This document shows positions 1 through 64,000 of a stretch of 64,000 nucleotides of DNA, in pieces (positions within the stretch are counted from its first letter, which is position 1; every line of letters starts with the position of its first letter). The notes below the pieces were generated by a model. It was not told the origin of the DNA, did not search any database, and saw only the letters and a program-made list of their open reading frames with translations. The position numbers and the translations under genes were made by a program. Source of the stretch: a virus; IMG/VR virus record IMGVR_UViG_3300050494_000042; one strand, written 5' to 3'.

Positions 1-1747
1 GATACCCAACCGGCAGACCCGAAATGGTTCGGGGGTATTGTTGGGGATTGCCGTTACCCACGTACTGGGTTGGGGCTTGTGGATTCCCATAATTCGACCT
101 GCCACGCGGAGCCGGACGTCGTCCGTACCGAGAAGCGTTCATTGGCGGTCCGCCACCCCCAGGGAAGGGTGTGTTGGGAGGCATCGGGGCACACGCTGGC
201 CCCCCCGCACCACCCCCCAGCATCTGCTGAAGGACTTGCGTCATTTGGGATGACAGATTGAAAAGTTCTTCCATCGGATTACCACCAGTTGAAGGAGGAG
301 CAGAAGGTCCGGAAGGCATTCCACCGCCCATCTCAGGCGGCATCGGTTCGGGTCCACCTTCCATGCCCCCACCTTGATCGGGAGGACCATCGTAGTCCTC
401 TTCATCGTCTTCGGCGTAGTAGCCGGGGGAACCCCGTCCCCTGCGACCAGAACGAGCGTATCGGCTGTTGGCCATTGGTGGGGCAGGGCCACCACGATTC
501 TGGCGGTCATCCAACATCCGTCCGACGTGTCCCCCCAGTTGTGTTCCGACGCGGCTTCCCACGGCTCGCCCAGCGATAGCTCCGGGGGGGCCACCGAAGT
601 ATCCCCCTGCGGCTCCACCAACCATGCCACCACCGACACCACCCACACCACGACCGATTGTCTCACCCCTGCCCATCGGACGGGGAGGTGTCATCGAACC
701 GGGATTGGCGTAGACGGCTCCGGTGTTCGTGTGTCGGTGCGGAACCGCTTCGGGAGGATTCCCGCCGCGTGGTTGATTGCCGTCCCAATACGCTGTGGAA
801 CGTCCGTAGCGTGCATTGGGTTGCTGGTCGTTGTTCATCATCCCCATCACACCGCCATCCATTCCCGGCATCCCATAAGGAACCGATGGAGGGGCCATGT
901 ACTGTTGGGGATATTGAACCGTCTGAGACGGAGGATATTCCCCGTAACCGGCTGGAACGGACTGGCCTTGCATGTATTCGGGGTACTGAGGAACCGGCTG
1001 CGGCGGAACTGCCGGACCTGTCCATTGTTGGTTCGGATTCATCGGTCGTACATCTCCCAGAGTAAGTCGATACATCGTTGGGATGGGTTGTCCCGATGAC
1101 CGAGCGTAATTGATCTGATTGCGGCGATTGGGAAGGTCACTCGTATAGCTCAGACTGCCTGCATCGGGAAGCCAGGGCTTGTTGTAAAGAGTCGGTGTGC
1201 GTCCCTCGGAATAGGCCACCACACCGAGATCGAGGAACGGGTCGCGGCTCAGGAGAGCTACACCTGTGATTTGCTCGGTGTCGTCGTAGTACTCACTCGA
1301 CCGGTATGGATAGTTCCTCCTGACGGGGAGGAACTGCGGGTCCAGCCACTCGTCCACGACGATGGCGGGTTCCCCGGAAGGACCGAAACGTTGCACCCGT
1401 GCGTTGCGGTAGAAGCCTGCAAGAGGGGGTTGGTGTGTTTCCGGCTTACCCGGTTCGGTGTGCCCCAGCGTCATCCGAATTGGAACGCCACCTTGACGTT
1501 CCATCCGTTGCATGTTCTGAGCAATCCGATGGAGCTTGGGAAGATCAACCGAAATGAGTTTCTTGGTATTCGGGTCTTCCCGCTGGTGAGGCTTAAATAT
1601 GGGCACCCCCTCAATCCTGGCCCATTTTGATGCATCATTTAGCCTTTGACTGAACGTTGCGGTGGCATCAGGACCATATGGTATTTCCTGAACCGAAGGA
1701 TCAGCAACGGGGGATACCGAGTTGTCGTAGAAAGTTGGACGTCTCAT
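1..1747 (-). CDS. Putative prohead protease/scaffold protein (Mu gp32-like N-terminal domain plus a long P/G/Q-rich tail); runs off the left edge
   Basis: Absent from the ORF track because it has no stop in the window. My translation from ATG 1747 (ATGA overlap with the HNH stop) stays open: MRRPTFYDNSVSPVADPSVQEIPYGPDATATFSQRLNDASKWARIEGVPIF...GVPIRMTLGHTEP...NYPYRSSEYYDDTEQITGVALLSRDPFLDL. This resembles Mu-like prohead proteases, and it sits near the portal gene. Confidence 0.5.
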   Translation of the reverse strand, partial: MRRPTFYDNSVSPVADPSVQEIPYGPDATATFSQRLNDASKWARIEGVPIFKPHQREDPNTKKLISVDLPKLHRIAQNMQRMERQGGVPIRMTLGHTEPGKPETHQPPLAGFYRNARVQRFGPSGEPAIVVDEWLDPQFLPVRRNYPYRSSEYYDDTEQITGVALLSRDPFLDLGVVAYSEGRTPTLYNKPWLPDAGSLSYTSDLPNRRNQINYARSSGQPIPTMYRLTLGDVRPMNPNQQWTGPAVPPQPVPQYPEYMQGQSVPAGYGEYPPSQTVQYPQQYMAPPSVPYGMPGMDGGVMGMMNNDQQPNARYGRSTAYWDGNQPRGGNPPEAVPHRHTNTGAVYANPGSMTPPRPMGRGETIGRGVGGVGGGMVGGAAGGYFGGPPGAIAGRAVGSRVGTQLGGHVGRMLDDRQNRGGPAPPMANSRYARSGRRGRGSPGYYAEDDEEDYDGPPDQGGGMEGGPEPMPPEMGGGMPSGPSAPPSTGGNPMEELFNLSSQMTQVLQQMLGGGAGGPACAPMPPNTPFPGGGGPPMNASRYGRRPAPRGRSNYGNPQAPTQYVGNGNPQQYPRTISGLPVGY

Positions 1748-2370
1748 GCTGGTGCCCTCCTACGAGACTGCACCTTTTGCGTCATCATTCTCTCCAAAGT
1801 CCACCCACGACGAAGACGATTCATAAACGTGTTGAAGTTAATCCCCAACTCCCTCGCCCAAAGCACTGCACACTGCGTCTTGTCGTTGTACGTGATCATT
1901 ACACTACGTCTTGTGTGACACAGTTGTTCCGAATCAGTCGACCACTTGCAGTTTCCCGGCTCGTAATTGCCGTCATTATTGACTCGATCAATTGAATGTT
2001 CAAGGGAAGGACGTTCCCCCATATCTGCCCTGAAATTCTCGAATGTCAGCCACCGCTCGCAGACAGTGATCCCACGTCCCCCGTAGTTCTTGTAGCCTGG
2101 ATTCTTCGGATTCGTGCAACGCTGGATCATCCCCTCCCAGACTGCGTATTCTGGTGAATTCACCTGTCCGTGGATTGTCCCCCACAGATTTTCCTTATTC
2201 CGTCGAGCAGTATTCTCTGAGTTGTAATGTCCACACGAAACCGTCAGGCCGCGACGGATGCTGTAATCGTAGATCTCCTTCTGTTTTCCACACTCGCACT
2301 GGTAAATGCCGTAATACGGCTTGCTGCCGTTGCCAACACGTGTGAGTTGGTTACGCTTAACAGTAGACAT
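1744..2370 (-). CDS. HNH homing endonuclease (free-standing)
   Basis: CQCECG, RCTNPKNPGYKNYGGRGITVCERW, IDRVNNDGNYEPGNCKW and a C-terminal HTH-like RLRRGW. RBS AAGGAG precedes ATG 2370; the ORF is also open in frame from 2598. Confidence 0.85.
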   Translation of the reverse strand: MSTVKRNQLTRVGNGSKPYYGIYQCECGKQKEIYDYSIRRGLTVSCGHYNSENTARRNKENLWGTIHGQVNSPEYAVWEGMIQRCTNPKNPGYKNYGGRGITVCERWLTFENFRADMGERPSLEHSIDRVNNDGNYEPGNCKWSTDSEQLCHTRRSVMITYNDKTQCAVLWARELGINFNTFMNRLRRGWTLERMMTQKVQSRRRAPA

Positions 2371-2451
2371 CGTTTGCTCCTTGAAAGCAATGGTGTTCAG
2401 AAGCACGCTAGGGGTGGCACCCTGGCGTGTTTCGTTTGGAGAGGATAAAAC

Positions 2452-2598
2452 CCATTTGGCAGGATCGTTCATCTTCTGAGAGAATTCCGCCGTCGCATCC
2501 GGTCCGTAGGGGATCTCGTCGTGCTGTCCTTGAGGTTGTGCAGCAGGCACACCGGGGGAGACTAAACCAGAAGTGTCATAGAATGTGGGACGTCGCAT
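2452..2598 (-). pseudogene. Displaced duplicate of the 5' end of the protease gene, in frame with the HNH ORF
   Basis: MRRPTFYD...EIPYGPDATAEFSQKMNDPAKW versus MRRPTFYD...EIPYGPDATATFSQRLNDASKW starting at 1747. Confidence 0.7.
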
Positions 2599-2621
2599 TG
2601 TTCCGGTCTTGTATTTGACCG

Positions 2622-2667
2622 GAACCAGGGGGCAATGCTGAACCAGGAAGGCAAAGCCCCCTGGTTC
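2622..2667. repeat. Perfect 12-bp inverted repeat upstream of the HNH/protease unit
   Basis: GAACCAGGGGGC (2622-2633) ... GCCCCCTGGTTC (2656-2667). Confidence 0.7.
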
Positions 2668-2716
2668 TCAGTCGAGTCGGGTAGCTACTCCCGCCCCTTT
2701 TCTTCGCACTAGAATA

Positions 2717-2745
2717 ACGCTACGGCAAGGACTTACGTAAAGCAA
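2717..2745 (-). promoter_or_regulatory. Sigma70-like promoter
   Basis: TTGCTT-N17-TAGCGT. Confidence 0.45.
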
Positions 2746-2809
2746 TCGAAATATTACAGAATTTTTGCCACCAGGAACTGTGTTTGCCGGAAATGTAATG
2801 TATGCTTGT

Positions 2810-2845
2810 GCAGACACCCCACTGCAACGGGTTAGTAGTTGCAAC
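2810..2845 (+). repeat. Solitary CRISPR repeat, plus-strand copy
   Basis: GCAGACACCCCACTGCAACGGGTTAGTAGTTGCAAC, 25 nt before the ATG of a plus-strand ORF. It is the exact reverse complement of 30601-30636. Confidence 0.9.
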
Positions 2846-2870
2846 CGTACTCCCAGCCCCGAAACTCACT

Positions 2871-3104
2871 ATGCAATACATCACTGTTCACGAAATTCGA
2901 GGAGGGGAGGACACCATAGCAGGAACTATTTCCTTCGACGGAAGGCACCTGATCCCCAACCCACCCCATGACCCTGTCCTGATTCGGTTGATTGAGGATG
3001 TTCAGGGATCTCCTTACCCCCTTGATGATTTACACGCCAAGTTCCGGGGAATCTACCTTCATACATCCCCACCCCAGAACGTCGAGAATGTCCAGCCTGC
3101 TTAG
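2871..3104 (+). CDS. Hypothetical protein (77 aa)
   Basis: MQYITVHEIRGG... begins just downstream of the solitary repeat and converges on the kinase-domain gene. Confidence 0.55.
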   Translation: MQYITVHEIRGGEDTIAGTISFDGRHLIPNPPHDPVLIRLIEDVQGSPYPLDDLHAKFRGIYLHTSPPQNVENVQPA

Positions 3105-4948
3105 GTCGGGTACGCCAAATGTGCCACGTAGTGATGCCGTCCTGACATGACGTTATCGTATCGTCTCTTGACGTGACCAATCGCTTCCGGCTCAATTCCG
3201 TGATGGTGCAATTCCGATTCAATCTCTGGCCACTTTCCCGCCAATGGGGTCAGATCCGGCATCCGCAAGCGATTTTGGGCAGCGTGATCTAAGATTTCCC
3301 TGTTCGTGTGGTTATCTTCCGCCTCGTCATCGGTCGGGAACGACAAGCCGTGATCGATCAGGACCAACTTGCCTTGCGGGGACACCAACCAGTTCCCCAT
3401 ATGCCTATCGGTGTTGCCAATCAAGTAATCGAATACTGCTGCCCGTGCCGCGTCGGTGTCCCCATCGTACTCGCTTCCTCGTGGTGCTCGGAAAGCGACC
3501 TGACCGTCCATGAACTGCTGAATCGATCCAATCTCGCCGTTGTGGTTCCGAACCGTCGTTGGGGGGACTAGGTCATGCATTCCAATGACGTCTGCCAGGG
3601 CTGATGCGGCAGCTTCCCTTCGGTAATGCGTTCCAGGCTGAATAGCTGACCGCAGAGGATGTTCCCCGTTGCTCGGCTTGAAGACACCCTTCATTCCCCC
3701 TGAAAGGTGAAGCAGACGCACTTCCTTCGGATCTTTGTGACCGATGGAGGATTCCTGCTCCGCGTTCAGTTGGGAGAGCATTTCCTTCTCGGGACTCAGT
3801 GGACGTCCGGATGTCGTTTGTGTGGGCTGGACGTTCTGTGGCGTGGTGGAGACGAGATTACGGAAGATATCCCCGTGGGGGTCTTCATCGTGCGATGGTG
3901 ACGCTCCCAGTGCCCTGACCGTGTGAGCGTACTCGGGTCCGGACAGGGAACCCAAGTACGATTCGAGGTAGTGCTTGAAGTTAGGCTTGCGGGCTGCATC
4001 CTGAATGTTCTGAACGTGTTGGGGGACGTTGGTGGGCTGGGAATCAGGTGGAGCATCATCGTATCGACTCGCTGCGAAGAAGTCCTCTGGGATGGTTTCA
4101 TTGGGACGCCAATCGACTTGGTCGGGTTCGTACTCTAACTTGTGCAAATTCCACTGATTCTGACCGCTTGGCTGGTGTGCAAAATCTGCCTCCGGGTGAT
4201 CCAAAAAAGCAATCCTTCCATTTCCCGCGAAACCATTGTTGGAAGCCCATCTTTTCCAAGAGTCGTGCAGCATTCCCACACTCACCTCGGGATGATTCCC
4301 GATTACAGACCCAAAATGCTTTCGGAGCCAGGCCTGACGTCCCATCAGTGCAGGTAGACTTTCCGCAGGAACATCCCTAGCTACAACTCGATGAGTCAGA
4401 GGACTCGAATATTCCAATCGGGAATAACGTGAGTATCCCCACTCTTCGGAATCAGGCACAGGATAGTTCGGTTGGGGCTGAACAGGCTGTTGTGGGGGGA
4501 CGTAAATTCCTGGTGCGGGTGGATTGTAAATCCGCTTCTTGGGTGCGTAAATCGGCTGATTGGTGGGCTGCACGGGTGGAGGAAGTTCACAGTCGTCGTA
4601 GAGGCTTAATTGTTCCGGAGGTTGTGCCAGTGACCAGAACTCAGCTTTAGGTCCACTCCCACCCGCACGATTACTTCTCCTGTCCACTGTGAAATGTCCT
4701 TGATTCAGTCCGTGGGACAGAGCCGCGTCGAGTGACGGACCCCATAGTCGAATCTTCTGAACGAGAGCTTTCTTGGTGAGTTCCCCGTGATTGGCAAGCG
4801 TCTGGTGAACCAGGGAAAACACTTCCTCCGGTGTCTTCTGTGCCCGATTGGTGACGTATCGTTTCTGAGCCGCAGCCCCCTGCTGACGCCGACGCTGATC
4901 CAAGAACGCTTGGACTTCGGGTGTCACGACTTTTCGGGGAGTGGGCAC
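3101..4948 (-). CDS. Multi-domain protein with a C-terminal PI3/4-kinase-like (HipA-like) domain
   Basis: GVFKP, REAAASALAD, LVPPT, GSIQQF, FDYLIGNTDRHMGNWL, IDHGLSFP. Confidence 0.75.
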   Translation of the reverse strand: MPTPRKVVTPEVQAFLDQRRRQQGAAAQKRYVTNRAQKTPEEVFSLVHQTLANHGELTKKALVQKIRLWGPSLDAALSHGLNQGHFTVDRRSNRAGGSGPKAEFWSLAQPPEQLSLYDDCELPPPVQPTNQPIYAPKKRIYNPPAPGIYVPPQQPVQPQPNYPVPDSEEWGYSRYSRLEYSSPLTHRVVARDVPAESLPALMGRQAWLRKHFGSVIGNHPEVSVGMLHDSWKRWASNNGFAGNGRIAFLDHPEADFAHQPSGQNQWNLHKLEYEPDQVDWRPNETIPEDFFAASRYDDAPPDSQPTNVPQHVQNIQDAARKPNFKHYLESYLGSLSGPEYAHTVRALGASPSHDEDPHGDIFRNLVSTTPQNVQPTQTTSGRPLSPEKEMLSQLNAEQESSIGHKDPKEVRLLHLSGGMKGVFKPSNGEHPLRSAIQPGTHYRREAAASALADVIGMHDLVPPTTVRNHNGEIGSIQQFMDGQVAFRAPRGSEYDGDTDAARAAVFDYLIGNTDRHMGNWLVSPQGKLVLIDHGLSFPTDDEAEDNHTNREILDHAAQNRLRMPDLTPLAGKWPEIESELHHHGIEPEAIGHVKRRYDNVMSGRHHYVAHLAYPT

Positions 4949-4956
4949 GGATTACC

Positions 4957-5652
4957 TCAACTCGGAATTTGCTGAACAGGAACAGGCTCCTCATAAGGAG
5001 CATTGCGGAGTCTTTGAATCATCTGCTCATAGTTCTGCCAATCGTGGTCACCCCAATCTTCTGGATCACCGTGCATATCAACTGAATTGACGACTTCATT
5101 AGCCAGGTGATTCCCCAAATTCGACAGATGCACGTCTGCGTGGTAGTGGGGTTCGGTCCCGCTTGTATCTGCCGTCACAACACGCAGGTGATTACGTGGA
5201 ATTTTCTTTCGATACGCTTCTGGTTCCACCATGTCTTCAGGACGAAAGTTTCCCCTCATTCGATTGTTCATGATATGCAATTCCGGGAACACTCCCGGCT
5301 GATCGATATTCTGGTCAATGTGATCGAGAGCGTTCTCGATGTGCTCGGCAGTGAAGCGTCCTGGAACAATCCGCCCTTCATGCAAAATAACGTGTTGTTT
5401 GGGCTGTCGAAGTAGTGCAGCTTCTTGCCCACGACCCGACTCTTCTAGGGCGTCCGCCAATGGCCCTCGAACCCCGTGAAGTGGCTCGTTCTCACCCCAT
5501 CGGTGGGGGTTATTGTCTGGATGATTCAGTTGCCCCATCATATTGTTGATGGTGTCCTGATCCGCGTACTGGGTTTGCTGGATTGGCACGTCCCCCCGAT
5601 GGCCACGTTGACCGTGAAGGGGACGATGGAAAATGTCCTTGATGATGCCCAC
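4957..5652 (-). CDS. Hypothetical protein with a TIGR02996-like motif
   Basis: 231-aa ORF with LADALEESGRGQEAALLR; start uncertain. Confidence 0.55.
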   Translation of the reverse strand: MGIIKDIFHRPLHGQRGHRGDVPIQQTQYADQDTINNMMGQLNHPDNNPHRWGENEPLHGVRGPLADALEESGRGQEAALLRQPKQHVILHEGRIVPGRFTAEHIENALDHIDQNIDQPGVFPELHIMNNRMRGNFRPEDMVEPEAYRKKIPRNHLRVVTADTSGTEPHYHADVHLSNLGNHLANEVVNSVDMHGDPEDWGDHDWQNYEQMIQRLRNAPYEEPVPVQQIPS

Positions 5653-5682
5653 AAAAAACCCTCAACTGCGAGGAAGAGTCTT
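5652..5682 (-). terminator. Possible intrinsic terminator
   Basis: Minus strand CCTC-GCAGTT-GAGG followed by GTTTTTT. Confidence 0.4.
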
Positions 5683-5684
5683 GT

Positions 5685-5770
5685 TTTACTCCTACGAACC
5701 GGGAGTAATCGGTGTATGCCCGGAACAACACTCAGTTGCAACTACGAACCCGTTGCAGTGGGACTTTACC
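5685..5770 (-). repeat. Two-unit mini-array (near-consensus repeat plus variant-C repeat)
   Basis: GGTAAAGTCCCACTGCAACGGGTTCGTAGTTGCAAC (5735-5770, overlapping the upstream stop TAA), a short spacer, then ACACCGATTACTCCCGGTTCGTAGGAG. Confidence 0.8.
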
Positions 5771-6278
5771 CACGCAGATTCTGGTACGCACGCATGGTCG
5801 CTTCCTGAACCCGATCTACCAGTTCCCGCCAGGCGTCGTGATCGTTCTCGATATCGATCCCCGTGTCTCGTGCCAGACCATCCAAATATCCATTGTCATG
5901 CCCTTCATACGGCTCGAAATCCCCTACTGATGTTTGATTGGGATACCACACACCCTGCCGCATCCCACCCGCGATCCCGGCAGCTTCGTTTTCTGAGTTG
6001 GCAGATTGGTCGTCATGAACAATCCCACCACCAACGCGAACGTGATTCCCCAAATGAGTCATCACGGAGCCATTGAGGAATCCACCATGATCCCTCAACT
6101 GCATATTGGCGAGAGCACCATCAATCCGTTTCCATGCCGCCTCGTCGGAGCGTCCGTTCTCGTCTAGCCAATCCGCGTAGACCCAATGACGGGTGGAATC
6201 ATGTGGATTCTCGTCAATAGATCTCTGGAAATCACCATCGGAATGGGAGTAATTCGTGGGCTGCACGTTTGTAGTCAC
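5766..6278 (-). CDS. TIGR02996-domain protein
   Basis: FQRSIDENPHDSTRHWVYADWLDENGR; RBS GAGGAG before GTG 6278. Confidence 0.7.
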   Translation of the reverse strand: MTTNVQPTNYSHSDGDFQRSIDENPHDSTRHWVYADWLDENGRSDEAAWKRIDGALANMQLRDHGGFLNGSVMTHLGNHVRVGGGIVHDDQSANSENEAAGIAGGMRQGVWYPNQTSVGDFEPYEGHDNGYLDGLARDTGIDIENDHDAWRELVDRVQEATMRAYQNLRG

Positions 6279-6299
6279 GATGACTCCTCGTCGGTTGGA

Positions 6300-6364
6300 T
6301 TTGCAGCTACAAACCCACTGCACTGGGATACCCAAACACTACTATACGATTCCCCATTTGGCAA
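6300..6364 (-). promoter_or_regulatory. Promoter immediately followed by a solitary repeat
   Basis: TTGCCA-N17-TAGTGT (6364-6336), then GGTATCCCAGTGCAGTGGGTTTGTAGCTGCAAA (within 6300-6335). Confidence 0.75.
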
Positions 6365-9300
6365 ATACCCGATGTGTCTCCGGGAACTTCTGCTTCAGGG
6401 TTTCCCTTCCGTTGGGGGTCGCATGGGCAAGTCGGAAGGCTTCCCCGAATCCTTCGGTTGGGTCAATGGCAGAATATTCGTTCAAGTTCCCACTCTTGAT
6501 TTCCTTGTGCCAGGCTTTCTTCCACTCATCCGATGTCGAGAGTTGGTGGTATCCCCCTTCCTTCCCCGCAGGATGGGACCAATCAAGTGCATGGGCGACT
6601 TCATGGGCCAGGACGCCCATCGGGTCATTTCCCCCCGCGTGGAGGTGAACGTGCCCCACATCCGGGTCGTGGAAGCCGTTGGGGGCTGTGAACTGACTGT
6701 TCGGGTCATCCGCAGCCTGTCCCGTGGCCTTCGTCCAGTGATTCCCCACATGCTCCTGTGACTGATGCGAAACGATGTGACTCAGCCTGCCTTGTCGGAG
6801 TCGTTCGATCACGTTCGGTGAAAAGCTCTTGAGCATGTCGAACGTCTGTCCTGCCAGGTGAGCAGCCTGATCCGGATCTTGGACGTGGTGAACCAGAGCA
6901 TTCGCGATGGAAGACGCGAAGGTATCGTGATTCGTCCAATCGACGGGATGGTGAACGCTGCCAGTGTCTTGTTGCTGCTGGGGCTGTGCGTCATCGTATC
7001 GGGACGCCTGGGTCGGAGGTTGCTGTGTTCCCAGATTCTTGACGTATGCTTGCCGGAACGCTTCCTCCATCGCGTGACGGGATGGCCATGCAAATGTCTG
7101 CGTCGAATCATCCCACCTGCCGTGATGGGGCTTCACCTTGCCGTCTGGGTCGGCCTCCCCGGTCCATGCCCACGTTTCACCGGGGATGTGATATCCAAAG
7201 TTCTCAACTCCTTTTGGGAATCTCCCGTCGTTCGTCCCATAAGCAAAACCCCCCGGTGAGGCGACAACCCACGGTCGATCCGCGAATTCCTGCTGTCGGT
7301 GTCGTGGGATTTTCGGTGGCTTCCAGGTGGAATACCATTCCCCGAGATTCCTTCGGAATTGAGCTTCTTCTGGCTGGCCGTTCTCTTCCAGGAAGTCCGC
7401 GTATGCCCCATGCGTGGTGTATTCGTGGGGATTCTCGTCAATCTTCCGCTCGAAGTCCTCGGCGGTAGGTTCCATGTACATAGCCGGTTTCGGATAACCC
7501 GAGAATCCCGGCTTGCGTGGTGGGGAGTGCTGGAACATCACAGAGCCAGGAATGTATTGCCCCTTCCGGTAGGGTTTGTCACGATACGTCATTGCGACCG
7601 GAGCTTGACGACGCTCGTACCTCGTGAACCCAATCGGCTGTTGGGGTTTCCTCCGATCCTGTCCGAACGACGGAATGAAAGTGTTGTTTCCTCCAGGGAA
7701 ACCCATGTATCGCTGATGACCCAACACGGGACCATTCACCGGGGGAGTCCCTGGTTGCTTCCCTGACGAAAAGAATTGCATTGGAGGGCTGATTCCCCCT
7801 CCTGGCGGAACAGCGTGTCCTGGCATCGGTCCGGGAATCCCCGCAGGGGAGGGAACCTGAGCCAGTTGCATTGGTGGGGCTGTGGGTTGCACGCCCATCA
7901 TCATGCTCGGATCGAGGGGACTTCCAGGAGGAACCGGTCCCTGTCCTGGCATCCCGTCCGGAGGCATCACGGGGGGAAGTTGTCCCATCTGCGGCAATTC
8001 CGGCCCCTGTGGACCCATTTTGGTCACGATGGTGGGTCCACCGGGGAACGCCTGAATGACGACCTCATCCCCCTCTTCTGGTCGGGAGAAATCACCCGCT
8101 TCCATCAGTTCATCGAGCTTGATGTACCCGCCCATGCTCAAGATCAACTTGCCCGACTGGACTTTCTCTTTCTTTTCCAAGTCGGGGAGGATGCTCTTGA
8201 ACCTGACCGGGAACTTTGCCCACGGGAAGTTGTACTTCTTCAGGGGAGCCAGAAGATCGTTAGTCAAAACTTCGTCAAGACGATTGGTGTCATATACTAA
8301 CAACTCATCCTTCGTTGCTCTCGAAAGCTCGGCACGTCCGGTGCCTCCAAGCCCATCCCCCTTATCCGCTCCGGAGGACATGCTCTGACCAACGAACAGC
8401 CTCTCAATGTGTCGGTCGAAGAAGTCCCTCACCAAGTCTTGAAGTGCTTTCAGTCCAGCACTGTTCATCTGGATCTGTTCGACTGCATTCCAGTTCTGGT
8501 CAGGACGACGCGGGCAAACAATTGCAGCTTTCCCAATGATTTTGTTGGCGTTGATTTCTGCCTGGAGCTTCCCGGCTGCGTCCCCTGCGGGGTAATTGAA
8601 AACGAGCAGGTCCATCTGCCCGATGGCCTGCATGTAAGTGATCATCCAGGTCAGGGCGTCGGTACGAAGGACATAGAGCCAGTACACCATTCCCCGCAAA
8701 CCCAATCCCTGAATACTACCCGCTAAGATTCCCTCGAAGAAGTCGGCTGGTTCCCGAACGTGCTGATGGATCACAAACCGTTCTCGCCACTGTTCCCGTT
8801 GAAGGACAAGGGCACATCCACCCCGGTCGGTGTAACGTAGATCCCCGTCCCCCCATGTTTCAGCCTGAATGCCTTTGTCCTTGTCGAAGGATTCCTTCCA
8901 GTCCCCACCCCACTTGGCTCCGTGGTTGGCGTACCAGGAGGTAGTCATCGAATCCATCAAGATCGCGGGGATGCCATCGAAGGTGTACTGGATGGAATCG
9001 CCGTGAACGGGGCTCCACGTCTGGTCTTTGCATCGCTGATTCTTGCCGTAGACCCAGAAGTTGTTGCAGTCAGGATCACGCTGGAAGAATCCCTGCACGG
9101 CGGATCGACCGAACCACACTCCTTGTAGAAGTGACCACTTCAACATCGAGAACTGTGGAGTAGATTCCACGATCTTGGTCATGGAATCCCGAACGTACAT
9201 CTGCTTGCTGTCGCGGTCATCATCGACCTCTATCCTCCAGTCGCGGTTCATTGTCGGTAAAAGTCTCTCCCACAGAAGCCCCCACAGGAACCCATCCCGT

Positions 9301-9542
9301 CGCATGGCCCTGGCATTTACGTAACTGTCACGCATACTCTCATCAAATTTGCTGCTGAACATTCTCTGAGCTGCGTTATATACCGCCTGCACAGCATGAG
9401 ATGGAGGAACTAACAAACGACCATTACCTATCATTGGCGAGCCGTCTGGAAGCGTGAAGTCCTCCAGCTTGAAGTTCTTCCGAGGCGGGACAGCCCTGAA
9501 AACCTCTAAGTCTTTTGCCAGGTCGTCAATGACGGTGGGCAT
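6342..9542 (-). CDS. Portal protein (DUF935/Mu gp29-like) fused to a Pro-rich linker, a TIGR02996 domain and a HEXXH zincin domain
   Basis: N-terminal ~500 aa are portal-like (LLQGVWFGRSAV, RLFVGQSMSS, NDLLAPLKKYNFP). Then FERKIDENPH...YADFLEENG and C-terminal LAHEVAHALD...EGFGEAF. Genomic context is a packaging module. Confidence 0.65.
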   Translation of the reverse strand: MPTVIDDLAKDLEVFRAVPPRKNFKLEDFTLPDGSPMIGNGRLLVPPSHAVQAVYNAAQRMFSSKFDESMRDSYVNARAMRRDGFLWGLLWERLLPTMNRDWRIEVDDDRDSKQMYVRDSMTKIVESTPQFSMLKWSLLQGVWFGRSAVQGFFQRDPDCNNFWVYGKNQRCKDQTWSPVHGDSIQYTFDGIPAILMDSMTTSWYANHGAKWGGDWKESFDKDKGIQAETWGDGDLRYTDRGGCALVLQREQWRERFVIHQHVREPADFFEGILAGSIQGLGLRGMVYWLYVLRTDALTWMITYMQAIGQMDLLVFNYPAGDAAGKLQAEINANKIIGKAAIVCPRRPDQNWNAVEQIQMNSAGLKALQDLVRDFFDRHIERLFVGQSMSSGADKGDGLGGTGRAELSRATKDELLVYDTNRLDEVLTNDLLAPLKKYNFPWAKFPVRFKSILPDLEKKEKVQSGKLILSMGGYIKLDELMEAGDFSRPEEGDEVVIQAFPGGPTIVTKMGPQGPELPQMGQLPPVMPPDGMPGQGPVPPGSPLDPSMMMGVQPTAPPMQLAQVPSPAGIPGPMPGHAVPPGGGISPPMQFFSSGKQPGTPPVNGPVLGHQRYMGFPGGNNTFIPSFGQDRRKPQQPIGFTRYERRQAPVAMTYRDKPYRKGQYIPGSVMFQHSPPRKPGFSGYPKPAMYMEPTAEDFERKIDENPHEYTTHGAYADFLEENGQPEEAQFRRNLGEWYSTWKPPKIPRHRQQEFADRPWVVASPGGFAYGTNDGRFPKGVENFGYHIPGETWAWTGEADPDGKVKPHHGRWDDSTQTFAWPSRHAMEEAFRQAYVKNLGTQQPPTQASRYDDAQPQQQQDTGSVHHPVDWTNHDTFASSIANALVHHVQDPDQAAHLAGQTFDMLKSFSPNVIERLRQGRLSHIVSHQSQEHVGNHWTKATGQAADDPNSQFTAPNGFHDPDVGHVHLHAGGNDPMGVLAHEVAHALDWSHPAGKEGGYHQLSTSDEWKKAWHKEIKSGNLNEYSAIDPTEGFGEAFRLAHATPNGRETLKQKFPETHRVFAKWGIV

Positions 9543-9561
9543 GATGAGTCACTAAATAAGA

Positions 9562-9600
9562 ACAAGCGGGTCGCGGGTTGTGGTCCCGACGCCCGCTTGC
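9562..9600 (-). terminator. Stem-loop after the repeat-flanked cassettes, before the portal gene
   Basis: AAGCGGG...CCCGCTT followed by GTTCTTATTT on the minus strand. Confidence 0.45.
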
Positions 9601-9660
9601 TACGAATTGTACCATCTCGATGTGAAGAAACTACAGAGAAGTGACGTGCTTTCGCTTCTA

Positions 9661-9743
9661 CTTCAATCGACCCGAAGCAGTGGGATTGTCAGATACTACA
9701 GCGACGAGTTGCAACTACTAACCCGCCACGGTGGATTGCTTGT
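9661..9743 (-). repeat. Mini-array: degenerate array-type repeat, 17-nt spacer, variant-B repeat
   Basis: CAAGCAATCCACCGTGGCGGGTTAGTAGTTGCAAC, TCGTCGCTGTAGTATCT, GACAATCCCACTGCTTCGGGTCGATTGAAG. Confidence 0.8.
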
Positions 9744-10017
9744 TCAGCTTCGGATCGACCTTCGTGGGTGTCGGTACGGGTTCCACCGTCGTCTTCGACT
9801 TGATGTAGTCCGCACACGCCTTCAATAACTGCGACGTCTGGCCGTAGAAGAACGCGGGGGAAGGATGTCCTGCCATCAGAGAACCACCCAGAGAGGCTTC
9901 TGCTTGCCGGTCGATGCCGGATGCCGTCTCGTCACACATTTTGATGAGCACAGCCGGATCAGTCAGATCCGGTGCTCCGGGGAAATCCAATCGAGGAAGC
10001 GGGGATGTCTCAGTCAC
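9718..10017 (-). CDS. Hypothetical protein bracketed by repeats
   Basis: RBS AGGAG before GTG 10017; the stop codon lies inside the 9708-9743 repeat. Confidence 0.6.
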   Translation of the reverse strand: MTETSPLPRLDFPGAPDLTDPAVLIKMCDETASGIDRQAEASLGGSLMAGHPSPAFFYGQTSQLLKACADYIKSKTTVEPVPTPTKVDPKLNKQSTVAG

Positions 10018-10052
10018 GAAAATGGTCTCCTGTTGTTGAAATTTACTGTCTG

Positions 10053-10140
10053 CTTCAATTGACCCGAAGCAGTGGGATTGTCCGCCAGACACGATCCTTC
10101 ATCGCCTTCACCCCTACAAACCGGGAGCAATCGGTTGTTC
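10053..10140 (-). repeat. Mini-array: variant-C repeat, ~28-nt spacer, variant-B repeat
   Basis: GAACAACCGATTGCTCCCGGTTTGTAGGGG ... GACAATCCCACTGCTTCGGGTCAATTGAAG (29/30 identical to the 9661 copy). Confidence 0.8.
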
Positions 10141-10395
10141 TTGACTCTTCGCCAACGTCTCCAGTGTATTCCCACCCGACAGCAAAGCACAGACGATCTT
10201 TTCCACGAAGAGTGGGGAAAGTTCATACTGGCCATGCTGATTCAGGGCGTAATACACATTCTTCCCTGACGGTTGGAGAGGCTGTTCCCCTTCCACCTTC
10301 GGAAGGGTGACGCCCTTGAAGTTCTGGAGTTGGGCAAGAATCTTGGCGAGTCGTTGGGACTCTTGCCCCACAGCTAACATATCAATCGGATTCAT
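10114..10395 (-). CDS. Hypothetical protein directly after the CRISPR array
   Basis: RBS AAAGGAG lies within the 28 nt after the last repeat; the stop TAG lies inside the variant-C repeat. Confidence 0.65.
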   Translation of the reverse strand: MNPIDMLAVGQESQRLAKILAQLQNFKGVTLPKVEGEQPLQPSGKNVYYALNQHGQYELSPLFVEKIVCALLSGGNTLETLAKSQEQPIAPGL

Positions 10396-10423
10396 TCATT
10401 CTCCTTTGGTGGATCGACTGCCG

Positions 10424-10898
10424 GTTGCAACTACTAACCCGTTGCACTGGGATTGTTACGTCTCTTCTGTGTGAGGCACCAACCCAGCGGCTTGTGGTTG
10501 CAACTACAAACCGGTTGCACTCGGTATGTCACGCCGACGCCGAGCAGTTGGCGGCACTCGAACGCAAGTTGCAACTACAAACCGGTTGCACTGGGATTGT
10601 TACCTAGCTTCGACTTCCGTGCCGCATTCATTGCTTCGCCCCTCGATTGCAACTACTAACCCGTTGCACTGGGATTGTTACGATGCTTGTGCTGCTTGTG
10701 GTTGTCCACTCGAAGATGTTGCAACTACTAACCCGTTGCACTGGGATTGTTACCGAAATAAAGGTTCGGGAACTCTGCCATAGGCGCCGTTGCAACTACT
10801 AACCCGTTGCACTGGGATTGTTACAGCCGTCGCCAGGTCCGGCGGCACGAGGAGGCCGGTGTGTTGCAACTACTAACCCGTTGCACTGGGATTGTTAC
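10424..10898 (-). CRISPR. CRISPR array, 7 repeats and 6 spacers
   Basis: 36-nt repeat GTAACAATCCCAGTGCAACGGGTTAGTAGTTGCAAC at 10424, 10497, 10568, 10646, 10718, 10789 and 10863. Spacers are 35-42 nt; the leader-distal repeats at 10497 and 10568 are variants. Confidence 0.97.
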
Positions 10899-10902
10899 TG
10901 CC

Positions 10903-10931
10903 ACTCTACAACACGCCCGCTTCCCAAGCAA
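10903..10931 (-). promoter_or_regulatory. Array leader promoter
   Basis: TTGCTT-N17-TAGAGT, with the -10 box 4 nt before the first repeat. Confidence 0.7.
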
Positions 10932-11020
10932 ATTATTCCTGTTCCGCGAGCGGTTCCCAATTTGACCCATGATCCTTCACATTGAACCCCTATCAAGCGG
11001 GGGGTCATCGCCTGGAAATC

Positions 11021-12925
11021 CTAGACGCGAGCGGGTACTTTCGCCCCAGAAGCCCCCAAAGCCCTGTTTAACAAGTTCGTGGCGGCATTCACTGCCCGAT
11101 CCCTCTTTTCACCACCACAGGACTCGCAGCGAATCCAGCGGCCCGACTTCGGGTGGTCACACGATTCCCCACACTGACAACACGTCGTCACGATGTTCCT
11201 GGCGGACTCAGTAACTTCGTTCATGTATCTTGTTATCTCGTCCCGGAGTTGGGCACAGGAAGACAGTGCCCGATATCGCTTGTTGACGATATCGTTCCCG
11301 TTCTCGACTTCAGGATTCTCAGCCAACTTGTTCCAGTCAATTTCCGCGATCACCACGTCCTTGTACTGATAGCTCAGGTCAATCGCCACTTTTCGGAAGA
11401 AATCCTTCCGCCAGTTCTTGATCTTGTCCCGCTTGTGTGCCCTCCAGTCGCACAGGTGTTTGCTCTGCAAACGCCCCCCGGTGTACTGATTCCTTCCCGT
11501 GGTTGGGTTGAGTTGGATTCTCCCCCACATTCTTTGGAAGATCTCTTCGTCTCCGGGAATCCGATGATCCTTCCACCACCAAATGAGCCACATGAACCTG
11601 TCGGCACTTCGCCACTGAATCAGAGTCTGGGCACGCTCGGTCCACTCTTCGGGAAGGGGATTCGGGTAGTTCACGAACCAGTCGACCAGTTCAGCCCTTT
11701 CAGCTTCAAACAAGGTATCCCGAATGGACTGGAGGGTGTCAAGATAGGACCACCCCTCCACCAATTCTTTGGGAATACGGACGGTTCCGGTCACACCATC
11801 ATCACCAACCCACTCGGTAACGCGGATTTCCCCATCAATCAGACGCCAACCCAACGCCACCGCGACAGTCCCTTCCTGTGCCCGATCCTGTCCGGCCGGG
11901 TGATACGTCCACGCATCCCGTGCGATGTCGAACTGAACATCCCACCGGTAATGAGTTCCAATCTTCCTGCGGGACAGGTGAACCCACTTCACTTCACCGT
12001 CTTCGGGGAGAGGACGCGACATGACAGCCGGAATCGACGCCATCACCGGCTTTCCCTTTTCGTCCGACGATACACGAAAGTGGATGACGACGTACTTCGG
12101 ATGGGGAGCCGTCAGCGGTGGTTGATACGTCCTTTCGATCCAGCAATTCGTGTTGGGGGTGAAGACATCACAGGTCCGAAGAGATGACCCCCCCACGTGA
12201 GCGAACGTTGGCTTCTTGCTGCGTGGATGGATCTTGGGATTGCCTTTGGAGTCCAAAACTGGCTCCTTCGGGGATGTCTTGTCGGGCTTCCGTTGGAACT
12301 GAACCGAGATAACTTCCTCCCCCCGCCACGACTTGAACTTCGGGGGTGGGCCGGTTCTCTTTACACGTCCCACCACTTGCAGGGAAGTAGCCCAGTACAA
12401 CCCACCTTCCACCGCCGCGTTGCGGGCATCTGCCTTTCGTTGTTCAAACGACTTATCGTTGTCCTTCAGGTCGGCTTTCACCTTCGGGTCGGCAAACGCG
12501 GCGTCCCGCTGATCAGAATAGAACTCCCATGCCTGGGACACCACACGCTTCTGAGCGTTGATTTGCTCCACTAGTTCGGGGTCTGACATCAACTGCCGGT
12601 TCTGACTGTTCGACTGGCTGAGTTCATCCCGAAGCTCCTGGAGGCGTTCCTGCTGCTCCTGGGCTGCGTTGTGGAGGGTCGTCAGAGCCGGAAAGTGTCT
12701 GACCAGGATTGGGTCGATGGCTTCCCTGCGGGCACGCTCGATTTCTACCAACTTGTTCTGGAACTGGTGAGCGAGCTTCATCTGGGTAACTGCCAGGTCG
12801 TGTCCATCGAACCTCTGACGGAGGGCTTTCGTGCCGTCAGGATTGATTTCACGCGGACCGGAAAGGAACCCCCGGCAACCGTAGTTGTACTTGCGAGTCG
12901 GTTTGCTCTTGTTACCGAATGCCAT
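11021..12925 (-). CDS. cas12m: Type V-M (V-U1) Cas12m-like effector, RuvC predicted inactive (634 aa)
   Basis: Motifs recalled from Cas12m: QMKLAHQFQNKLVEIE, GLYWAT, ISVQFQR, TVAVALGWR, QWRSADRF, zinc finger CCQC..CESC, DRAVNAATNLL. Adjacent to the array. The start at 12925 is supported by a GGAG RBS and an upstream promoter. Confidence 0.85.
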   Translation of the reverse strand: MAFGNKSKPTRKYNYGCRGFLSGPREINPDGTKALRQRFDGHDLAVTQMKLAHQFQNKLVEIERARREAIDPILVRHFPALTTLHNAAQEQQERLQELRDELSQSNSQNRQLMSDPELVEQINAQKRVVSQAWEFYSDQRDAAFADPKVKADLKDNDKSFEQRKADARNAAVEGGLYWATSLQVVGRVKRTGPPPKFKSWRGEEVISVQFQRKPDKTSPKEPVLDSKGNPKIHPRSKKPTFAHVGGSSLRTCDVFTPNTNCWIERTYQPPLTAPHPKYVVIHFRVSSDEKGKPVMASIPAVMSRPLPEDGEVKWVHLSRRKIGTHYRWDVQFDIARDAWTYHPAGQDRAQEGTVAVALGWRLIDGEIRVTEWVGDDGVTGTVRIPKELVEGWSYLDTLQSIRDTLFEAERAELVDWFVNYPNPLPEEWTERAQTLIQWRSADRFMWLIWWWKDHRIPGDEEIFQRMWGRIQLNPTTGRNQYTGGRLQSKHLCDWRAHKRDKIKNWRKDFFRKVAIDLSYQYKDVVIAEIDWNKLAENPEVENGNDIVNKRYRALSSCAQLRDEITRYMNEVTESARNIVTTCCQCGESCDHPKSGRWIRCESCGGEKRDRAVNAATNLLNRALGASGAKVPARV

Positions 12926-12953
12926 GCTTGGGAACTCCAGAAGGTGGGAAATC

Positions 12954-13018
12954 TTCGCAGCTACCAACCCGCTGCGATGGGAACAGGCAACCCTAGCATG
13001 AGATTCGTTAAAAGGCAA
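12954..13018 (-). promoter_or_regulatory. cas12m promoter followed by a degenerate repeat in the 5' UTR
   Basis: TTGCCT-N17-TAGGGT (extended TG), then GTTCCCATCGCAGCGGGTTGGTAGCTGCGAA. Confidence 0.75.
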
Positions 13019-13019
13019 A

Positions 13020-13628
13020 TTATCGTCCCGGTGGTCTGATTCTCCTGTTCGTGAATGTCCTCCTGCCGTCCATTCCCCCTTCGTTCTGATATCCCATCGA
13101 ATCACCGTCTTCCTCGAACGGAACTCCGGTAATACTCCCGTCGTCGTGGACAGTGATTACCATCACTCTGCCACCCTGGGGGCTTTGTAGAGTCATTCCC
13201 ACGCGAACCGGGAAACCGACATGGAACCGGACGGTGGTGATCTCTGTCTGTCCTTGCTGGACTTCAGGAACGACCGGATTGAACATCCGGACCACTTCCA
13301 TGCACGCCCAGTTCATGTCGAACAGAATTGGTTGGAGAAGATTCCCCAACTGGAACCGGAAGTCATTCTCAGGGTCATTACTCCGAGGACCAGCAAACAT
13401 ATCTCTCGTGGCGAATCCCACAACAAACGCTTGCAAGTTATGAGCAGTCTGTACCATTCCCGCTTCGAGGAGGGCATCATAGAGAGGAATGGCCGCTGTG
13501 GGGTCAGGAGGTGTTAATTCCTCTCCGGACTCTGGCAGATAGCCAACGGACCCCACCAGACGCCACGCCAGATTACCGATGTTGTCGGACCTGCGGACGG
13601 GTCCAACTTGTTGTTCTTGTTCTGCCAT
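13020..13628 (-). CDS. Hypothetical protein
   Basis: 202-aa ORF in the operon direction. Confidence 0.55.
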   Translation of the reverse strand: MAEQEQQVGPVRRSDNIGNLAWRLVGSVGYLPESGEELTPPDPTAAIPLYDALLEAGMVQTAHNLQAFVVGFATRDMFAGPRSNDPENDFRFQLGNLLQPILFDMNWACMEVVRMFNPVVPEVQQGQTEITTVRFHVGFPVRVGMTLQSPQGGRVMVITVHDDGSITGVPFEEDGDSMGYQNEGGMDGRRTFTNRRIRPPGR

Positions 13629-13664
13629 GTGAAATCACTTGTCCTTCGTTCGATTTAATGGAAA

Positions 13665-13991
13665 CTACTGTCCTCGCCGGGCACTCAGTTTCCCACCCAT
13701 CGTTAGTGGGGAAGTTGGTCCTGTTGTCTTTGCTGGTGCTGTAGGGTCTTTATCTTCTTTCGTTTGGATGACGACTGCGAGTATCTGACTCTCGACTAGA
13801 ATAATGCACCTTTCCCCGTTAATGAAGATTGAGGTGTTCTCAACGTAGAGGACAACATCTCCAACTTTGACATTACGTCCAGTACCCACCTGCACAACAG
13901 TGCCACGCAACGGCTTTCCATCGGAATCGTCGGATGGGAACTCAACACGCACCAACACCCGATCACCGAGAAGACGAATGGATTCTTTCAT
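13665..13991 (-). CDS. groES: Co-chaperonin GroES-like protein
   Basis: IRLLGDRVLVRV, GTVVQVGTG, VKVGDVVLY, ESQILAVV. Confidence 0.85.
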   Translation of the reverse strand: MKESIRLLGDRVLVRVEFPSDDSDGKPLRGTVVQVGTGRNVKVGDVVLYVENTSIFINGERCIILVESQILAVVIQTKEDKDPTAPAKTTGPTSPLTMGGKLSARRGQ

Positions 13992-14203
13992 TTCTGTTTC
14001 TTTTTGGGTTCGCAGGGAACGACACTAACGTATTTGTTGATTCGGGCAACACCACGGTCATGAACACTCGTAGCATGTCCCGCACTGATAAGCAAAAAGA
14101 CTTCTCGGAATTCGTCGGTATCGAGAAGGGGCCAGTCCTGAATGAAGACGGCGTATCGCTTGTCGGATGGTGGTGGAGGCTCTCTGGGCGTGGGAGTGTT
14201 CAT
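13988..14203 (-). CDS. Hypothetical protein
   Basis: ORF with overlapping start/stop codons on both sides. Confidence 0.5.
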   Translation of the reverse strand: MNTPTPREPPPPSDKRYAVFIQDWPLLDTDEFREVFLLISAGHATSVHDRGVARINKYVSVVPCEPKKKQK

Positions 14204-14463
14204 TTGTTTTGCCCAGGAAGAACGGAAAATCCGCTGCTTTCAAAATGAGTGATGGGTTTTCCGTTTGCATCGGTGAACATATCACTACACAAACGACCCG
14301 AATACACCGTCCAGAGATTACCCCATATCTCCACAAGCAGTCGATCTACTCCGTTAGTGTACCCCCGAACCCGACGTTCCCCGTCTCCGTACTCAATATC
14401 AAATTCCATTTGATGGCGGGACTTCATGTGGGCATCAACACGGGTGTTTACTTCAATGTTCAT
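14200..14463 (-). CDS. Hypothetical protein
   Basis: ORF with overlapping start/stop codons. Confidence 0.5.
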   Translation of the reverse strand: MNIEVNTRVDAHMKSRHQMEFDIEYGDGERRVRGYTNGVDRLLVEIWGNLWTVYSGRLCSDMFTDANGKPITHFESSGFSVLPGQNK

Positions 14464-14651
14464 TTCGTCTCCGGTTTGGGCTTCTCACGGATCACACGCC
14501 AGAATTCCTTCGCGTTATCCAGTGACATCTTGACGCAATCACAACACATCGGGACGTCGGTGAATGTGCCGTGGATGTAGATATGACTGTCCACAGCATT
14601 TTCAGCCAGTCCCCCACAGCGGTAGCAGTTCTGGATCGGATTAACTTTCAT
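14460..14651 (-). CDS. Small Cys-rich hypothetical protein
   Basis: MKVNPIQNCYRCGG...CCDC; ATGA overlap. Confidence 0.45.
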   Translation of the reverse strand: MKVNPIQNCYRCGGLAENAVDSHIYIHGTFTDVPMCCDCVKMSLDNAKEFWRVIREKPKPETK

Positions 14652-16660
14652 TTTCGTGCTCCTGTCGCAAGAACGGTGTCTATCAACGAAGGTGCCCGAT
14701 TGAGTTCCTGCTCCGACGCTAACTTCTCGTCTATTTCCTTGAGTGGAATCACGGACATTCGGCAGTAGGTATCGTCCACTCCAAGAGAAATGAACAGATT
14801 GCTTCCGTGAACCACAGCCCCACCAGGCCAGCAAACGAACCGCTTCACCACGTTGTCATTGTCTTTGCTGTCTGGCCAAAGCAAAGGAGTTGGTGTCTGT
14901 CTCCAGACATTGAACGGTGGTTCGGGATTGAATGCCACACAGCCAGCGGAATACACACTGCCTTGCAGACGCTTCCGGCACCCGTGTACAATTGACCACA
15001 TCTCGTAACGCTGTTCCTTCTCACTCCACACTTTGATCGGGGACGCTCCACCTCGAATGACCCCACCTGCCCAGGGCAACTTGTTCGGAGTACGCCACGT
15101 CTGGCGGTCGGACATCACGATCATTTCCGGCTTGTGTGCGTAAACCCAGTGAATTTTCCCGTTGTGCTCCCACGCGACCCAGTTCTTCTCATACTTGTTA
15201 GAATTTGGTGACTCGAATACGAAGGTGTCCTCGATGCTTTTAAGGTCATCTGCGAACCGGACGTATCCGACCTGCACCAGCTTCGGGGGATACCCGTCCG
15301 GCAAACTGAATGAAGCGTGGAGTCTGCCTTCGTACAGAAACAGTCGGGGGTCTTCGAGTCGGGTGGCCTGAGCGTGTTTCGATGCCAGCGAGGATACAGC
15401 CGTCACAGACCATTCCCCAAGCCAGTCTTCCTGGGTGTTCTGCAACACCCAAATTCCAGTACGGCTATGACCCCAACTGTCCCGCGTGGCGAGGATCAAT
15501 TGCCCCCGATACTCTGCCACCGAACAATTAAAGTGTCCGTCCGGAACGGGAAGTCGAGTTCTTTCTACGTCAGGTGTCACGAACTGTCGGTATTCACACG
15601 TCTCGCAGGATCGCACAGGAACGTCGGCTTCCTTGATTTTGGCCCCCACCTTCGTGAAGCAGTGATCTCCGTAACGACCACACTTCGCCAGAGGTATCGT
15701 CCTTCCCCCTTCCAGGACACCGATTTCGTTGCTCCACTCCGACCGGTACATACAGGGAAGTGGGTCCGAATATTGGAGTATCACCTGATCCATCTCCGGG
15801 GTGATGTGAAGAGGATCTTGAATCTCCCGTCCCGTCAGGAGTGCCTGGACGTCCCCGTGGTGCCTGCTCTCCGTGACACCGAGGGGTAACGATGGTTCGC
15901 TGCTACTAACCCGCTGCGATGGGTCTGGGGCAGTTCGTGTGACATTTCCATCGGAATTAACCCCCGATAGTGGGTTGTCGCTAACGTCGATACAGGATGG
16001 TGCCCATTCCGGTTTCCCGGTGCCTGCGTAGTCGAATGTTCGCTGCGTTACAATGGACGGGAGGACCGCACACCAGTTCAAAAGTCCCTTCTTCAGGACA
16101 CGTTCCCAGAGTTGCTGATCCAGGTTCCGGTGTGCCGCCCGCATGTGCTCCAGAAGAACCGGGAGAGCACGTCTGCGGAGCATAATGGCGTGTGTGCCGA
16201 AAGGTTCGTTTAGTCTGCACAGACGCGAATCAGGCAATCCAATGCGTTCCGTCACCTTGTTCCAGCAATTAGGCTGCACTTCTGCGGAGCCGAGAAACAC
16301 CAGATCCCACTCCGGGAAGTCGGAATAGAGTTGGCGTTGGAGCAGTTCCAGTTCAGTGTGGTAGTTCTCAGGGAGGGAGACGTCGTCCTCGAAGATGATG
16401 TATTCGTGATTGTCGCGATGAACCCACTCCTGACCCGACAACCAGATGTGCTGCCAGAGATTCCACGTCGAAAGGTTGAGAGAGACGTGACCAGACGGCA
16501 GGTGCTTTCCCGGCTCGTATTCGAGTGTGGTGGAAAGTCCCCAAGTACGTCCGTGGCTGGCCTTCCAGTACGTCGCGTCAATCCCCCGCTCTGCAAGGTG
16601 TTCCTTGCAGGCTTGGGTTCGTTCGGGAAGCTCTTCGCAGTGAATCACATAATACTTCAC
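14648..16660 (-). CDS. Glycosyltransferase family 25-like domain fused to a GH130-like/beta-propeller glycosidase domain
   Basis: N-terminus YVIHC..ERT, GHVSL, YIIFEDD, GTHA; C-terminus LEDPRL, EKNWV, RGGASP, YSAG, WPGG. Confidence 0.6.
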   Translation of the reverse strand: MKYYVIHCEELPERTQACKEHLAERGIDATYWKASHGRTWGLSTTLEYEPGKHLPSGHVSLNLSTWNLWQHIWLSGQEWVHRDNHEYIIFEDDVSLPENYHTELELLQRQLYSDFPEWDLVFLGSAEVQPNCWNKVTERIGLPDSRLCRLNEPFGTHAIMLRRRALPVLLEHMRAAHRNLDQQLWERVLKKGLLNWCAVLPSIVTQRTFDYAGTGKPEWAPSCIDVSDNPLSGVNSDGNVTRTAPDPSQRVSSSEPSLPLGVTESRHHGDVQALLTGREIQDPLHITPEMDQVILQYSDPLPCMYRSEWSNEIGVLEGGRTIPLAKCGRYGDHCFTKVGAKIKEADVPVRSCETCEYRQFVTPDVERTRLPVPDGHFNCSVAEYRGQLILATRDSWGHSRTGIWVLQNTQEDWLGEWSVTAVSSLASKHAQATRLEDPRLFLYEGRLHASFSLPDGYPPKLVQVGYVRFADDLKSIEDTFVFESPNSNKYEKNWVAWEHNGKIHWVYAHKPEMIVMSDRQTWRTPNKLPWAGGVIRGGASPIKVWSEKEQRYEMWSIVHGCRKRLQGSVYSAGCVAFNPEPPFNVWRQTPTPLLWPDSKDNDNVVKRFVCWPGGAVVHGSNLFISLGVDDTYCRMSVIPLKEIDEKLASEQELNRAPSLIDTVLATGARK
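15896..15931 (-). repeat. Repeat variant embedded in frame in the interdomain linker
   Basis: GACCCATCGCAGCGGGTTAGTAGCAGCGAA, nearly identical to the copy in the cas12m leader. Confidence 0.7.
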
Positions 16661-16661
16661 T

Positions 16662-17528
16662 TCACACCCTCGATGGTCCTGTTGCCGTTCCAATGACCCA
16701 ATCAAGTGAACTCGAATGTCCCGCAGGAACTGCCCGCCCCTCAATGTCTGAAGTGATTGGATCATTGTGTCGAATCGGAGCCGGTCCCGCATCCAGTGTG
16801 TCCACACCCTGACCGCCTGAATTCAATCGCACGTCAACCATCGGCGGCAGGCACTCAAATTCAATCCCTGGCCACACGTCGCAAGTATAGTGATCGAGTT
16901 TGCCCTGTACGGGAACCATCGGGCGGAAACTATCCCAACCACGCACACGGAAGTACTCAGAATAGGGAAACGGACGAGACTCGAAGAACTCTCGCACGTT
17001 CGTGTGCTGAAGTGCATTCTCCCCAATCGGGAAACCGGAGTGCGTAGTCAGCTTCACCTTCTGAATTGGCTGTGCGGTATCCGGACAGGGGGAAAACAGC
17101 CCCTCATGACCACAGTCCCGCTTATTTGGATGCCACACCAACTGATCCGCGTGCTTGAGGAAGTCTTCGGCTGAGCAGGTTACGTGCGATATGAAACCAC
17201 GAGTGAATTCCCACTTGTTTGGCACCAATAAAACAAATGGACGCATACTCTCCCACAGCTTATCAGTCAACTCCCGCTCGCGGTCACGAAGACCAGGCAA
17301 TCTCGCCTTCTCGTCACACACAGAACAGTGAATTACACAGCAACTCGCGTCATCGTGCGATGCTGCGTATTCAATCTTCGCCAACTCTACCTGCACACGA
17401 ATAAACTCTGCTCGCTCCGACTGACCATGCTCCTCGTACCAGTCCGCCATCGCCAGACGCACCGAATCCTCATCCGGATTGGTGATGATGGATCGCAGGA
17501 GTAGATTAAAGTCGTTCATATTATTCAA
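16662..17528 (-). CDS. TIGR02996-domain protein
   Basis: LLRSIITNPDEDSVRLAMADWYEEHGQSERAEFIRVQVEL, FTRGF. Confidence 0.8.
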   Translation of the reverse strand: MNNMNDFNLLLRSIITNPDEDSVRLAMADWYEEHGQSERAEFIRVQVELAKIEYAASHDDASCCVIHCSVCDEKARLPGLRDRERELTDKLWESMRPFVLLVPNKWEFTRGFISHVTCSAEDFLKHADQLVWHPNKRDCGHEGLFSPCPDTAQPIQKVKLTTHSGFPIGENALQHTNVREFFESRPFPYSEYFRVRGWDSFRPMVPVQGKLDHYTCDVWPGIEFECLPPMVDVRLNSGGQGVDTLDAGPAPIRHNDPITSDIEGRAVPAGHSSSLDWVIGTATGPSRV

Positions 17529-17542
17529 CGGCAGTTCGACGG

Positions 17543-17624
17543 ATTACAACTACGAACCCGTTGCACTGGGATGCCGACTCCATTTCGCTTCCCACCTACG
17601 AACCCGATGAGTTGGGTTGACTCT
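17543..17624 (-). repeat. Paired repeats at a gene junction
   Basis: AACCCAACTCATCGGGTTCGTAGG (contains the upstream stop), then GTCGGCATCCCAGTGCAACGGGTTCGTAGTTGTAAT (17543-17578). Confidence 0.75.
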
Positions 17625-17847
17625 CCAGAAAATCAATTTCACTGTCGATCCACTTCTGCCCCTCTCCCCGAATCTCGTCAATGTCAAATATGGTAGACCC
17701 AATATCCGAAATGTTAACTTGGAAGTATGTCCTTTCCGGACCACACCAAGAAAACCGGATGTGATGTCCACGATAAGCCATCACCACTTCCGGGGAATGT
17801 GGTGCGTTGGGCATCATCAGTAGCCAATCGTAGAATTCCGACGTCAT
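17596..17847 (-). CDS. Hypothetical protein
   Basis: 83-aa ORF in the operon. Confidence 0.5.
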   Translation of the reverse strand: MTSEFYDWLLMMPNAPHSPEVVMAYRGHHIRFSWCGPERTYFQVNISDIGSTIFDIDEIRGEGQKWIDSEIDFLESQPNSSGS

Positions 17848-18062
17848 TTCTGCCCCTCAATGGCGTCTCCGATAGCCCGGCAGATTCCCTTCTTGTGGTT
17901 GCATGTGTAACGCTTAGCTGAGTCACGAGCGACCTGGGCCGAATTCCTCTGGACCTGCTTCAACGCAGCCAGAATGATTTCCTTCGACATGATGTTTGGG
18001 TAGATGTCAAGAGAAGCCGCTACGTCATTTGCAGCTTTCTGGGCTTGTTCTTCCAGCGTCAC
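17844..18062 (-). CDS. Hypothetical protein
   Basis: GTG start overlaps the previous stop. Confidence 0.45.
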   Translation of the reverse strand: MTLEEQAQKAANDVAASLDIYPNIMSKEIILAALKQVQRNSAQVARDSAKRYTCNHKKGICRAIGDAIEGQK

Positions 18063-18292
18063 GATTTCTTCTCCCGCTCCGCTATGCAGAGCCGTTGGAG
18101 TTGTCTGCCCAGAACCGTGGTGAGAATGAACTGATACTCCACGACCGTCAGATTGTGTTCCTGAATCCACGGGTTCAGGAACTTCAACAGTTTCTCAGCA
18201 GCGGACTCGATGGCCCGGTCACGAGGATGGACTGGCTCCACAATCCCCGCCAGATCGACCTGTGGTGCTTGTTTGGTCTGATCGTCTGTCAC
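18059..18292 (-). CDS. Hypothetical protein
   Basis: 77-aa coupled ORF. Confidence 0.5.
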   Translation of the reverse strand: MTDDQTKQAPQVDLAGIVEPVHPRDRAIESAAEKLLKFLNPWIQEHNLTVVEYQFILTTVLGRQLQRLCIAEREKKS

Positions 18293-18756
18293 ATGCCACC
18301 ATCTTTCACGGTAACAGGACGAAGATTGACAGTGGCTTTAATTTTCCCACCACTACTGTTCTGTCGAGCGGTGGCCACCTGCCAGTAGCTGCCTGGACTT
18401 GAAGGTAGAGTCAGATACCCATTACTGGAACAAATCAGAATATCCCCATCCCGAATTATTCCAACAAATTCCGGGTCGATTGCCACCTCACAGTCACTGC
18501 CCAGACCGTAGCAAAGTATCTCTCCATTGATGACGGGACCGGAAATTCCACAACAACGACTGTTCGGATTGCCCAACAAACAGTGTCCGTAACGATGATG
18601 ATCCAACATAACCGCACGTCCCACTGGAATCAGTGGATTAGCAGGGAACCAAGCGTCGTTGGGATTGATAGTCACTATGCCATCCGCCCTTTGAGGGATT
18701 CCACATCGATAAACCGGATGCGTTCGGTTTAGTAGTTCATGGATGTCACCCACCAC
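18289..18756 (-). CDS. Hypothetical protein
   Basis: 155-aa ORF. Confidence 0.45.
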   Translation of the reverse strand: MVGDIHELLNRTHPVYRCGIPQRADGIVTINPNDAWFPANPLIPVGRAVMLDHHRYGHCLLGNPNSRCCGISGPVINGEILCYGLGSDCEVAIDPEFVGIIRDGDILICSSNGYLTLPSSPGSYWQVATARQNSSGGKIKATVNLRPVTVKDGGM

Positions 18757-19229
18757 TCAGAGCCAATATGAAATACCGTGTGGTGCCCCAAATCAATCAA
18801 CCCCAAAACGGAAGGACGATACTCTTTGGGGGGTGGAACGTACTCTAATGCAAAGAAACTCACATTGCCTGTATCGGAGGTGATGAGCCACTTTAAGCAT
18901 TCCGGAGCGGTATCGTATGGCCACACCCGCTGCACAGTATCGACAGATCCCGGAGGAACGCCACACACTGCCAGGATGTAAGTGAGGGGTATCAGTTCCA
19001 AGAAACCTTTGTTGTCGTCATTCTTGCCAACTGCCCATGGTTCCGTCTTTTCGTGCTCTCCGATCTCTTCCCGTCTCCACAATACAACGGATTCTGGATA
19101 CTTCCTCATCCACTGAGCCAGTTCGGGCTTCTCCTTCTCGTCCAGGAAGTCCGCGAATACACCCTTCGCCACGTGATCGGTGGGGTACAGTGCGATCTGC
19201 TGAAGGAATTCCAGTTCGTCGTGTTCCAT
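18729..19229 (-). CDS. TIGR02996-like domain protein
   Basis: FLQQIALYPTDHVAKGVFADFLDEK. Confidence 0.65.
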   Translation of the reverse strand: MEHDELEFLQQIALYPTDHVAKGVFADFLDEKEKPELAQWMRKYPESVVLWRREEIGEHEKTEPWAVGKNDDNKGFLELIPLTYILAVCGVPPGSVDTVQRVWPYDTAPECLKWLITSDTGNVSFFALEYVPPPKEYRPSVLGLIDLGHHTVFHIGSEWWVTSMNY

Positions 19230-19233
19230 GTGG

Positions 19234-19776
19234 CTACTTGTCCTTCAGGTCCATTCCGGAATCGTCGTTGGCTTCGATCTCACGTTCCCGCGTGGCTTCC
19301 TCAATCCTCCGCATCGCCTCATCGAAGAACTCACGAACAATCGGGGAGACTGGAACCACTCGCCCTTGATCGTCCAAATGAACCATTTGTCCTGCCTGGA
19401 TATCCGATCCGGCGGTGTATTGCTGTGTACCCCACACACCCACTGTGGTCTGCGTTTTCGGTTGCTTGTCTGCCTTATCCAACTGAGCGGCAAGACGCAT
19501 CAGTGAGGCGTTCATGTCGAATACATCGAACCACAACCAATAAAGCAGGTTCATCTGAAGAACTTTCCACGCATCCCCATAAGAATCAGGAGAAAAAGCG
19601 TTCGTCAACGCGATATTCAGTGTCCCCGTCAGTCGGCACGCATCTTCATGACGATCCTGAATCTTCAGTTCGTCCAGCAGAGCACCGACGACCGAGAAGT
19701 CACGCTCGAAGATGAGCTTCTCAGCCATCAGACCGATATTCGTGGCAGCGGCACGGGGAATGTCAGGAAGTTTCAT
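19234..19776 (-). CDS. Hypothetical protein
   Basis: ATG 27 nt after the solitary repeat. Confidence 0.55.
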   Translation of the reverse strand: MKLPDIPRAAATNIGLMAEKLIFERDFSVVGALLDELKIQDRHEDACRLTGTLNIALTNAFSPDSYGDAWKVLQMNLLYWLWFDVFDMNASLMRLAAQLDKADKQPKTQTTVGVWGTQQYTAGSDIQAGQMVHLDDQGRVVPVSPIVREFFDEAMRRIEEATREREIEANDDSGMDLKDK

Positions 19777-19803
19777 TTTTAGACCTGTAGACGGTTTCTG
19801 TTG

Positions 19804-19839
19804 GTTGCAACTACAAACGCGTCGCACTGGGATTATTCC
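19804..19839 (-). repeat. Solitary repeat at a stop/start junction
   Basis: GGAATAATCCCAGTGCGACGCGTTTGTAGTTGCAAC; the upstream stop TAA overlaps its 5' end. Confidence 0.8.
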
Positions 19840-20033
19840 CACTCTGTCGGAAGTTCGCCTTCCACCAATTCGTATCCATTCGCGACCTGACGGCGTATGA
19901 AATCCAGAACGACCCCACGATCCGGATTAGAGTAAAAACACGTCACCGTCAGGGTGCGTTTCTCCCCATCCTGGTTGTGCCCAACGAGCTTCCACCTCTC
20001 GCAGATTCCGATCTTCACCAAGATCCACGTCAT
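19833..20033 (-). CDS. Hypothetical protein
   Basis: Follows the promoter-plus-repeat unit and ends in the next repeat. Confidence 0.5.
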   Translation of the reverse strand: MTWILVKIGICERWKLVGHNQDGEKRTLTVTCFYSNPDRGVVLDFIRRQVANGYELVEGELPTEWE

Positions 20034-20046
20034 CAGTATGAGCACA

Positions 20047-20106
20047 AAACACCCCGTTGCATTCGGATTACTGCGAAACTCTAGCACGCAATCCGTGGAA
20101 AGGCAA
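20047..20106 (-). promoter_or_regulatory. Promoter followed by a degenerate repeat hairpin
   Basis: TTGCCT-N17-TAGAGT, then GTAATCCGAATGCAACGGGG. Confidence 0.65.
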
Positions 20107-20118
20107 ATCGGGACGGGA

Positions 20119-21819
20119 TTATCTTCTGGCGTGAGTCCTTCCGTTCAAGTACGGATAGGGGGAATCGGTGAAGTCGTCACTATGTCCACCGACAACTGAA
20201 GGCAAATCGTGGCTGATTTCGTGGTAGCACACCAACATCGCATCGGCATCGTCGGGGCTTCTCCCCAAGCGTTCCTTGATTTTCTTCTTGATCTCCACCT
20301 GATACGCTTTGTTGGGCAGAATCTCGTAACTCGGTGTCAGGAGTTGGAGTTTCAATTTCTTCAGGACGTCCTGAGGCAGATCCGACAGGTCCATTTCGCT
20401 CTCCATCGCCTTCTTCTTGGCTTCAAACCAAATCTGTGCCCTTTTGTTGTCGTACACGTAAGCTCCAGTCGAGTCCATGATGAGGGAATTCTCCGCGACG
20501 TTCAATCCAATCCAGTCCCCAAAGCCATTGCAGTGAGACATCACCCCATATCCAGGTCCATCAAGCTCCACAATGACCCTCACTTGTGACGCCTGAAGAC
20601 GTGGACGGGTGGGAATTGCGGCCCATGAGTTGTACTTCTCAGCCCACAATTCGGACAAGTCCTTGAGACGTTGTGCCGTCTTCTCCGGACCCCACCCGTT
20701 GTGGGATTCATGGTGGAGGCTCTTCCTACCTGATCTAACGTGCATACTAGTATCATCATCTCCGAACAAAGCAACGTCACAGCCAATTGTGATTCCCCAC
20801 TTCTGCCACCAGCAGTGCTCGTGAGTGTACTTCGGTGTGATGGCTCGTAACCACGCCAGTTCGCTCCAAACGGTGTCCACGCCTTCCGTGGGGCGGATAC
20901 CCTGCACACGAGCTTTGAACATGGGTCCGGGTCTGTGAAACTTGCCGGATTGAGGTGGCCATTCGATGTCGGTGGGAAGTCGATCTTCTTCACTGACCGG
21001 ATCAGACCATTCCTTCACCCAGCCGTCGACCATCGCGAGCGTGACGGCGTTGGGAATAATCGGCTCTTGTCCTGCCAGTTGAGCCTTGATATTCGGGTGA
21101 TCGAGTGCTGAAATATTGTGAACTTTCCACTTGGGGTTGCCGTCCGGACCTTCTGCCAAGTCCTCAAGGTAGCTCTGGGAAGCTGTCGTGATGGGATTCC
21201 CAATCGCGAACCATCCGTGATCGCTGTCGGGCTGGTACATCGTGTTCGTCGTGATCCAATAAACCGAGTCGATCCCCTCGGACTCGTCAAATATGAACAA
21301 CATGCAAGAACGGTGCTTACCCTGAGACGCTTCTCCGCTGCCCTGTGTGCGTCCCTTGATCCAGTGATCGTCGTAATCGAACAAGTCGGCTGCTTTGGGT
21401 GCCAACTTGCCCACATAAGGAATCTTGGCTTTGTTGAGGAGCATCCGGACTTCTGACCAGAGAACCGTTTCGACGTGATCCTTCGTAGGAGCGGTAATGA
21501 CAACAACACCAGGATTTCGTGTGTAGTACCACCATACGGCCAACACCGCAGCCAAAAAACTCTTACCTAACGAGTGACCAGAATTGACTTTGATTCGTCC
21601 TGGGAACTTCCGAATGATTGTTTCTTGATCTTCCGTAAGAGTAACGTCGAGAACTTCCTTCGCGAACCTGACTGGGTCATGAACATACTTCACCATCTCG
21701 TCCTTTTGTGAGACGGATGGGTCGGGGCGGCAAGCGTGTTCCAGTTGCTTTGCAGTGTACTTGCTCTTCAGTCCTGCCGCCAGAGCCTTCAGCTTGTCCA
21801 GGTCGATGGGAAGGGCCAC
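20119..21819 (-). CDS. terL: Terminase large subunit
   Basis: Walker A GHSLGKS, Walker B FIFDESEG, nuclease IGCDVALFGDD and RSPDDADA. Confidence 0.9.
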   Translation of the reverse strand: MALPIDLDKLKALAAGLKSKYTAKQLEHACRPDPSVSQKDEMVKYVHDPVRFAKEVLDVTLTEDQETIIRKFPGRIKVNSGHSLGKSFLAAVLAVWWYYTRNPGVVVITAPTKDHVETVLWSEVRMLLNKAKIPYVGKLAPKAADLFDYDDHWIKGRTQGSGEASQGKHRSCMLFIFDESEGIDSVYWITTNTMYQPDSDHGWFAIGNPITTASQSYLEDLAEGPDGNPKWKVHNISALDHPNIKAQLAGQEPIIPNAVTLAMVDGWVKEWSDPVSEEDRLPTDIEWPPQSGKFHRPGPMFKARVQGIRPTEGVDTVWSELAWLRAITPKYTHEHCWWQKWGITIGCDVALFGDDDTSMHVRSGRKSLHHESHNGWGPEKTAQRLKDLSELWAEKYNSWAAIPTRPRLQASQVRVIVELDGPGYGVMSHCNGFGDWIGLNVAENSLIMDSTGAYVYDNKRAQIWFEAKKKAMESEMDLSDLPQDVLKKLKLQLLTPSYEILPNKAYQVEIKKKIKERLGRSPDDADAMLVCYHEISHDLPSVVGGHSDDFTDSPYPYLNGRTHARR

Positions 21820-21822
21820 GAA

Positions 21823-24800
21823 TCACCCCGTTTGGCCCTGCTGACGATTTGCCATGAACGATTGATGGAAAGCGGCTTCCATTCCCTTGTAAGTTGGCCA
21901 GGAGTATTGCATCCCTATGAATCTTGGAACGTGATCTGGAGCAGTGTAAAAATCACCGTCTCGGTGGGACTGGCGATATTGTGGTAAATGCTCTGGATCA
22001 ACACCACTTGGCAAAGATCCGGAATAGATTCGATGGGGGAATTGCTGTGCATCGGCATTCTTGAGAGACAAATACTGCTGCGGATCGTACATGCCATGAT
22101 TCTGTGAGTGCCAATCCCCCATCGCCTGTCGGAAGTCGGCTTCGTCGTGGTGTCCCTGTTCCCGCAAGAAGTCTGAATACACGTAATGCCCCATCGGATC
22201 GAGGGGATTGCCCCCTAGTTCAGGATAGATACTGGCCTGGAACGCTGCGTGAGGATCGGTCCACTGCTCCTGGGAGGAATCGTCGTCAGCGTACAGGGAT
22301 AGATGTTCCTCACCTGTGTCTTCACTCAACCGGGGGGCTGGTGCGGGGGCAACCGGTGGTGTCTGACTCAACTCATTGGCGTTCCGATGGGCTTCTTCCT
22401 GGCTGTGTCCCATCCATCGGGACGGCATCCGAAGGGAGATTCCCCCATCCTGCGGATGGAACTTCCACACGTCGTATCTGTGAGGATTAGGATTCTCAGG
22501 AAATCCTTCCCCTTCCGTTACAAAATAGTGCCCACCAATTCCACTATGGACGGGTCCGTGTGGGATGTGTTCCCCGGAACCCTCTACCCCAAACGAGGGG
22601 AAGAACCCGTAGTGCTTCGATGGGTGTCCCCCATAAGCTGCTGTCCACCCATACTCTTCCCCGTTCGCCTTCCGGATGTCATCAAAGGTCGGAATCGCTC
22701 CGGCATGGACTTCTCCGGTCTGTGGATGATGGGCTACCCACGCATCTCCAGGATGATTCCGCAGGAAGTGGAGTGTGTCCGGACTGACGGAATTGGGGTC
22801 TTTTTCTTCTAGCCAATCGGCGTACACTCCCCGTGCCACGGTATCGTTCGGATGCTCCTGAATAGCATGATGGAAGGCTTCGTGGGAGTAATCCGTTCGG
22901 GCGTACATCGAATACCGCTGGTCCCCGTCCTGCTCCATGACCGGGGACAGATTCGGATAGTTATTCAAGTGTGTTCGGGACTGTGATACCCAATCGGCGA
23001 TGTCGTCCCGTTCCTGCCACTCCTGCTGGGGTGGCGAGTAGTCGTAATTCACGGATTCCTGATACGCCTCCGGGTAGTATCGCTGTCCCTCGAACGGCTT
23101 ATCCTTGCCCCGGAAGTCACTGTGGTCCTCGTGGAGTGTGCCGCCCCCACTACTCCAGGCGGTATCGGAGTACTGGGCAGCTTGCGTTTGCTGGGATTGA
23201 CCAAGAAGCTCGGCCTGACGTTCGGGGTGAAGTCTGGCGAATCCCAACGCGGCGGCATCATCGGCGGCTCGACGGCTTTCGTGGTGCGTCCAGTATTCTC
23301 GGTCCTGTGCGTTTGCATAAGAAGGATTCGTGCTTTCCATCGCATCTAACCAGTCGCGTGGAAGGGCATTGGAGACGTTTGGGTAATGGGAATTCTCGTC
23401 ATGTCCCCAATCCCACGATTCTGGGTAAGGCTGGCCATCATACCCCTCTGCTTTGGGATTCCAATGAGTTGCGTAACGACGATGCATTCCCAACGCCCGG
23501 TATCCCGCCGCTCGTGGGTCATTCTGATCCTCCAGATAATCCGCTAAGATCATTCGCGTCTGGTGGTCGTGGGGGGTCTCGTCCAACATCCGGTGGAAAT
23601 CCTCCTCGGACGTCATGTAATCCATCCGACTGTACCGAGCAGCTTGTGTTGGTTCGTCCTGAGTGGGCTGGACTTCGTAGGAGCCATGAATCATTCCATC
23701 GCTGCCAACGTAAAGGTCATGCTCGCCGTGCTTCTCAGCAGCGTCCTGAAGATCGTACCCATGATCCCCGTAGACTTCTGGCTTCTCCCAAAACCCCGCA
23801 CCATGCCCGTTTCGTGACACCCAGAAGTCGTGTGCGTGATCACTACTCCCACTACTGGTATCCGCCAATTTCTCCTGATTTGTGGCTCTGAAGTGACGGA
23901 AGTCTGCCAGCATCGCAGCCATTGTTGCTGGGTGAATGTTGTGGTAAGTGTGATTTTCGTCTAATGGCTCCCCAGCGTCTGGGTCGGTGGAGGACCATAA
24001 CGCCGTGTCCATGTACTGCTGAAATCCTGGTTCCAAGTGATCAGGGCGAATCATATACCCCTGAATATTCGGACGGTACTGACGATGAAGTTGCTGAGAC
24101 AGAGCGTGAGCATCCTGAATACCACCATCCGGGTCGAGATAAGCATGTTTCCGTGTATCTCTCAGAATCGCTGCTTGTCGGGCATAGTCCTGATTCCCCG
24201 TGTCGGCGTGCAAGTCATCCAGATAATCAGCCGCTACCAGTCGGGGCGTCATGTCGAAGTGGGGTGATTGTTCGTGTTGCCATCCCCTCCAGGCTCGGGG
24301 ACTGATGGAGGAGAGCATCGCAGGGAGTTCTTGCTCGGAAACGTAATCGGTTCGACTGTACCGACTCATCATCTGGGGCTGGAAATCAGGCTGTGACGGT
24401 AAGTGCGGCTCCATGTAAGCGTGAATCGCCTGCCGCATCGGTTCGGGAAGATCTTGGGTCAGGTGGGCCAGGTGTTCCTTCGAGTCTACAGGAACGTGGT
24501 ATTGGAGATACCCCCCATTACCAAATCGGAGGGGATTACCATGAGGGGCGTGGGTGACTGTCAAAGCACCACTCCGTGCCCCAGTATCATAATATTTCTT
24601 GGAAATGTGAGGGGTAAGCCCAATCTGCTGATGGGGAGTCGGTCCGTGTGGACCGGGGGTTCCATCCTCCACCACGCTCGGAAGTTGGATGGAGTAGTCG
24701 TAAGGGAACCACAGCCCAGGATAAAAAGGTGGACGCATCTGCTCCGGATCACGGGAATGCCAGTACGCTTGCCGTGCCAGATGTGCCCCCGGCATTCCCT

Positions 24801-27723
24801 GTTCCTCAAGGAAATCCGCGAATGGTCCCAGTCCCGATGCATCGTTCTGGGACACGATTCCATGCATCATCGCGTCGTGAGTATCAGGATCGCCGGATTG
24901 AACGTAGTGCGTTCCCATGTGCTCGTCGTAGGACTCCGTGACGTCCGTATCCCCGAAGTCGTAATTCGTCCTTCCGTAACGCGAGAAGTTCACATCCTCA
25001 CTGACTTCCCGCTGTTCCAACCCAGAAGCCTGCTGGGGAACGGGTGGATGTGTCTGGGACAGTTGATGTGCTGTCTGGTGAGCCTGCTGTGCCGCTTTCT
25101 CAGGGAATTCTCCCACATTCCCATGAACACCTGCTTCGTGGGATATCCCCCCTGTGTCGGGATGGAACTGCCAGACGTCGTGAGCTTCCTCCCCGTCATG
25201 ACCCTCGAAATCGTCACGGGACGTGAAGTAGACGCCCCCAGGACCACTATGGGGTTCCCCGTGGGAGGTGTGACGCTCACCCTGATTGTTGACCCACCCG
25301 TAGTGCTCGTTGGGGAACATCTCGTTGAAGTGGGACGTCTCCCCGTTGGCTTTACGGATGTCGTCCCAGGTGTAGTGCGGACCTGCCTTTACTTCCCCCG
25401 TCTGCGGGTGTGTCGAAATCCAGGCGTTTCCTTGATGGGTTCTCAGGAAGTTCAGTGTGTCCGGGTGGACGGTATGAGGAGCGTAGTCCTCCAACCAATC
25501 AGCATAGATCTGCCTATTTACTGCGTCATGAGGAGCTTCCTGGGCACGTGCCTGAAACGCCTGGTGGGAGTAGTCAGTACGGGAATACGGGGTTTTGTTC
25601 CTCCAATAGTCCCTATCGGGGTGTTCCCCACCTGAAAACCCTCCTGCGGAATCCCCGGTATCGTCGTAATTCGACTGCTCATCTTCGTCCTCGTTGTACC
25701 ACCTGTCGTGGTTTGGGGAATCCTGTCCATCCCCACCCGCTCCAGAGCCACTGAATCCGTACATGGAGCCGTCTGCGTCGTCGTACCGGGCGTTCTGTTC
25801 GGGTGGTGTCTGGGACTCCAGGTATTCGGCTGAATTCAACAGACGAGCACGCAGGGTCGGGGACACCTTCGGATGATCTGCCCATTCTCGAAGGGATGGG
25901 GCATCCATGACAGCAGTGTGGGACGGAAAGGACAGACTTCCGCCCGTTCTTCGGTGAACCAGGGCACTTCCGGGAACGTCAGTGGACCGGATAGTCCATG
26001 TCTGGTCCCCATCACGAACAACTGTGCTTGGTTCCCCTGCCAATTGTGCCTTGTGGGAAATGCCCTGCTTGTTGTGAACAAGCGGAGAACCTGATTCGAC
26101 CAAGTTCCGGTAAAAGGGAGCGTGGGGTTCCCCGGCTTCATCCAGTGCATCTGCCAAGACCCCCCCGGCTGTGGTGTCCTGAACGTAGTTGTGGTTGTAC
26201 TCGTCAGCCCACTGTCTTTGACTGTTCTCAACCCCCTGACGAATGGTTTCCCCTAAATCGAGGGTGTACATCGTCCCTGTGTGGCCACCAGATTGCGTAG
26301 GAACGTCACTGTGGGGCGAAAGGGGGTCCGGATGGCCAAAGTGTGCGTAGAGGTGCGAAACTTCGTCTGGAGTCATTGCAGCACTGTAAGACGGCTCATC
26401 ATTCTCCGTAGGGGTCCAATTAACGGCATGAACGACAGGTCGGGCTTCTGCGTCTGATGCCCACTTCTGACTCGCGGGATACCAGCCACCCGTCAACTGC
26501 AACGTACCGCCATCCCCCGTTGGAACGACACGTCGAGATGTGCCGTCGTGTGGATGCCACCGATGATCAACCGGACCACCCGCAAGCTGTTCCGCATGGC
26601 GATGCAAATTCCCCAACCATCCATTGCCCACCCCATGATGACTCGGATTGTCTGCGGAACTCCGATACGACACATCCCTGTCCACAATCGTGGCTCGTGG
26701 ATCGTCGTGGTCGGCTAACTTACCCACCAAGACATGATCCACGTAGGCATTCGGGTCCATGCTCCCGGCTCCGGGTGCGGAGTTCAGAATTTCATGGATT
26801 TCATTGATAGGAGCCGCGTAGTCGGTTGGGTCTCCATCGGCATACCGTGAAAACTGTCGTCCTGCCTGAGCTTGCTTGGGGAACCCTGCCGGGGATACCC
26901 AGGGAGAACCGAACTGTTCCAGGCTTTGAGTTGATCCGGGGGCGATACTTCCGGGGATTGTGGGTGGGGGAAGTCTCATGTCGGTGAAGGACGGGTAGCC
27001 GAAGGAATCGTCGTCGTAACGGCTTAATTGCTGGGGTTCTTCATGATCCTCTGGCAAGTTTGGGTCGGCGTGGTAAACATGCTCGATGGTCTTCTGTCGA
27101 ACGTGCTCAGGAAGATCGGCTAGCATCTCGTTCAGATGGCGGTGGGACAGCACAGGGACACGGTAATCAATTCCGATTTCCTGTGGGGCAGAATAGGAGT
27201 TATGATAGATACGTAGATATGAGCCAGTTCGAGGTTCCTTCACAGGAACCTCCCTTTTTACAGCCTGAATACTCGCAAATCCCGGAACATCGTGTCGGTG
27301 AACAGGATCGATATAGACATTCGCTTCCCCATTACTGTCCCTTATGGAATCGACGTCCTCAGTATGATACAGCCTTTGGAACCCATTCGGACGATACTTG
27401 GCTCCTTCCGCCATCAACAAACCCCCTGGCTGTCCGTACTGCTGAAGATGGTCCGCCAACATCGCCAGGGGAGTACCTTCATGTTCATCCGCTGTCAGAA
27501 CTGCATTGTGTAGCTCATCGTGAACCTGCCGGAATTCATCATCGTAATTCGTCGGTTCATTGGAATACTGAGCGTAACAGTCGTAGCTTTGGAACTCCGG
27601 ATTCGGATACACGTTGCAACTACTAACCCGTTGCACTGGGATAGGCATAAACTCCTGCAACCCCTTCAGGAAAATGTGAAGGGCGTCCTGAACCTGCTGG
27701 AGGGCTTCGTATTCCGGATTCAC
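21823..27723 (-). CDS. Giant (1966 aa) modular protein with about 8-9 TIGR02996-like modules
   Basis: Repeated YADWLE/LADYLE motifs, an internal duplicated module, a DFWVSRNGHGAGFW domain and xRY linkers; lies between terS and terL. Confidence 0.75.
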   Translation of the reverse strand: MNPEYEALQQVQDALHIFLKGLQEFMPIPVQRVSSCNVYPNPEFQSYDCYAQYSNEPTNYDDEFRQVHDELHNAVLTADEHEGTPLAMLADHLQQYGQPGGLLMAEGAKYRPNGFQRLYHTEDVDSIRDSNGEANVYIDPVHRHDVPGFASIQAVKREVPVKEPRTGSYLRIYHNSYSAPQEIGIDYRVPVLSHRHLNEMLADLPEHVRQKTIEHVYHADPNLPEDHEEPQQLSRYDDDSFGYPSFTDMRLPPPTIPGSIAPGSTQSLEQFGSPWVSPAGFPKQAQAGRQFSRYADGDPTDYAAPINEIHEILNSAPGAGSMDPNAYVDHVLVGKLADHDDPRATIVDRDVSYRSSADNPSHHGVGNGWLGNLHRHAEQLAGGPVDHRWHPHDGTSRRVVPTGDGGTLQLTGGWYPASQKWASDAEARPVVHAVNWTPTENDEPSYSAAMTPDEVSHLYAHFGHPDPLSPHSDVPTQSGGHTGTMYTLDLGETIRQGVENSQRQWADEYNHNYVQDTTAGGVLADALDEAGEPHAPFYRNLVESGSPLVHNKQGISHKAQLAGEPSTVVRDGDQTWTIRSTDVPGSALVHRRTGGSLSFPSHTAVMDAPSLREWADHPKVSPTLRARLLNSAEYLESQTPPEQNARYDDADGSMYGFSGSGAGGDGQDSPNHDRWYNEDEDEQSNYDDTGDSAGGFSGGEHPDRDYWRNKTPYSRTDYSHQAFQARAQEAPHDAVNRQIYADWLEDYAPHTVHPDTLNFLRTHQGNAWISTHPQTGEVKAGPHYTWDDIRKANGETSHFNEMFPNEHYGWVNNQGERHTSHGEPHSGPGGVYFTSRDDFEGHDGEEAHDVWQFHPDTGGISHEAGVHGNVGEFPEKAAQQAHQTAHQLSQTHPPVPQQASGLEQREVSEDVNFSRYGRTNYDFGDTDVTESYDEHMGTHYVQSGDPDTHDAMMHGIVSQNDASGLGPFADFLEEQGMPGAHLARQAYWHSRDPEQMRPPFYPGLWFPYDYSIQLPSVVEDGTPGPHGPTPHQQIGLTPHISKKYYDTGARSGALTVTHAPHGNPLRFGNGGYLQYHVPVDSKEHLAHLTQDLPEPMRQAIHAYMEPHLPSQPDFQPQMMSRYSRTDYVSEQELPAMLSSISPRAWRGWQHEQSPHFDMTPRLVAADYLDDLHADTGNQDYARQAAILRDTRKHAYLDPDGGIQDAHALSQQLHRQYRPNIQGYMIRPDHLEPGFQQYMDTALWSSTDPDAGEPLDENHTYHNIHPATMAAMLADFRHFRATNQEKLADTSSGSSDHAHDFWVSRNGHGAGFWEKPEVYGDHGYDLQDAAEKHGEHDLYVGSDGMIHGSYEVQPTQDEPTQAARYSRMDYMTSEEDFHRMLDETPHDHQTRMILADYLEDQNDPRAAGYRALGMHRRYATHWNPKAEGYDGQPYPESWDWGHDENSHYPNVSNALPRDWLDAMESTNPSYANAQDREYWTHHESRRAADDAAALGFARLHPERQAELLGQSQQTQAAQYSDTAWSSGGGTLHEDHSDFRGKDKPFEGQRYYPEAYQESVNYDYSPPQQEWQERDDIADWVSQSRTHLNNYPNLSPVMEQDGDQRYSMYARTDYSHEAFHHAIQEHPNDTVARGVYADWLEEKDPNSVSPDTLHFLRNHPGDAWVAHHPQTGEVHAGAIPTFDDIRKANGEEYGWTAAYGGHPSKHYGFFPSFGVEGSGEHIPHGPVHSGIGGHYFVTEGEGFPENPNPHRYDVWKFHPQDGGISLRMPSRWMGHSQEEAHRNANELSQTPPVAPAPAPRLSEDTGEEHLSLYADDDSSQEQWTDPHAAFQASIYPELGGNPLDPMGHYVYSDFLREQGHHDEADFRQAMGDWHSQNHGMYDPQQYLSLKNADAQQFPHRIYSGSLPSGVDPEHLPQYRQSHRDGDFYTAPDHVPRFIGMQYSWPTYKGMEAAFHQSFMANRQQGQTG
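27613..27648 (-). repeat. Near-consensus repeat within or at the start of the giant ORF
   Basis: ATGCCTATCCCAGTGCAACGGGTTAGTAGTTGCAAC: the 3' 30 nt are identical to the array repeat. It encodes MPIPVQRVSSCN in frame. Confidence 0.9.
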
Positions 27724-28466
27724 TTTGGGGTCTCCAGCTTCGGTTCCGGGGTGATTGGGGTGACTGCGATTGCGTCTGTCGGAGTCCGTGGTGCGGTAGG
27801 CTGTGGAGCCAGGAGTTGCCGTAGCACTTCCGCTGCTTCTTTGGGTAGCATGGCCAGCACAATCTCGATGGGTGGCATCTTGTCGTCCAAGCCCAAATGC
27901 TTCGCCAGGATGCCGAATGCGACGGCTTTGTTAATAAGCCGGAATTCCCGTGTTCGTTCTTCGGTAACACGTCTCCGCTTCCCTGTGCCCTGTGTGACGC
28001 ACCGATTGACGTCCTTGAAGCTCTGGAGCCATCGTCGGGTTTCGATGGGAATATCCCGTACCGGCAGGAGTCGATTGTTTGAGTCAAAACAATCCGCCAT
28101 ATCACTCATCAGGAGTTGATAAGCGGCCTTGATGACGTTATCCGCCTTCACTCTTGAACGTGAACGACGTTCTCTTATCTCCGCGTTGATTTCATTTCTG
28201 ACGTGGACTCGTGCGTACATCCGTGAACCCAAATTCCGGCTCGACATCCGGGTTACGTGGGGGAACACAGCCCGGTACGCCTGCCCGACACGAAAGCATC
28301 GAAGGTATTCAATAACGAACGACTCCTCCTCGGGAGTCAGTCGGGGTCGGGTGGGGTCGTCGGGGTTGGGTTCTGGTGGTGGCGGAACAATGGGATCGGG
28401 AGGATTCTTCTTGGAATAACTCCTCTTAGCAGTCTTGACGGGGGGCTTTTTCTTGTTCTTGGCCAT
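27720..28466 (-). CDS. terS: Terminase small subunit
   Basis: LTPEEESFVIEYL..QAYRAVF..SRMYARVHVRNEI, typical of the small-terminase HTH; upstream of terL. Confidence 0.7.
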   Translation of the reverse strand: MAKNKKKPPVKTAKRSYSKKNPPDPIVPPPPEPNPDDPTRPRLTPEEESFVIEYLRCFRVGQAYRAVFPHVTRMSSRNLGSRMYARVHVRNEINAEIRERRSRSRVKADNVIKAAYQLLMSDMADCFDSNNRLLPVRDIPIETRRWLQSFKDVNRCVTQGTGKRRRVTEERTREFRLINKAVAFGILAKHLGLDDKMPPIEIVLAMLPKEAAEVLRQLLAPQPTAPRTPTDAIAVTPITPEPKLETPK

Positions 28467-28488
28467 GATGACAAGTGTAGTCGAAGAA

Positions 28489-37895: not shown

Positions 37896-38702
37896 TTACT
37901 TCCACACTTCCGGGTCCGACATGCCGTCGAGCAAATCGTCCTTCGTCTTCGATTGGAAGTCCGACGCCGGAAGCAGGAACTCTTCTTCGAGTGCTAATGC
38001 CACGCGGCTGCGAATCGTGTCGCAGAATTCCTTTTCCCGTTCAATAATAAGACACAATCTTCCTTCCAGAACTGCTGCCTCGGCTGTTGTGCCCGATCCT
38101 CCGAAGGGGTCAAGAACAATGTCTCCGGGACGGGAATAATGCCGGATCAGTTGCCGCATGAGCATCAAAGGCTTGCCGCCCATGTGCTTCCGGTCACGCC
38201 ATCCGGGTTCGGCCACGTACCCACCGGGAAGTGTTCCCCACTTATGCTGCTTGGCGGTGCGGCTGACAATGATCCAGTCTGTCCACGAAGAAGGACCATC
38301 ACCACTCAAACGAACGCCCCGCCCCGGCTGAAAGAACGGCAACGGAGCGAACACGTACCGTCCCGCCTCTTCCATGTGCCGAATGATGTACGGGGCGTTG
38401 GTGTGGTCGTTCATGACCACAACCCACCCCGAACAGACCCGACACATCTCCGGAACGAAATTCGCGATATCCTTGAGAGTCCACGCTGCGTAGCCCAACG
38501 TCTTTCTGTATCCCCCGTCGTACCCTTTGTCGCCGGGACTCCGACCGATCACGCTGTCATGTCCCTTGTGTGTTCTTTCGCTGAACGGAGGGTCGGTTAT
38601 GCACGCGGCCACGCACCCGGAAGGAAGTCGCGGAAGCACGTCATCGGAGTCCTCGTTCAGGACGACCACGGACTCTTCGGGAGTGGGTAGACGAATCTTC
38701 AC
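37896..38702 (-). CDS. N4/N6 DNA methyltransferase
   Basis: ITDPPF, KP..LMRQLI, VLDPFGGSGTT. Confidence 0.85.
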   Translation of the reverse strand: MKIRLPTPEESVVVLNEDSDDVLPRLPSGCVAACITDPPFSERTHKGHDSVIGRSPGDKGYDGGYRKTLGYAAWTLKDIANFVPEMCRVCSGWVVVMNDHTNAPYIIRHMEEAGRYVFAPLPFFQPGRGVRLSGDGPSSWTDWIIVSRTAKQHKWGTLPGGYVAEPGWRDRKHMGGKPLMLMRQLIRHYSRPGDIVLDPFGGSGTTAEAAVLEGRLCLIIEREKEFCDTIRSRVALALEEEFLLPASDFQSKTKDDLLDGMSDPEVWK

Positions 38703-39055
38703 GACAACTCCGCAATGATGACCAGAAGTCGCTCACACTGTTCCCTGTCGAACATCCCAATGTGAGCCTTCTCACGGGGAAGATCCATCACTCTTCGGAG
38801 CCACCGGTACGCTTCATTCCGATTGGCAAACTTCTTCTTTCCATACCACAACGGATCGAACTTGGCATGGCATTGACTGCGAAGTTTCCGAGTCGGCTCA
38901 TCAGCCGGGGTGGATGTCGACCCAGACCAGCAAGCCACTGTACACCCATCAACGGAGCAATAAAACCGAACGCCGTACTGCGTCTTCTGTCCGATCAGTC
39001 GGGTGTTGTGAGTGGGACAGTTCATCACGCCCATGATCCGTAAAGTTTTTGCCAC
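38699..39055 (-). CDS. DUF3268-like zinc-finger protein
   Basis: CPTH..YCSVDGC..PADEPTRKLRSQCHAKFDPLW..AYRWL..HIGMFD. Confidence 0.6.
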   Translation of the reverse strand: MAKTLRIMGVMNCPTHNTRLIGQKTQYGVRFYCSVDGCTVACWSGSTSTPADEPTRKLRSQCHAKFDPLWYGKKKFANRNEAYRWLRRVMDLPREKAHIGMFDREQCERLLVIIAELS

Positions 39056-40488
39056 TTGGCTTCATCAGCGGGAACCCACTTCCCGCCCCTCTCCACAAGC
39101 GACATCTTGTCGAACCAACTTCGGTCCACAGGGCAAGACTCGACTTCACACTCCAGAGGCACGTTAATCCACTTCCAGTCCCGCATGACACACCGAACCA
39201 TCGCATCCCGGACGATGAAGATGACGTCTTCACGCTCCGAAGGAACAACATCCATCACCACGCAATCATGTATTTGGGCGATGATCCGACTTCCCATCTT
39301 GTACTTCTTGAGCGTTCGGTTGATGGTAATGATCGCCTTGAGCAGGCAGTGATAAGCCGACCCCTGGATCGCGTAGTTCGTAATGTCGTTGCGGGCATGG
39401 GGACCAGTCATGATAAAGCCGGTCTTGAACTGACAGCCCCCATCCCGCTGGTAGGCAGATACCCAGTCCTTCCTCCACTGACCATACACCGGAAACCTCT
39501 CACCCCAAAAGTCCGCTTCCATCTCTTTCAAATGGTCTTCAAAGGTATTCTTGATGGGGGAAAGCTGTGGATCGCAATTGCCCAGTTCCTCGATCCCCTT
39601 ATCGCGAAGGTGATCACGAAGCAGAACAGTGGAGTCCTTCAGCTTCAAATCGGACATCATGTCCCACACGTTCGGTGCAATCTTGGCGTAGAAACTGCCG
39701 TAGAAAAACGGGAACGTAACCTGATTCTTCGCCAGGTGACGGATCGCTTTGGTGACCTGATTCTCCTCCAACAAGAACACCTGCTTGGCGACGTCCATGT
39801 GCATGTCTTTACCCGACTCGATGTATTCCTTCATCGTCGGGTCCAGGTGGTAGCACTCGGATATTCTTACCTCCTGTTGTGCGTAGTCGAATTCGAGTAT
39901 CTGGTTCCCCCGTCGCGGAAGCATGGACTTCCGGATCATCTCAGCCAGCATCGGCATCCGATTCGGCTGATTTTGGACGTTAAAATCCGAGCACGAACTT
40001 CTGAATGAAGATACAACGTTATGGTGATACACAGGATGAGAATACCAGTCCCCGTCCTGATGCTGCACTATCTCTCGGTGGATGCCCACCAGGAAGGTGT
40101 CCCGTCCTTTCCGAAGGTGCTGCATCTCCAGATACATCTTCACAATCGGAAGGTTGATTCCCTCCAGAGCTTTCTCGGATGCGGACGCACGCTTGCCACT
40201 CTTGGTCTTGACCTTCGATTTGTGTCCTTTCTCCGTAAACACAATCGTCGCCAGTTGCTCGGCACTGGCCAGATTCGTCCTGTCTCCGAACTGCCGGGAC
40301 CACAGTCGGTAGTCGTCGTCCTGACGCATCTTCTGTTCGAGGCTCTTGATCTGTTCCGCCGTGTCCGTGAGAGCCTTCTCCAGGTAATCCCTATCAATCC
40401 GTATTCCGTGTCCTTCTATCTCAGATAAGGCCAAAGTTCCTTCAAGGAGTAGCTGGCAGGCTTCATCGGTCGGGGTGAAGGTCTTCAC
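39025..40488 (-). CDS. Family A DNA polymerase, polymerase domain only
   Basis: Motif A DYAQQEVRI, motif B RHLAKNQVTFPFFYG, motif C QIHD; no exonuclease domain. Confidence 0.85.
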   Translation of the reverse strand: MKTFTPTDEACQLLLEGTLALSEIEGHGIRIDRDYLEKALTDTAEQIKSLEQKMRQDDDYRLWSRQFGDRTNLASAEQLATIVFTEKGHKSKVKTKSGKRASASEKALEGINLPIVKMYLEMQHLRKGRDTFLVGIHREIVQHQDGDWYSHPVYHHNVVSSFRSSCSDFNVQNQPNRMPMLAEMIRKSMLPRRGNQILEFDYAQQEVRISECYHLDPTMKEYIESGKDMHMDVAKQVFLLEENQVTKAIRHLAKNQVTFPFFYGSFYAKIAPNVWDMMSDLKLKDSTVLLRDHLRDKGIEELGNCDPQLSPIKNTFEDHLKEMEADFWGERFPVYGQWRKDWVSAYQRDGGCQFKTGFIMTGPHARNDITNYAIQGSAYHCLLKAIITINRTLKKYKMGSRIIAQIHDCVVMDVVPSEREDVIFIVRDAMVRCVMRDWKWINVPLECEVESCPVDRSWFDKMSLVERGGKWVPADEAKWQKLYGSWA

Positions 40489-40868
40489 TGTTTCTTTTCC
40501 TGATCGGCAATCTCTTGCAACTGGATCGCCCGTGACACTGCCGCCAACACACCCTTCAAGTCATCCAACTCACTACCTTTGCCACGATTCCCACAACAGA
40601 GTAGTTTCTTGATCGCATGGGCACGGGCAGGACAGGTCACCCCAAACGCAACCAGAACTGCGTAAACATCCACAGAAATTGGCTGTCTCACGTTGTCAGG
40701 CTTCGCGGAGTGTATCAGCCGAAGGTATTTCTTTCCTTCGTGCTTATCGATACCAACGGCTCCTGACTTTGACTCAGGAGTGGTTTGCGGACTCTTGGGA
40801 GTAGGCAAATTACACCTTCTTGTATTTGGGACGCCAAAAACCTGCTGCATCCTGCTCGAAGTCACCAA
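40485..40868 (-). CDS. Conserved phage hypothetical protein
   Basis: DVYAVLVAFGVTCPARAHAIKKLLCCG.RGKG..DDL. Confidence 0.5.
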   Translation of the reverse strand: MVTSSRMQQVFGVPNTRRCNLPTPKSPQTTPESKSGAVGIDKHEGKKYLRLIHSAKPDNVRQPISVDVYAVLVAFGVTCPARAHAIKKLLCCGNRGKGSELDDLKGVLAAVSRAIQLQEIADQEKKQ

Positions 40869-42729
40869 TGAGCATTGGTTCCCTCTTCTTCATCTCCACG
40901 ACAATCCGGCTGAACACGTGAAGGATTTCTTCCTCCGCAGCAGGCTCACACCGCATCGTCATGACATGGCGAATCGCTCGGATGTTCCCCGTCCACACAC
41001 CACCTGTCGCACATCCCATCCCAACGATACGGCGGAACAGAGAGGTGAGTTCCTTCTTCTGCTTGAAGGAGGACTCTGGTTTCAATTCGTCGGCCCAGAC
41101 TGCCTCTAATACCTTGTACCACTCCTGTTGGGCACCAAAGGCACGTTGCATTACAATCCGAGTCAATTCCTTCTTGTGTTCAACATCCAACGGAGTTGCC
41201 GTCTCATGTCCATTCCTGATACATTCCAAGATCACGTAAGGACTCCAGTGTAGGTAGTTCCTAGCGACGTCGTCCTCTCTTGCTGATCCCTGAATGTACG
41301 TCGGTTCCCAGTAAGGAATGTTTTCCCCGAACCGGATGAACCGCATCGAACCTTCCGAGATGGCCCACCCCGCTCGATGCCTGTTCATTTCCCCAGTAAA
41401 TATGCGAGACACGTTCTCGATTGCAAACGAGTAGACAGCGTGCTCAAGAACACTATTTCCACACCAAACCGGGTATCCGTTCCGTCGAACATACAAAACA
41501 TGCTGCGTGTCTTCCGGCATCTGTGCACAAAACACCTCGCCAGACCAGTCTTCAACCCAACTAGTCCGGCCCTCAGAACCAGCGTACTTGTTGACTTCCG
41601 GCTTCAAACTCCGGGAGGATAAAATGGACATCTGAATGAGAGGCTTTGTTCCGTATGATGTCGGCCGGTCTTCCGGTCCGTACACTTTACGTACGTTAGC
41701 TGCGATCCCGACGTGTAAACAGAGTTGCATGATCTGACCGGAAAGAACCTCACTGGTCGTGTGAAAAGAATCGTCGGCAACTCCTTCGTGGCCGTCTGAC
41801 TGCATCAGACCTTCCAACAGGCCAGCAAGCCCGTCACGCGACGATTGAATCAAAACCCCCGAAGGGATGCACTTCTCGCCGTCGGCGTAGATTTCAGAGA
41901 ACAGATGACGGTACGATGCCGGGAATCCCAAAGAGTACCGATCCGTACCGTCGTATCTAATTTCCCACTCGCCCGGCTGCAATTGATTCAGTTGATCAAC
42001 CACCCGGTACAGCCACGTCACTTTCCTGGGACGACGAAGCCGGAATCGAACGGTAAGGCCACTCTCGTAACTCCCGTCGCCGATTGAAAATCCGAGCAAC
42101 CGCAGCACATCCGCCGGGTATCCCACCTCGCAAGTGGAGTCCCACGTTTGGGCCGATTTCAAATAAGCGTGGGAGCCAGCGTCAAGCGAGTCTGCTCGAA
42201 TCAGCTTAAAGTCTTCACGCTTGCGCCCGTTTCTAGTTGTAGTGGGGCAAACATACATCTGGTGGTTAGGAGTGACCAGCAGGTCAACCCCGCGGGTTTC
42301 CACCCGATACATGCGTCCGGTGTAATCGACGGCGGTCACCGCATCCGGACGGCAGTACACCAAACCGCCTGATTTATTCAACGTAGCCAGGTAATCCTGC
42401 CGAGTGACTTCTGGCCACGGCTTCCACCCGGCAGACGTCAACACGTCGGTTTCCGAGTCATAACATCCGTGGCCGGTCTTGAGAATATTATCGATGTACT
42501 CGCCCCAGTCAGAACGGACCTTCGACAGGTTCGGATTTTGAGTCGTATCGAAACTTAAATAACATCGTTTGGCCGATACACCAATCGTCAACGCGGAGTC
42601 AGTCACCGTTTCCGGCGGGGGAAACGTGTAATCCTTGACTCCCTTGAACTCCAGCCATCGCTTCATTTCGTCGCGGTCGGCTGTCGTCTTCTGGATGAAA
42701 AAGATTTCAATGGGAACTTTGGTCGGCAT
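40810..42729 (-). CDS. thyX: Flavin-dependent thymidylate synthase with an intein
   Basis: AKRCYLSF, GH(G)|SVLEH, EMNRHR, SEGSMRF, RHVMTMR..AAEEEI. Confidence 0.85.
   Translation of the reverse strand: MPTKVPIEIFFIQKTTADRDEMKRWLEFKGVKDYTFPPPETVTDSALTIGVSAKRCYLSFDTTQNPNLSKVRSDWGEYIDNILKTGHGCYDSETDVLTSAGWKPWPEVTRQDYLATLNKSGGLVYCRPDAVTAVDYTGRMYRVETRGVDLLVTPNHQMYVCPTTTRNGRKREDFKLIRADSLDAGSHAYLKSAQTWDSTCEVGYPADVLRLLGFSIGDGSYESGLTVRFRLRRPRKVTWLYRVVDQLNQLQPGEWEIRYDGTDRYSLGFPASYRHLFSEIYADGEKCIPSGVLIQSSRDGLAGLLEGLMQSDGHEGVADDSFHTTSEVLSGQIMQLCLHVGIAANVRKVYGPEDRPTSYGTKPLIQMSILSSRSLKPEVNKYAGSEGRTSWVEDWSGEVFCAQMPEDTQHVLYVRRNGYPVWCGNSVLEHAVYSFAIENVSRIFTGEMNRHRAGWAISEGSMRFIRFGENIPYWEPTYIQGSAREDDVARNYLHWSPYVILECIRNGHETATPLDVEHKKELTRIVMQRAFGAQQEWYKVLEAVWADELKPESSFKQKKELTSLFRRIVGMGCATGGVWTGNIRAIRHVMTMRCEPAAEEEILHVFSRIVVEMKKREPMLIGDFEQDAAGFWRPKYKKV
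41455..42465 (-). mobile_element. Intein (337 aa) with a LAGLIDADG endonuclease
   Basis: Starts CYDSETDVLT, block B VTPNHQM, LGFSIGDG and LEGLMQSDG, ends VWCGN followed by Ser. Confidence 0.9.
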
Positions 42730-42756
42730 GTCGCCCCTCACAAATGTGGTATCGGT

Positions 42757-42785
42757 AGTATGGGACACGAATTGCTGAAAGGCAA
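42757..42785 (-). promoter_or_regulatory. Promoter of thyX
   Basis: TTGCCT-N17-CATACT. Confidence 0.6.
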
Positions 42786-42802
42786 ATTTTACAAAGGGGA
42801 AA

Positions 42803-43927
42803 TTATCCGCATCCCGAACTGGACTGGCAATCTTGACACTGTAAGCAGGTTCCGACCCGAACGACCCGAATGCTTCCACAGTTCGTACAGGGATCGCCGG
42901 TGAAGCCCATTTCCCTTGCTGCCTGAATCGAAGTTCCTTCCAGGGGAGTCATTTCGGACCACAACGCCCTCCACCTCGGGGTGTGATTCGGTGCGTCGTA
43001 AGTCCGGACAGGTCGATTGATGAGAAGATGTGCCCCCCACTCGGTCAGTTTCTCGACTACACCCTCACATCCGTGGACGGCAGGCTCATCCGGGGCATTG
43101 ATTGTGACCCGCTGTCCGACCTGGAGAGTAGGCGACTTCATTCGAGAAACCTCTCGCTTGTGCCTCGTGTAGCGATTCGTCATCTGGGCACGAGTTCTCT
43201 TCAACTCTTTACCAATGTCCCGAAGTGTGCGTCCGTCCGCTACTCCCAACACCATCACTCGTGCCTCACGAGCCGTCCACGATTTGTGACGCTTCGCCAC
43301 TGGGGAGGAGACTCGCGTGCGGACATTCTTGTAGCACGTCCGACATACACCACGCCGAAAGATTGTCTTCTCTTTCTGGCAAGAGGGACAGACACCCTTC
43401 TTGCCCCTGCCCGTGGCGTGACACTCGACAATTCGGGTATGCCGCGAGCGGTTCCCAACCTGACCTGCACACGATGCCTGGCAAAACCGTTGATCAATTT
43501 TATTCTGAACGAAAGGGTGGTTGCACCAAGCACACTCCAACACCACGACAGGCTTCTTGGTATGCTCACGGGGCCGTTCACCTACTCTCCGTCCATTTGC
43601 AAGGCAAGAGCATTTTCTAGAACAGAAAAAAATCCTCTTATGAGGAATTACTTCAAACTCTGCACCACACTCTTCGCATTTGCGAAATACAACCTCACGA
43701 GTCTTCTTGACGACATCAAATCGTTTCCGAATGGTGACGATTCCCGAAGCAGCGTCGGGACGTCCACGACCAAACCGAAAGCCGATGTTCCCGCCAATCC
43801 GTTCTGTTCGCTGCTCTTCAATCCCCAATCGCGAGAATCCGTCACTCTCTTCGAGGGATTCCCAGAACTCCTGCATTTCTTCGCTAGGAGTCCAGTATTC
43901 CCAGGATGGAGGGAATTCTTCGGGCAT
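42803..43927 (-). CDS. Multi-zinc-finger/HTH protein ending in an NrdJ-type C-terminal Zn-ribbon
   Basis: Several CxxC pairs, WT..EA..M HTH, terminal GFTGDPCTNCGS..VRVGTCLQCQDC.SSSGC; possible internal start at 43141. Confidence 0.55.
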   Translation of the reverse strand: MPEEFPPSWEYWTPSEEMQEFWESLEESDGFSRLGIEEQRTERIGGNIGFRFGRGRPDAASGIVTIRKRFDVVKKTREVVFRKCEECGAEFEVIPHKRIFFCSRKCSCLANGRRVGERPREHTKKPVVVLECAWCNHPFVQNKIDQRFCQASCAGQVGNRSRHTRIVECHATGRGKKGVCPSCQKEKTIFRRGVCRTCYKNVRTRVSSPVAKRHKSWTAREARVMVLGVADGRTLRDIGKELKRTRAQMTNRYTRHKREVSRMKSPTLQVGQRVTINAPDEPAVHGCEGVVEKLTEWGAHLLINRPVRTYDAPNHTPRWRALWSEMTPLEGTSIQAAREMGFTGDPCTNCGSIRVVRVGTCLQCQDCQSSSGCG

Positions 43928-43937
43928 GGGAGTTCTC

Positions 43938-44513
43938 CTACTCCGAGTACATCCGGGAAGCCACCGGACCAGATGAGTCTGCGTACCGTCCCTTATATGG
44001 TTTACGCTCACCTTGAAGCGTGTGGAACGTCAACTGGCCAATTCGCATTCCGGGATAAATCATGACCGGGTGAACGCAGGTGATCTCCAGCGTGAACTGT
44101 CCCCGCCATCCGTCGTCACCACGTCCCGCTGTCAGGTGGATTTGAATGCCCAGTCGACCGACCGAAGAACGTCCGTCGATGTAGGGAACCAGTCCCTGAC
44201 ACTCGATCCATTCCTCCGTGCTGCCCAGATACAGAATTCCTGGCCTGAGCAAGAATCCTGTATCGGGAATGCGAATCCTAGAAACTTCCGGATTCCGCGA
44301 ATCAATGCCATCAATGAACCCGCCCCCAAAACAGGGATCTTGCATCGGAGTTAAAACATACCACGACACCGAATTTCCAAGATGGATGTCGTAGGAGTTC
44401 GGCCCTGCCAGTTCGGGGTCGAATGGGTCAATCTTCAGGAACGGTAAGGTTTCCGGACTGTTTCGACTGGACTCCACGATCCGAACAATTTCAGGACCGG
44501 TCAGTATTGGCAC
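43938..44513 (-). CDS. dcd: dCTP deaminase
   Basis: PNSYDIHLG, GRSSVGRLGI, GWRGQFTLEI, YPGMRIGQL. Confidence 0.9.
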   Translation of the reverse strand: MPILTGPEIVRIVESSRNSPETLPFLKIDPFDPELAGPNSYDIHLGNSVSWYVLTPMQDPCFGGGFIDGIDSRNPEVSRIRIPDTGFLLRPGILYLGSTEEWIECQGLVPYIDGRSSVGRLGIQIHLTAGRGDDGWRGQFTLEITCVHPVMIYPGMRIGQLTFHTLQGERKPYKGRYADSSGPVASRMYSE

Positions 44514-45759
44514 GACGGAGCCTTTCCTTCTGAATTCGAGCTACTTCCCACTCTAGTCTAGAATCGAACCCGTTGTATCGGAGCAGTTGCCCCATGTCCA
44601 ATTCCCGTATTCGGTTGATTGCGTAACCACCCTTATCTGTCGAATGCAAATACGGCTCGATGTGGGAGTTGTAGTCCGGCATACCCAAAAGACAGAACGC
44701 CTGAAATTTTAATCCCGTAATCCCCGACTGATCCTTCCGCTCCCCACCTTCCTTGCCACCACGAGGGTCCAACGTGTGAGCCGTCAACATCGTACAGTGA
44801 TCCCAGCCCCGAACCTCAATGCCCAGCTTCTCCCGAATCCAATTATGCTCGAACTTGATGTTGGTCCCACGCTTAGTCACCCTCGAATCAAGAAGAAGAC
44901 GCTTCATCTCAGGCAAGACAGGACCATACCACGGGAACGCGATGGTTTCGATTCCCTCCCAACAGATTGAACAGGTCACGATTTCCGACAGCCGATGATG
45001 CGGCTTCTTCATGTTCGTTTCCAAGTCGAAAACGATTGTGCCGCCTGTGTACTTTTTGATGCGTTCTGCCGCTTCGGATGCGGAGTGGATGCACTCGATT
45101 TCCTTCTCGTAGTCCGGGGGACCGTCTGGCCACGGCCTTCCCTGTAATTGCACGGCTTCCGTCAGGTGACGCTCGTAATCCATCCGCTTGACGGGGTCTT
45201 TGTCCTCTTTGGACTTGTCCCGGCCATGATAGAAGAAACTGGCGGGTTGATACGTCGGACAAATCCACGAGTTGATCTGCCGTGCGGGAATCTTCCATCC
45301 TACCCACCGTTCGATTGGACCGACTTTGGGCTTCCAGAGCCACCCAATCAACGACCGGACGGCGTCGTGTCCCAGAAGAATGATCGTGGACGGATTCAGT
45401 TCCTTGATCGTCCTGATCAAGTTTGGACGGCAATGATCGACGGCATTTGCAGGGGTTGATTCGGGGGGCTTGCAAATGACGGCGTTGTAGAGCCAGCAAT
45501 CCCGCCGAACTTCGATTCCGTACTTGCGGAGGGTAGACTTCAGATCACGACCAGTCGGTCCCACGAAGGGCTTTCCCTCTGTGTCCTCGTCTTGACCTGG
45601 CCTTTCAGAGACAATCAAAATCCCCTTTCGTCCTTCCCCATCCACCGGCATCTTCGGTGTCTTGCAAGTACGAAATAAAGAACAGGCATCGCAATTGGCC
45701 CGAAGGGGGGTCTCCACTTTGGTTGGGGCGAAGGCGTCAGGGGAAAAGAATCCGTCCAT
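44491..45759 (-). CDS. Family-4 uracil-DNA glycosylase fused to a Pol A 3'-5' exonuclease domain
   Basis: CDAC, ERPGQDED.EGKPFVG..G, CKPP, IILLG..A, PTYQPA; then FDLETN, NIKFE, YNGFDS. Confidence 0.8.
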   Translation of the reverse strand: MDGFFSPDAFAPTKVETPLRANCDACSLFRTCKTPKMPVDGEGRKGILIVSERPGQDEDTEGKPFVGPTGRDLKSTLRKYGIEVRRDCWLYNAVICKPPESTPANAVDHCRPNLIRTIKELNPSTIILLGHDAVRSLIGWLWKPKVGPIERWVGWKIPARQINSWICPTYQPASFFYHGRDKSKEDKDPVKRMDYERHLTEAVQLQGRPWPDGPPDYEKEIECIHSASEAAERIKKYTGGTIVFDLETNMKKPHHRLSEIVTCSICWEGIETIAFPWYGPVLPEMKRLLLDSRVTKRGTNIKFEHNWIREKLGIEVRGWDHCTMLTAHTLDPRGGKEGGERKDQSGITGLKFQAFCLLGMPDYNSHIEPYLHSTDKGGYAINRIRELDMGQLLRYNGFDSRLEWEVARIQKERLRRANTDRS

Positions 45760-45761
45760 AC

Positions 45762-46175
45762 TCACTTCCAAGCAAGGATCATCGCAAGAACTTCGGGACC
45801 GACTACGGACCAATCCACCACCGGACGTCCACCGGCTTTTCCACTCCCACGGAGCGGACACCCATACGCCGCATCATCCACGTACAAATTCGCGTATACC
45901 TTCGGGGATTGCGTCCAGGAAGCCTGCGTGGGGTTCTCATTGACAGCGTGAAACTCTACCCCATTCCTGCGGCAGAATTCCACCGCTTCCGTCAGAACAG
46001 GGGCATTCTCACATCCTGGACCCGTCCGACCATCACTCCGCATCGTCCACAGGATCAGCTTCGCCCCTGCTTCCTGCCACATCTTCATCCACTCGAACGC
46101 TCCCGAAACGGGTGGACCGATTTCGGGGAACTCATGTACCACAATCGTCCCGTCGAAGTCCACGCAAATGATCAT
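45762..46175 (-). CDS. HAD-superfamily phosphatase-like protein
   Basis: CVDFDGTIV, LILWTMR, YVDD. Confidence 0.7.
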   Translation of the reverse strand: MIICVDFDGTIVVHEFPEIGPPVSGAFEWMKMWQEAGAKLILWTMRSDGRTGPGCENAPVLTEAVEFCRRNGVEFHAVNENPTQASWTQSPKVYANLYVDDAAYGCPLRGSGKAGGRPVVDWSVVGPEVLAMILAWK

Positions 46176-46184
46176 TGAAATCCC

Positions 46185-46484
46185 TCAAATGTAAAACTCT
46201 TTCCCGCAGCGTTTGCACTTCATTGTGACGAAATGAAATGGCTCACCATGCCCACTATCAGGGTAGTCGTGATAATCCCGATCATCACACGACATCTCAC
46301 AGACAGCTTCCATGTCAAGACGGTAGAAGGCAAGGAATCGTCGCCACGCACGGTACAGCAATCCTAGTTTCCTCGGTTCTGGCGGGTAACACATCGGACA
46401 GTCTTCCCAGCCACCGTTTTCCTTCCAATCGCCTGGTGATGGCACCATCCCCAAATCTTTGCAAAGAGGACAAAGACTACTCAT
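46185..46484 (-). CDS. Cys-rich hypothetical protein
   Basis: CPLC, CPMC, CKRC. Confidence 0.45.
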   Translation of the reverse strand: MSSLCPLCKDLGMVPSPGDWKENGGWEDCPMCYPPEPRKLGLLYRAWRRFLAFYRLDMEAVCEMSCDDRDYHDYPDSGHGEPFHFVTMKCKRCGKEFYI

Positions 46485-47577
46485 CGTCATCACTCCCGTA
46501 GTCGCCGTCGGAGTCCTCATCGTCGGCAGGGACTGTGACGGCTTCCCGTGGGGGCTTCTCCTTGCCTTCTGTCGATTTCCCAAGAACTGAGACGAAGGAC
46601 CATTTGTCACCCACCACCTTCAACCGCCCATCGCTCAACTGGCAGGCGTCGTAAGCCTTCACCAGACGACTCAGGTGTTGGGCTTTGATCCGGAACGCGA
46701 ACGCTTCCCCGTCGTAGGAGATGTCGAGTTCTTCCTCGGCCCACCCTTGCGGCCCACCACCATACACCGTCATTCGACCAGGAGTGAGCTTCACGACCAG
46801 CTTATCATCCTTGCCGTTGGCGAACACGCTGGCAATCTTGGCTGCGACTTCTGCCCCTTTGGGCAGGATGGCAGGTGTTCCCTCGAACGAGAGGAGCCGC
46901 GTGACTCCGTCCGTGGGATAGTCGTCCATATGCCTGCGGCAGGAAAAGATTAAGGTCTTGTTCCGGAAGTGAACCCAATCGGGAGTTGTTCCGATCTTGG
47001 TCAATCCCAAAGGCACCATCTGGGACAGGGTTTCGGCCAGTACCAGAAACGACTCCGTCACCCCGGATCGGACCATGAACCGTGTAGCCTGTCGCTTGTC
47101 GCAGCTTTCCAGGTATTCGGGGTGAATGTGGATACAGCGTGCCTTGAACTCTTCCGTGGTCCCGGCTGCGGTGATTTCGGTTTGCTCCACAGCCCGTGAG
47201 AAGTCTTCTGGAAGCAGCGTCCACGATTCCGGCAGTGATACGTCTTCGAGTGCCAGAGTGATCTCCGCTTCAAGCCTGACGGCGGACTTCTTGCGTCCTG
47301 CTTTCATGGTGAACTGATTGTCCTTGATCGCGATGTCGATTTCATCGTCATTGATGGCTTCGACCCATCGCATCAGGGGTTCAGCAGCAACCGCCCCCGT
47401 GATGTCGTCAGGAAGTCCGGACTGAGTGCGAACACAGATTTCGCCGTTGAAAGCGTAAGCCCACGAATCCTGAAAAACGACCGCCTTACTCTGCTCCAAT
47501 GTTCCCTTCTTTGACAATCCAGGTTGAACACGACCAAGAAGATTCAGGAACGTCTCTCGGTTGATTCGATGAGTCAT
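46477..47577 (-). CDS. Sliding clamp (beta-clamp-like)
   Basis: 366 aa, beta-clamp-like N-terminus INRETFLNLL.RV; a clamp loader is encoded nearby. Confidence 0.6.
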   Translation of the reverse strand: MTHRINRETFLNLLGRVQPGLSKKGTLEQSKAVVFQDSWAYAFNGEICVRTQSGLPDDITGAVAAEPLMRWVEAINDDEIDIAIKDNQFTMKAGRKKSAVRLEAEITLALEDVSLPESWTLLPEDFSRAVEQTEITAAGTTEEFKARCIHIHPEYLESCDKRQATRFMVRSGVTESFLVLAETLSQMVPLGLTKIGTTPDWVHFRNKTLIFSCRRHMDDYPTDGVTRLLSFEGTPAILPKGAEVAAKIASVFANGKDDKLVVKLTPGRMTVYGGGPQGWAEEELDISYDGEAFAFRIKAQHLSRLVKAYDACQLSDGRLKVVGDKWSFVSVLGKSTEGKEKPPREAVTVPADDEDSDGDYGSDDDE

Positions 47578-47654
47578 ACATACTCCGTGGAACTACCATC
47601 CGCACCTACAAATCAGGCACGGTTTAGTGACAATTCTATGGCAGGTCACATGCT

Positions 47655-47690
47655 TCCGCGATTACGAACTCGTCGCGGTGGGAATGGTTT
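47655..47690 (-). repeat. Degenerate repeat upstream of the clamp gene
   Basis: ATTCCCACCGCGACGAGTTCGTAATCGC, 20/28 identical to the 5735 copy. Confidence 0.45.
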
Positions 47691-47693
47691 GAG

Positions 47694-47835
47694 TGGTTCC
47701 GCAGGGAATCGAACCCTGTAGCAGTGCGTTTACGCCTCCGCACCATCAGCCCTTTTTTGCCCCCGCTTTACACAGCACCTATCGCTGCTTCATCGTGGGA
47801 TGGGTTTTACGTTGTCCCCAGCAACGCCCGGAACC
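47694..47835 (-). ncRNA. tRNA-like RNA (~142 nt) with an expanded central region
   Basis: Acceptor-like stem GGTTCCG/CGGAACC+A, hairpin CGTTG/CAACG, T-arm CAGGG-TTCGATT-CCCTG; no normal anticodon arm. Confidence 0.5.
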
Positions 47836-55528: not shown

Positions 55529-55948
55529 TCACTTTATTTCGGCCAACTCGTCACATTCGGAATTCTTGTCTCTTGGTATCCACTGAACTTCCCATTCTGT
55601 ATCAATCTTCGCCAACAGCTTCCAAGCAGTCTCCCGAAGTGGTTTCAGATGGTCCGCCTTGATCTTCCAGTTGCCCACCAGCGTCTCCAGGACGAGCTTG
55701 GAGTCACCTTCAATGCGAAGGGTGTCAGGTGATGTACAGAGACAGGCAATCCATCGTAGGCCAGCGATGAGGGCTTCGTATTCCGCTGTGTTGTTGGTTT
55801 GGGTGGGTAGTCTGGAGTTACCCCGACCCTTTGCGATGGGGTGATTGTCAAGAGTGTGTAAGGTCCATCCGAATGACGCTCTGGCTTCGGGTGTTCCATT
55901 ACCCAGGCAACCACCATCGAAGCGAAGGATCAGGTTCAGGAGTTTCAT
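55529..55948 (-). CDS. rnhA: Ribonuclease HI
   Basis: FDGG..GN, TNNTAEYEALIAGL, EGDSKLV, WIPRDKN..CDELA. Confidence 0.9.
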   Translation of the reverse strand: MKLLNLILRFDGGCLGNGTPEARASFGWTLHTLDNHPIAKGRGNSRLPTQTNNTAEYEALIAGLRWIACLCTSPDTLRIEGDSKLVLETLVGNWKIKADHLKPLRETAWKLLAKIDTEWEVQWIPRDKNSECDELAEIK

Positions 55949-56759
55949 GATTTACCTTAATTTCCAATCCCTGTACGTACGGGGGGGATTCCCCTGTCAG
56001 CAGCACTATTAGATGGCATCTAAGAGTAACTGTCTGATAGTAGGTGAGCTTACCGGGTGATCTGCTCCAAAGCCCTTTAAATTGCCGTGTCTGGGTTTAG
56101 TAGCGGTGTTTTAGGATCAAAGTCCTTGTGCATTTTGTCACCGGGACGTATCCCCCCATTCGGGATCGACTACCTTCCGTTGCCCGGCATAAACCTTACC
56201 CGAAACTGGGCAGGTTAACCCGCGTTTCCCCATTAATGGACAACCCTTTGACAGGTTCAATCCACCAGTTGTTTCCCCCGGATTTCGGTCCGGGGCAATC
56301 TGGCACTGCGGCTCCGACCTCGCAAAAGCAATAACCTGGCGATCTTTTAAACCAGGTGGCTTCCCCCACGACAACCCTCCTCGCCTTCCGTGAGTGAGCA
56401 CGGTTTCATCAGTCCGGGTAGGCACTGAACTCACGCAGCGGGCGGTTCCGGTTGGACTGGGGCACACTTCCGTTTTGGTTCAGGATGACGTCCGTGAGAC
56501 TCACAACCTGCATCACTCGAAATCTTTTTGGGTACTTTGGATTTGCCTTGCCGAAATGCCGTTTGAAGTGCTATTCTTCAGTTACGGGAGTCCGGTCCGA
56601 TTCACCGACATACCCACTGTCGAAACGGCGTGATGCACCGAATCTGACAGGCTCAGAAGGGAAGGGGCGAAAGCTCTTTCCCTTCTGTGTTTCATAGGTT
56701 ATTCACGCCACGAGCCAGAATCAAGCCTAAAATTCCGCCGCTTCTTCTTCCGCGTCGTT

Positions 56760-57605
56760 CTATTCTCTTGGAAGCACGAACTCGATTCCTGGCCATTCCT
56801 TATTCAAAAGCCGTTTTCTCACCACTTCTTCCAGAATGTCGTGATCCCTGGCTTGCTCCCAGCTTTCACGAGAAACAAGTTCTCGTCTTCGACAACCATC
56901 AAAACGACCGCAATACATCTTGTTTTCAGGGCTGTAGTTGACAACCAGACGAGGAATCGTGGACAGCGTCACCTTCCCGACCGGGTGGGCATCCGTGATC
57001 GCGTCCCCGTTATCTTTCCAGCCGTACTGCCCGTCCCAGGGACAGTGAACTTCCGAAATCAGCCCACGGTGGAAGAGAACACCCATGTTGGGCACGAAGG
57101 GCAGCGTGCCGGAATTGATGCAGTATCCTGCTAGAGCAGGAAAACTCCAAGAAATCCAGTTGCGTTCGTAATCCTTGACTTTTCCGGACATGAGCGTGGA
57201 CTGGCCCAGCAGAATCGCGTTAGCGTGCATTCGGTCTTGTTCAGCATTCGCACAGGGATTGCAGAAGCCACAATTCCCACGGAATACTTTGTCTACAGGC
57301 GAATTTCCGTGGAATTCGTCGTAAATCGTCTCGTATCGTGGATTCCGGCACAGGAACCCCTTCGCAATCTTCACCTGAAGTCGAACGAACGTGGCCCAGT
57401 TTTCCTGCCCGTCACGCTCCAGAGCATCTGCGAACTGCTCCCGCCGTTCATCCGACGTCGGAGACGCCAACACACGCTGTCGGGCGGCATCCAGGGGCTT
57501 CTCTTGGTCGTCCAAGAAATCCGCGTAGATACCCCGACAGGCACGCTGTTCCTCAGCCGTGGTCAGGGAACGAATCTTGGTCAGGAAGTCGGTGGAAGAC
57601 GTCAT
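56760..57605 (-). CDS. Tandem TIGR02996-like domain protein
   Basis: YADFLDDQ and FADALERDG, HRGLI, WPGIEF. Confidence 0.7.
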   Translation of the reverse strand: MTSSTDFLTKIRSLTTAEEQRACRGIYADFLDDQEKPLDAARQRVLASPTSDERREQFADALERDGQENWATFVRLQVKIAKGFLCRNPRYETIYDEFHGNSPVDKVFRGNCGFCNPCANAEQDRMHANAILLGQSTLMSGKVKDYERNWISWSFPALAGYCINSGTLPFVPNMGVLFHRGLISEVHCPWDGQYGWKDNGDAITDAHPVGKVTLSTIPRLVVNYSPENKMYCGRFDGCRRRELVSRESWEQARDHDILEEVVRKRLLNKEWPGIEFVLPRE

Positions 57606-57808
57606 TAATCGGCCTCCACCACGACTGTTCCACTCTCTTCGTCACTCAAAAAGTAAATGGAAATTTCCTGACCATTGGCGAAGTGGAGAACAACTTCATC
57701 AGAAGTCTCTACACAAGAGTGTTCGTCTTTGCGGTGCTCCACGTCAATAAGTTCCGATCCACCGCACAGTTCCATGATCTGCTTTCGATCCACGATAATC
57801 TTCGTCAT
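57605..57808 (-). CDS. Hypothetical protein
   Basis: 67-aa coupled ORF. Confidence 0.45.
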   Translation of the reverse strand: MTKIIVDRKQIMELCGGSELIDVEHRKDEHSCVETSDEVVLHFANGQEISIYFLSDEESGTVVVEAD

Positions 57809-57828
57809 GTTAGTTCCCCAATTTACTC

Positions 57829-58707
57829 CTAGCTGAGTATTTCCCTAAGTTCCTGGATTTCCCAGTCCGCCGCGTCTCCCGGATCACCCGTGGAAAGCTC
57901 CACGTTGAGTGTTTCCCCTGGATACACGCTGAGCAAATCTAGCATCCTTTCGGCTGCGATGCGTCCAGGAGCGTCAGGGTCCATTACAATTATTCGTTTG
58001 GGGTACTTGGCGATCCGGCACACCTGAATCTCGCTGAACGCGGTTCCGTAGGTGCAGACACAGCCGGGTCCGACACGCAGAGGACCGAACGGACCTTCAG
58101 TTACCAGAATGACATTCCCGACGAAATCTTCCCCTAGAAGCGTTGCCTTCAAATCCACCGACTGTTCCGAAGGCTCAGCGGACAGGTATCGCAGGGGGGA
58201 GTTTCCGCAGTGTCGGCTTGTCCACGTCACCGGCTTCTTCTTGACGTGGACCGGGATGAAGATCCTCCACGCATGAGTCGATTCCGGTCCGATTCCCTGC
58301 ACTTTCCAGGTGTCCGCCACGGCATCCGGGTCCAGATGTCGCTTCTGAAGGTATTTCCGGTGTACGGGAAGAAGTTCACCTACTCCGGGGGGTGGAGTGT
58401 ACGTTCCTGATGCTTTGGTGTGTTGTGGTTCGTCAAACGTCATCCAGGAGGATATTTGCCCCAGAAGACGCAGGACGTCGCGTAATGGACGTCCTGACGC
58501 AGCAGAAAGGGTCTCACCAATCTTTAATTTTCCACAGACGAAGCAGGACACGCCGAAGGATCGGAGGTTGATCCCACAGCGGAATCGGTTGGAATTGGGG
58601 GAGCATAGAGGGCAGTCCAGACCGCACCATCCAAGACGAACGTGGTGGTGCGATTCCGGTTCCCGATATTCGATGGAGAGTTCACGAAGAAGGTCGAAAA
58701 TGGTCAT
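57829..58707 (-). CDS. DNA primase (zinc finger plus Toprim)
   Basis: CPLC..CFVC, RYLS, VTEG, DPDAPG. Confidence 0.8.
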   Translation of the reverse strand: MTIFDLLRELSIEYREPESHHHVRLGWCGLDCPLCSPNSNRFRCGINLRSFGVSCFVCGKLKIGETLSAASGRPLRDVLRLLGQISSWMTFDEPQHTKASGTYTPPPGVGELLPVHRKYLQKRHLDPDAVADTWKVQGIGPESTHAWRIFIPVHVKKKPVTWTSRHCGNSPLRYLSAEPSEQSVDLKATLLGEDFVGNVILVTEGPFGPLRVGPGCVCTYGTAFSEIQVCRIAKYPKRIIVMDPDAPGRIAAERMLDLLSVYPGETLNVELSTGDPGDAADWEIQELREILS

Positions 58708-58716
58708 GGAGAAGAC

Positions 58717-59586
58717 TCAGCAGAATGAACACCCATCGTATCGGTCTTCAGGTTCTTCAAAAGGGATGACGCCATCGGCCAGCAGGTCGGCCCACACGTC
58801 CGCTTCACTTCGGTGTTTGTTCGGTTCGACCGGAGTTTGTCGCACTCCATGACGGGTATCAGTGGTTCGCAACCATCCTACTTCTGTCGGATTGTAATGA
58901 GGATTGCTGGGAACTGCGTCCGTAACACAGACTTCCATTACGTCTGGGTGATGTTGAATGACAGAAAGTAGCCAATCCGACGGCACTTTTCCTGTATAGA
59001 CCTTCCCTCTTCCGTGGCATATCTCACAGTCACTTTTTGCACCCTTTCCCCTTACCAAGCACGAGCAGTTCACTTCGTCTTCCTGAACACACTCCTCCAA
59101 CGTCGCGTAGACTCGTTTCATGCCACGGTGATACTCGACTTTGTGTTTATAACTCCACGACTTCGCTTTTGAACTATATCCTTCGGTTATGGGGATACTC
59201 TGCGTCAGTCCGCCCGCATCGCCAGTTCCGTAACAAGAATGACAGCGAACTGTAAACCCCAAAGAGTCCGTCCGATTGCTCTTGCCACTACCACCACACT
59301 TTTCACACACCGGCCCCTTCCGCCACGTATCGGCGTACTGTTTGAGAATGGCGGATTCACGTCTCTCCAACTCGACGTACTCAGGATTTGGCACCTGAGA
59401 ATACGATTCATCACGGTCAAAAGACTTATATGTGTGTGGCATGAGACACTGAATCTGAATCAATTCCCCTTTCGCCTGTTGTGATTCGTCACCGTGCTCA
59501 AGCAACCAATCCGCTAGCATAAGCCGGGGCATGTCCTCATCCGGGGCGGAATGTATGGCGTTGATCAAAGCGTCGTAGTCACTCAC
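58717..59586 (-). CDS. TIGR02996-domain protein with CxxCxGxG repeats
   Basis: AIHSAPDEDMPRLMLADWLLEHG, CEKCGGSG, CHSCYGTG. Confidence 0.8.
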   Translation of the reverse strand: MSDYDALINAIHSAPDEDMPRLMLADWLLEHGDESQQAKGELIQIQCLMPHTYKSFDRDESYSQVPNPEYVELERRESAILKQYADTWRKGPVCEKCGGSGKSNRTDSLGFTVRCHSCYGTGDAGGLTQSIPITEGYSSKAKSWSYKHKVEYHRGMKRVYATLEECVQEDEVNCSCLVRGKGAKSDCEICHGRGKVYTGKVPSDWLLSVIQHHPDVMEVCVTDAVPSNPHYNPTEVGWLRTTDTRHGVRQTPVEPNKHRSEADVWADLLADGVIPFEEPEDRYDGCSFC

Positions 59587-60554
59587 TTTTGTTCCTCTGT
59601 GATCTTGTACCACAACACAGACTTCAAAGCCTTTGACAGGGCGGTGTTGGCAAGTTCGATAGTCTTGTAGTCAACGTGCGGCAGTTTTTGCCATATGATG
59701 TTAGGTATTCTAGCTTGATCCACCGTCTGATGAGCAGACTCGCCGTACCAAGAGAATCCGTGCCGTGATTCCGCTGGCACCCGATCCACCGGCATCACAC
59801 CCGTGAGCGTGGGGCTGAAGTTGGCGTGCAGGTAGCGGGCGTAGTCAGTAAGTTGCCAGTGCTGCCCTGTTCGATCTTCCCCATCGCCGTTACATCGAAG
59901 ATTGAAATCGCCACCGTGCCCATGCTGAGAGCACCCCTCGCCTGAACAGTAGCGGCAGTGACTTGGCTCCAGCACGCTCGCAATCGTTGGCACACTGACG
60001 CAAGCCACGTAGCCCGCTCGCCAAGTGCAGGGGGCTTTGCCTGTTCCGGAGCAGTCGGGACAAGGCATTTCTCTGACATGCCCTACCCCGCGCCCTTGAC
60101 CGTTACAGGTGACGCACTTCGGCAACCAATCGGGGTTTGCCGCGATGATGGCGGACTCGCGGTTCGCCCAACCAACCTTCTGCTGGCTACTCGCGCTGCC
60201 CCACAGGGCATTAGCGGCGACTTGGACGCGGATTAGCTCAGCCCGGTCAGCCCGGCTCGTGTCGGGGACGAAGCCTGTACCTTTATTGTTGTCGTCTAGA
60301 ATTCCTCCATTAGTTCGCTTGCCGCCGCAGTTCATGCATGGAACGTGGAAGCAGGAGCCAGGTTGACCGGCTAAAAGCCAACCCAAACCACCACCGTTTT
60401 CTGTCTTGTAGTTTGGTGCACACTTCGGGCACGTCTTATACACGCCCTCACTAGTTTCTTGTAGATGGTCCGCTAACGCCAATCGCAACCCTTCGTCATC
60501 GGGGCTTTCGGCAATGGCACGCATAAAAACGTCATCATCGGTAGTTGTGGTCAT
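59583..60554 (-). CDS. TIGR02996-domain protein with CxxCxGxG repeats
   Basis: FMRAIAESPDDEGLRLALADHLQE, RAELIRVQ, CPDCSGTG. Confidence 0.8.
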   Translation of the reverse strand: MTTTTDDDVFMRAIAESPDDEGLRLALADHLQETSEGVYKTCPKCAPNYKTENGGGLGWLLAGQPGSCFHVPCMNCGGKRTNGGILDDNNKGTGFVPDTSRADRAELIRVQVAANALWGSASSQQKVGWANRESAIIAANPDWLPKCVTCNGQGRGVGHVREMPCPDCSGTGKAPCTWRAGYVACVSVPTIASVLEPSHCRYCSGEGCSQHGHGGDFNLRCNGDGEDRTGQHWQLTDYARYLHANFSPTLTGVMPVDRVPAESRHGFSWYGESAHQTVDQARIPNIIWQKLPHVDYKTIELANTALSKALKSVLWYKITEEQK

Positions 60555-60859
60555 GGTCCACCCATCCTTAGTCTACTCAGGTCGGGTTCTTCGCCACGCA
60601 TCAGTTGCCGTACTTCCCAAGCCGTCAGTGGCTTACCGTAATACACGTCCAGCCAATCGTCACCGACTGGCATTTGAATGTAGCACAGGTCTCCATCTAC
60701 TCGCCGAACGACGAAATAGAGGTTCGGGTATTGCGGCATAGGCACCCACCGCCAGCCCACCTTCGGTTCGGTGTTGGGCGGGAACAGGTGTCGGGGTATC
60801 GGAGCCGCTGTCGCGGGTGACGCGGCGAGTAGCAGGATGAGCAGGGCGGTGAGCTTCAA
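60551..60859 (-). CDS. Hypothetical protein with a signal peptide
   Basis: MKLTALLILLLAASPATA. Confidence 0.55.
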   Translation of the reverse strand: MKLTALLILLLAASPATAAPIPRHLFPPNTEPKVGWRWVPMPQYPNLYFVVRRVDGDLCYIQMPVGDDWLDVYYGKPLTAWEVRQLMRGEEPDLSRLRMGGP

Positions 60860-61050
60860 GACTTCGCCTCCGATTCAGGTTTTCCTTCCTGCAACTCCTC
60901 TCGCCGAAGAACCGCCTGGCAGTGGGGACATCGCCAGAGTTGCCTCGCAAGCCAGAACCGGCCAGCATCTTCGAGACTAACGCCCGACTCCCTTTTGCAT
61001 TCGGGGCAGGTCGCAGTGTAAACGTGTTCCTTCAGAGGATTCCGCATCAC
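60856..61050 (-). CDS. Small zinc-ribbon protein
   Basis: CPEC, CPHC. Confidence 0.45.
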   Translation of the reverse strand: MMRNPLKEHVYTATCPECKRESGVSLEDAGRFWLARQLWRCPHCQAVLRREELQEGKPESEAKS

Positions 61051-61676
61051 TTCGCCTCCGTGAGTTTGGCATAAGACGCGAGAGCGGGACTTAGATCCCT
61101 CGCGTCGAGCATTCCCCAATTGCAATCGATTCGTGGGTTGCCGTCAGTGAGAATCATCCTGGCACGGGTCATCCGCTCGATAGCCTCTGTTAGCTTTGTC
61201 GCCAGTTCACCCGCGACCCGACGCGCCTCAGAGTCGGACTCTTTGATGCGGGAGCAAGAGTCGAAGTTTCCGTCAGCCTGCCTTTTCTCGTCTGCCACGT
61301 CTTGTTTCAGCCGCTGGTTTTCCAATCGGAGTTCAGCAAGTTCATGATGCGCTCTATCGGCCTCAGAAGACTGAGTATTGCATTCATCCACGCACCCGTT
61401 TAACTCAGTCTTCAGCCGGTCGAATTCAGCTTTGGTCTCCGCGAGAAGGGCACGCAAAAAAGCATCCGACTTACTGAGCCGCTCGTTCTCAGCCCGTAAC
61501 TCGTCCACCTCGCTGGGAATCAGCACGCCCCGCTTGCCGTGTTCGGGGCATGTATCGCCGTGATGAGCACTGGACCACTCGCAGGTGCAGGCGAACCCGT
61601 TGCGACCGGACCAGTCCACGCCGACGTCAGGACCACGCATGTCAAACCCGAATGATCGGGCTTCTTGATCTGTCAT
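61047..61676 (-). CDS. Coiled-coil hypothetical protein
   Basis: Heptad-like repeats; RBS AAGGAG. Confidence 0.55.
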   Translation of the reverse strand: MTDQEARSFGFDMRGPDVGVDWSGRNGFACTCEWSSAHHGDTCPEHGKRGVLIPSEVDELRAENERLSKSDAFLRALLAETKAEFDRLKTELNGCVDECNTQSSEADRAHHELAELRLENQRLKQDVADEKRQADGNFDSCSRIKESDSEARRVAGELATKLTEAIERMTRARMILTDGNPRIDCNWGMLDARDLSPALASYAKLTEAK

Positions 61677-61724
61677 TTCCGCAACTCCTTATAGACAATT
61701 AACATACAATGCAGGTTGTCTCTG

Positions 61725-62015
61725 TTAGATCTCTTTCATAATCATGGCCCTGTCAATCTGCCCCAGAGCCACCAATCGCATGATCTGATACAAGGCTTCA
61801 GTTTCATTCGGAGCGTCAATCACGCCCATCAAAACCACGGGGGGAAGCGGGTATGTAGTAATTCCCCATGTCCACTTGCCATCCTTCAAGCAAATGAATT
61901 TGTGCTGGACGCACACCATCTGACCGTCATCTCCGATATCGACAAACTCTACCTCTGGTGGATTAACGAAGAGCAGGCAACACAGCCGTTCGGTTTCCGC
62001 TTTGAGTTCTTCCAC
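61725..62015 (-). CDS. Hypothetical protein
   Basis: 96-aa ORF. Confidence 0.4.
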   Translation of the reverse strand: MEELKAETERLCCLLFVNPPEVEFVDIGDDGQMVCVQHKFICLKDGKWTWGITTYPLPPVVLMGVIDAPNETEALYQIMRLVALGQIDRAMIMKEI

Positions 62016-62589
62016 GTCACCTTCCCTCCAATACAGGTTCCATCAGTCGATTCAGTTCCGCCTTCAATTCTTCGATCAACTCATCAGCCCTGGCAACCCC
62101 TTCCGGGTCGTGATCGTTGTCACGCCAGTACTCGGCTCGTCGTTGTTCGTTGGACAGTTTCGCGATTTGTTCACTGATAGTGATCATGGGCGTTTGTGCT
62201 CCGTTGTTTACTTCTGCACGCTCTCATAGGGCCACCTGGCAAATCCATCGCATACCCACAGTCCATCCTCAAATTGATAGACTTTTCGTCCAAACTGGTC
62301 TGCCAGACCAGTTTCTTGCCCAATTAACTCCACGCCATCAAACCGAACAAAGGTGATTTTCTTTTTCACTTTCGGTCTCCTTTGGTGTTCTTTCTGGACC
62401 GCTGAATCCTACTCCACTCCGGATGGAATGCAAACGGAAGAATTGCCTTTTAGGAAAATAGACACATCCCTGGTCAAAATTGCCTTTTCGGTAAATTCAT
62501 CGCAACCATTGTTGACGGTACATGGATCGTGTTCCATACTTCCGGTGTCTGAAGAACAAACCCACACAAGACCCGCACCGGAGAATACC

Positions 62590-63576
62590 ATGAAGACGCA
62601 ACGATTCATTGCTATTGGGACTCAAGTGATTGTCAGGAACCACAAGAGCACGCAGGCTGTTGCTCACACCACGAAGACAGAACTGGATGTGACGGCTGAA
62701 CGGAACCTTCAGAATGATGTGGAGTGTCCCCTGACGGGTGAGCAGGTGTGCCGGATCAGCCGTGACGGGTTCGACGTGTTCTTTCCATTGTTCAAGGTAA
62801 GAAGCCGCGTCGTAATCGAAAGTGGTGATGTGGATGAGTCATTGTTGAATGAACAATTGAGCATGTTACAGTACGACGTGCCAGCCCGTGGTCCCAGTGC
62901 CGGATTCTCCCCCTGTGCCCGTCTGTACGGTGTCGCGGTTCCCATGACGGAATCCGTATGGCTGGTGCGGAGTGGAGACGTCCCGTGGAACTTTATCAAC
63001 GAAATGCTCGACATGGGCGTGTCAGTGGACGTGACCAAGCTCGACCCCTCCGAAACGCGGAACAAGGTTGCCCGTGCGTTGCAATTCTTGGAAGACAAGC
63101 TGGCCGAAAAGATTGCCAATGCCGAAGCGTCGATGGAGAGAGCACGTCAGAAGCTGGAACGCTCAGAAGCAGACGGAGTGACAGAAGAAGACGCCCTGGA
63201 AGCCTTCAATCGTCAGGCGGCAGTCATCGAAGCCAGGCTGCGGAAGTGGCTCAAGGATGTGGACACGGGGACCAGTCGATTCGGGATTCACGGCAACGCT
63301 TTCCACCTGAGTCGTCTGGGTGACCGTGCGACGAGTCTTCGGAGTGCAATGAACGAACAGGCACGGGCTTATAGCCGTGCAACGGAAGTTCTGGCTCAGG
63401 TGGGGACGTCGGACGCTGCGGCTCTGGTCACTCTGGCTCAGAATGATCAGCTTCCGGTGGTGGTTCTGGCCGAAGCCCTTCACGATGCGGGACAATCGGA
63501 CATAGCCGAAGCCCTGCAAGCCGCGTTCAACGAAGAGAACGAGTTCAGTCTGGTTGGTTCCGACGACGAAGAGTAA
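62590..63576 (+). CDS. Hypothetical protein, first gene of a plus-strand unit
   Basis: Promoter TTGACG-N17-CATACT and RBS GGAG before ATG 62590. Confidence 0.65.
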   Translation: MKTQRFIAIGTQVIVRNHKSTQAVAHTTKTELDVTAERNLQNDVECPLTGEQVCRISRDGFDVFFPLFKVRSRVVIESGDVDESLLNEQLSMLQYDVPARGPSAGFSPCARLYGVAVPMTESVWLVRSGDVPWNFINEMLDMGVSVDVTKLDPSETRNKVARALQFLEDKLAEKIANAEASMERARQKLERSEADGVTEEDALEAFNRQAAVIEARLRKWLKDVDTGTSRFGIHGNAFHLSRLGDRATSLRSAMNEQARAYSRATEVLAQVGTSDAAALVTLAQNDQLPVVVLAEALHDAGQSDIAEALQAAFNEENEFSLVGSDDEE

Positions 63577-63623
63577 GGATGATTTCCAGGGGAACGGATT
63601 CCCCGCTTTCTTGGAGAAATGAA

Positions 63624-63896
63624 ATGGAACTTGAAATCCGATTGACAGCAGAAGGCACGGTATTCACGGAGAAGTGTCGCCACATGGTTGATTTTCAGGA
63701 ACTGAGTGTGTTCTGTCGTGGGATGCCCCCAATTATCCTGAGTCAGGTGATCCACTACGCCAAAAGCAAAGTGACGTTCGCACGGTACAGACTGTCATTC
63801 GGACCACGCGGCGGTCCCAAGATCGAGCAGTTGGAGAGATTTGACGATGACGAAAAAGAACCGTCTACTCCGAATCCTCTTCTGGAAATCGTATAG
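63624..63896 (+). CDS. Hypothetical protein
   Basis: RBS GGAG before MELEIRLT. Confidence 0.5.
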   Translation: MELEIRLTAEGTVFTEKCRHMVDFQELSVFCRGMPPIILSQVIHYAKSKVTFARYRLSFGPRGGPKIEQLERFDDDEKEPSTPNPLLEIV

Positions 63897-64000
63897 AAAT
63901 TGCACGACGCTCTGGTCGAATACGACGAACACGGAATTGCAACTGGATACCTGAAAAGTCTGAACCAAGCTCGTGAAGTTCTTGGACTACCGTCCTTGAA

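Follow-up and report, generated by a model that had tools for sequence, protein, structure and literature searches.

Repeat units of a phage Cas12m array appear to have colonised a pre-existing operon of core phage genes

Two small genes which lie directly downstream of a phage type V-M CRISPR array, here called ORF1 and ORF2, are, judging from the comparison of related phages, an old conserved pair of core phage genes located directly upstream of the Mu-type portal gene in this phage group. By the same comparison the CRISPR parts (cas12m, the array and the repeat copies) are the newcomers in a pre-existing operon, so that repeats invaded genes. This descriptive and evolutionary part, taken alone, we hold to be very probable. 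The whole reading, in which the invaded core-gene operon yields one transcript and Cas12m acts on the repeat units along it, is narrowly probable. The window, i.e., the whole stretch of 64,000 nucleotides that was analysed (IMG/VR record IMGVR_UViG_3300050494_000042), is a segment of a phage genome in which the minus strand bears most genes; its genes include those for a Mu-type portal, a family-A DNA polymerase, ThyX, UDG, and RecA-like and gp32-like proteins.

On the minus strand the order is leader, seven repeats with six spacers, ORF1, unit C, unit B, ORF2, unit A', unit B and a terminator-like hairpin. This bears out the order array, ORF1, repeat B, ORF2, repeat B, hairpin that had been described in an earlier note on this DNA, each element lying where that note had placed it. 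The same architecture recurs in three relatives. The features of the locus are as follows.

11021..12925, minus strand: cas12m, 634 aa; matches the Cas12m of PDB 23vw (E value 1.3e-43)
10899..10996, minus strand: array leader with two promoter-like sites, TTGATA-16-GATCAT (10996-10969) and TTGGGA-17-AATAAT (10960-10932)
10424..10898, minus strand: CRISPR array of 7 repeats of 36 nt and 6 spacers of 35-42 nt; last repeat at 10424-10459
10396..10423, minus strand: 5' UTR of ORF1, 28 nt, in the guide position of the last array repeat; SD AAGGAG at 10406-10401
10114..10395, minus strand: ORF1, 93 aa; ATG at 10395, stop TAG at 10116-10114
10107..10142, minus strand: unit C (stem CCG/CGG, pseudoknot TGCTCC/GGGGTG), covering the final 9 codons of ORF1 together with its stop
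10049..10084, minus strand: repeat B1 in the 36-nt register (core 10049-10082; stem CCC/GGG, 7-bp pseudoknot arms CTGCTTC/GAAGCAG)
10018..10048, minus strand: 5' UTR of ORF2, 31 nt; SD AGGAGA at 10031-10026
9718..10017, minus strand: ORF2, 99 aa; GTG at 10017, stop TAG at 9720-9718
9708..9743, minus strand: unit A', covering the final 8 codons of ORF2 together with its stop
9657..9692, minus strand: repeat B2 (core 9657-9690)
9606..9633, minus strand: promoter-like box TAGTTT-N16-TACAAT, read by eye and below the threshold of the promoter scan
9553..9601, minus strand: terminator-like hairpin 9561-9601 with a U-run at 9553-9560 (-26.3 kcal/mol, z = -4.9)
6342..9542, minus strand: Mu-type portal gene, encoding a fusion protein of 1066 aa (PF06074, E value 4.5e-28), with synteny in the relatives L086 and L090

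The sequence directly after hairpin 9561-9601 is UUCUUAUUU, and the portal gene starts at 9542, just past the hairpin. In the Cas12m of the window the RuvC-I aspartate is replaced by Ala, with the AIDLGWR of 23vw aligned to AVALGWR, and the orthologue at the L086 locus (68% identical) shows the same loss (VAVALGW). From the loss of this residue, the phage Cas12m is predicted to be nuclease-dead. The targets of the array spacers appear to be relatives. A scan of IMG/VR with Cas12m found no relatives.

Both ORFs carry the marks of protein-coding genes. The SD sequence of ORF1 ends 5 nt before its ATG and that of ORF2 ends 8 nt before its GTG. In comparison with L001, a relative at 92% identity, dN/dS is 0.25-0.28 for ORF1 and 0.11-0.18 for ORF2. 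Homologues of ORF1 at 92, 67, 60, 39 and 32% identity have a protein-like conservation pattern and include an in-frame indel of 13 aa. ORF2 is a member of an unnamed family of at least 82 clusters (E value <=1e-3), whose proteins of about 90-120 aa share the core PDLxDP...GM.QQA...GHP.P.FFY, a helical hairpin and a Pro-rich tail, and ORF2 fits all of these. Judged by such patterns, both ORF1 and ORF2 are real genes under purifying selection.

The identity of the products was sought by homology and by structure. Neither ORF matched a family in Pfam, PHROGs, PADLOC or NCBIfam. The AF2 model of ORF1 (pLDDT 72.8) consists of two long helices with a small beta insert between them; Foldseek comparison of this model with the PDB gave nothing at E<=0.001, and a wide fold search returned generic helical-hairpin rows alone (Z<=8.5), within the stated noise of the tool. 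A dsRBD-like fold with the order alpha-beta-beta-beta-alpha was considered for ORF1 and dropped, because the fold searches gave it no support. The model of ORF2 (pLDDT 80.3) shows a helical hairpin followed by a Pro-rich tail that is disordered. It had nothing below E 0.1 in BFVD and no usable match in the ESM Atlas, and the long TPR proteins among the ORF2 matches were set aside, their likeness being, by all appearances, the generic one between a TPR unit and any single helical hairpin and no sign of homology. The predicted complex of ORF1 with ORF2 scored 0.02. The scan of IMG/VR with an ORF1 alignment found no relatives, and the locus L003, returned by a metagenome scan with the same alignment, was a false positive, being a eukaryote-like gene on the other strand. 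The searches of both proteins for which the earlier note had called thus yielded no named family or fold and, in these four family libraries, no match to an anti-CRISPR or accessory family.

Three relatives share the linkage with cas12m. In L001/L002 the order is cas12m, four repeats, ORF1, a unit, B, ORF2, a unit, B and hairpin. The X6 contig, which is the same as the P0002 contig, begins inside the array and continues with ORF1 and ORF2; between them, unit B is half-deleted and a fused unit is left. The L086 locus lies on a contig of 103.7 kb. Here the first repeat contains the stop of cas12m, and therefore there is no separate leader; the array has three spacers, the ORF1 homologue starts 29 nt after the fourth repeat and itself ends in a repeat, and three further units, with gaps of 32, 14 and 10 nt, precede the ORF2 homologue. 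At the end of the latter the repeat copy is decayed. It is followed by a gene of 109 aa which ends in a near-identical C-type unit (6636-6671), and then by a promoter-like box (TAGTTT-N17-TATAAT, at the place matching box 9606..9633 of the window), a hairpin and the portal gene. The position of the hairpin is conserved both in L001 (z -5.1) and in L086 (z -3.2). The units between ORF1 and ORF2 thus number two in the window and in L001, a fused one in X6 and four in L086.

The decisive comparison is with relatives which have the gene pair and lack the CRISPR parts, namely one contig of 14 kb (L090) and three contigs of under 1 kb (L088, L092 and L093). In L090 the order is a GT/GH130-like orthologue (45% identity to the 719-aa gene of the window), an ORF1 homologue, an ORF2 homologue and Portal_Mu; in the 14 kb searched there was no match to Cas12m, and no repeat units were present above chance. 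In the three short contigs, L088, L092 and L093, the two genes directly abut or overlap and no repeat units were found. Because the pair occurs without CRISPR parts in all four, ORF1-ORF2 would be the ancestral arrangement, and its linkage to Cas12m is confined to one sub-lineage. The synteny check proposed in the earlier note consequently had a divided outcome: the succession array, ORF1, ORF2 holds in L001/L002, X6 and L086, and the pair stands without Cas12m in L090. That note had itself named a lack of linkage between the ORFs and Cas12m loci elsewhere as evidence against its reading, and it is this lack of linkage that is found in the L090, L088, L092 and L093 lineages. Its description of the ORFs as "giant spacers" of a continuing array likewise fails, since the inserts of 282 and 300 nt are conserved coding sequence older than the array, the gaps are of 15-22 nt, and the units are of variants B and C. 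As for the order of events, a block comprising a Cpn10-like gene, a 202-aa gene, cas12m and the array would have been inserted upstream of the ORF1-ORF2 pair in one sub-lineage, to which the window, L001/L002, X6 and L086 belong. The crRNA scaffold would then have spread as copies to every operon boundary, overwriting the last 7-9 codons of genes and donating stop codons to them.

The repeat units outside the array are of several kinds. B1 and B2 differ at 2 of 34 positions, and with no such matches expected in shuffles their resemblance is not due to chance. The 3' 18 nt of unit A' are identical to the array repeat, and its 5' pseudoknot arm is decayed in the window and intact in L001 (2276-2311). 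Unit C is separated from B1 by 22 nt, and unit A' from B2 by 15-17 nt. The unit in which ORF1 ends, described in the earlier note simply as a repeat, is a conserved third variant and not a worn array repeat; C recurs at 5685, 49708 and 54500 in the window as well as in L086. Neither is repeat B special to this locus: it is one of several structure-preserving variants dispersed over the window, and B-like units occur also at 15947, 18700 and 49769 and grade into other variants. Scans for the structure gave 27 hits in the window against 3.15 in shuffles, 15 against 0.35 in L086, and 2 against 1.95 in L090; the units are thus present with cas12m and absent in L090. All copies but one are on the minus strand, and the exception, at 2810 on the plus strand, overlaps a predicted plus-strand ORF. 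The 719-aa ORF contains two units, which do not interrupt its reading frame.

In the array repeat, a stem of 3 bp (CCC/GGG) and a helix of 6-7 bp (TGCAAC/GTTGCA) can interleave to give a pseudoknot. In the crRNA scaffold of Cas12m2, nucleotides -22..-17 pair with -8..-3 (PMC10442227), and the pseudoknot register of the units matches this scaffold. In comparison with the array repeat, repeat B keeps the stem, has two A-U pairs of the second helix flipped and gains a seventh pair. Across 43 units from the window, L001 and L086, with 10 pairs scored, 92.1% of cells are paired versus 70.8% after shuffling, a percentage that is inflated because part of the set came from a scan which requires pairing. 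Changes on both sides were found in 9 of the 10 pairs, and the covariation score is 0.576 versus 0.177 for shuffled units (reached in 0 of 500 shuffles), with slid partners at 0.04-0.14. Independent of any pairing-based selection are the flip of the stem between lineages, CCC/GGG to GCC/GGC, and the arm variants at homologous places; the unit at the ORF1-end position of L001 is intact and has covarying arms. According to the alignment, compensatory changes have preserved the fold of the Cas12m scaffold, stem plus pseudoknot, in all units, and because of this preservation the units most likely act as RNA. Unit B can also adopt a simple 9-bp hairpin, in competition with stem I; its hairpin stability is -12.2 kcal/mol versus -7.4 for the array repeat.

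The units are placed with some regularity relative to the genes. The loop motif GUAG is near-invariant across units, and its UAG is met in one reading frame only. The stop of ORF1 lies within the unit at 10107-10142 and that of ORF2 within the unit at 9708-9743; in L086, the stops of cas12m, the ORF1 homologue and the 109-aa gene lie within units as well. The ends of the proteins encoded by ORF1 and ORF2, and by cas12m in L086, are accordingly translated repeat, and read QPIAPGL (window), QPSAAG, QPSATGS and QPSVE (relatives) and NASATA (L086) for ORF1, QSTVAG (window) and QPSATG (L001) for ORF2, and MASATA for the Cas12m of L086. The tails in the cas12m-free L090 are different and unrelated to the repeat. 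Since the tails are translated repeat, the original C-termini would have been replaced by the repeats. On the upstream side, the distance from repeat to ORF1 start is alike in the three lineages (28 nt in the window, 29 nt in L086 and 32 nt in L001), and in 5 of 6 cases a unit stands 28-32 nt before a start codon; the exception is in L086, where the last unit is 45 nt, not about 30 nt, ahead of the ORF2 start.

The earlier note also proposed that the ORFs are co-transcribed with the pre-crRNA, and in this respect the anatomy of the locus supports it. The 28 nt between the last repeat and ORF1 are too short for a promoter, and between the leader and hairpin 9561-9601 the scan for promoters and terminators gave no site resembling either, nor, besides the two sites in the leader, any promoter-like site down to 9300. 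It follows from this layout that ORF1 and ORF2 would lie on the pre-crRNA transcript. Cas12m is known to cut pre-crRNA in the repeat, upstream of the scaffold, in a RuvC-independent manner (PMC11013384, PMC10442227); a Cas12m with a dead RuvC could therefore still process RNA, and the release of the ORFs by Cas12m processing, also part of the earlier proposal, is plausible by analogy.

In the mechanism that we propose, the phage Cas12m would bind the units on RNA and would cut just upstream of the scaffold, as on pre-crRNA, thereby detaching the crRNAs from the mRNA. Each ORF message would then keep a 5' handle, held by Cas12m, at 28-32 nt before its start codon, and its ribosome-binding site would fall at +18 to +23, the far end of a guide of 17-20 nt. 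A cut at a gene-terminal unit, 6-7 codons ahead of the stop, would produce a message that lacks a stop codon. As each stop is the conserved UAG of the scaffold loop, which such an upstream cut would remove, processing and normal termination would be mutually exclusive. How much of ORF1 and ORF2 is made, and in L086 how much Cas12m, would thus depend on the activity of Cas12m, in a negative coupling. We speculate further that the CRISPR repeat has been turned into a general RNA punctuation of core genes, with the nuclease-dead Cas12m serving mainly as a regulator that binds and cuts phage mRNAs with specificity for sequence and structure and the stop-less messages acting as negative feedback; this extension is possible, yet rather doubtful. 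Cas12m2 makes base-specific contacts to its scaffold (PMC10442227), and because units B and C have other loop and arm sequences than the array repeat, Cas12m may not recognise them. Counting against the mechanism are also the evolutionary instability of the B unit between ORF1 and ORF2 (half-deleted in X6), the A' without its 5' arm in the window, the competing 9-bp hairpin of unit B, and the 45-nt distance before ORF2 of L086.

Other explanations of the repeat-flanked genes have to be weighed against this invaded operon. The earlier note had suggested that ORF1 and ORF2 could be CRISPR-linked cargo, i.e., accessory, anti-CRISPR or toxin components held in array cassettes. It is true that both ORFs are small, belong to no named family, are embedded between repeats and by anatomy are co-transcribed with the array, and that L001, X6 and L086 share their linkage to cas12m. 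However, the same pair precedes the portal gene in L090, where there is neither cas12m nor a repeat unit, an arrangement which by itself already largely refutes the cargo explanation; the genes of L088, L092 and L093 are tightly juxtaposed or overlapping without any unit; the ORF2 family is broad (at least 82 clusters); and the position just before the portal is fixed. That fixed place points to head assembly or packaging as a candidate role of the pair. We consider the cargo explanation very improbable. A passive colonisation, in which the repeats spread as selfish DNA or as sequence prone to recombination, or serve mainly as patches of homology through which co-infecting relatives exchange modules, would entail no regulation and only accidental stops. 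It would fit the variation in number and kind of the units between ORF1 and ORF2 among close relatives (two, fused, four), the decay of some copies (9708-9743; the ORF2 end in L086) and the read-through of two units inside the 719-aa ORF; and because only one of the three frames meets a stop in the unit, the shared frame of the repeat stops is automatic. Passive colonisation is nevertheless unlikely, since the compensatory changes which keep both helices in 43 units from three lineages argue for selection on the RNA fold and not on DNA alone, and it is at odds as well with the bias of the copies towards the strand that carries most genes and with the unit-to-start distance of 28-32 nt in 5 of 6 cases.

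Two further explanations also assign an RNA function to the units. The pairs at 10049-10142 and 9657-9743 each consist of two degenerate repeats around a short pseudo-spacer, as in known regulatory mini-arrays (PMC10120712), and might yield crRNAs with short guides (15-24 nt) that steer a binding-only Cas12m to a promoter in the phage, in a competing phage or in the host, in the manner of CreA and other cr-like RNAs. Cas12m2 works best with a heteroduplex of 17 bp (PMC10442227), and the 15-nt gap after ORF2 differs at one position between the window and L001. Yet a single mismatch over 15 nt does not exceed the conservation of the locus at large (92% identity), and the gap after ORF1 is not conserved, being 22 nt in the window, an unrelated 10 nt in L001 and absent in X6. 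No pseudo-spacer with partial promoter complementarity next to a PAM was found in the window or the related loci, nor any target there of the sequences after each unit, and for the gaps themselves, searches that allowed up to 20-25% mismatches gave no target in the window, L001, L086 or L090. Regulatory mini-arrays of this kind are thus quite improbable here. Repeat B could alternatively be an RNA decoy of the Racr type, directed against a Cas12m encoded by a competing phage or by the host. Its pseudoknot arms and its loop are not those of the array repeat, its hairpin is the more stable, and solitary repeats of phages are known as decoys (PMC10651486). However, when IMG/VR and one genome per prokaryote species were searched with exact-match patterns, no array with A-type or B-type repeats that such a decoy could imitate came up; the repeat patterns gave chance matches or none in the former, and the scan for the repeat core gave 76 single scattered matches in the latter, none with the 3' arm. 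In addition, B-like units at 15947, 18700 and 49769 grade into other variants, and B is half-deleted in one relative (X6). A decoy function is as poorly placed as the cargo explanation, and we give it hardly any credence.

Should the invaded-operon reading be correct and Cas12m act on the units, a natural Cas effector would have been recruited for post-transcriptional control of the virus's own core genes. Related phages with and without the system would allow the states before and after the repeat invasion to be compared gene by gene. For annotation, the lesson is that small genes adjacent to an array are not to be named anti-CRISPR or accessory by position alone.

Phage and prophage type V-M systems, viral solitary repeats and mini-arrays were already known (for repeats and mini-arrays, PMC10651486 and PMC11656645). 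Standalone repeats have been described in the roles of decoys and of self-regulatory guides. The present analysis adds evidence that ORF1 and ORF2 are genes, the rule for the stop codons, variant C, and the cas12m-free comparison that overturns the cassette reading; literature searches gave no description of repeats which bracket and terminate ordinary protein-coding genes on a crRNA transcript. The window system resembles the characterised type V-M CRISPR-Cas12m systems (MmCas12m2, GoCas12m; PDB 8hhl, 8hio, 23vw) in its clear Cas12m effector (E value 1e-43) and in a 36-nt repeat whose stem and pseudoknot are in the register of the Cas12m2 scaffold. A tracrRNA is not needed in the Cas12m family, and no adaptation genes were seen near the window locus. 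It differs from them in its lytic-type phage genome, in the loss of the RuvC-I aspartate, and in the repeat copies beyond the array, which bracket and terminate protein-coding genes. With Racr and solitary repeat units (PMC10651486) and viral mini-arrays (PMC11656645) it has in common phage repeats outside a regular array, some of them in short-gap pairs. The known solitary units, however, mimic host repeats and are small non-coding RNAs, whereas those of the window copy the repeat of the phage's own Cas12m, are on mRNAs, overlap stops and stand about 30 nt ahead of starts; exact-match patterns in one genome per prokaryote species found no host array with the window repeat.

The repeat-like elements of cas loci and CreTA (Shmakov et al. 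2023, PMC10120712) are alike in being standalone or paired degenerate repeats near cas and cargo genes that are conserved between related loci, and a regulatory use by a binding-only effector would be possible in both cases. In CreTA-type elements the action depends on a spacer with partial complementarity to a promoter, whereas no such target was found for the gaps of the window; moreover, the genes flanked in the window are core phage genes, not cas genes or toxins, and the action proposed here is on the RNA itself. In the laboratory, single transcripts have been engineered that combine an mRNA with crRNAs, with repeats in between that are cut by Cas12a or Csy4. Those transcripts are a laboratory design. 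The window would be a natural case, with the stops inside the repeat, and, if the proposed reading is true, the natural counterpart of such mRNA-plus-crRNA transcripts.

In L086, a contig of a related phage whose Cas12m is 68% identical to that of the window, the first repeat of the array (5220-5257) contains the stop codon of cas12m, and the array is without a leader. Thus, the cas12m mRNA and the pre-crRNA of L086 must be a single molecule, from which processing would take away the cas12m stop codon. The first spacer of this array (5258-5292) matches 31 of 35 positions, in antisense orientation, of a segment of the L086 cas12m gene itself (5173-5207) that lies in the region coding for RuvC-III. 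The cas12m gene of rival relatives may be a target of these arrays. The match is flanked on the 5' side by ...GTTC, which hints at a TTC-like PAM. In the window, spacer 2 (10754-10788) agrees at 28/35 positions with a gene carried by this phage itself (60712-60746, minus strand), which fits a spacer originating in, or aimed at, the homologue of this gene in a related phage.

Copies of the 36-nt crRNA repeat, referred to here as units, are also found outside of the array. Two of these are identical and lie on opposite strands:

Window 2810-2845, plus strand: 36-nt unit
Window 30601-30636, minus strand: 36-nt unit, identical to the preceding one

Outside of the unit, these two loci share no sequence identity except for a TGTAAT-like box located approximately 18-25 nt upstream. 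A 22.5-kb contig (run X2) contains an exact 30-nt copy of window 10105-10134, i.e., of the C unit, the variant at the end of ORF1, together with a second copy with 4 mismatches about 4.8 kb away. Since the flanks of both copies have no match to the window, C-type units are also present elsewhere in this phage or in one that co-occurs with it. A further pair is located within a 719-aa GT/GH130-like ORF:

Window 15896-15931: scaffold-like unit
Window 15947-15982: scaffold-like unit

Both are read through in frame and translated as the linker APDPSQRVSSSE and NPLSGVNSDG. The linker at the same place in the orthologue from L090, a relative without repeat units, is shorter and unrelated.

The region ahead of the portal gene has an arrangement common to the window and L086, in which a promoter-like box (TAGTTT-N16/17-TAYAAT) precedes a terminator-like hairpin (window 9553-9601):

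Window 9606-9633: box TAGTTT-N16-TACAAT, directly upstream of the hairpin
L086, about 6690-6765: box TAGTTT-N17-TATAAT, likewise directly upstream, together with the hairpin

The hairpin may be the leader attenuator of a late promoter, and not solely the point at which the array operon ends. Both phages also encode a protein with a PI3/PI4-kinase-like domain (window 3101-4948; L086 12054-end), which is located a few genes downstream of the portal. The portal itself (window 6342-9542) is a 1066-aa fusion. After its Portal_Mu domain comes a long region rich in Pro and Gly, and the C-terminus matches PF07737 (E value 1.5e-7), the family of the N/C domain of anthrax lethal factor, which has a metalloprotease-like fold.

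Follow-up and report, generated by a model that had tools for sequence, protein, structure and literature searches.

The minus-strand open reading frame (ORF) at positions 11,021 to 12,925 encodes a type V-M (formerly V-U1) Cas12m-family protein of a phage, in which both catalytic aspartates of the RuvC site are replaced by alanine. Membership of the family was confirmed at the level of both sequence and modelled fold, and the gene is followed by a CRISPR array whose repeat also recurs in the leaders of phage genes. We consider it fairly probable that this effector binds double-stranded DNA (dsDNA) under crRNA guidance without cutting it, silences its targets and also engages phage transcripts. 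The window referred to below is the whole stretch of 64,000 nucleotides that was analyzed. The gene and the positions relevant to its RuvC site are as follows:

11021..12925, minus strand: cas12m, encoding 634 aa before the stop; effector of the type V-M family with an A-E-A RuvC site
11855..11857, minus strand: Ala357 codon (GCG) at the catalytic position of RuvC-I, where other Cas12m proteins have Asp, His or Asn
11342..11344, minus strand: Glu528 codon, RuvC-II position; E, D, N, Q, K or I within the clade
11093..11095, minus strand: Ala611 codon (GCA) at the catalytic position of RuvC-III, which in relatives is the D of D-x-N-A-A
11117..11182, minus strand: CxxC-N14-CxxC zinc finger (TNB domain), intact

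Assignment of the Protein to the Cas12m Family

The start of the ORF was placed at the methionine of MAFGNK. As the homologues begin at this same methionine, a longer version of the ORF with a GTG start at 13105 is not supported. The PADLOC Cas12u1 profile matched the protein with an E-value of 2.2e-70 over profile positions 16–531 of 533, and sequence searches retrieved the Cas12m protein of PDB entry 23vw_A (phmmer, E 1.3e-43) and Cas12m2 (E 8e-5); sequence identity to the solved Cas12m structures was approximately 18%. In line with these searches, the first four Foldseek ranks for the AF2 model (pLDDT 87.7) were all occupied by Cas12m structures. The TM values for the top two, Cas12m2 (8hhl) and GoCas12m (8pm4), were 0.72–0.76; against Cas12f and TnpB, TMq did not exceed 0.39 and TMt did not exceed 0.57, with TMq values of 0.29–0.35 for TnpB. 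The model contains four long helices at residues 42–173, and the full Cas12m architecture is kept in it, with a WED domain, a long helical REC, a RuvC fold and a zinc-finger TNB domain.

The earlier note on this DNA had assigned the protein to Cas12m rather than to IS605 TnpB and had proposed a structure prediction as a check. The superposition of the model on Cas12m2 and GoCas12m, together with profile and sequence matches that are likewise best to Cas12m, bears out that assignment.

A Cas12k/CAST (V-K) identity was also considered and rejected, the best profile being Cas12u1 and Tn7-type families being absent among the 18 Pfam families matched in the window.

Replacement of Both RuvC Aspartates in a Phage-Associated Branch

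In the phmmer alignment with 23vw_A, Ala357 (within GTVAVALGWR) pairs with the D of GTAAIDLGWR, Glu528 with an E of IVLEEF, and Ala611 (within DRAVNAA) with the second D of DQDYNAA. Both alanines read by the earlier note at RuvC-I and RuvC-III are, then, aligned with catalytic aspartates of relatives. The zinc finger, which it had described as intact, indeed retains C582, C585, C600 and C603, cysteines that are nearly invariant across the family.

The combination A357-E528-A611 matches none of the V-M RuvC types described so far (HEK/HQK, HDD, DED/NED, DND and NDD), and in this respect the site is even more degenerate than those, as had been proposed. From sequence comparison, it marks a variant and leaves V-M membership unaffected, since the family is not uniform in its triads. 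With both alanines in place, the protein has probably lost even the one Mg2+ site that the HDD type retains. In MmCas12m2, a single Mg2+ is bound there and helps to clamp the non-target strand; by analogy, the A-E-A site would probably be unable to clamp this strand via Mg2+, so that the protein may hold DNA less tightly or in another way.

All 30 close homologues retrieved carry the same replacements, as do 36 cluster representatives overall, so the substitutions cannot be put down to chance. The 36 representatives form one clade with A, S or V at RuvC-I and a residue other than Asp at RuvC-III (FastTree support 0.88), which is nested among relatives carrying D, N or H at the former position and D at the latter; the nearest non-dead sister is P0166. 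Members of the clade are full-length down to approximately 35% identity and keep the C4 finger and many invariant W, R and G residues, and their RuvC-II position drifts between E, D, N, Q, K and I. The context was phage-like in every neighbourhood of the clade that was inspected. Judging from the alignments, replacement of both RuvC aspartates, mostly by alanine, is thus a trait of a phage-associated Cas12m branch.

The Adjacent CRISPR Array and Its Surroundings

The array lies directly downstream of cas12m and is followed by two small ORFs alternating with variant repeats:

10903..10931, minus strand: promoter-like motif TTGCTT-N17-TAGAGT, separated by 4 nt from the first repeat of the array
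10424..10898, minus strand: CRISPR array of seven 36-nt repeats and six spacers 35–42 nt long
10114..10395, minus strand: 93-aa ORF, starting 28 nt after the last array repeat
10049..10084, minus strand: variant repeat with two compensated stem II pairs (UGCUUC/GAAGCA), E 1.5e-7
9718..10017, minus strand: 99-aa ORF, starting 31 nt after the variant repeat
9657..9692, minus strand: second variant-repeat copy, E 4.3e-7
9554..9601, minus strand: strong hairpin (-26.3 kcal/mol, z -4.5) then UUCUUAUUU, immediately ahead of the portal gene

The stop codons of both small ORFs are located inside degenerate repeats (10107–10142 for the 93-aa ORF and 9708–9742 for the 99-aa ORF), and a homologue of the 93-aa ORF occupies the same place in the closest relative, L001. 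The terminator-like hairpin at 9554..9601 would end the unit formed by cas12m, the array and the cassettes. A simple, generic sigma-70 and terminator scan of 9500–13200 did not flag this hairpin and revealed no excess over expectation.

The repeat forms a pseudoknot of two crossing stems, at -28..-26/-17..-15 and -23..-20/-6..-3, which are 99.3% paired, with compensatory changes in six of the nine pairs, and whose register is that of the PmCas12m crRNA structure. Homologues in L001, L002, L004 and L005 have arrays of their own, with 8–18 repeats and unrelated spacers.

No second matches of the six spacers, nor of the sequences that follow the solitary repeats, were found in the window or in the relatives' loci, a search in which only chance-level matches of 12–17 nt appeared. 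Similarly, protospacers for the six spacers were found neither among the INPHARED phages (50,697 records) nor among the PLSDB plasmids (72,556), and exact matches to their 22-nt PAM-proximal seeds were not found in IMG/VR. A metagenome scan with the seed of spacer S1 returned a single 22/38 match, in a glycosyltransferase-like ORF on a contig of 73% GC; it was rejected as a target and serves solely as a lead on the type of gene from which the spacer came. When the relatives' spacers were compared with all relatives' and window DNA, no cross-targets were found apart from a self-match in L001.

Copies of the Repeat Handle in Phage Leaders

Repeat-like elements were also detected outside the array, among them one in the leader of cas12m itself:

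12990..13018, minus strand: promoter-like motif TTGCCT-N17-TAGGGT upstream of cas12m
12954..12982, minus strand: pseudoknot element resembling the repeat, in the 5' leader of cas12m, 28 nt upstream of the ATG (E 0.001)

The earlier note was silent on the adjacent array and on the leader copies, both of which are relevant to how the protein works. Elements comparable to this leader handle precede cas12m in L001, L002 and L005. With a covariance model (E<0.01), at least 16 further repeat copies were identified in the window. Fifteen are on the minus strand, in the sense of the genes; the remaining one is on the plus strand and precedes a plus-strand ORF by 25 nt. Most of these copies, that of cas12m included, are located 13–34 nt upstream of start codons. 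A custom pattern for the phage-specific promoter-like motif, TTGCY-N18-TAGNGT, gave seven occurrences in the window, compared to 0.12 expected, and five of the seven directly precede a repeat (those of the array and of cas12m among them) with a gap of 4–7 nt, so that transcripts would start at the handle. Stem pairing in the solitary copies is kept through compensatory changes, which indicates selection on the RNA fold.

The 39-kb L005 record, which has two arrays, contains one solitary copy outside them, and L002, L004 and L005 carry ordinary, homogeneous arrays of 8–18 repeats. The genome-wide dispersal of the handle is therefore a feature of the lineage and not a property of the whole clade.

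Proposed Function

With regard to the favoured function, we infer DNA binding, the absence of cleavage, silencing and the action on mRNAs alike. The protein would assemble with crRNAs from the adjacent array, and the resulting complex would bind matching dsDNA and leave it uncut, with transcription or replication being blocked, a mode of silencing that has been demonstrated for other Cas12m proteins. Cas12m proteins of the DED, HDD and NDD types bind dsDNA without cutting it, and mutating RuvC leaves their cleavage of pre-crRNA intact; by analogy, a binding-only role would come naturally to the A-E-A protein. RNA processing should not need the lost residues, because pre-crRNA processing by Cas12m is RuvC-independent. 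Further, as transcription units of the phage itself, cas12m included, carry the handle at their 5' ends (and, to a smaller degree, those of relatives), phage transcripts would be bound as well, and to judge by these leaders the protein probably does so in autoregulation or mRNA processing. The protospacer searches, which came up empty for all six spacers, weigh against this reading, and the leader handles could even mean that the main substrate is RNA and not foreign DNA.

A more far-reaching version, which we put forward tentatively, is that, in this phage lineage, the fully nuclease-dead Cas12m now controls expression of the phage's genes across the genome, the array being only one of its roughly two dozen substrates. 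Transcripts of one promoter class, such as the cas12m mRNA and the array, would begin with the handle, Cas12m would load onto it, and the handle, possibly with the leader as guide, would be used to time, process or shut off genes.

We regard it as rather unlikely that the protein chiefly regulates or processes RNAs of the phage itself through the 5' pseudoknot handle, the array being secondary or vestigial; it would then control the translation, stability or cleavage of mRNAs, or else the leaders would guide the shut-off of the same promoters. Such a role would fit the 16 additional handles, 15 of which lie on the minus strand with the genes and most of which precede start codons, the shared motif before five handles, the paired stems of the solitary copies and the recurrence of the cas12m leader handle in three relatives. 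It would also fit the two small ORFs, which form cassettes between repeats and end inside repeats, in L001 too, and an array that is identical in two samples while its repeats drift. However, the ordinary arrays of L002, L004 and L005, with a lone solitary copy in the last, argue against it, and no Cas12m is known to regulate mRNAs.

Phage Context and Origin of the Spacers

The window carries genes for a portal, large and small terminases, PolA, a UvsX-like recombinase and ThyX, in agreement with the phage-borne location stated in the earlier note. Its statement that cas1, cas2 and cas4 are missing also held, as none of the 92 ORFs of the window (about 64 kb of the 103.9-kb contig) matched the Pfam models for Cas1, Cas2 or Cas4 at E<=1e-5. 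By contrast, the conclusion that it drew, namely that the system must borrow the adaptation machinery of the host, was not supported. V-U/V-M loci are typically without adaptation genes, even in bacteria, and a search of four IMG/VR records that carry Cas12m relatives, of which three are 90–100% complete, found no Cas1. Furthermore, a degenerate repeat pattern applied to one genome each of 185,579 species revealed no array of the phage's repeat family and gave two isolated chance matches only. The array was base-for-base identical in contigs from two different samples. Because its repeats and those of L001 have drifted apart, with compensatory changes, the sequences suggest that the array is old and fixed rather than actively gaining spacers.

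These observations make it quite unlikely that the locus is an adaptive immune module whose spacers are gained in trans via the Cas1-Cas2 of the host. The missing cas1, cas2 and cas4 genes would be compatible with such a module, albeit they are the norm for V-U/V-M, and the relatives' spacers are entirely different, with some repeats perfectly homogeneous, which implies that spacers were gained somehow.

The loss of two of the three catalytic residues and the variability of the third position might alternatively be taken as signs of a functionless, decaying nuclease relic. We consider this very improbable in view of the full-length ORF and many invariant residues in the 36 divergent representatives, the intact zinc finger, the confident fold and the co-conserved arrays. 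Least credible of all is the reading that the gene encodes not a CRISPR effector but a TnpB, either of the IS200/IS605 type or domesticated like TldR, with an omega-RNA as its guide, as the NCBIfam TnpB models match the C-terminal RuvC/zinc-finger part weakly (22.4 bits vs. a cut-off of 425, and 18.1 vs. 100), Pfam OrfB_IS605 reaches only E 0.28, transposase families are absent among the Pfam matches of the window, a CRISPR array instead of an omega-RNA or transposon end lies 3' of the gene, and Cas12m comes first in the profile, sequence and fold comparisons alike.

Comparison with Known Systems

The phage protein shares with the known type V-M Cas12m proteins (MmCas12m2, 8hhl/8hio; GoCas12m, 8pm4; PmCas12m; 23vw) a size of about 600 aa, the bilobed fold with a long helical REC insertion, the C4 zinc finger, a pseudoknot handle of identical register on a single crRNA and an adjacent array without adaptation genes; binding without cleavage would be expected here by analogy. 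It differs from them in being phage-encoded and in having alanine at both RuvC-I and RuvC-III, where the described triads keep metal-binding or polar residues. A trend of this kind, termed 'gradual inactivation', was noted within V-M by Altae-Tran et al. 2023.

MvCas12m of myxophage MV-1 is likewise a phage-encoded Cas12m beside an array for which cas1, cas2, cas4 and a protospacer were not found, and it is tracrRNA-free (bioRxiv 10.64898/2026.09.14.751636). Unlike the present protein, it keeps D305, E463 and D555 and is presumed by its authors to be a nuclease. The same preprint calls it the first phage Cas12m; as family members are present on no fewer than six viral contigs of IMG/VR and on several contigs of phage-like character, phage Cas12m is not confined to it.

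As regards the leader handles, crlRNA/CreR mini-arrays, tracr-L and phage solitary repeat units are similarly out-of-array repeats near promoters and cas genes, for which regulation by Cas proteins is suggested in bioRxiv 10.1101/2024.10.29.618823. In the present phage, however, the Cas protein is phage-encoded, the copies are many and are found on the sense strand at the 5' ends of ordinary genes of the phage, and what would serve as the guide is the leader of the gene itself, not a partial match to a promoter elsewhere. Finally, Cas12k, TldR and RpoE-associated TnpB have also lost RuvC catalytic residues and kept RNA-guided binding, as the phage protein presumably has, but here Tn7-like genes, a sigma factor and an omega-RNA are lacking and a true CRISPR array and a Cas12m-specific fold are present.

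Implications

As a small DNA binder that is by nature free of nuclease activity, Cas12m is already valued in base editing, in epigenome editing and in genetic circuits. A phage branch that is both deep and conserved and has alanine at both RuvC aspartate positions implies that the family can work without the metal site. The branch amounts to a natural experiment on the role of the residual HDD/NDD site, e.g., in non-target-strand clamping, and supplies new orthologues with possibly new PAMs. Phage-encoded Cas12m, moreover, is no single case but common in soil metagenomes, the present phage itself coming from soil. Of greater biological weight is that the handle of a dead effector is also present in the phage's own mRNA leaders; this link, if confirmed, would be a new use of a CRISPR protein.

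Family identity and RuvC residues of the phage protein

The cas12m gene (11021-12925, minus strand) encodes a protein of 634 aa with the N-terminus MAFGNK; an upstream GTG at 13105 was discarded as the start because the homologues also begin at this Met. The PADLOC Cas12u1 model (V-U1, renamed V-M) matched the protein end to end (E 2.2e-70), and its scores against the NCBIfam and Pfam TnpB models were far under threshold. An AlphaFold2 model, computed with 34 homologues as input, was confident (pLDDT 87.7, pTM 0.79), and its best PDB matches were Cas12m2 (8hhl) and GoCas12m (8pm4), with TM-scores of 0.72 by query and 0.75-0.76 by target, compared to just 0.29-0.39 by query and 0.40-0.57 by target for Cas12f and TnpB structures. 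Since profile, subthreshold TnpB scores and fold matches all point to Cas12m, the protein is a member of this family, as an earlier note had proposed, and it does not group with IS605 TnpB.

The solved Cas12m 23vw_A (phmmer, E 1.3e-43) was used to locate the RuvC positions. Ala357, within GTVAVALGWR, lies opposite the Asp of GTAAIDLGWR, and Ala611, within DRAVNAA, opposite the second Asp of DQDYNAA, while position II is Glu528 (VVIAEIDW). Two relatives of the H-D-D type (P0032 and P0033) align His with A357 and Asp with A611. RuvC-III catalysis in Cas12a and Cas12f relies on the Asp of the D-x-N-[AG]-A motif, which makes A611, and not the retained D609, the catalytic position. Both aspartates had been read earlier as replaced by Ala and the zinc finger as intact, and both observations held: the CxxC...CxxC finger is formed by Cys582, Cys585, Cys600 and Cys603.

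A phage-borne clade without RuvC-I and RuvC-III aspartates

All 30 close homologues (35-68% identity) carried A/S at RuvC-I and A/L/M at RuvC-III, with E, D, N, Q or K at position II. At E<=1e-30, an exhaustive profile search returned 2,802 cluster representatives, the best 175 of which were subjected to a tree and residue census. Of these 175, 36 had A/S/V at position I and a residue other than Asp at position III, and they grouped in a single clade (FastTree, support 0.88) nested within proteins that carry D/N/H and D, respectively, at the two positions, indicating that loss of the RuvC residues occurred once and was then kept. Elsewhere the clade proteins are constrained: they remain full length, retain the zinc finger and share many invariant W, R and G residues. 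The substitutions are thus real and conserved, and define a clade.

The window is phage DNA, encoding a family A DNA polymerase, a UvsX/RecA-like recombinase, a gp32-like SSB, ThyX, UDG, a small terminase and a DNA methylase, nearly all genes being on the minus strand, together with:

6342-9542, minus strand, Mu-like portal
20119-21819, large terminase

The portal ORF (1066 aa) is an unusual fusion: it includes a long linker rich in Pro, and its C-terminal region, which contains an HExxH motif, matches the ATLF metallopeptidase-like family of Pfam (E 1.5e-7). Other window ORFs matched the PI3/PI4-kinase domain (one ORF, E 2e-11) and dCTP deaminase-like, RNase H/RVT_3 and phage PDDEXK nuclease families in Pfam.

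The identical Cas12m protein was found on 10 contigs (longest, 103,868 bp), and the DNA with this gene comes from rhizosphere and soil metagenomes. All genomic contexts examined for clade members were phage-like: the contig of the closest relative, L001 (103.7 kb), is syntenic with the window and carries GroES-like and portal genes, L002 and L004 both resemble phage contigs, and L005 comes from IMG/VR. Viral contigs of 50-185 kb likewise carry more distant family members, and the D-type relative P0031 is flanked by phage genes.

The array, its repeat pseudoknot and adjacent cassettes

The array lies 122 nt after cas12m, on the same strand, followed by small ORFs between repeats:

10424-10898, minus strand, array of 7 repeats and 6 spacers
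10114-10395, small ORF, 93 aa
10049-10084, minus strand, variant repeat
9718-10017, small ORF, 99 aa
9657-9692, minus strand, variant repeat

Homologous loci have their own arrays, with 8-18 repeats and unrelated spacers. A repeat pseudoknot, or handle, was supported by 15 distinct repeats from four phages, with stem I formed by columns 9-11 and 20-22, and stem II by columns 14-19 and 29-34. In total, 99.3% of the pseudoknot cells were paired, with compensatory changes in 6 of 9 pairs, and neither shuffles nor slides came close. Counted from the 3' end, the stems (-28..-26/-17..-15 and -23..-20/-6..-3) occupy positions identical to those of the pseudoknot stems in the PmCas12m crRNA structure.

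Neither small ORF matched a Pfam family, and each stops at the TAG of a repeat loop. L001 shares this arrangement of conserved small ORFs between repeats (8087-8650), and its cas12m ORF itself stops within the first repeat. A strong hairpin with a U-run closes the cas12m-array-cassette unit ahead of the portal gene. In L005, cas12m is flanked by two arrays: the 8 repeats of the upstream one diverge from one another and are unevenly spaced (56-75 nt), the last ending 31 nt ahead of the cas12m ATG, and the downstream one is regular, with 15 repeats (5453-5975 and 8060-9140).

Dispersed handles and a promoter-like motif

A covariance model built from the repeats was run on the window with filters off. 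It detected 16 copies (E<0.01) in addition to those of the array and the two variant repeats; they span 2811-55078, with 15 on the minus (sense) strand and one on the plus strand. Examples and motif sites are:

12954-12982, copy in the cas12m leader, 28 nt ahead of the ATG
2811, plus strand, solitary copy, 25 nt ahead of a plus-strand ORF
27613, 5735, 19804, 30601, 17543, 6300, 55047, 50243, 18700, 49708, 54499, 15896, 30552, minus strand, solitary copies
2717-2745, 6336-6364, 10903-10931, 12990-13018, 20078-20106, 30640-30668, 55492-55520, minus strand, TTGCY-N18-TAGNGT

An ORF of at least 75 aa starts 13-34 nt after most solitary copies; a few are inside long ORFs (15896, 27613). The stems of the solitary copies are maintained through compensatory changes. 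Comparable repeats lie in the cas12m leaders of L002 and L005, and a degenerate one in that of L001. The motif occurred 7 times, all on the minus strand, vs. 0.12 expected, and 5 of the 7 end 4-7 nt ahead of a repeat, those of the array and cas12m included (the pairing at the 20047 unit was judged by eye); transcripts would therefore begin at the handle. The 39-kb L005 record has a single solitary copy outside its two arrays, indicating that genome-wide dispersal is a feature of the window's lineage rather than of the whole clade.

Spacers and adaptation

No targets of the array spacers were found in INPHARED phages, PLSDB plasmids, IMG/VR (exact matches to the 22-nt PAM-proximal spacer seeds), the window or the other loci analysed. 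The first 22 nt of spacer 1 (10825-10862) match a glycosyltransferase-like ORF on a metagenome contig of 73% GC (L016:2506-2527). This spacer has 74% GC, vs. 54% for the phage, and reads in one frame TGLLVPP, which we take to be a common glycosyltransferase motif. These features hint at derivation from a bacterial sugar-transferase gene, short of a target assignment. Further, the first L001 spacer matches the 3' end of the L001 cas12m gene in antisense orientation at 30 of 33 positions, with spacer positions 11, 15 and 28 mismatched:

7824-7856 and 7907-7941, L001, self-match

This spacer may act as a self-targeting guide for autoregulation, or it may form a long RNA hairpin enclosing the first repeat; the TTC flank in the PAM position is the sole hint of a PAM.

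As noted earlier, the window has no cas1, cas2 or cas4: none was found among its 92 ORFs with Pfam, and PADLOC gave no Cas match besides the Cas12m protein. This is ordinary for subtype V-M; adaptation genes are typically missing from V-U loci (Bigelyte et al.). The accompanying suggestion that the phage must borrow the host's Cas1-Cas2 was unsupported, since no arrays of this repeat family were found in one genome per species across 185,579 species, and the cas12m-array region was identical between JGI-sample and ENA-sample contigs. Array repeats R4, R5 and R6, and especially those of L001, differ from each other with the fold kept, which fits old, fixed repeat units better than ongoing acquisition. 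Arrays in some relatives (L002, L004 and L005) are perfectly homogeneous, and spacer gain therefore happens somewhere in the clade.

Proposed function and relation to described Cas12m proteins

We consider it fairly probable that Cas12m loads the array crRNAs, binds matching DNA without cutting it and thereby silences a competitor or host function. Loss of the RuvC residues would not impair RNA processing, because pre-crRNA processing by Cas12m is unaffected by RuvC mutation (Bigelyte et al.). More tentatively, Cas12m may also bind its handle on transcripts of the phage itself, resulting in cas12m autoregulation and in control or processing of other units. Acting on RNA, it would occlude the ribosome-binding site, within ~30 nt of the handle; acting on DNA instead, it would be guided by the leader to the leader's own template. 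Action at the RNA level is weakly favoured by the repeat 3' ends, which are AAC, GAA and AAA rather than TTN.

Wu et al. and Omura et al. described Cas12m clades with HEK/HQK, HDD, DED/NED and DED/DND/NED triads, and in MmCas12m2 the HDD site carries a single Mg2+, which binds the non-target strand. The triad of PmCas12m is NDD. DED, HDD and NDD proteins bind dsDNA and none cut it (Bigelyte et al.), and 'gradual inactivation' has been mentioned for V-M (Altae-Tran et al.). A-x-A is not among the triads described in the literature found; the phage protein is thus a previously undescribed Cas12m arrangement, fully carboxylate-free at positions I and III. In a September 2026 preprint (bioRxiv 10.64898/2026.09.14.751636), a myxophage Cas12m with a D-E-D triad is put forward as the first from a phage. 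The A-x-A branch takes a known trend one step further, and carriage of Cas12m by phages is already on record; the coupling of Cas12m to dispersed handles is the more remarkable part of the system.

Follow-up and report, generated by a model that had tools for sequence, protein, structure and literature searches.

Autogenous operators, such as those of ribosomal proteins, the MS2 coat protein and the bacteriophage T4 proteins RegA and gp32, consist of a weaker copy of the protein's ligand placed near the protein's own translation start, and operators of the RegA type also control many other phage messages. Solitary repeat units (SRUs) located next to cas12a are frequent and conserved within clades; they show no targeting pattern and are proposed to bind and modulate the effector (PMC10120712). 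The Moraxella bovoculi type V-A RNA termed CreR represses the cas12a promoter via a partially matching, PAM-flanked DNA site (10.1101/2023.03.10.532045). TnpB, an ancestor-type RuvC protein of the Cas12 lineage, processes its own mRNA into omega-RNA; the omega-RNA scaffold shares sequence with the 3′ end of tnpB, and the mRNA is lost upon processing (Nety et al. 2023, PMC10278001).

Cas12m is described as a DNA-binding roadblock. In the crRNA of Cas12m2, a stem and a pseudoknot helix are stacked, the seven nucleotides at the 5′ end of the repeat are disordered and the guide forms a 17-bp duplex; furthermore, Cas12m2 processes its pre-crRNA by a cut upstream of the scaffold (PMC10442227). One 2026 preprint is so far the only report of a phage-borne Cas12m, and it does not mention leader or dispersed repeats. 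In the soil phage analysed here, a worn, structurally intact copy of the phage's own CRISPR repeat heads the predicted cas12m mRNA. In the following we outline the structure of this leader, its conservation and its recurrence in the phage genome, and discuss a putative role in the control of cas12m.

The phage and its Cas12m

The window, i.e., the whole stretch of 64,000 nucleotides that was analysed, is phage-like, with a Mu-type portal and nearly all genes on one strand, and the sequencing runs that contain it are rhizosphere and soil DNA runs, with no RNA run among those listed for 9600-13200 or for the cas12m gene. The gene adjacent to the CRISPR array had been named cas12m, an identity which holds: a phmmer search of the PDB with the 634-aa protein returns the “CRISPR-associated DNA-binding protein Cas12m” (23vw_A, E=1.3e-43), and the repeat array lies directly downstream. 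Cas12m2 (8hio/8hhl) is matched weakly in the same type of search (E~8e-5), and a Pfam search with the protein matches no family. The start codon is secure, since the N-terminus (MAFG...) agrees with the invariant residues M1, F3 and G4 of 30 homologues.

Upon alignment to the Cas12m structure, the RuvC-I and RuvC-III aspartates are found replaced by alanine, while the glutamate is retained (RuvC-I: AVALGWR versus AIDLGWR in the structure; RuvC-III: RAVNAA versus QDYNAA). Both substitutions are nearly invariant across the 30-member family, which keeps the zinc-finger cysteines as well as the glutamate. From the alanines at these two positions, the phage Cas12m is predicted to be nuclease-dead.

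Scanning viral contigs with the single protein yielded nothing; a profile scan did recover relatives, and every fetched relative (loci numbered with the prefix L below) sits in a phage context. Deposited phage genomes searched with the array and the repeat gave no match. The only deposited phage that encodes a homologue is Virus Rctr197k, and this protein is distant and annotated as “similar to transposase”. The window also encodes a Mu-type portal protein (6342-9542, minus strand) with a C-terminal anthrax-lethal-factor-like (ATLF) metalloprotease-type domain (E=1.5e-7), and a 615-aa protein (3101-4948, minus strand) with a PI3/PI4-kinase-like motif (E=2e-11). L001 shares these two proteins in conserved form.

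Layout of the cas12m leader

The minus-strand gap of 94 nt between the upstream ORF (13020..13628) and cas12m contains four features, namely a promoter-like motif, a repeat-like element, an untranslated region (UTR) and the ATG (Table 1). The motif starts 1 nt past the stop codon of the upstream ORF (13020-13022), and its end is separated from the repeat-like element by 5 nt. Within the UTR, the Shine-Dalgarno (SD) sequence GGAG (12938-12935) occupies positions 16-19 after the handle and lies 9 nt ahead of the ATG; the structured part of the handle ends 15 nt ahead of the SD and 28 nt ahead of the ATG. The order given in the original prediction (promoter, repeat, 28 nt with the ribosome-binding site (RBS), ATG) describes this anatomy correctly, with the promoter recognised by its motif only. 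The 31-nt element occurs once in the window, where none is expected by chance, and other matches with up to 3 mismatches are absent. At the far end of the array, 28 nt with an SD separate the last repeat from the ATG of a 93-aa ORF (start 10395).

Table 1. Coordinates of the cas12m leader, the CRISPR array and related elements in the window
Feature	Position	Strand	Details
Promoter-like motif TTGCCT-N17-TAGGGT	12990..13018	(-)	-35 13018-13013, -10 12995-12990
Degenerate CRISPR-repeat copy, 31 nt (putative crRNA-handle mimic)	12954..12984	(-)	Sequence, alignment, covariance model
5′ UTR, 28 nt, at the would-be place of a spacer	12926..12953	(-)	Between handle and ATG
cas12m, 634 aa	11021..12925	(-)	ATG 12925-12923
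Cognate CRISPR array, 7 repeats of 36 nt	10424-10898	(-)	Just downstream of cas12m, same strand
Promoter-like motif, second example	10903..10931	(-)	4 nt upstream of first array repeat
Motif TTGCY-N18-TAGNGT	2717-2745, 6336-6364, 10903-10931, 12990-13018, 20078-20106, 30640-30668, 55492-55520	(-)	Motif scan
Solitary scaffolds, examples	55047-55082, 50243-50278, 30601-30636, 27613-27648, 19804-19839, 17543-17578, 6300-6335, 5685-5770	(-)	
Solitary scaffold, sole opposite-strand copy	2810-2845	(+)	

The motif TTGCY-N18-TAGNGT occurs seven times in the window, against 0.12 occurrences expected, and always on the minus strand, which is the coding strand. A repeat-like element follows within 4-12 nt after five of the seven occurrences, the array's own included; after the occurrence at 55492 there is an unrelated 6-bp hairpin. 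The site in the cas12m leader goes uncalled in a generic sigma-70 scan, since its -10 hexamer matches at only 3/6 positions. The claim that a promoter precedes the repeat thus gains from the recurrence of the motif and loses from the generic scan, and we infer the promoter at 12990-13018 from this recurrence only. With its unusual -10, TTGCY-N18-TAGNGT may define a class of phage promoters. A different conserved motif, CTTTCTTYCCCTAACG, is found directly ahead of handles or of the cas12m start in two relatives (L002:9905-9925, L003:9965-9985 and L003:12090-12112), and CTTTCTTYCCCTAACG may be the promoter type of these phages.

The leader element as a copy of the crRNA scaffold

The leader element can form two helices that cross each other. 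In the 3-bp helix S1, C12981-C12979 pair with G12970-G12968 (CCC with GGG), and in S2 positions 12977-12971 pair with 12961-12955 (TCGCAGC with GCUGCGA), leaving 12967-12962 in the loop. S2 comprises 6 bp in the array repeat, to which the leader copy adds a seventh pair; moreover, relative to the array repeat, two pairs of the leader copy have changed on both strands in a compensatory manner (A-U to G-C, U-A to C-G). The layout of element and array repeat, a pseudoknot plus a stem, matches the crRNA scaffold of Cas12m2 (PMC10442227).

The pairing scheme is backed by covariation. The element aligns with the array and 20 dispersed copies. Across the 29 copies of the window, 89% of the cells are paired, and 36 double-sided changes are observed versus 10.3 +/- 2.5 after shuffling (0/500 shuffles); if the partners are slid as a control, pairing falls to 23-47%. 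Likewise, 88% of the cells are paired in the array repeats of about 30 phage loci, with 86 double-sided changes versus 23.8 +/- 6.4 in shuffled alignments. Compensatory changes thereby support the view that the element retains the Cas12m crRNA scaffold.

A covariance model was trained on nothing but the array repeats of about 30 phage loci. In a search of the window it places the leader element at 12954-12991(-) and scores it 22.5 bits (E~1e-3), as compared to 45 bits for array repeats, and the proposed repeat in the cas12m leader can thus be specified as a diverged copy of the array repeat. Array repeats outscore leader copies in 10/10 loci compared, a comparison which is biased by the training of the model on array repeats, and the lower scores of leader copies could mean decay rather than tuned affinity. 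Upon plain folding of the leader, the S2 hairpin is present and the overall structure is not significant (z -0.3 and +1.0). A second handle variant is found in the window at 9657-9692 and 10049-10084 (minus strand), where it flanks two small ORFs directly after the array; its stem is fully exchanged (CTGCTTC/GAAGCAG) and its loop is another one.

Conservation and recurrence in related phages

The closest relative, L001, encodes a Cas12m that is 68% identical and shows a similar layout, with promoter-like motif, element, about 27 nt and ATG. Identity at four-fold degenerate sites amounts to 34.6% between the two cas12m genes, with 28% expected from composition, and provides the neutral level against which the leader can be judged. 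The handle and the promoter motif are each identical at 23/31 positions (74%, P~8e-6 against the neutral level for either), and the 28-nt UTR is identical at 11/28 positions, which corresponds to the neutral level. One S2 pair is flipped from G-C to C-G in L001, and GGAG is present at +16-19 in both phages. At the same time, the nearly invariant TT that follows S1 is missing from the leader copy of L001, which the covariance model does not detect. These comparisons support purifying selection on the handle between the window phage and its closest relative. The conservation of the structured part and the motif, and not of the “guide”, argues against a mere scar as well as against a conserved DNA-targeting guide. 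One unit of promoter-like motif and handle in the window is conserved in L001.

Within the close clade (41-68% identity), 7/11 loci harbour a leader element at a distance of 26-59 nt to the ATG (window, L001, L002, L003, L004, L007 and L008). Among the distant phage relatives (24-32% identity), the element is present in L014 (weak), L020, L026 and L040, 36-82 nt from the ATG. A leader handle is absent from 4/11 close loci, from most distant loci and from Virus Rctr197k. The element is solitary in some loci and forms the last repeat of an upstream array in others (L003, L004, L007 and L026), and the SD of the relatives often lies more than 25 nt from the handle. The arrays next to the distant Cas12m homologue of L026 (2587-2962 and 5240-5645) include repeats spaced by only 46-56 nt, which leaves spacers of about 10-20 nt; units of the normal 72-76 nt occur among them.

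The window leader does not form an intrinsic fold that sequesters the SD (z=+1.0), and therefore, any control exerted via this leader needs a trans factor. Two close relatives without a handle possess stable hairpins over the SD or the start codon (L010:5727-5790 and L011:6700-6765; z -3.4 and -2.7).

Dispersed handles across the phage genome

According to the covariance model and a structural scan, the window contains about 20 solitary repeat-like scaffolds between positions 2810 and 55082, all but one of which lie on the coding strand. About 10 units of the window, including the last array repeat, consist of a handle, 21-34 nt and a start codon with an SD, and hence, the arrangement of a handle before a start is not specific to cas12m. 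Given this shared geometry, autoregulation of cas12m would be one case of a phage-wide system. Many copies of the window are located at gene junctions and lack the promoter motif. Two scaffolds lie within long ORFs, at 15896-15931 in a 719-aa ORF and at 27613-27648 near the start of a 1966-aa ORF.

Search for DNA targets

Both strands of positions 12880-13160 were searched for DNA sites to which a guide might direct Cas12m near the cas12m promoter; the guides comprised that of the leader, 14 other pseudo-guides and the six spacers of the array. Apart from the own locus of a guide, this region contains neither a site with a seed of at least 7 nt nor one with 12/17 matches, and a window-wide search with these guides revealed no other match of interest of at least 12 nt. 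The self-locus is flanked by the 3′ end of the handle itself (GAA) rather than by TTN, the motif known for Cas12m. The original prediction set the leader apart from autoregulation directed at promoter DNA, and indeed, a DNA target of the CreR or tracr-L type near the promoter was not found in this search. In view of this negative result, an effect at the RNA level suggests itself more readily. Between the handle and the cas12m ATG there is neither a second repeat nor a terminator-like site. A separate small RNA gene of the CreR type (psiR-psiS-psiR) was considered and rejected, as the leader contains a single copy followed by the ATG after 28 nt, with no second repeat or terminator.

Self-matching spacers are found in some relatives. 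The first spacer of L001 (L001:11907-11941) matches, in reverse complement, the 3′ end of the cas12m gene of this phage (L001:11824-11856) over 33 nt with 3 mismatches, and the match has a TTC 5′ flank. The target region encodes the DRAxNAA motif, and the spacer also matches the window at 11080-11102 (23 nt, 2 mismatches). This spacer could act as a DNA-level self-targeting regulator or form a long hairpin around the first repeat. In L004, the spacer at 12553-12589 matches the portal-fusion gene (L004:3368-3404) at 37/37 positions with the 5′ flank GCA, and in L007 the spacer at 8291-8334 matches the gene of a 1540-aa protein with an ADP-ribosyltransferase domain (L007:12785-12828) at 42/44 positions with the 5′ flank CGT. 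The 5′ flanks of the relatives' self-matching spacers (GCA, CGT, TTC) are inconsistent and do not define a PAM for the clade.

A putative feedback of Cas12m on its own message

Tentatively, and with a plausibility that stops short of probability, we propose an interaction of Cas12m with the handle at the start of its own mRNA, which results in feedback on translation. The start of transcription, the binding, the direction of the effect and the occlusion of the RBS are all deduced from the sequence. In this model, the cas12m mRNA would carry a functional mimic of the Cas12m crRNA scaffold at its 5′ end. Transcription would begin a few nucleotides ahead of the scaffold, such that the mRNA would be “born” with a mature-looking handle, and no cutting would be necessary if transcription starts 2-5 nt ahead of the scaffold. 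Cas12m that is not occupied by array crRNAs would bind to the weaker leader handle, the UTR would enter or adjoin the guide channel with its first ~17-20 nt, among them the SD at +16-19, and the uptake of the SD would hinder binding of the 30S subunit. Synthesis of Cas12m would decrease upon an increase in free protein, and it would increase upon titration of the protein by crRNAs or other handles. Other handle-led units would obey a similar logic, with cas12m being one member of a set of messages controlled by Cas12m.

The originally proposed covering of the RBS can be maintained in part. The SD indeed sits at the place that a guide of 17-20 nt would reach with its distal end, but the handle of the relatives is found 26-82 nt from the ATG. 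Because of this range, and because the SD of the relatives is often too remote as well (>25 nt), RBS covering cannot be the general mechanism. In binary complexes of Cas12 proteins the guide is usually ordered in the seed only. Given this limited order and the 15 nt between handle and SD, occlusion of the SD at +16-19 is uncertain also in the window leader.

A broader proposal, possible but rather doubtful, regards the nuclease-dead effector as having turned into a regulator at the RNA level, with handles serving as “operators” on about ten messages, its own included. Cas12m would then set the translation or stability of the handle-led messages, and crRNAs would act as competitors that set its level. 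The repeat copy is unusually readable in place and turns an action of effector and handle on RNA, rather than on promoter DNA, into a concrete mechanism. If true, handle recognition alone would allow a CRISPR effector to regulate the gene that encodes it and probably also a group of phage genes, and the handle and the protein would constitute a compact, orthogonal pair for translational control.

Alternative explanations

A strong rival to autorepression, in itself somewhat unlikely, holds that the handle is a 5′-end tag or a processing mark of the cas12m mRNA and not a repressor site. The 5′ end would be set either by the transcription start or by a Cas12m cut upstream of the scaffold in read-through transcripts, the message would be insulated or stabilised with a neutral or positive effect, and the dispersed copies would punctuate polycistronic phage transcripts. 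Several relatives fit this account: the L008 handle lies 5 nt past the stop of the upstream gene and is not accompanied by a promoter motif, and in the four loci named above the handle is the last repeat of an upstream array. The many motif-free copies at gene junctions in the window point in the same direction, as do the cleavage of pre-crRNA upstream of the scaffold by Cas12m2 (PMC10442227) and the overall handle-to-ATG distances of 21-82 nt, which are easier to reconcile with a common 5′ UTR than with a strict operator. At the window locus, however, a conserved promoter-like motif abuts the handle, hence no cut would be needed, and Cas12m, if it remained bound to its product, would still be located beside the translation start.

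Three further explanations appear less plausible. An improbable one assumes that handle and UTR form a real guide RNA acting on DNA, be it in a CreR-like manner, at its own locus or on the leader of competing phages. CreR, CreA and tracr-L set a precedent for degenerate repeats next to cas genes (10.1101/2023.03.10.532045), Cas12m itself is described as a DNA-binding roadblock, and L001, L004 and L007 bear the self-matching array spacers described above. Yet, the search of 12880-13160 gave no qualifying site for any guide of the window, the would-be guide is as little conserved as neutral sites, the self-locus lacks a TTN flank, and nothing such as a terminator or a second repeat would release a small RNA ahead of the ATG. 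Similarly improbable is an element devoid of a present function, which either decays after being left behind by an upstream array or marks a recombination event as a scar. The lower scores of the leader copies and the badly worn copy of L001 would agree with decay, and since several relatives carry full arrays upstream of cas12m, the last repeat could have stayed behind. Neutral decay is at odds with a handle that is 74% identical where neutral sites are at 35% and the adjoining UTR has drifted to the neutral level, with the compensatory nature of the stem changes and with the tight spacing of the arrangement in front of about 10 units. Finally, it is very improbable that the element and the other solitary repeats are Racr-like decoys, which soak up a Cas12m-type effector of the host. 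Viral solitary repeats directly after promoters are a hallmark of Racrs (PMC10651486), but the phage itself encodes the cognate effector and array, and an SD and a long ORF come after the element, with no release of a small RNA.

Comparison with known systems

The binding of Cas12m to its own message, as predicted above, would resemble several described circuits. Like autogenous operators, the leader places a scaffold mimic of the protein's RNA ligand near the protein's own translation start. Autogenous operators overlap the SD or the start codon, whereas here the structured part ends 15 nt upstream and the “guide” segment alone covers the SD. A Cas12m that regulates many messages would work similarly to T4 RegA, and yet be built from a CRISPR protein and a repeat. 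TnpB likewise recognises a guide scaffold embedded in its own message, whereby the production of the guide is coupled in cis to the fate of the mRNA; in contrast to TnpB, the scaffold recognised here (as predicted) lies at the 5′ end, and no cut would be required (PMC10278001).

The CreR, CreA and tracr-L RNAs also derive from degenerate repeats next to cas genes and provide feedback on Cas levels by sensing crRNA competition (10.1101/2023.03.10.532045). They are separate small RNAs with a DNA site at the cas promoter, whereas the element described here is part of an mRNA and lacks such a site. With Racrs and other viral SRUs the element shares the position of a phage solitary repeat right after a predicted promoter and the mimicry of a crRNA handle (Camara-Wilpert et al. 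2023, PMC10651486). Racrs are non-coding, unlinked to cas genes and aimed at the system of the host, whereas the present element heads the mRNA of the phage's own effector.

A parallel in position is found in the cas12a SRUs (Shmakov et al. 2023, PMC10120712), where a single, rather diverged copy also lies just upstream of a Cas12 effector gene. The present copy differs in being located between a promoter-like motif and an SD, within the 5′ UTR of the effector gene; it belongs to a phage-borne Cas12m with alanines in place of the RuvC aspartates, and the unit precedes about 10 units of the genome. Novelty had been claimed for the leader repeat, and solitary repeats next to cas12a were already known. 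What differs from known systems, as far as can be read from the DNA, is a mimic in the effector's own 5′ UTR next to the SD, together with a cognate effector encoded by the phage itself, the absence of a DNA target and a family of similar leaders.
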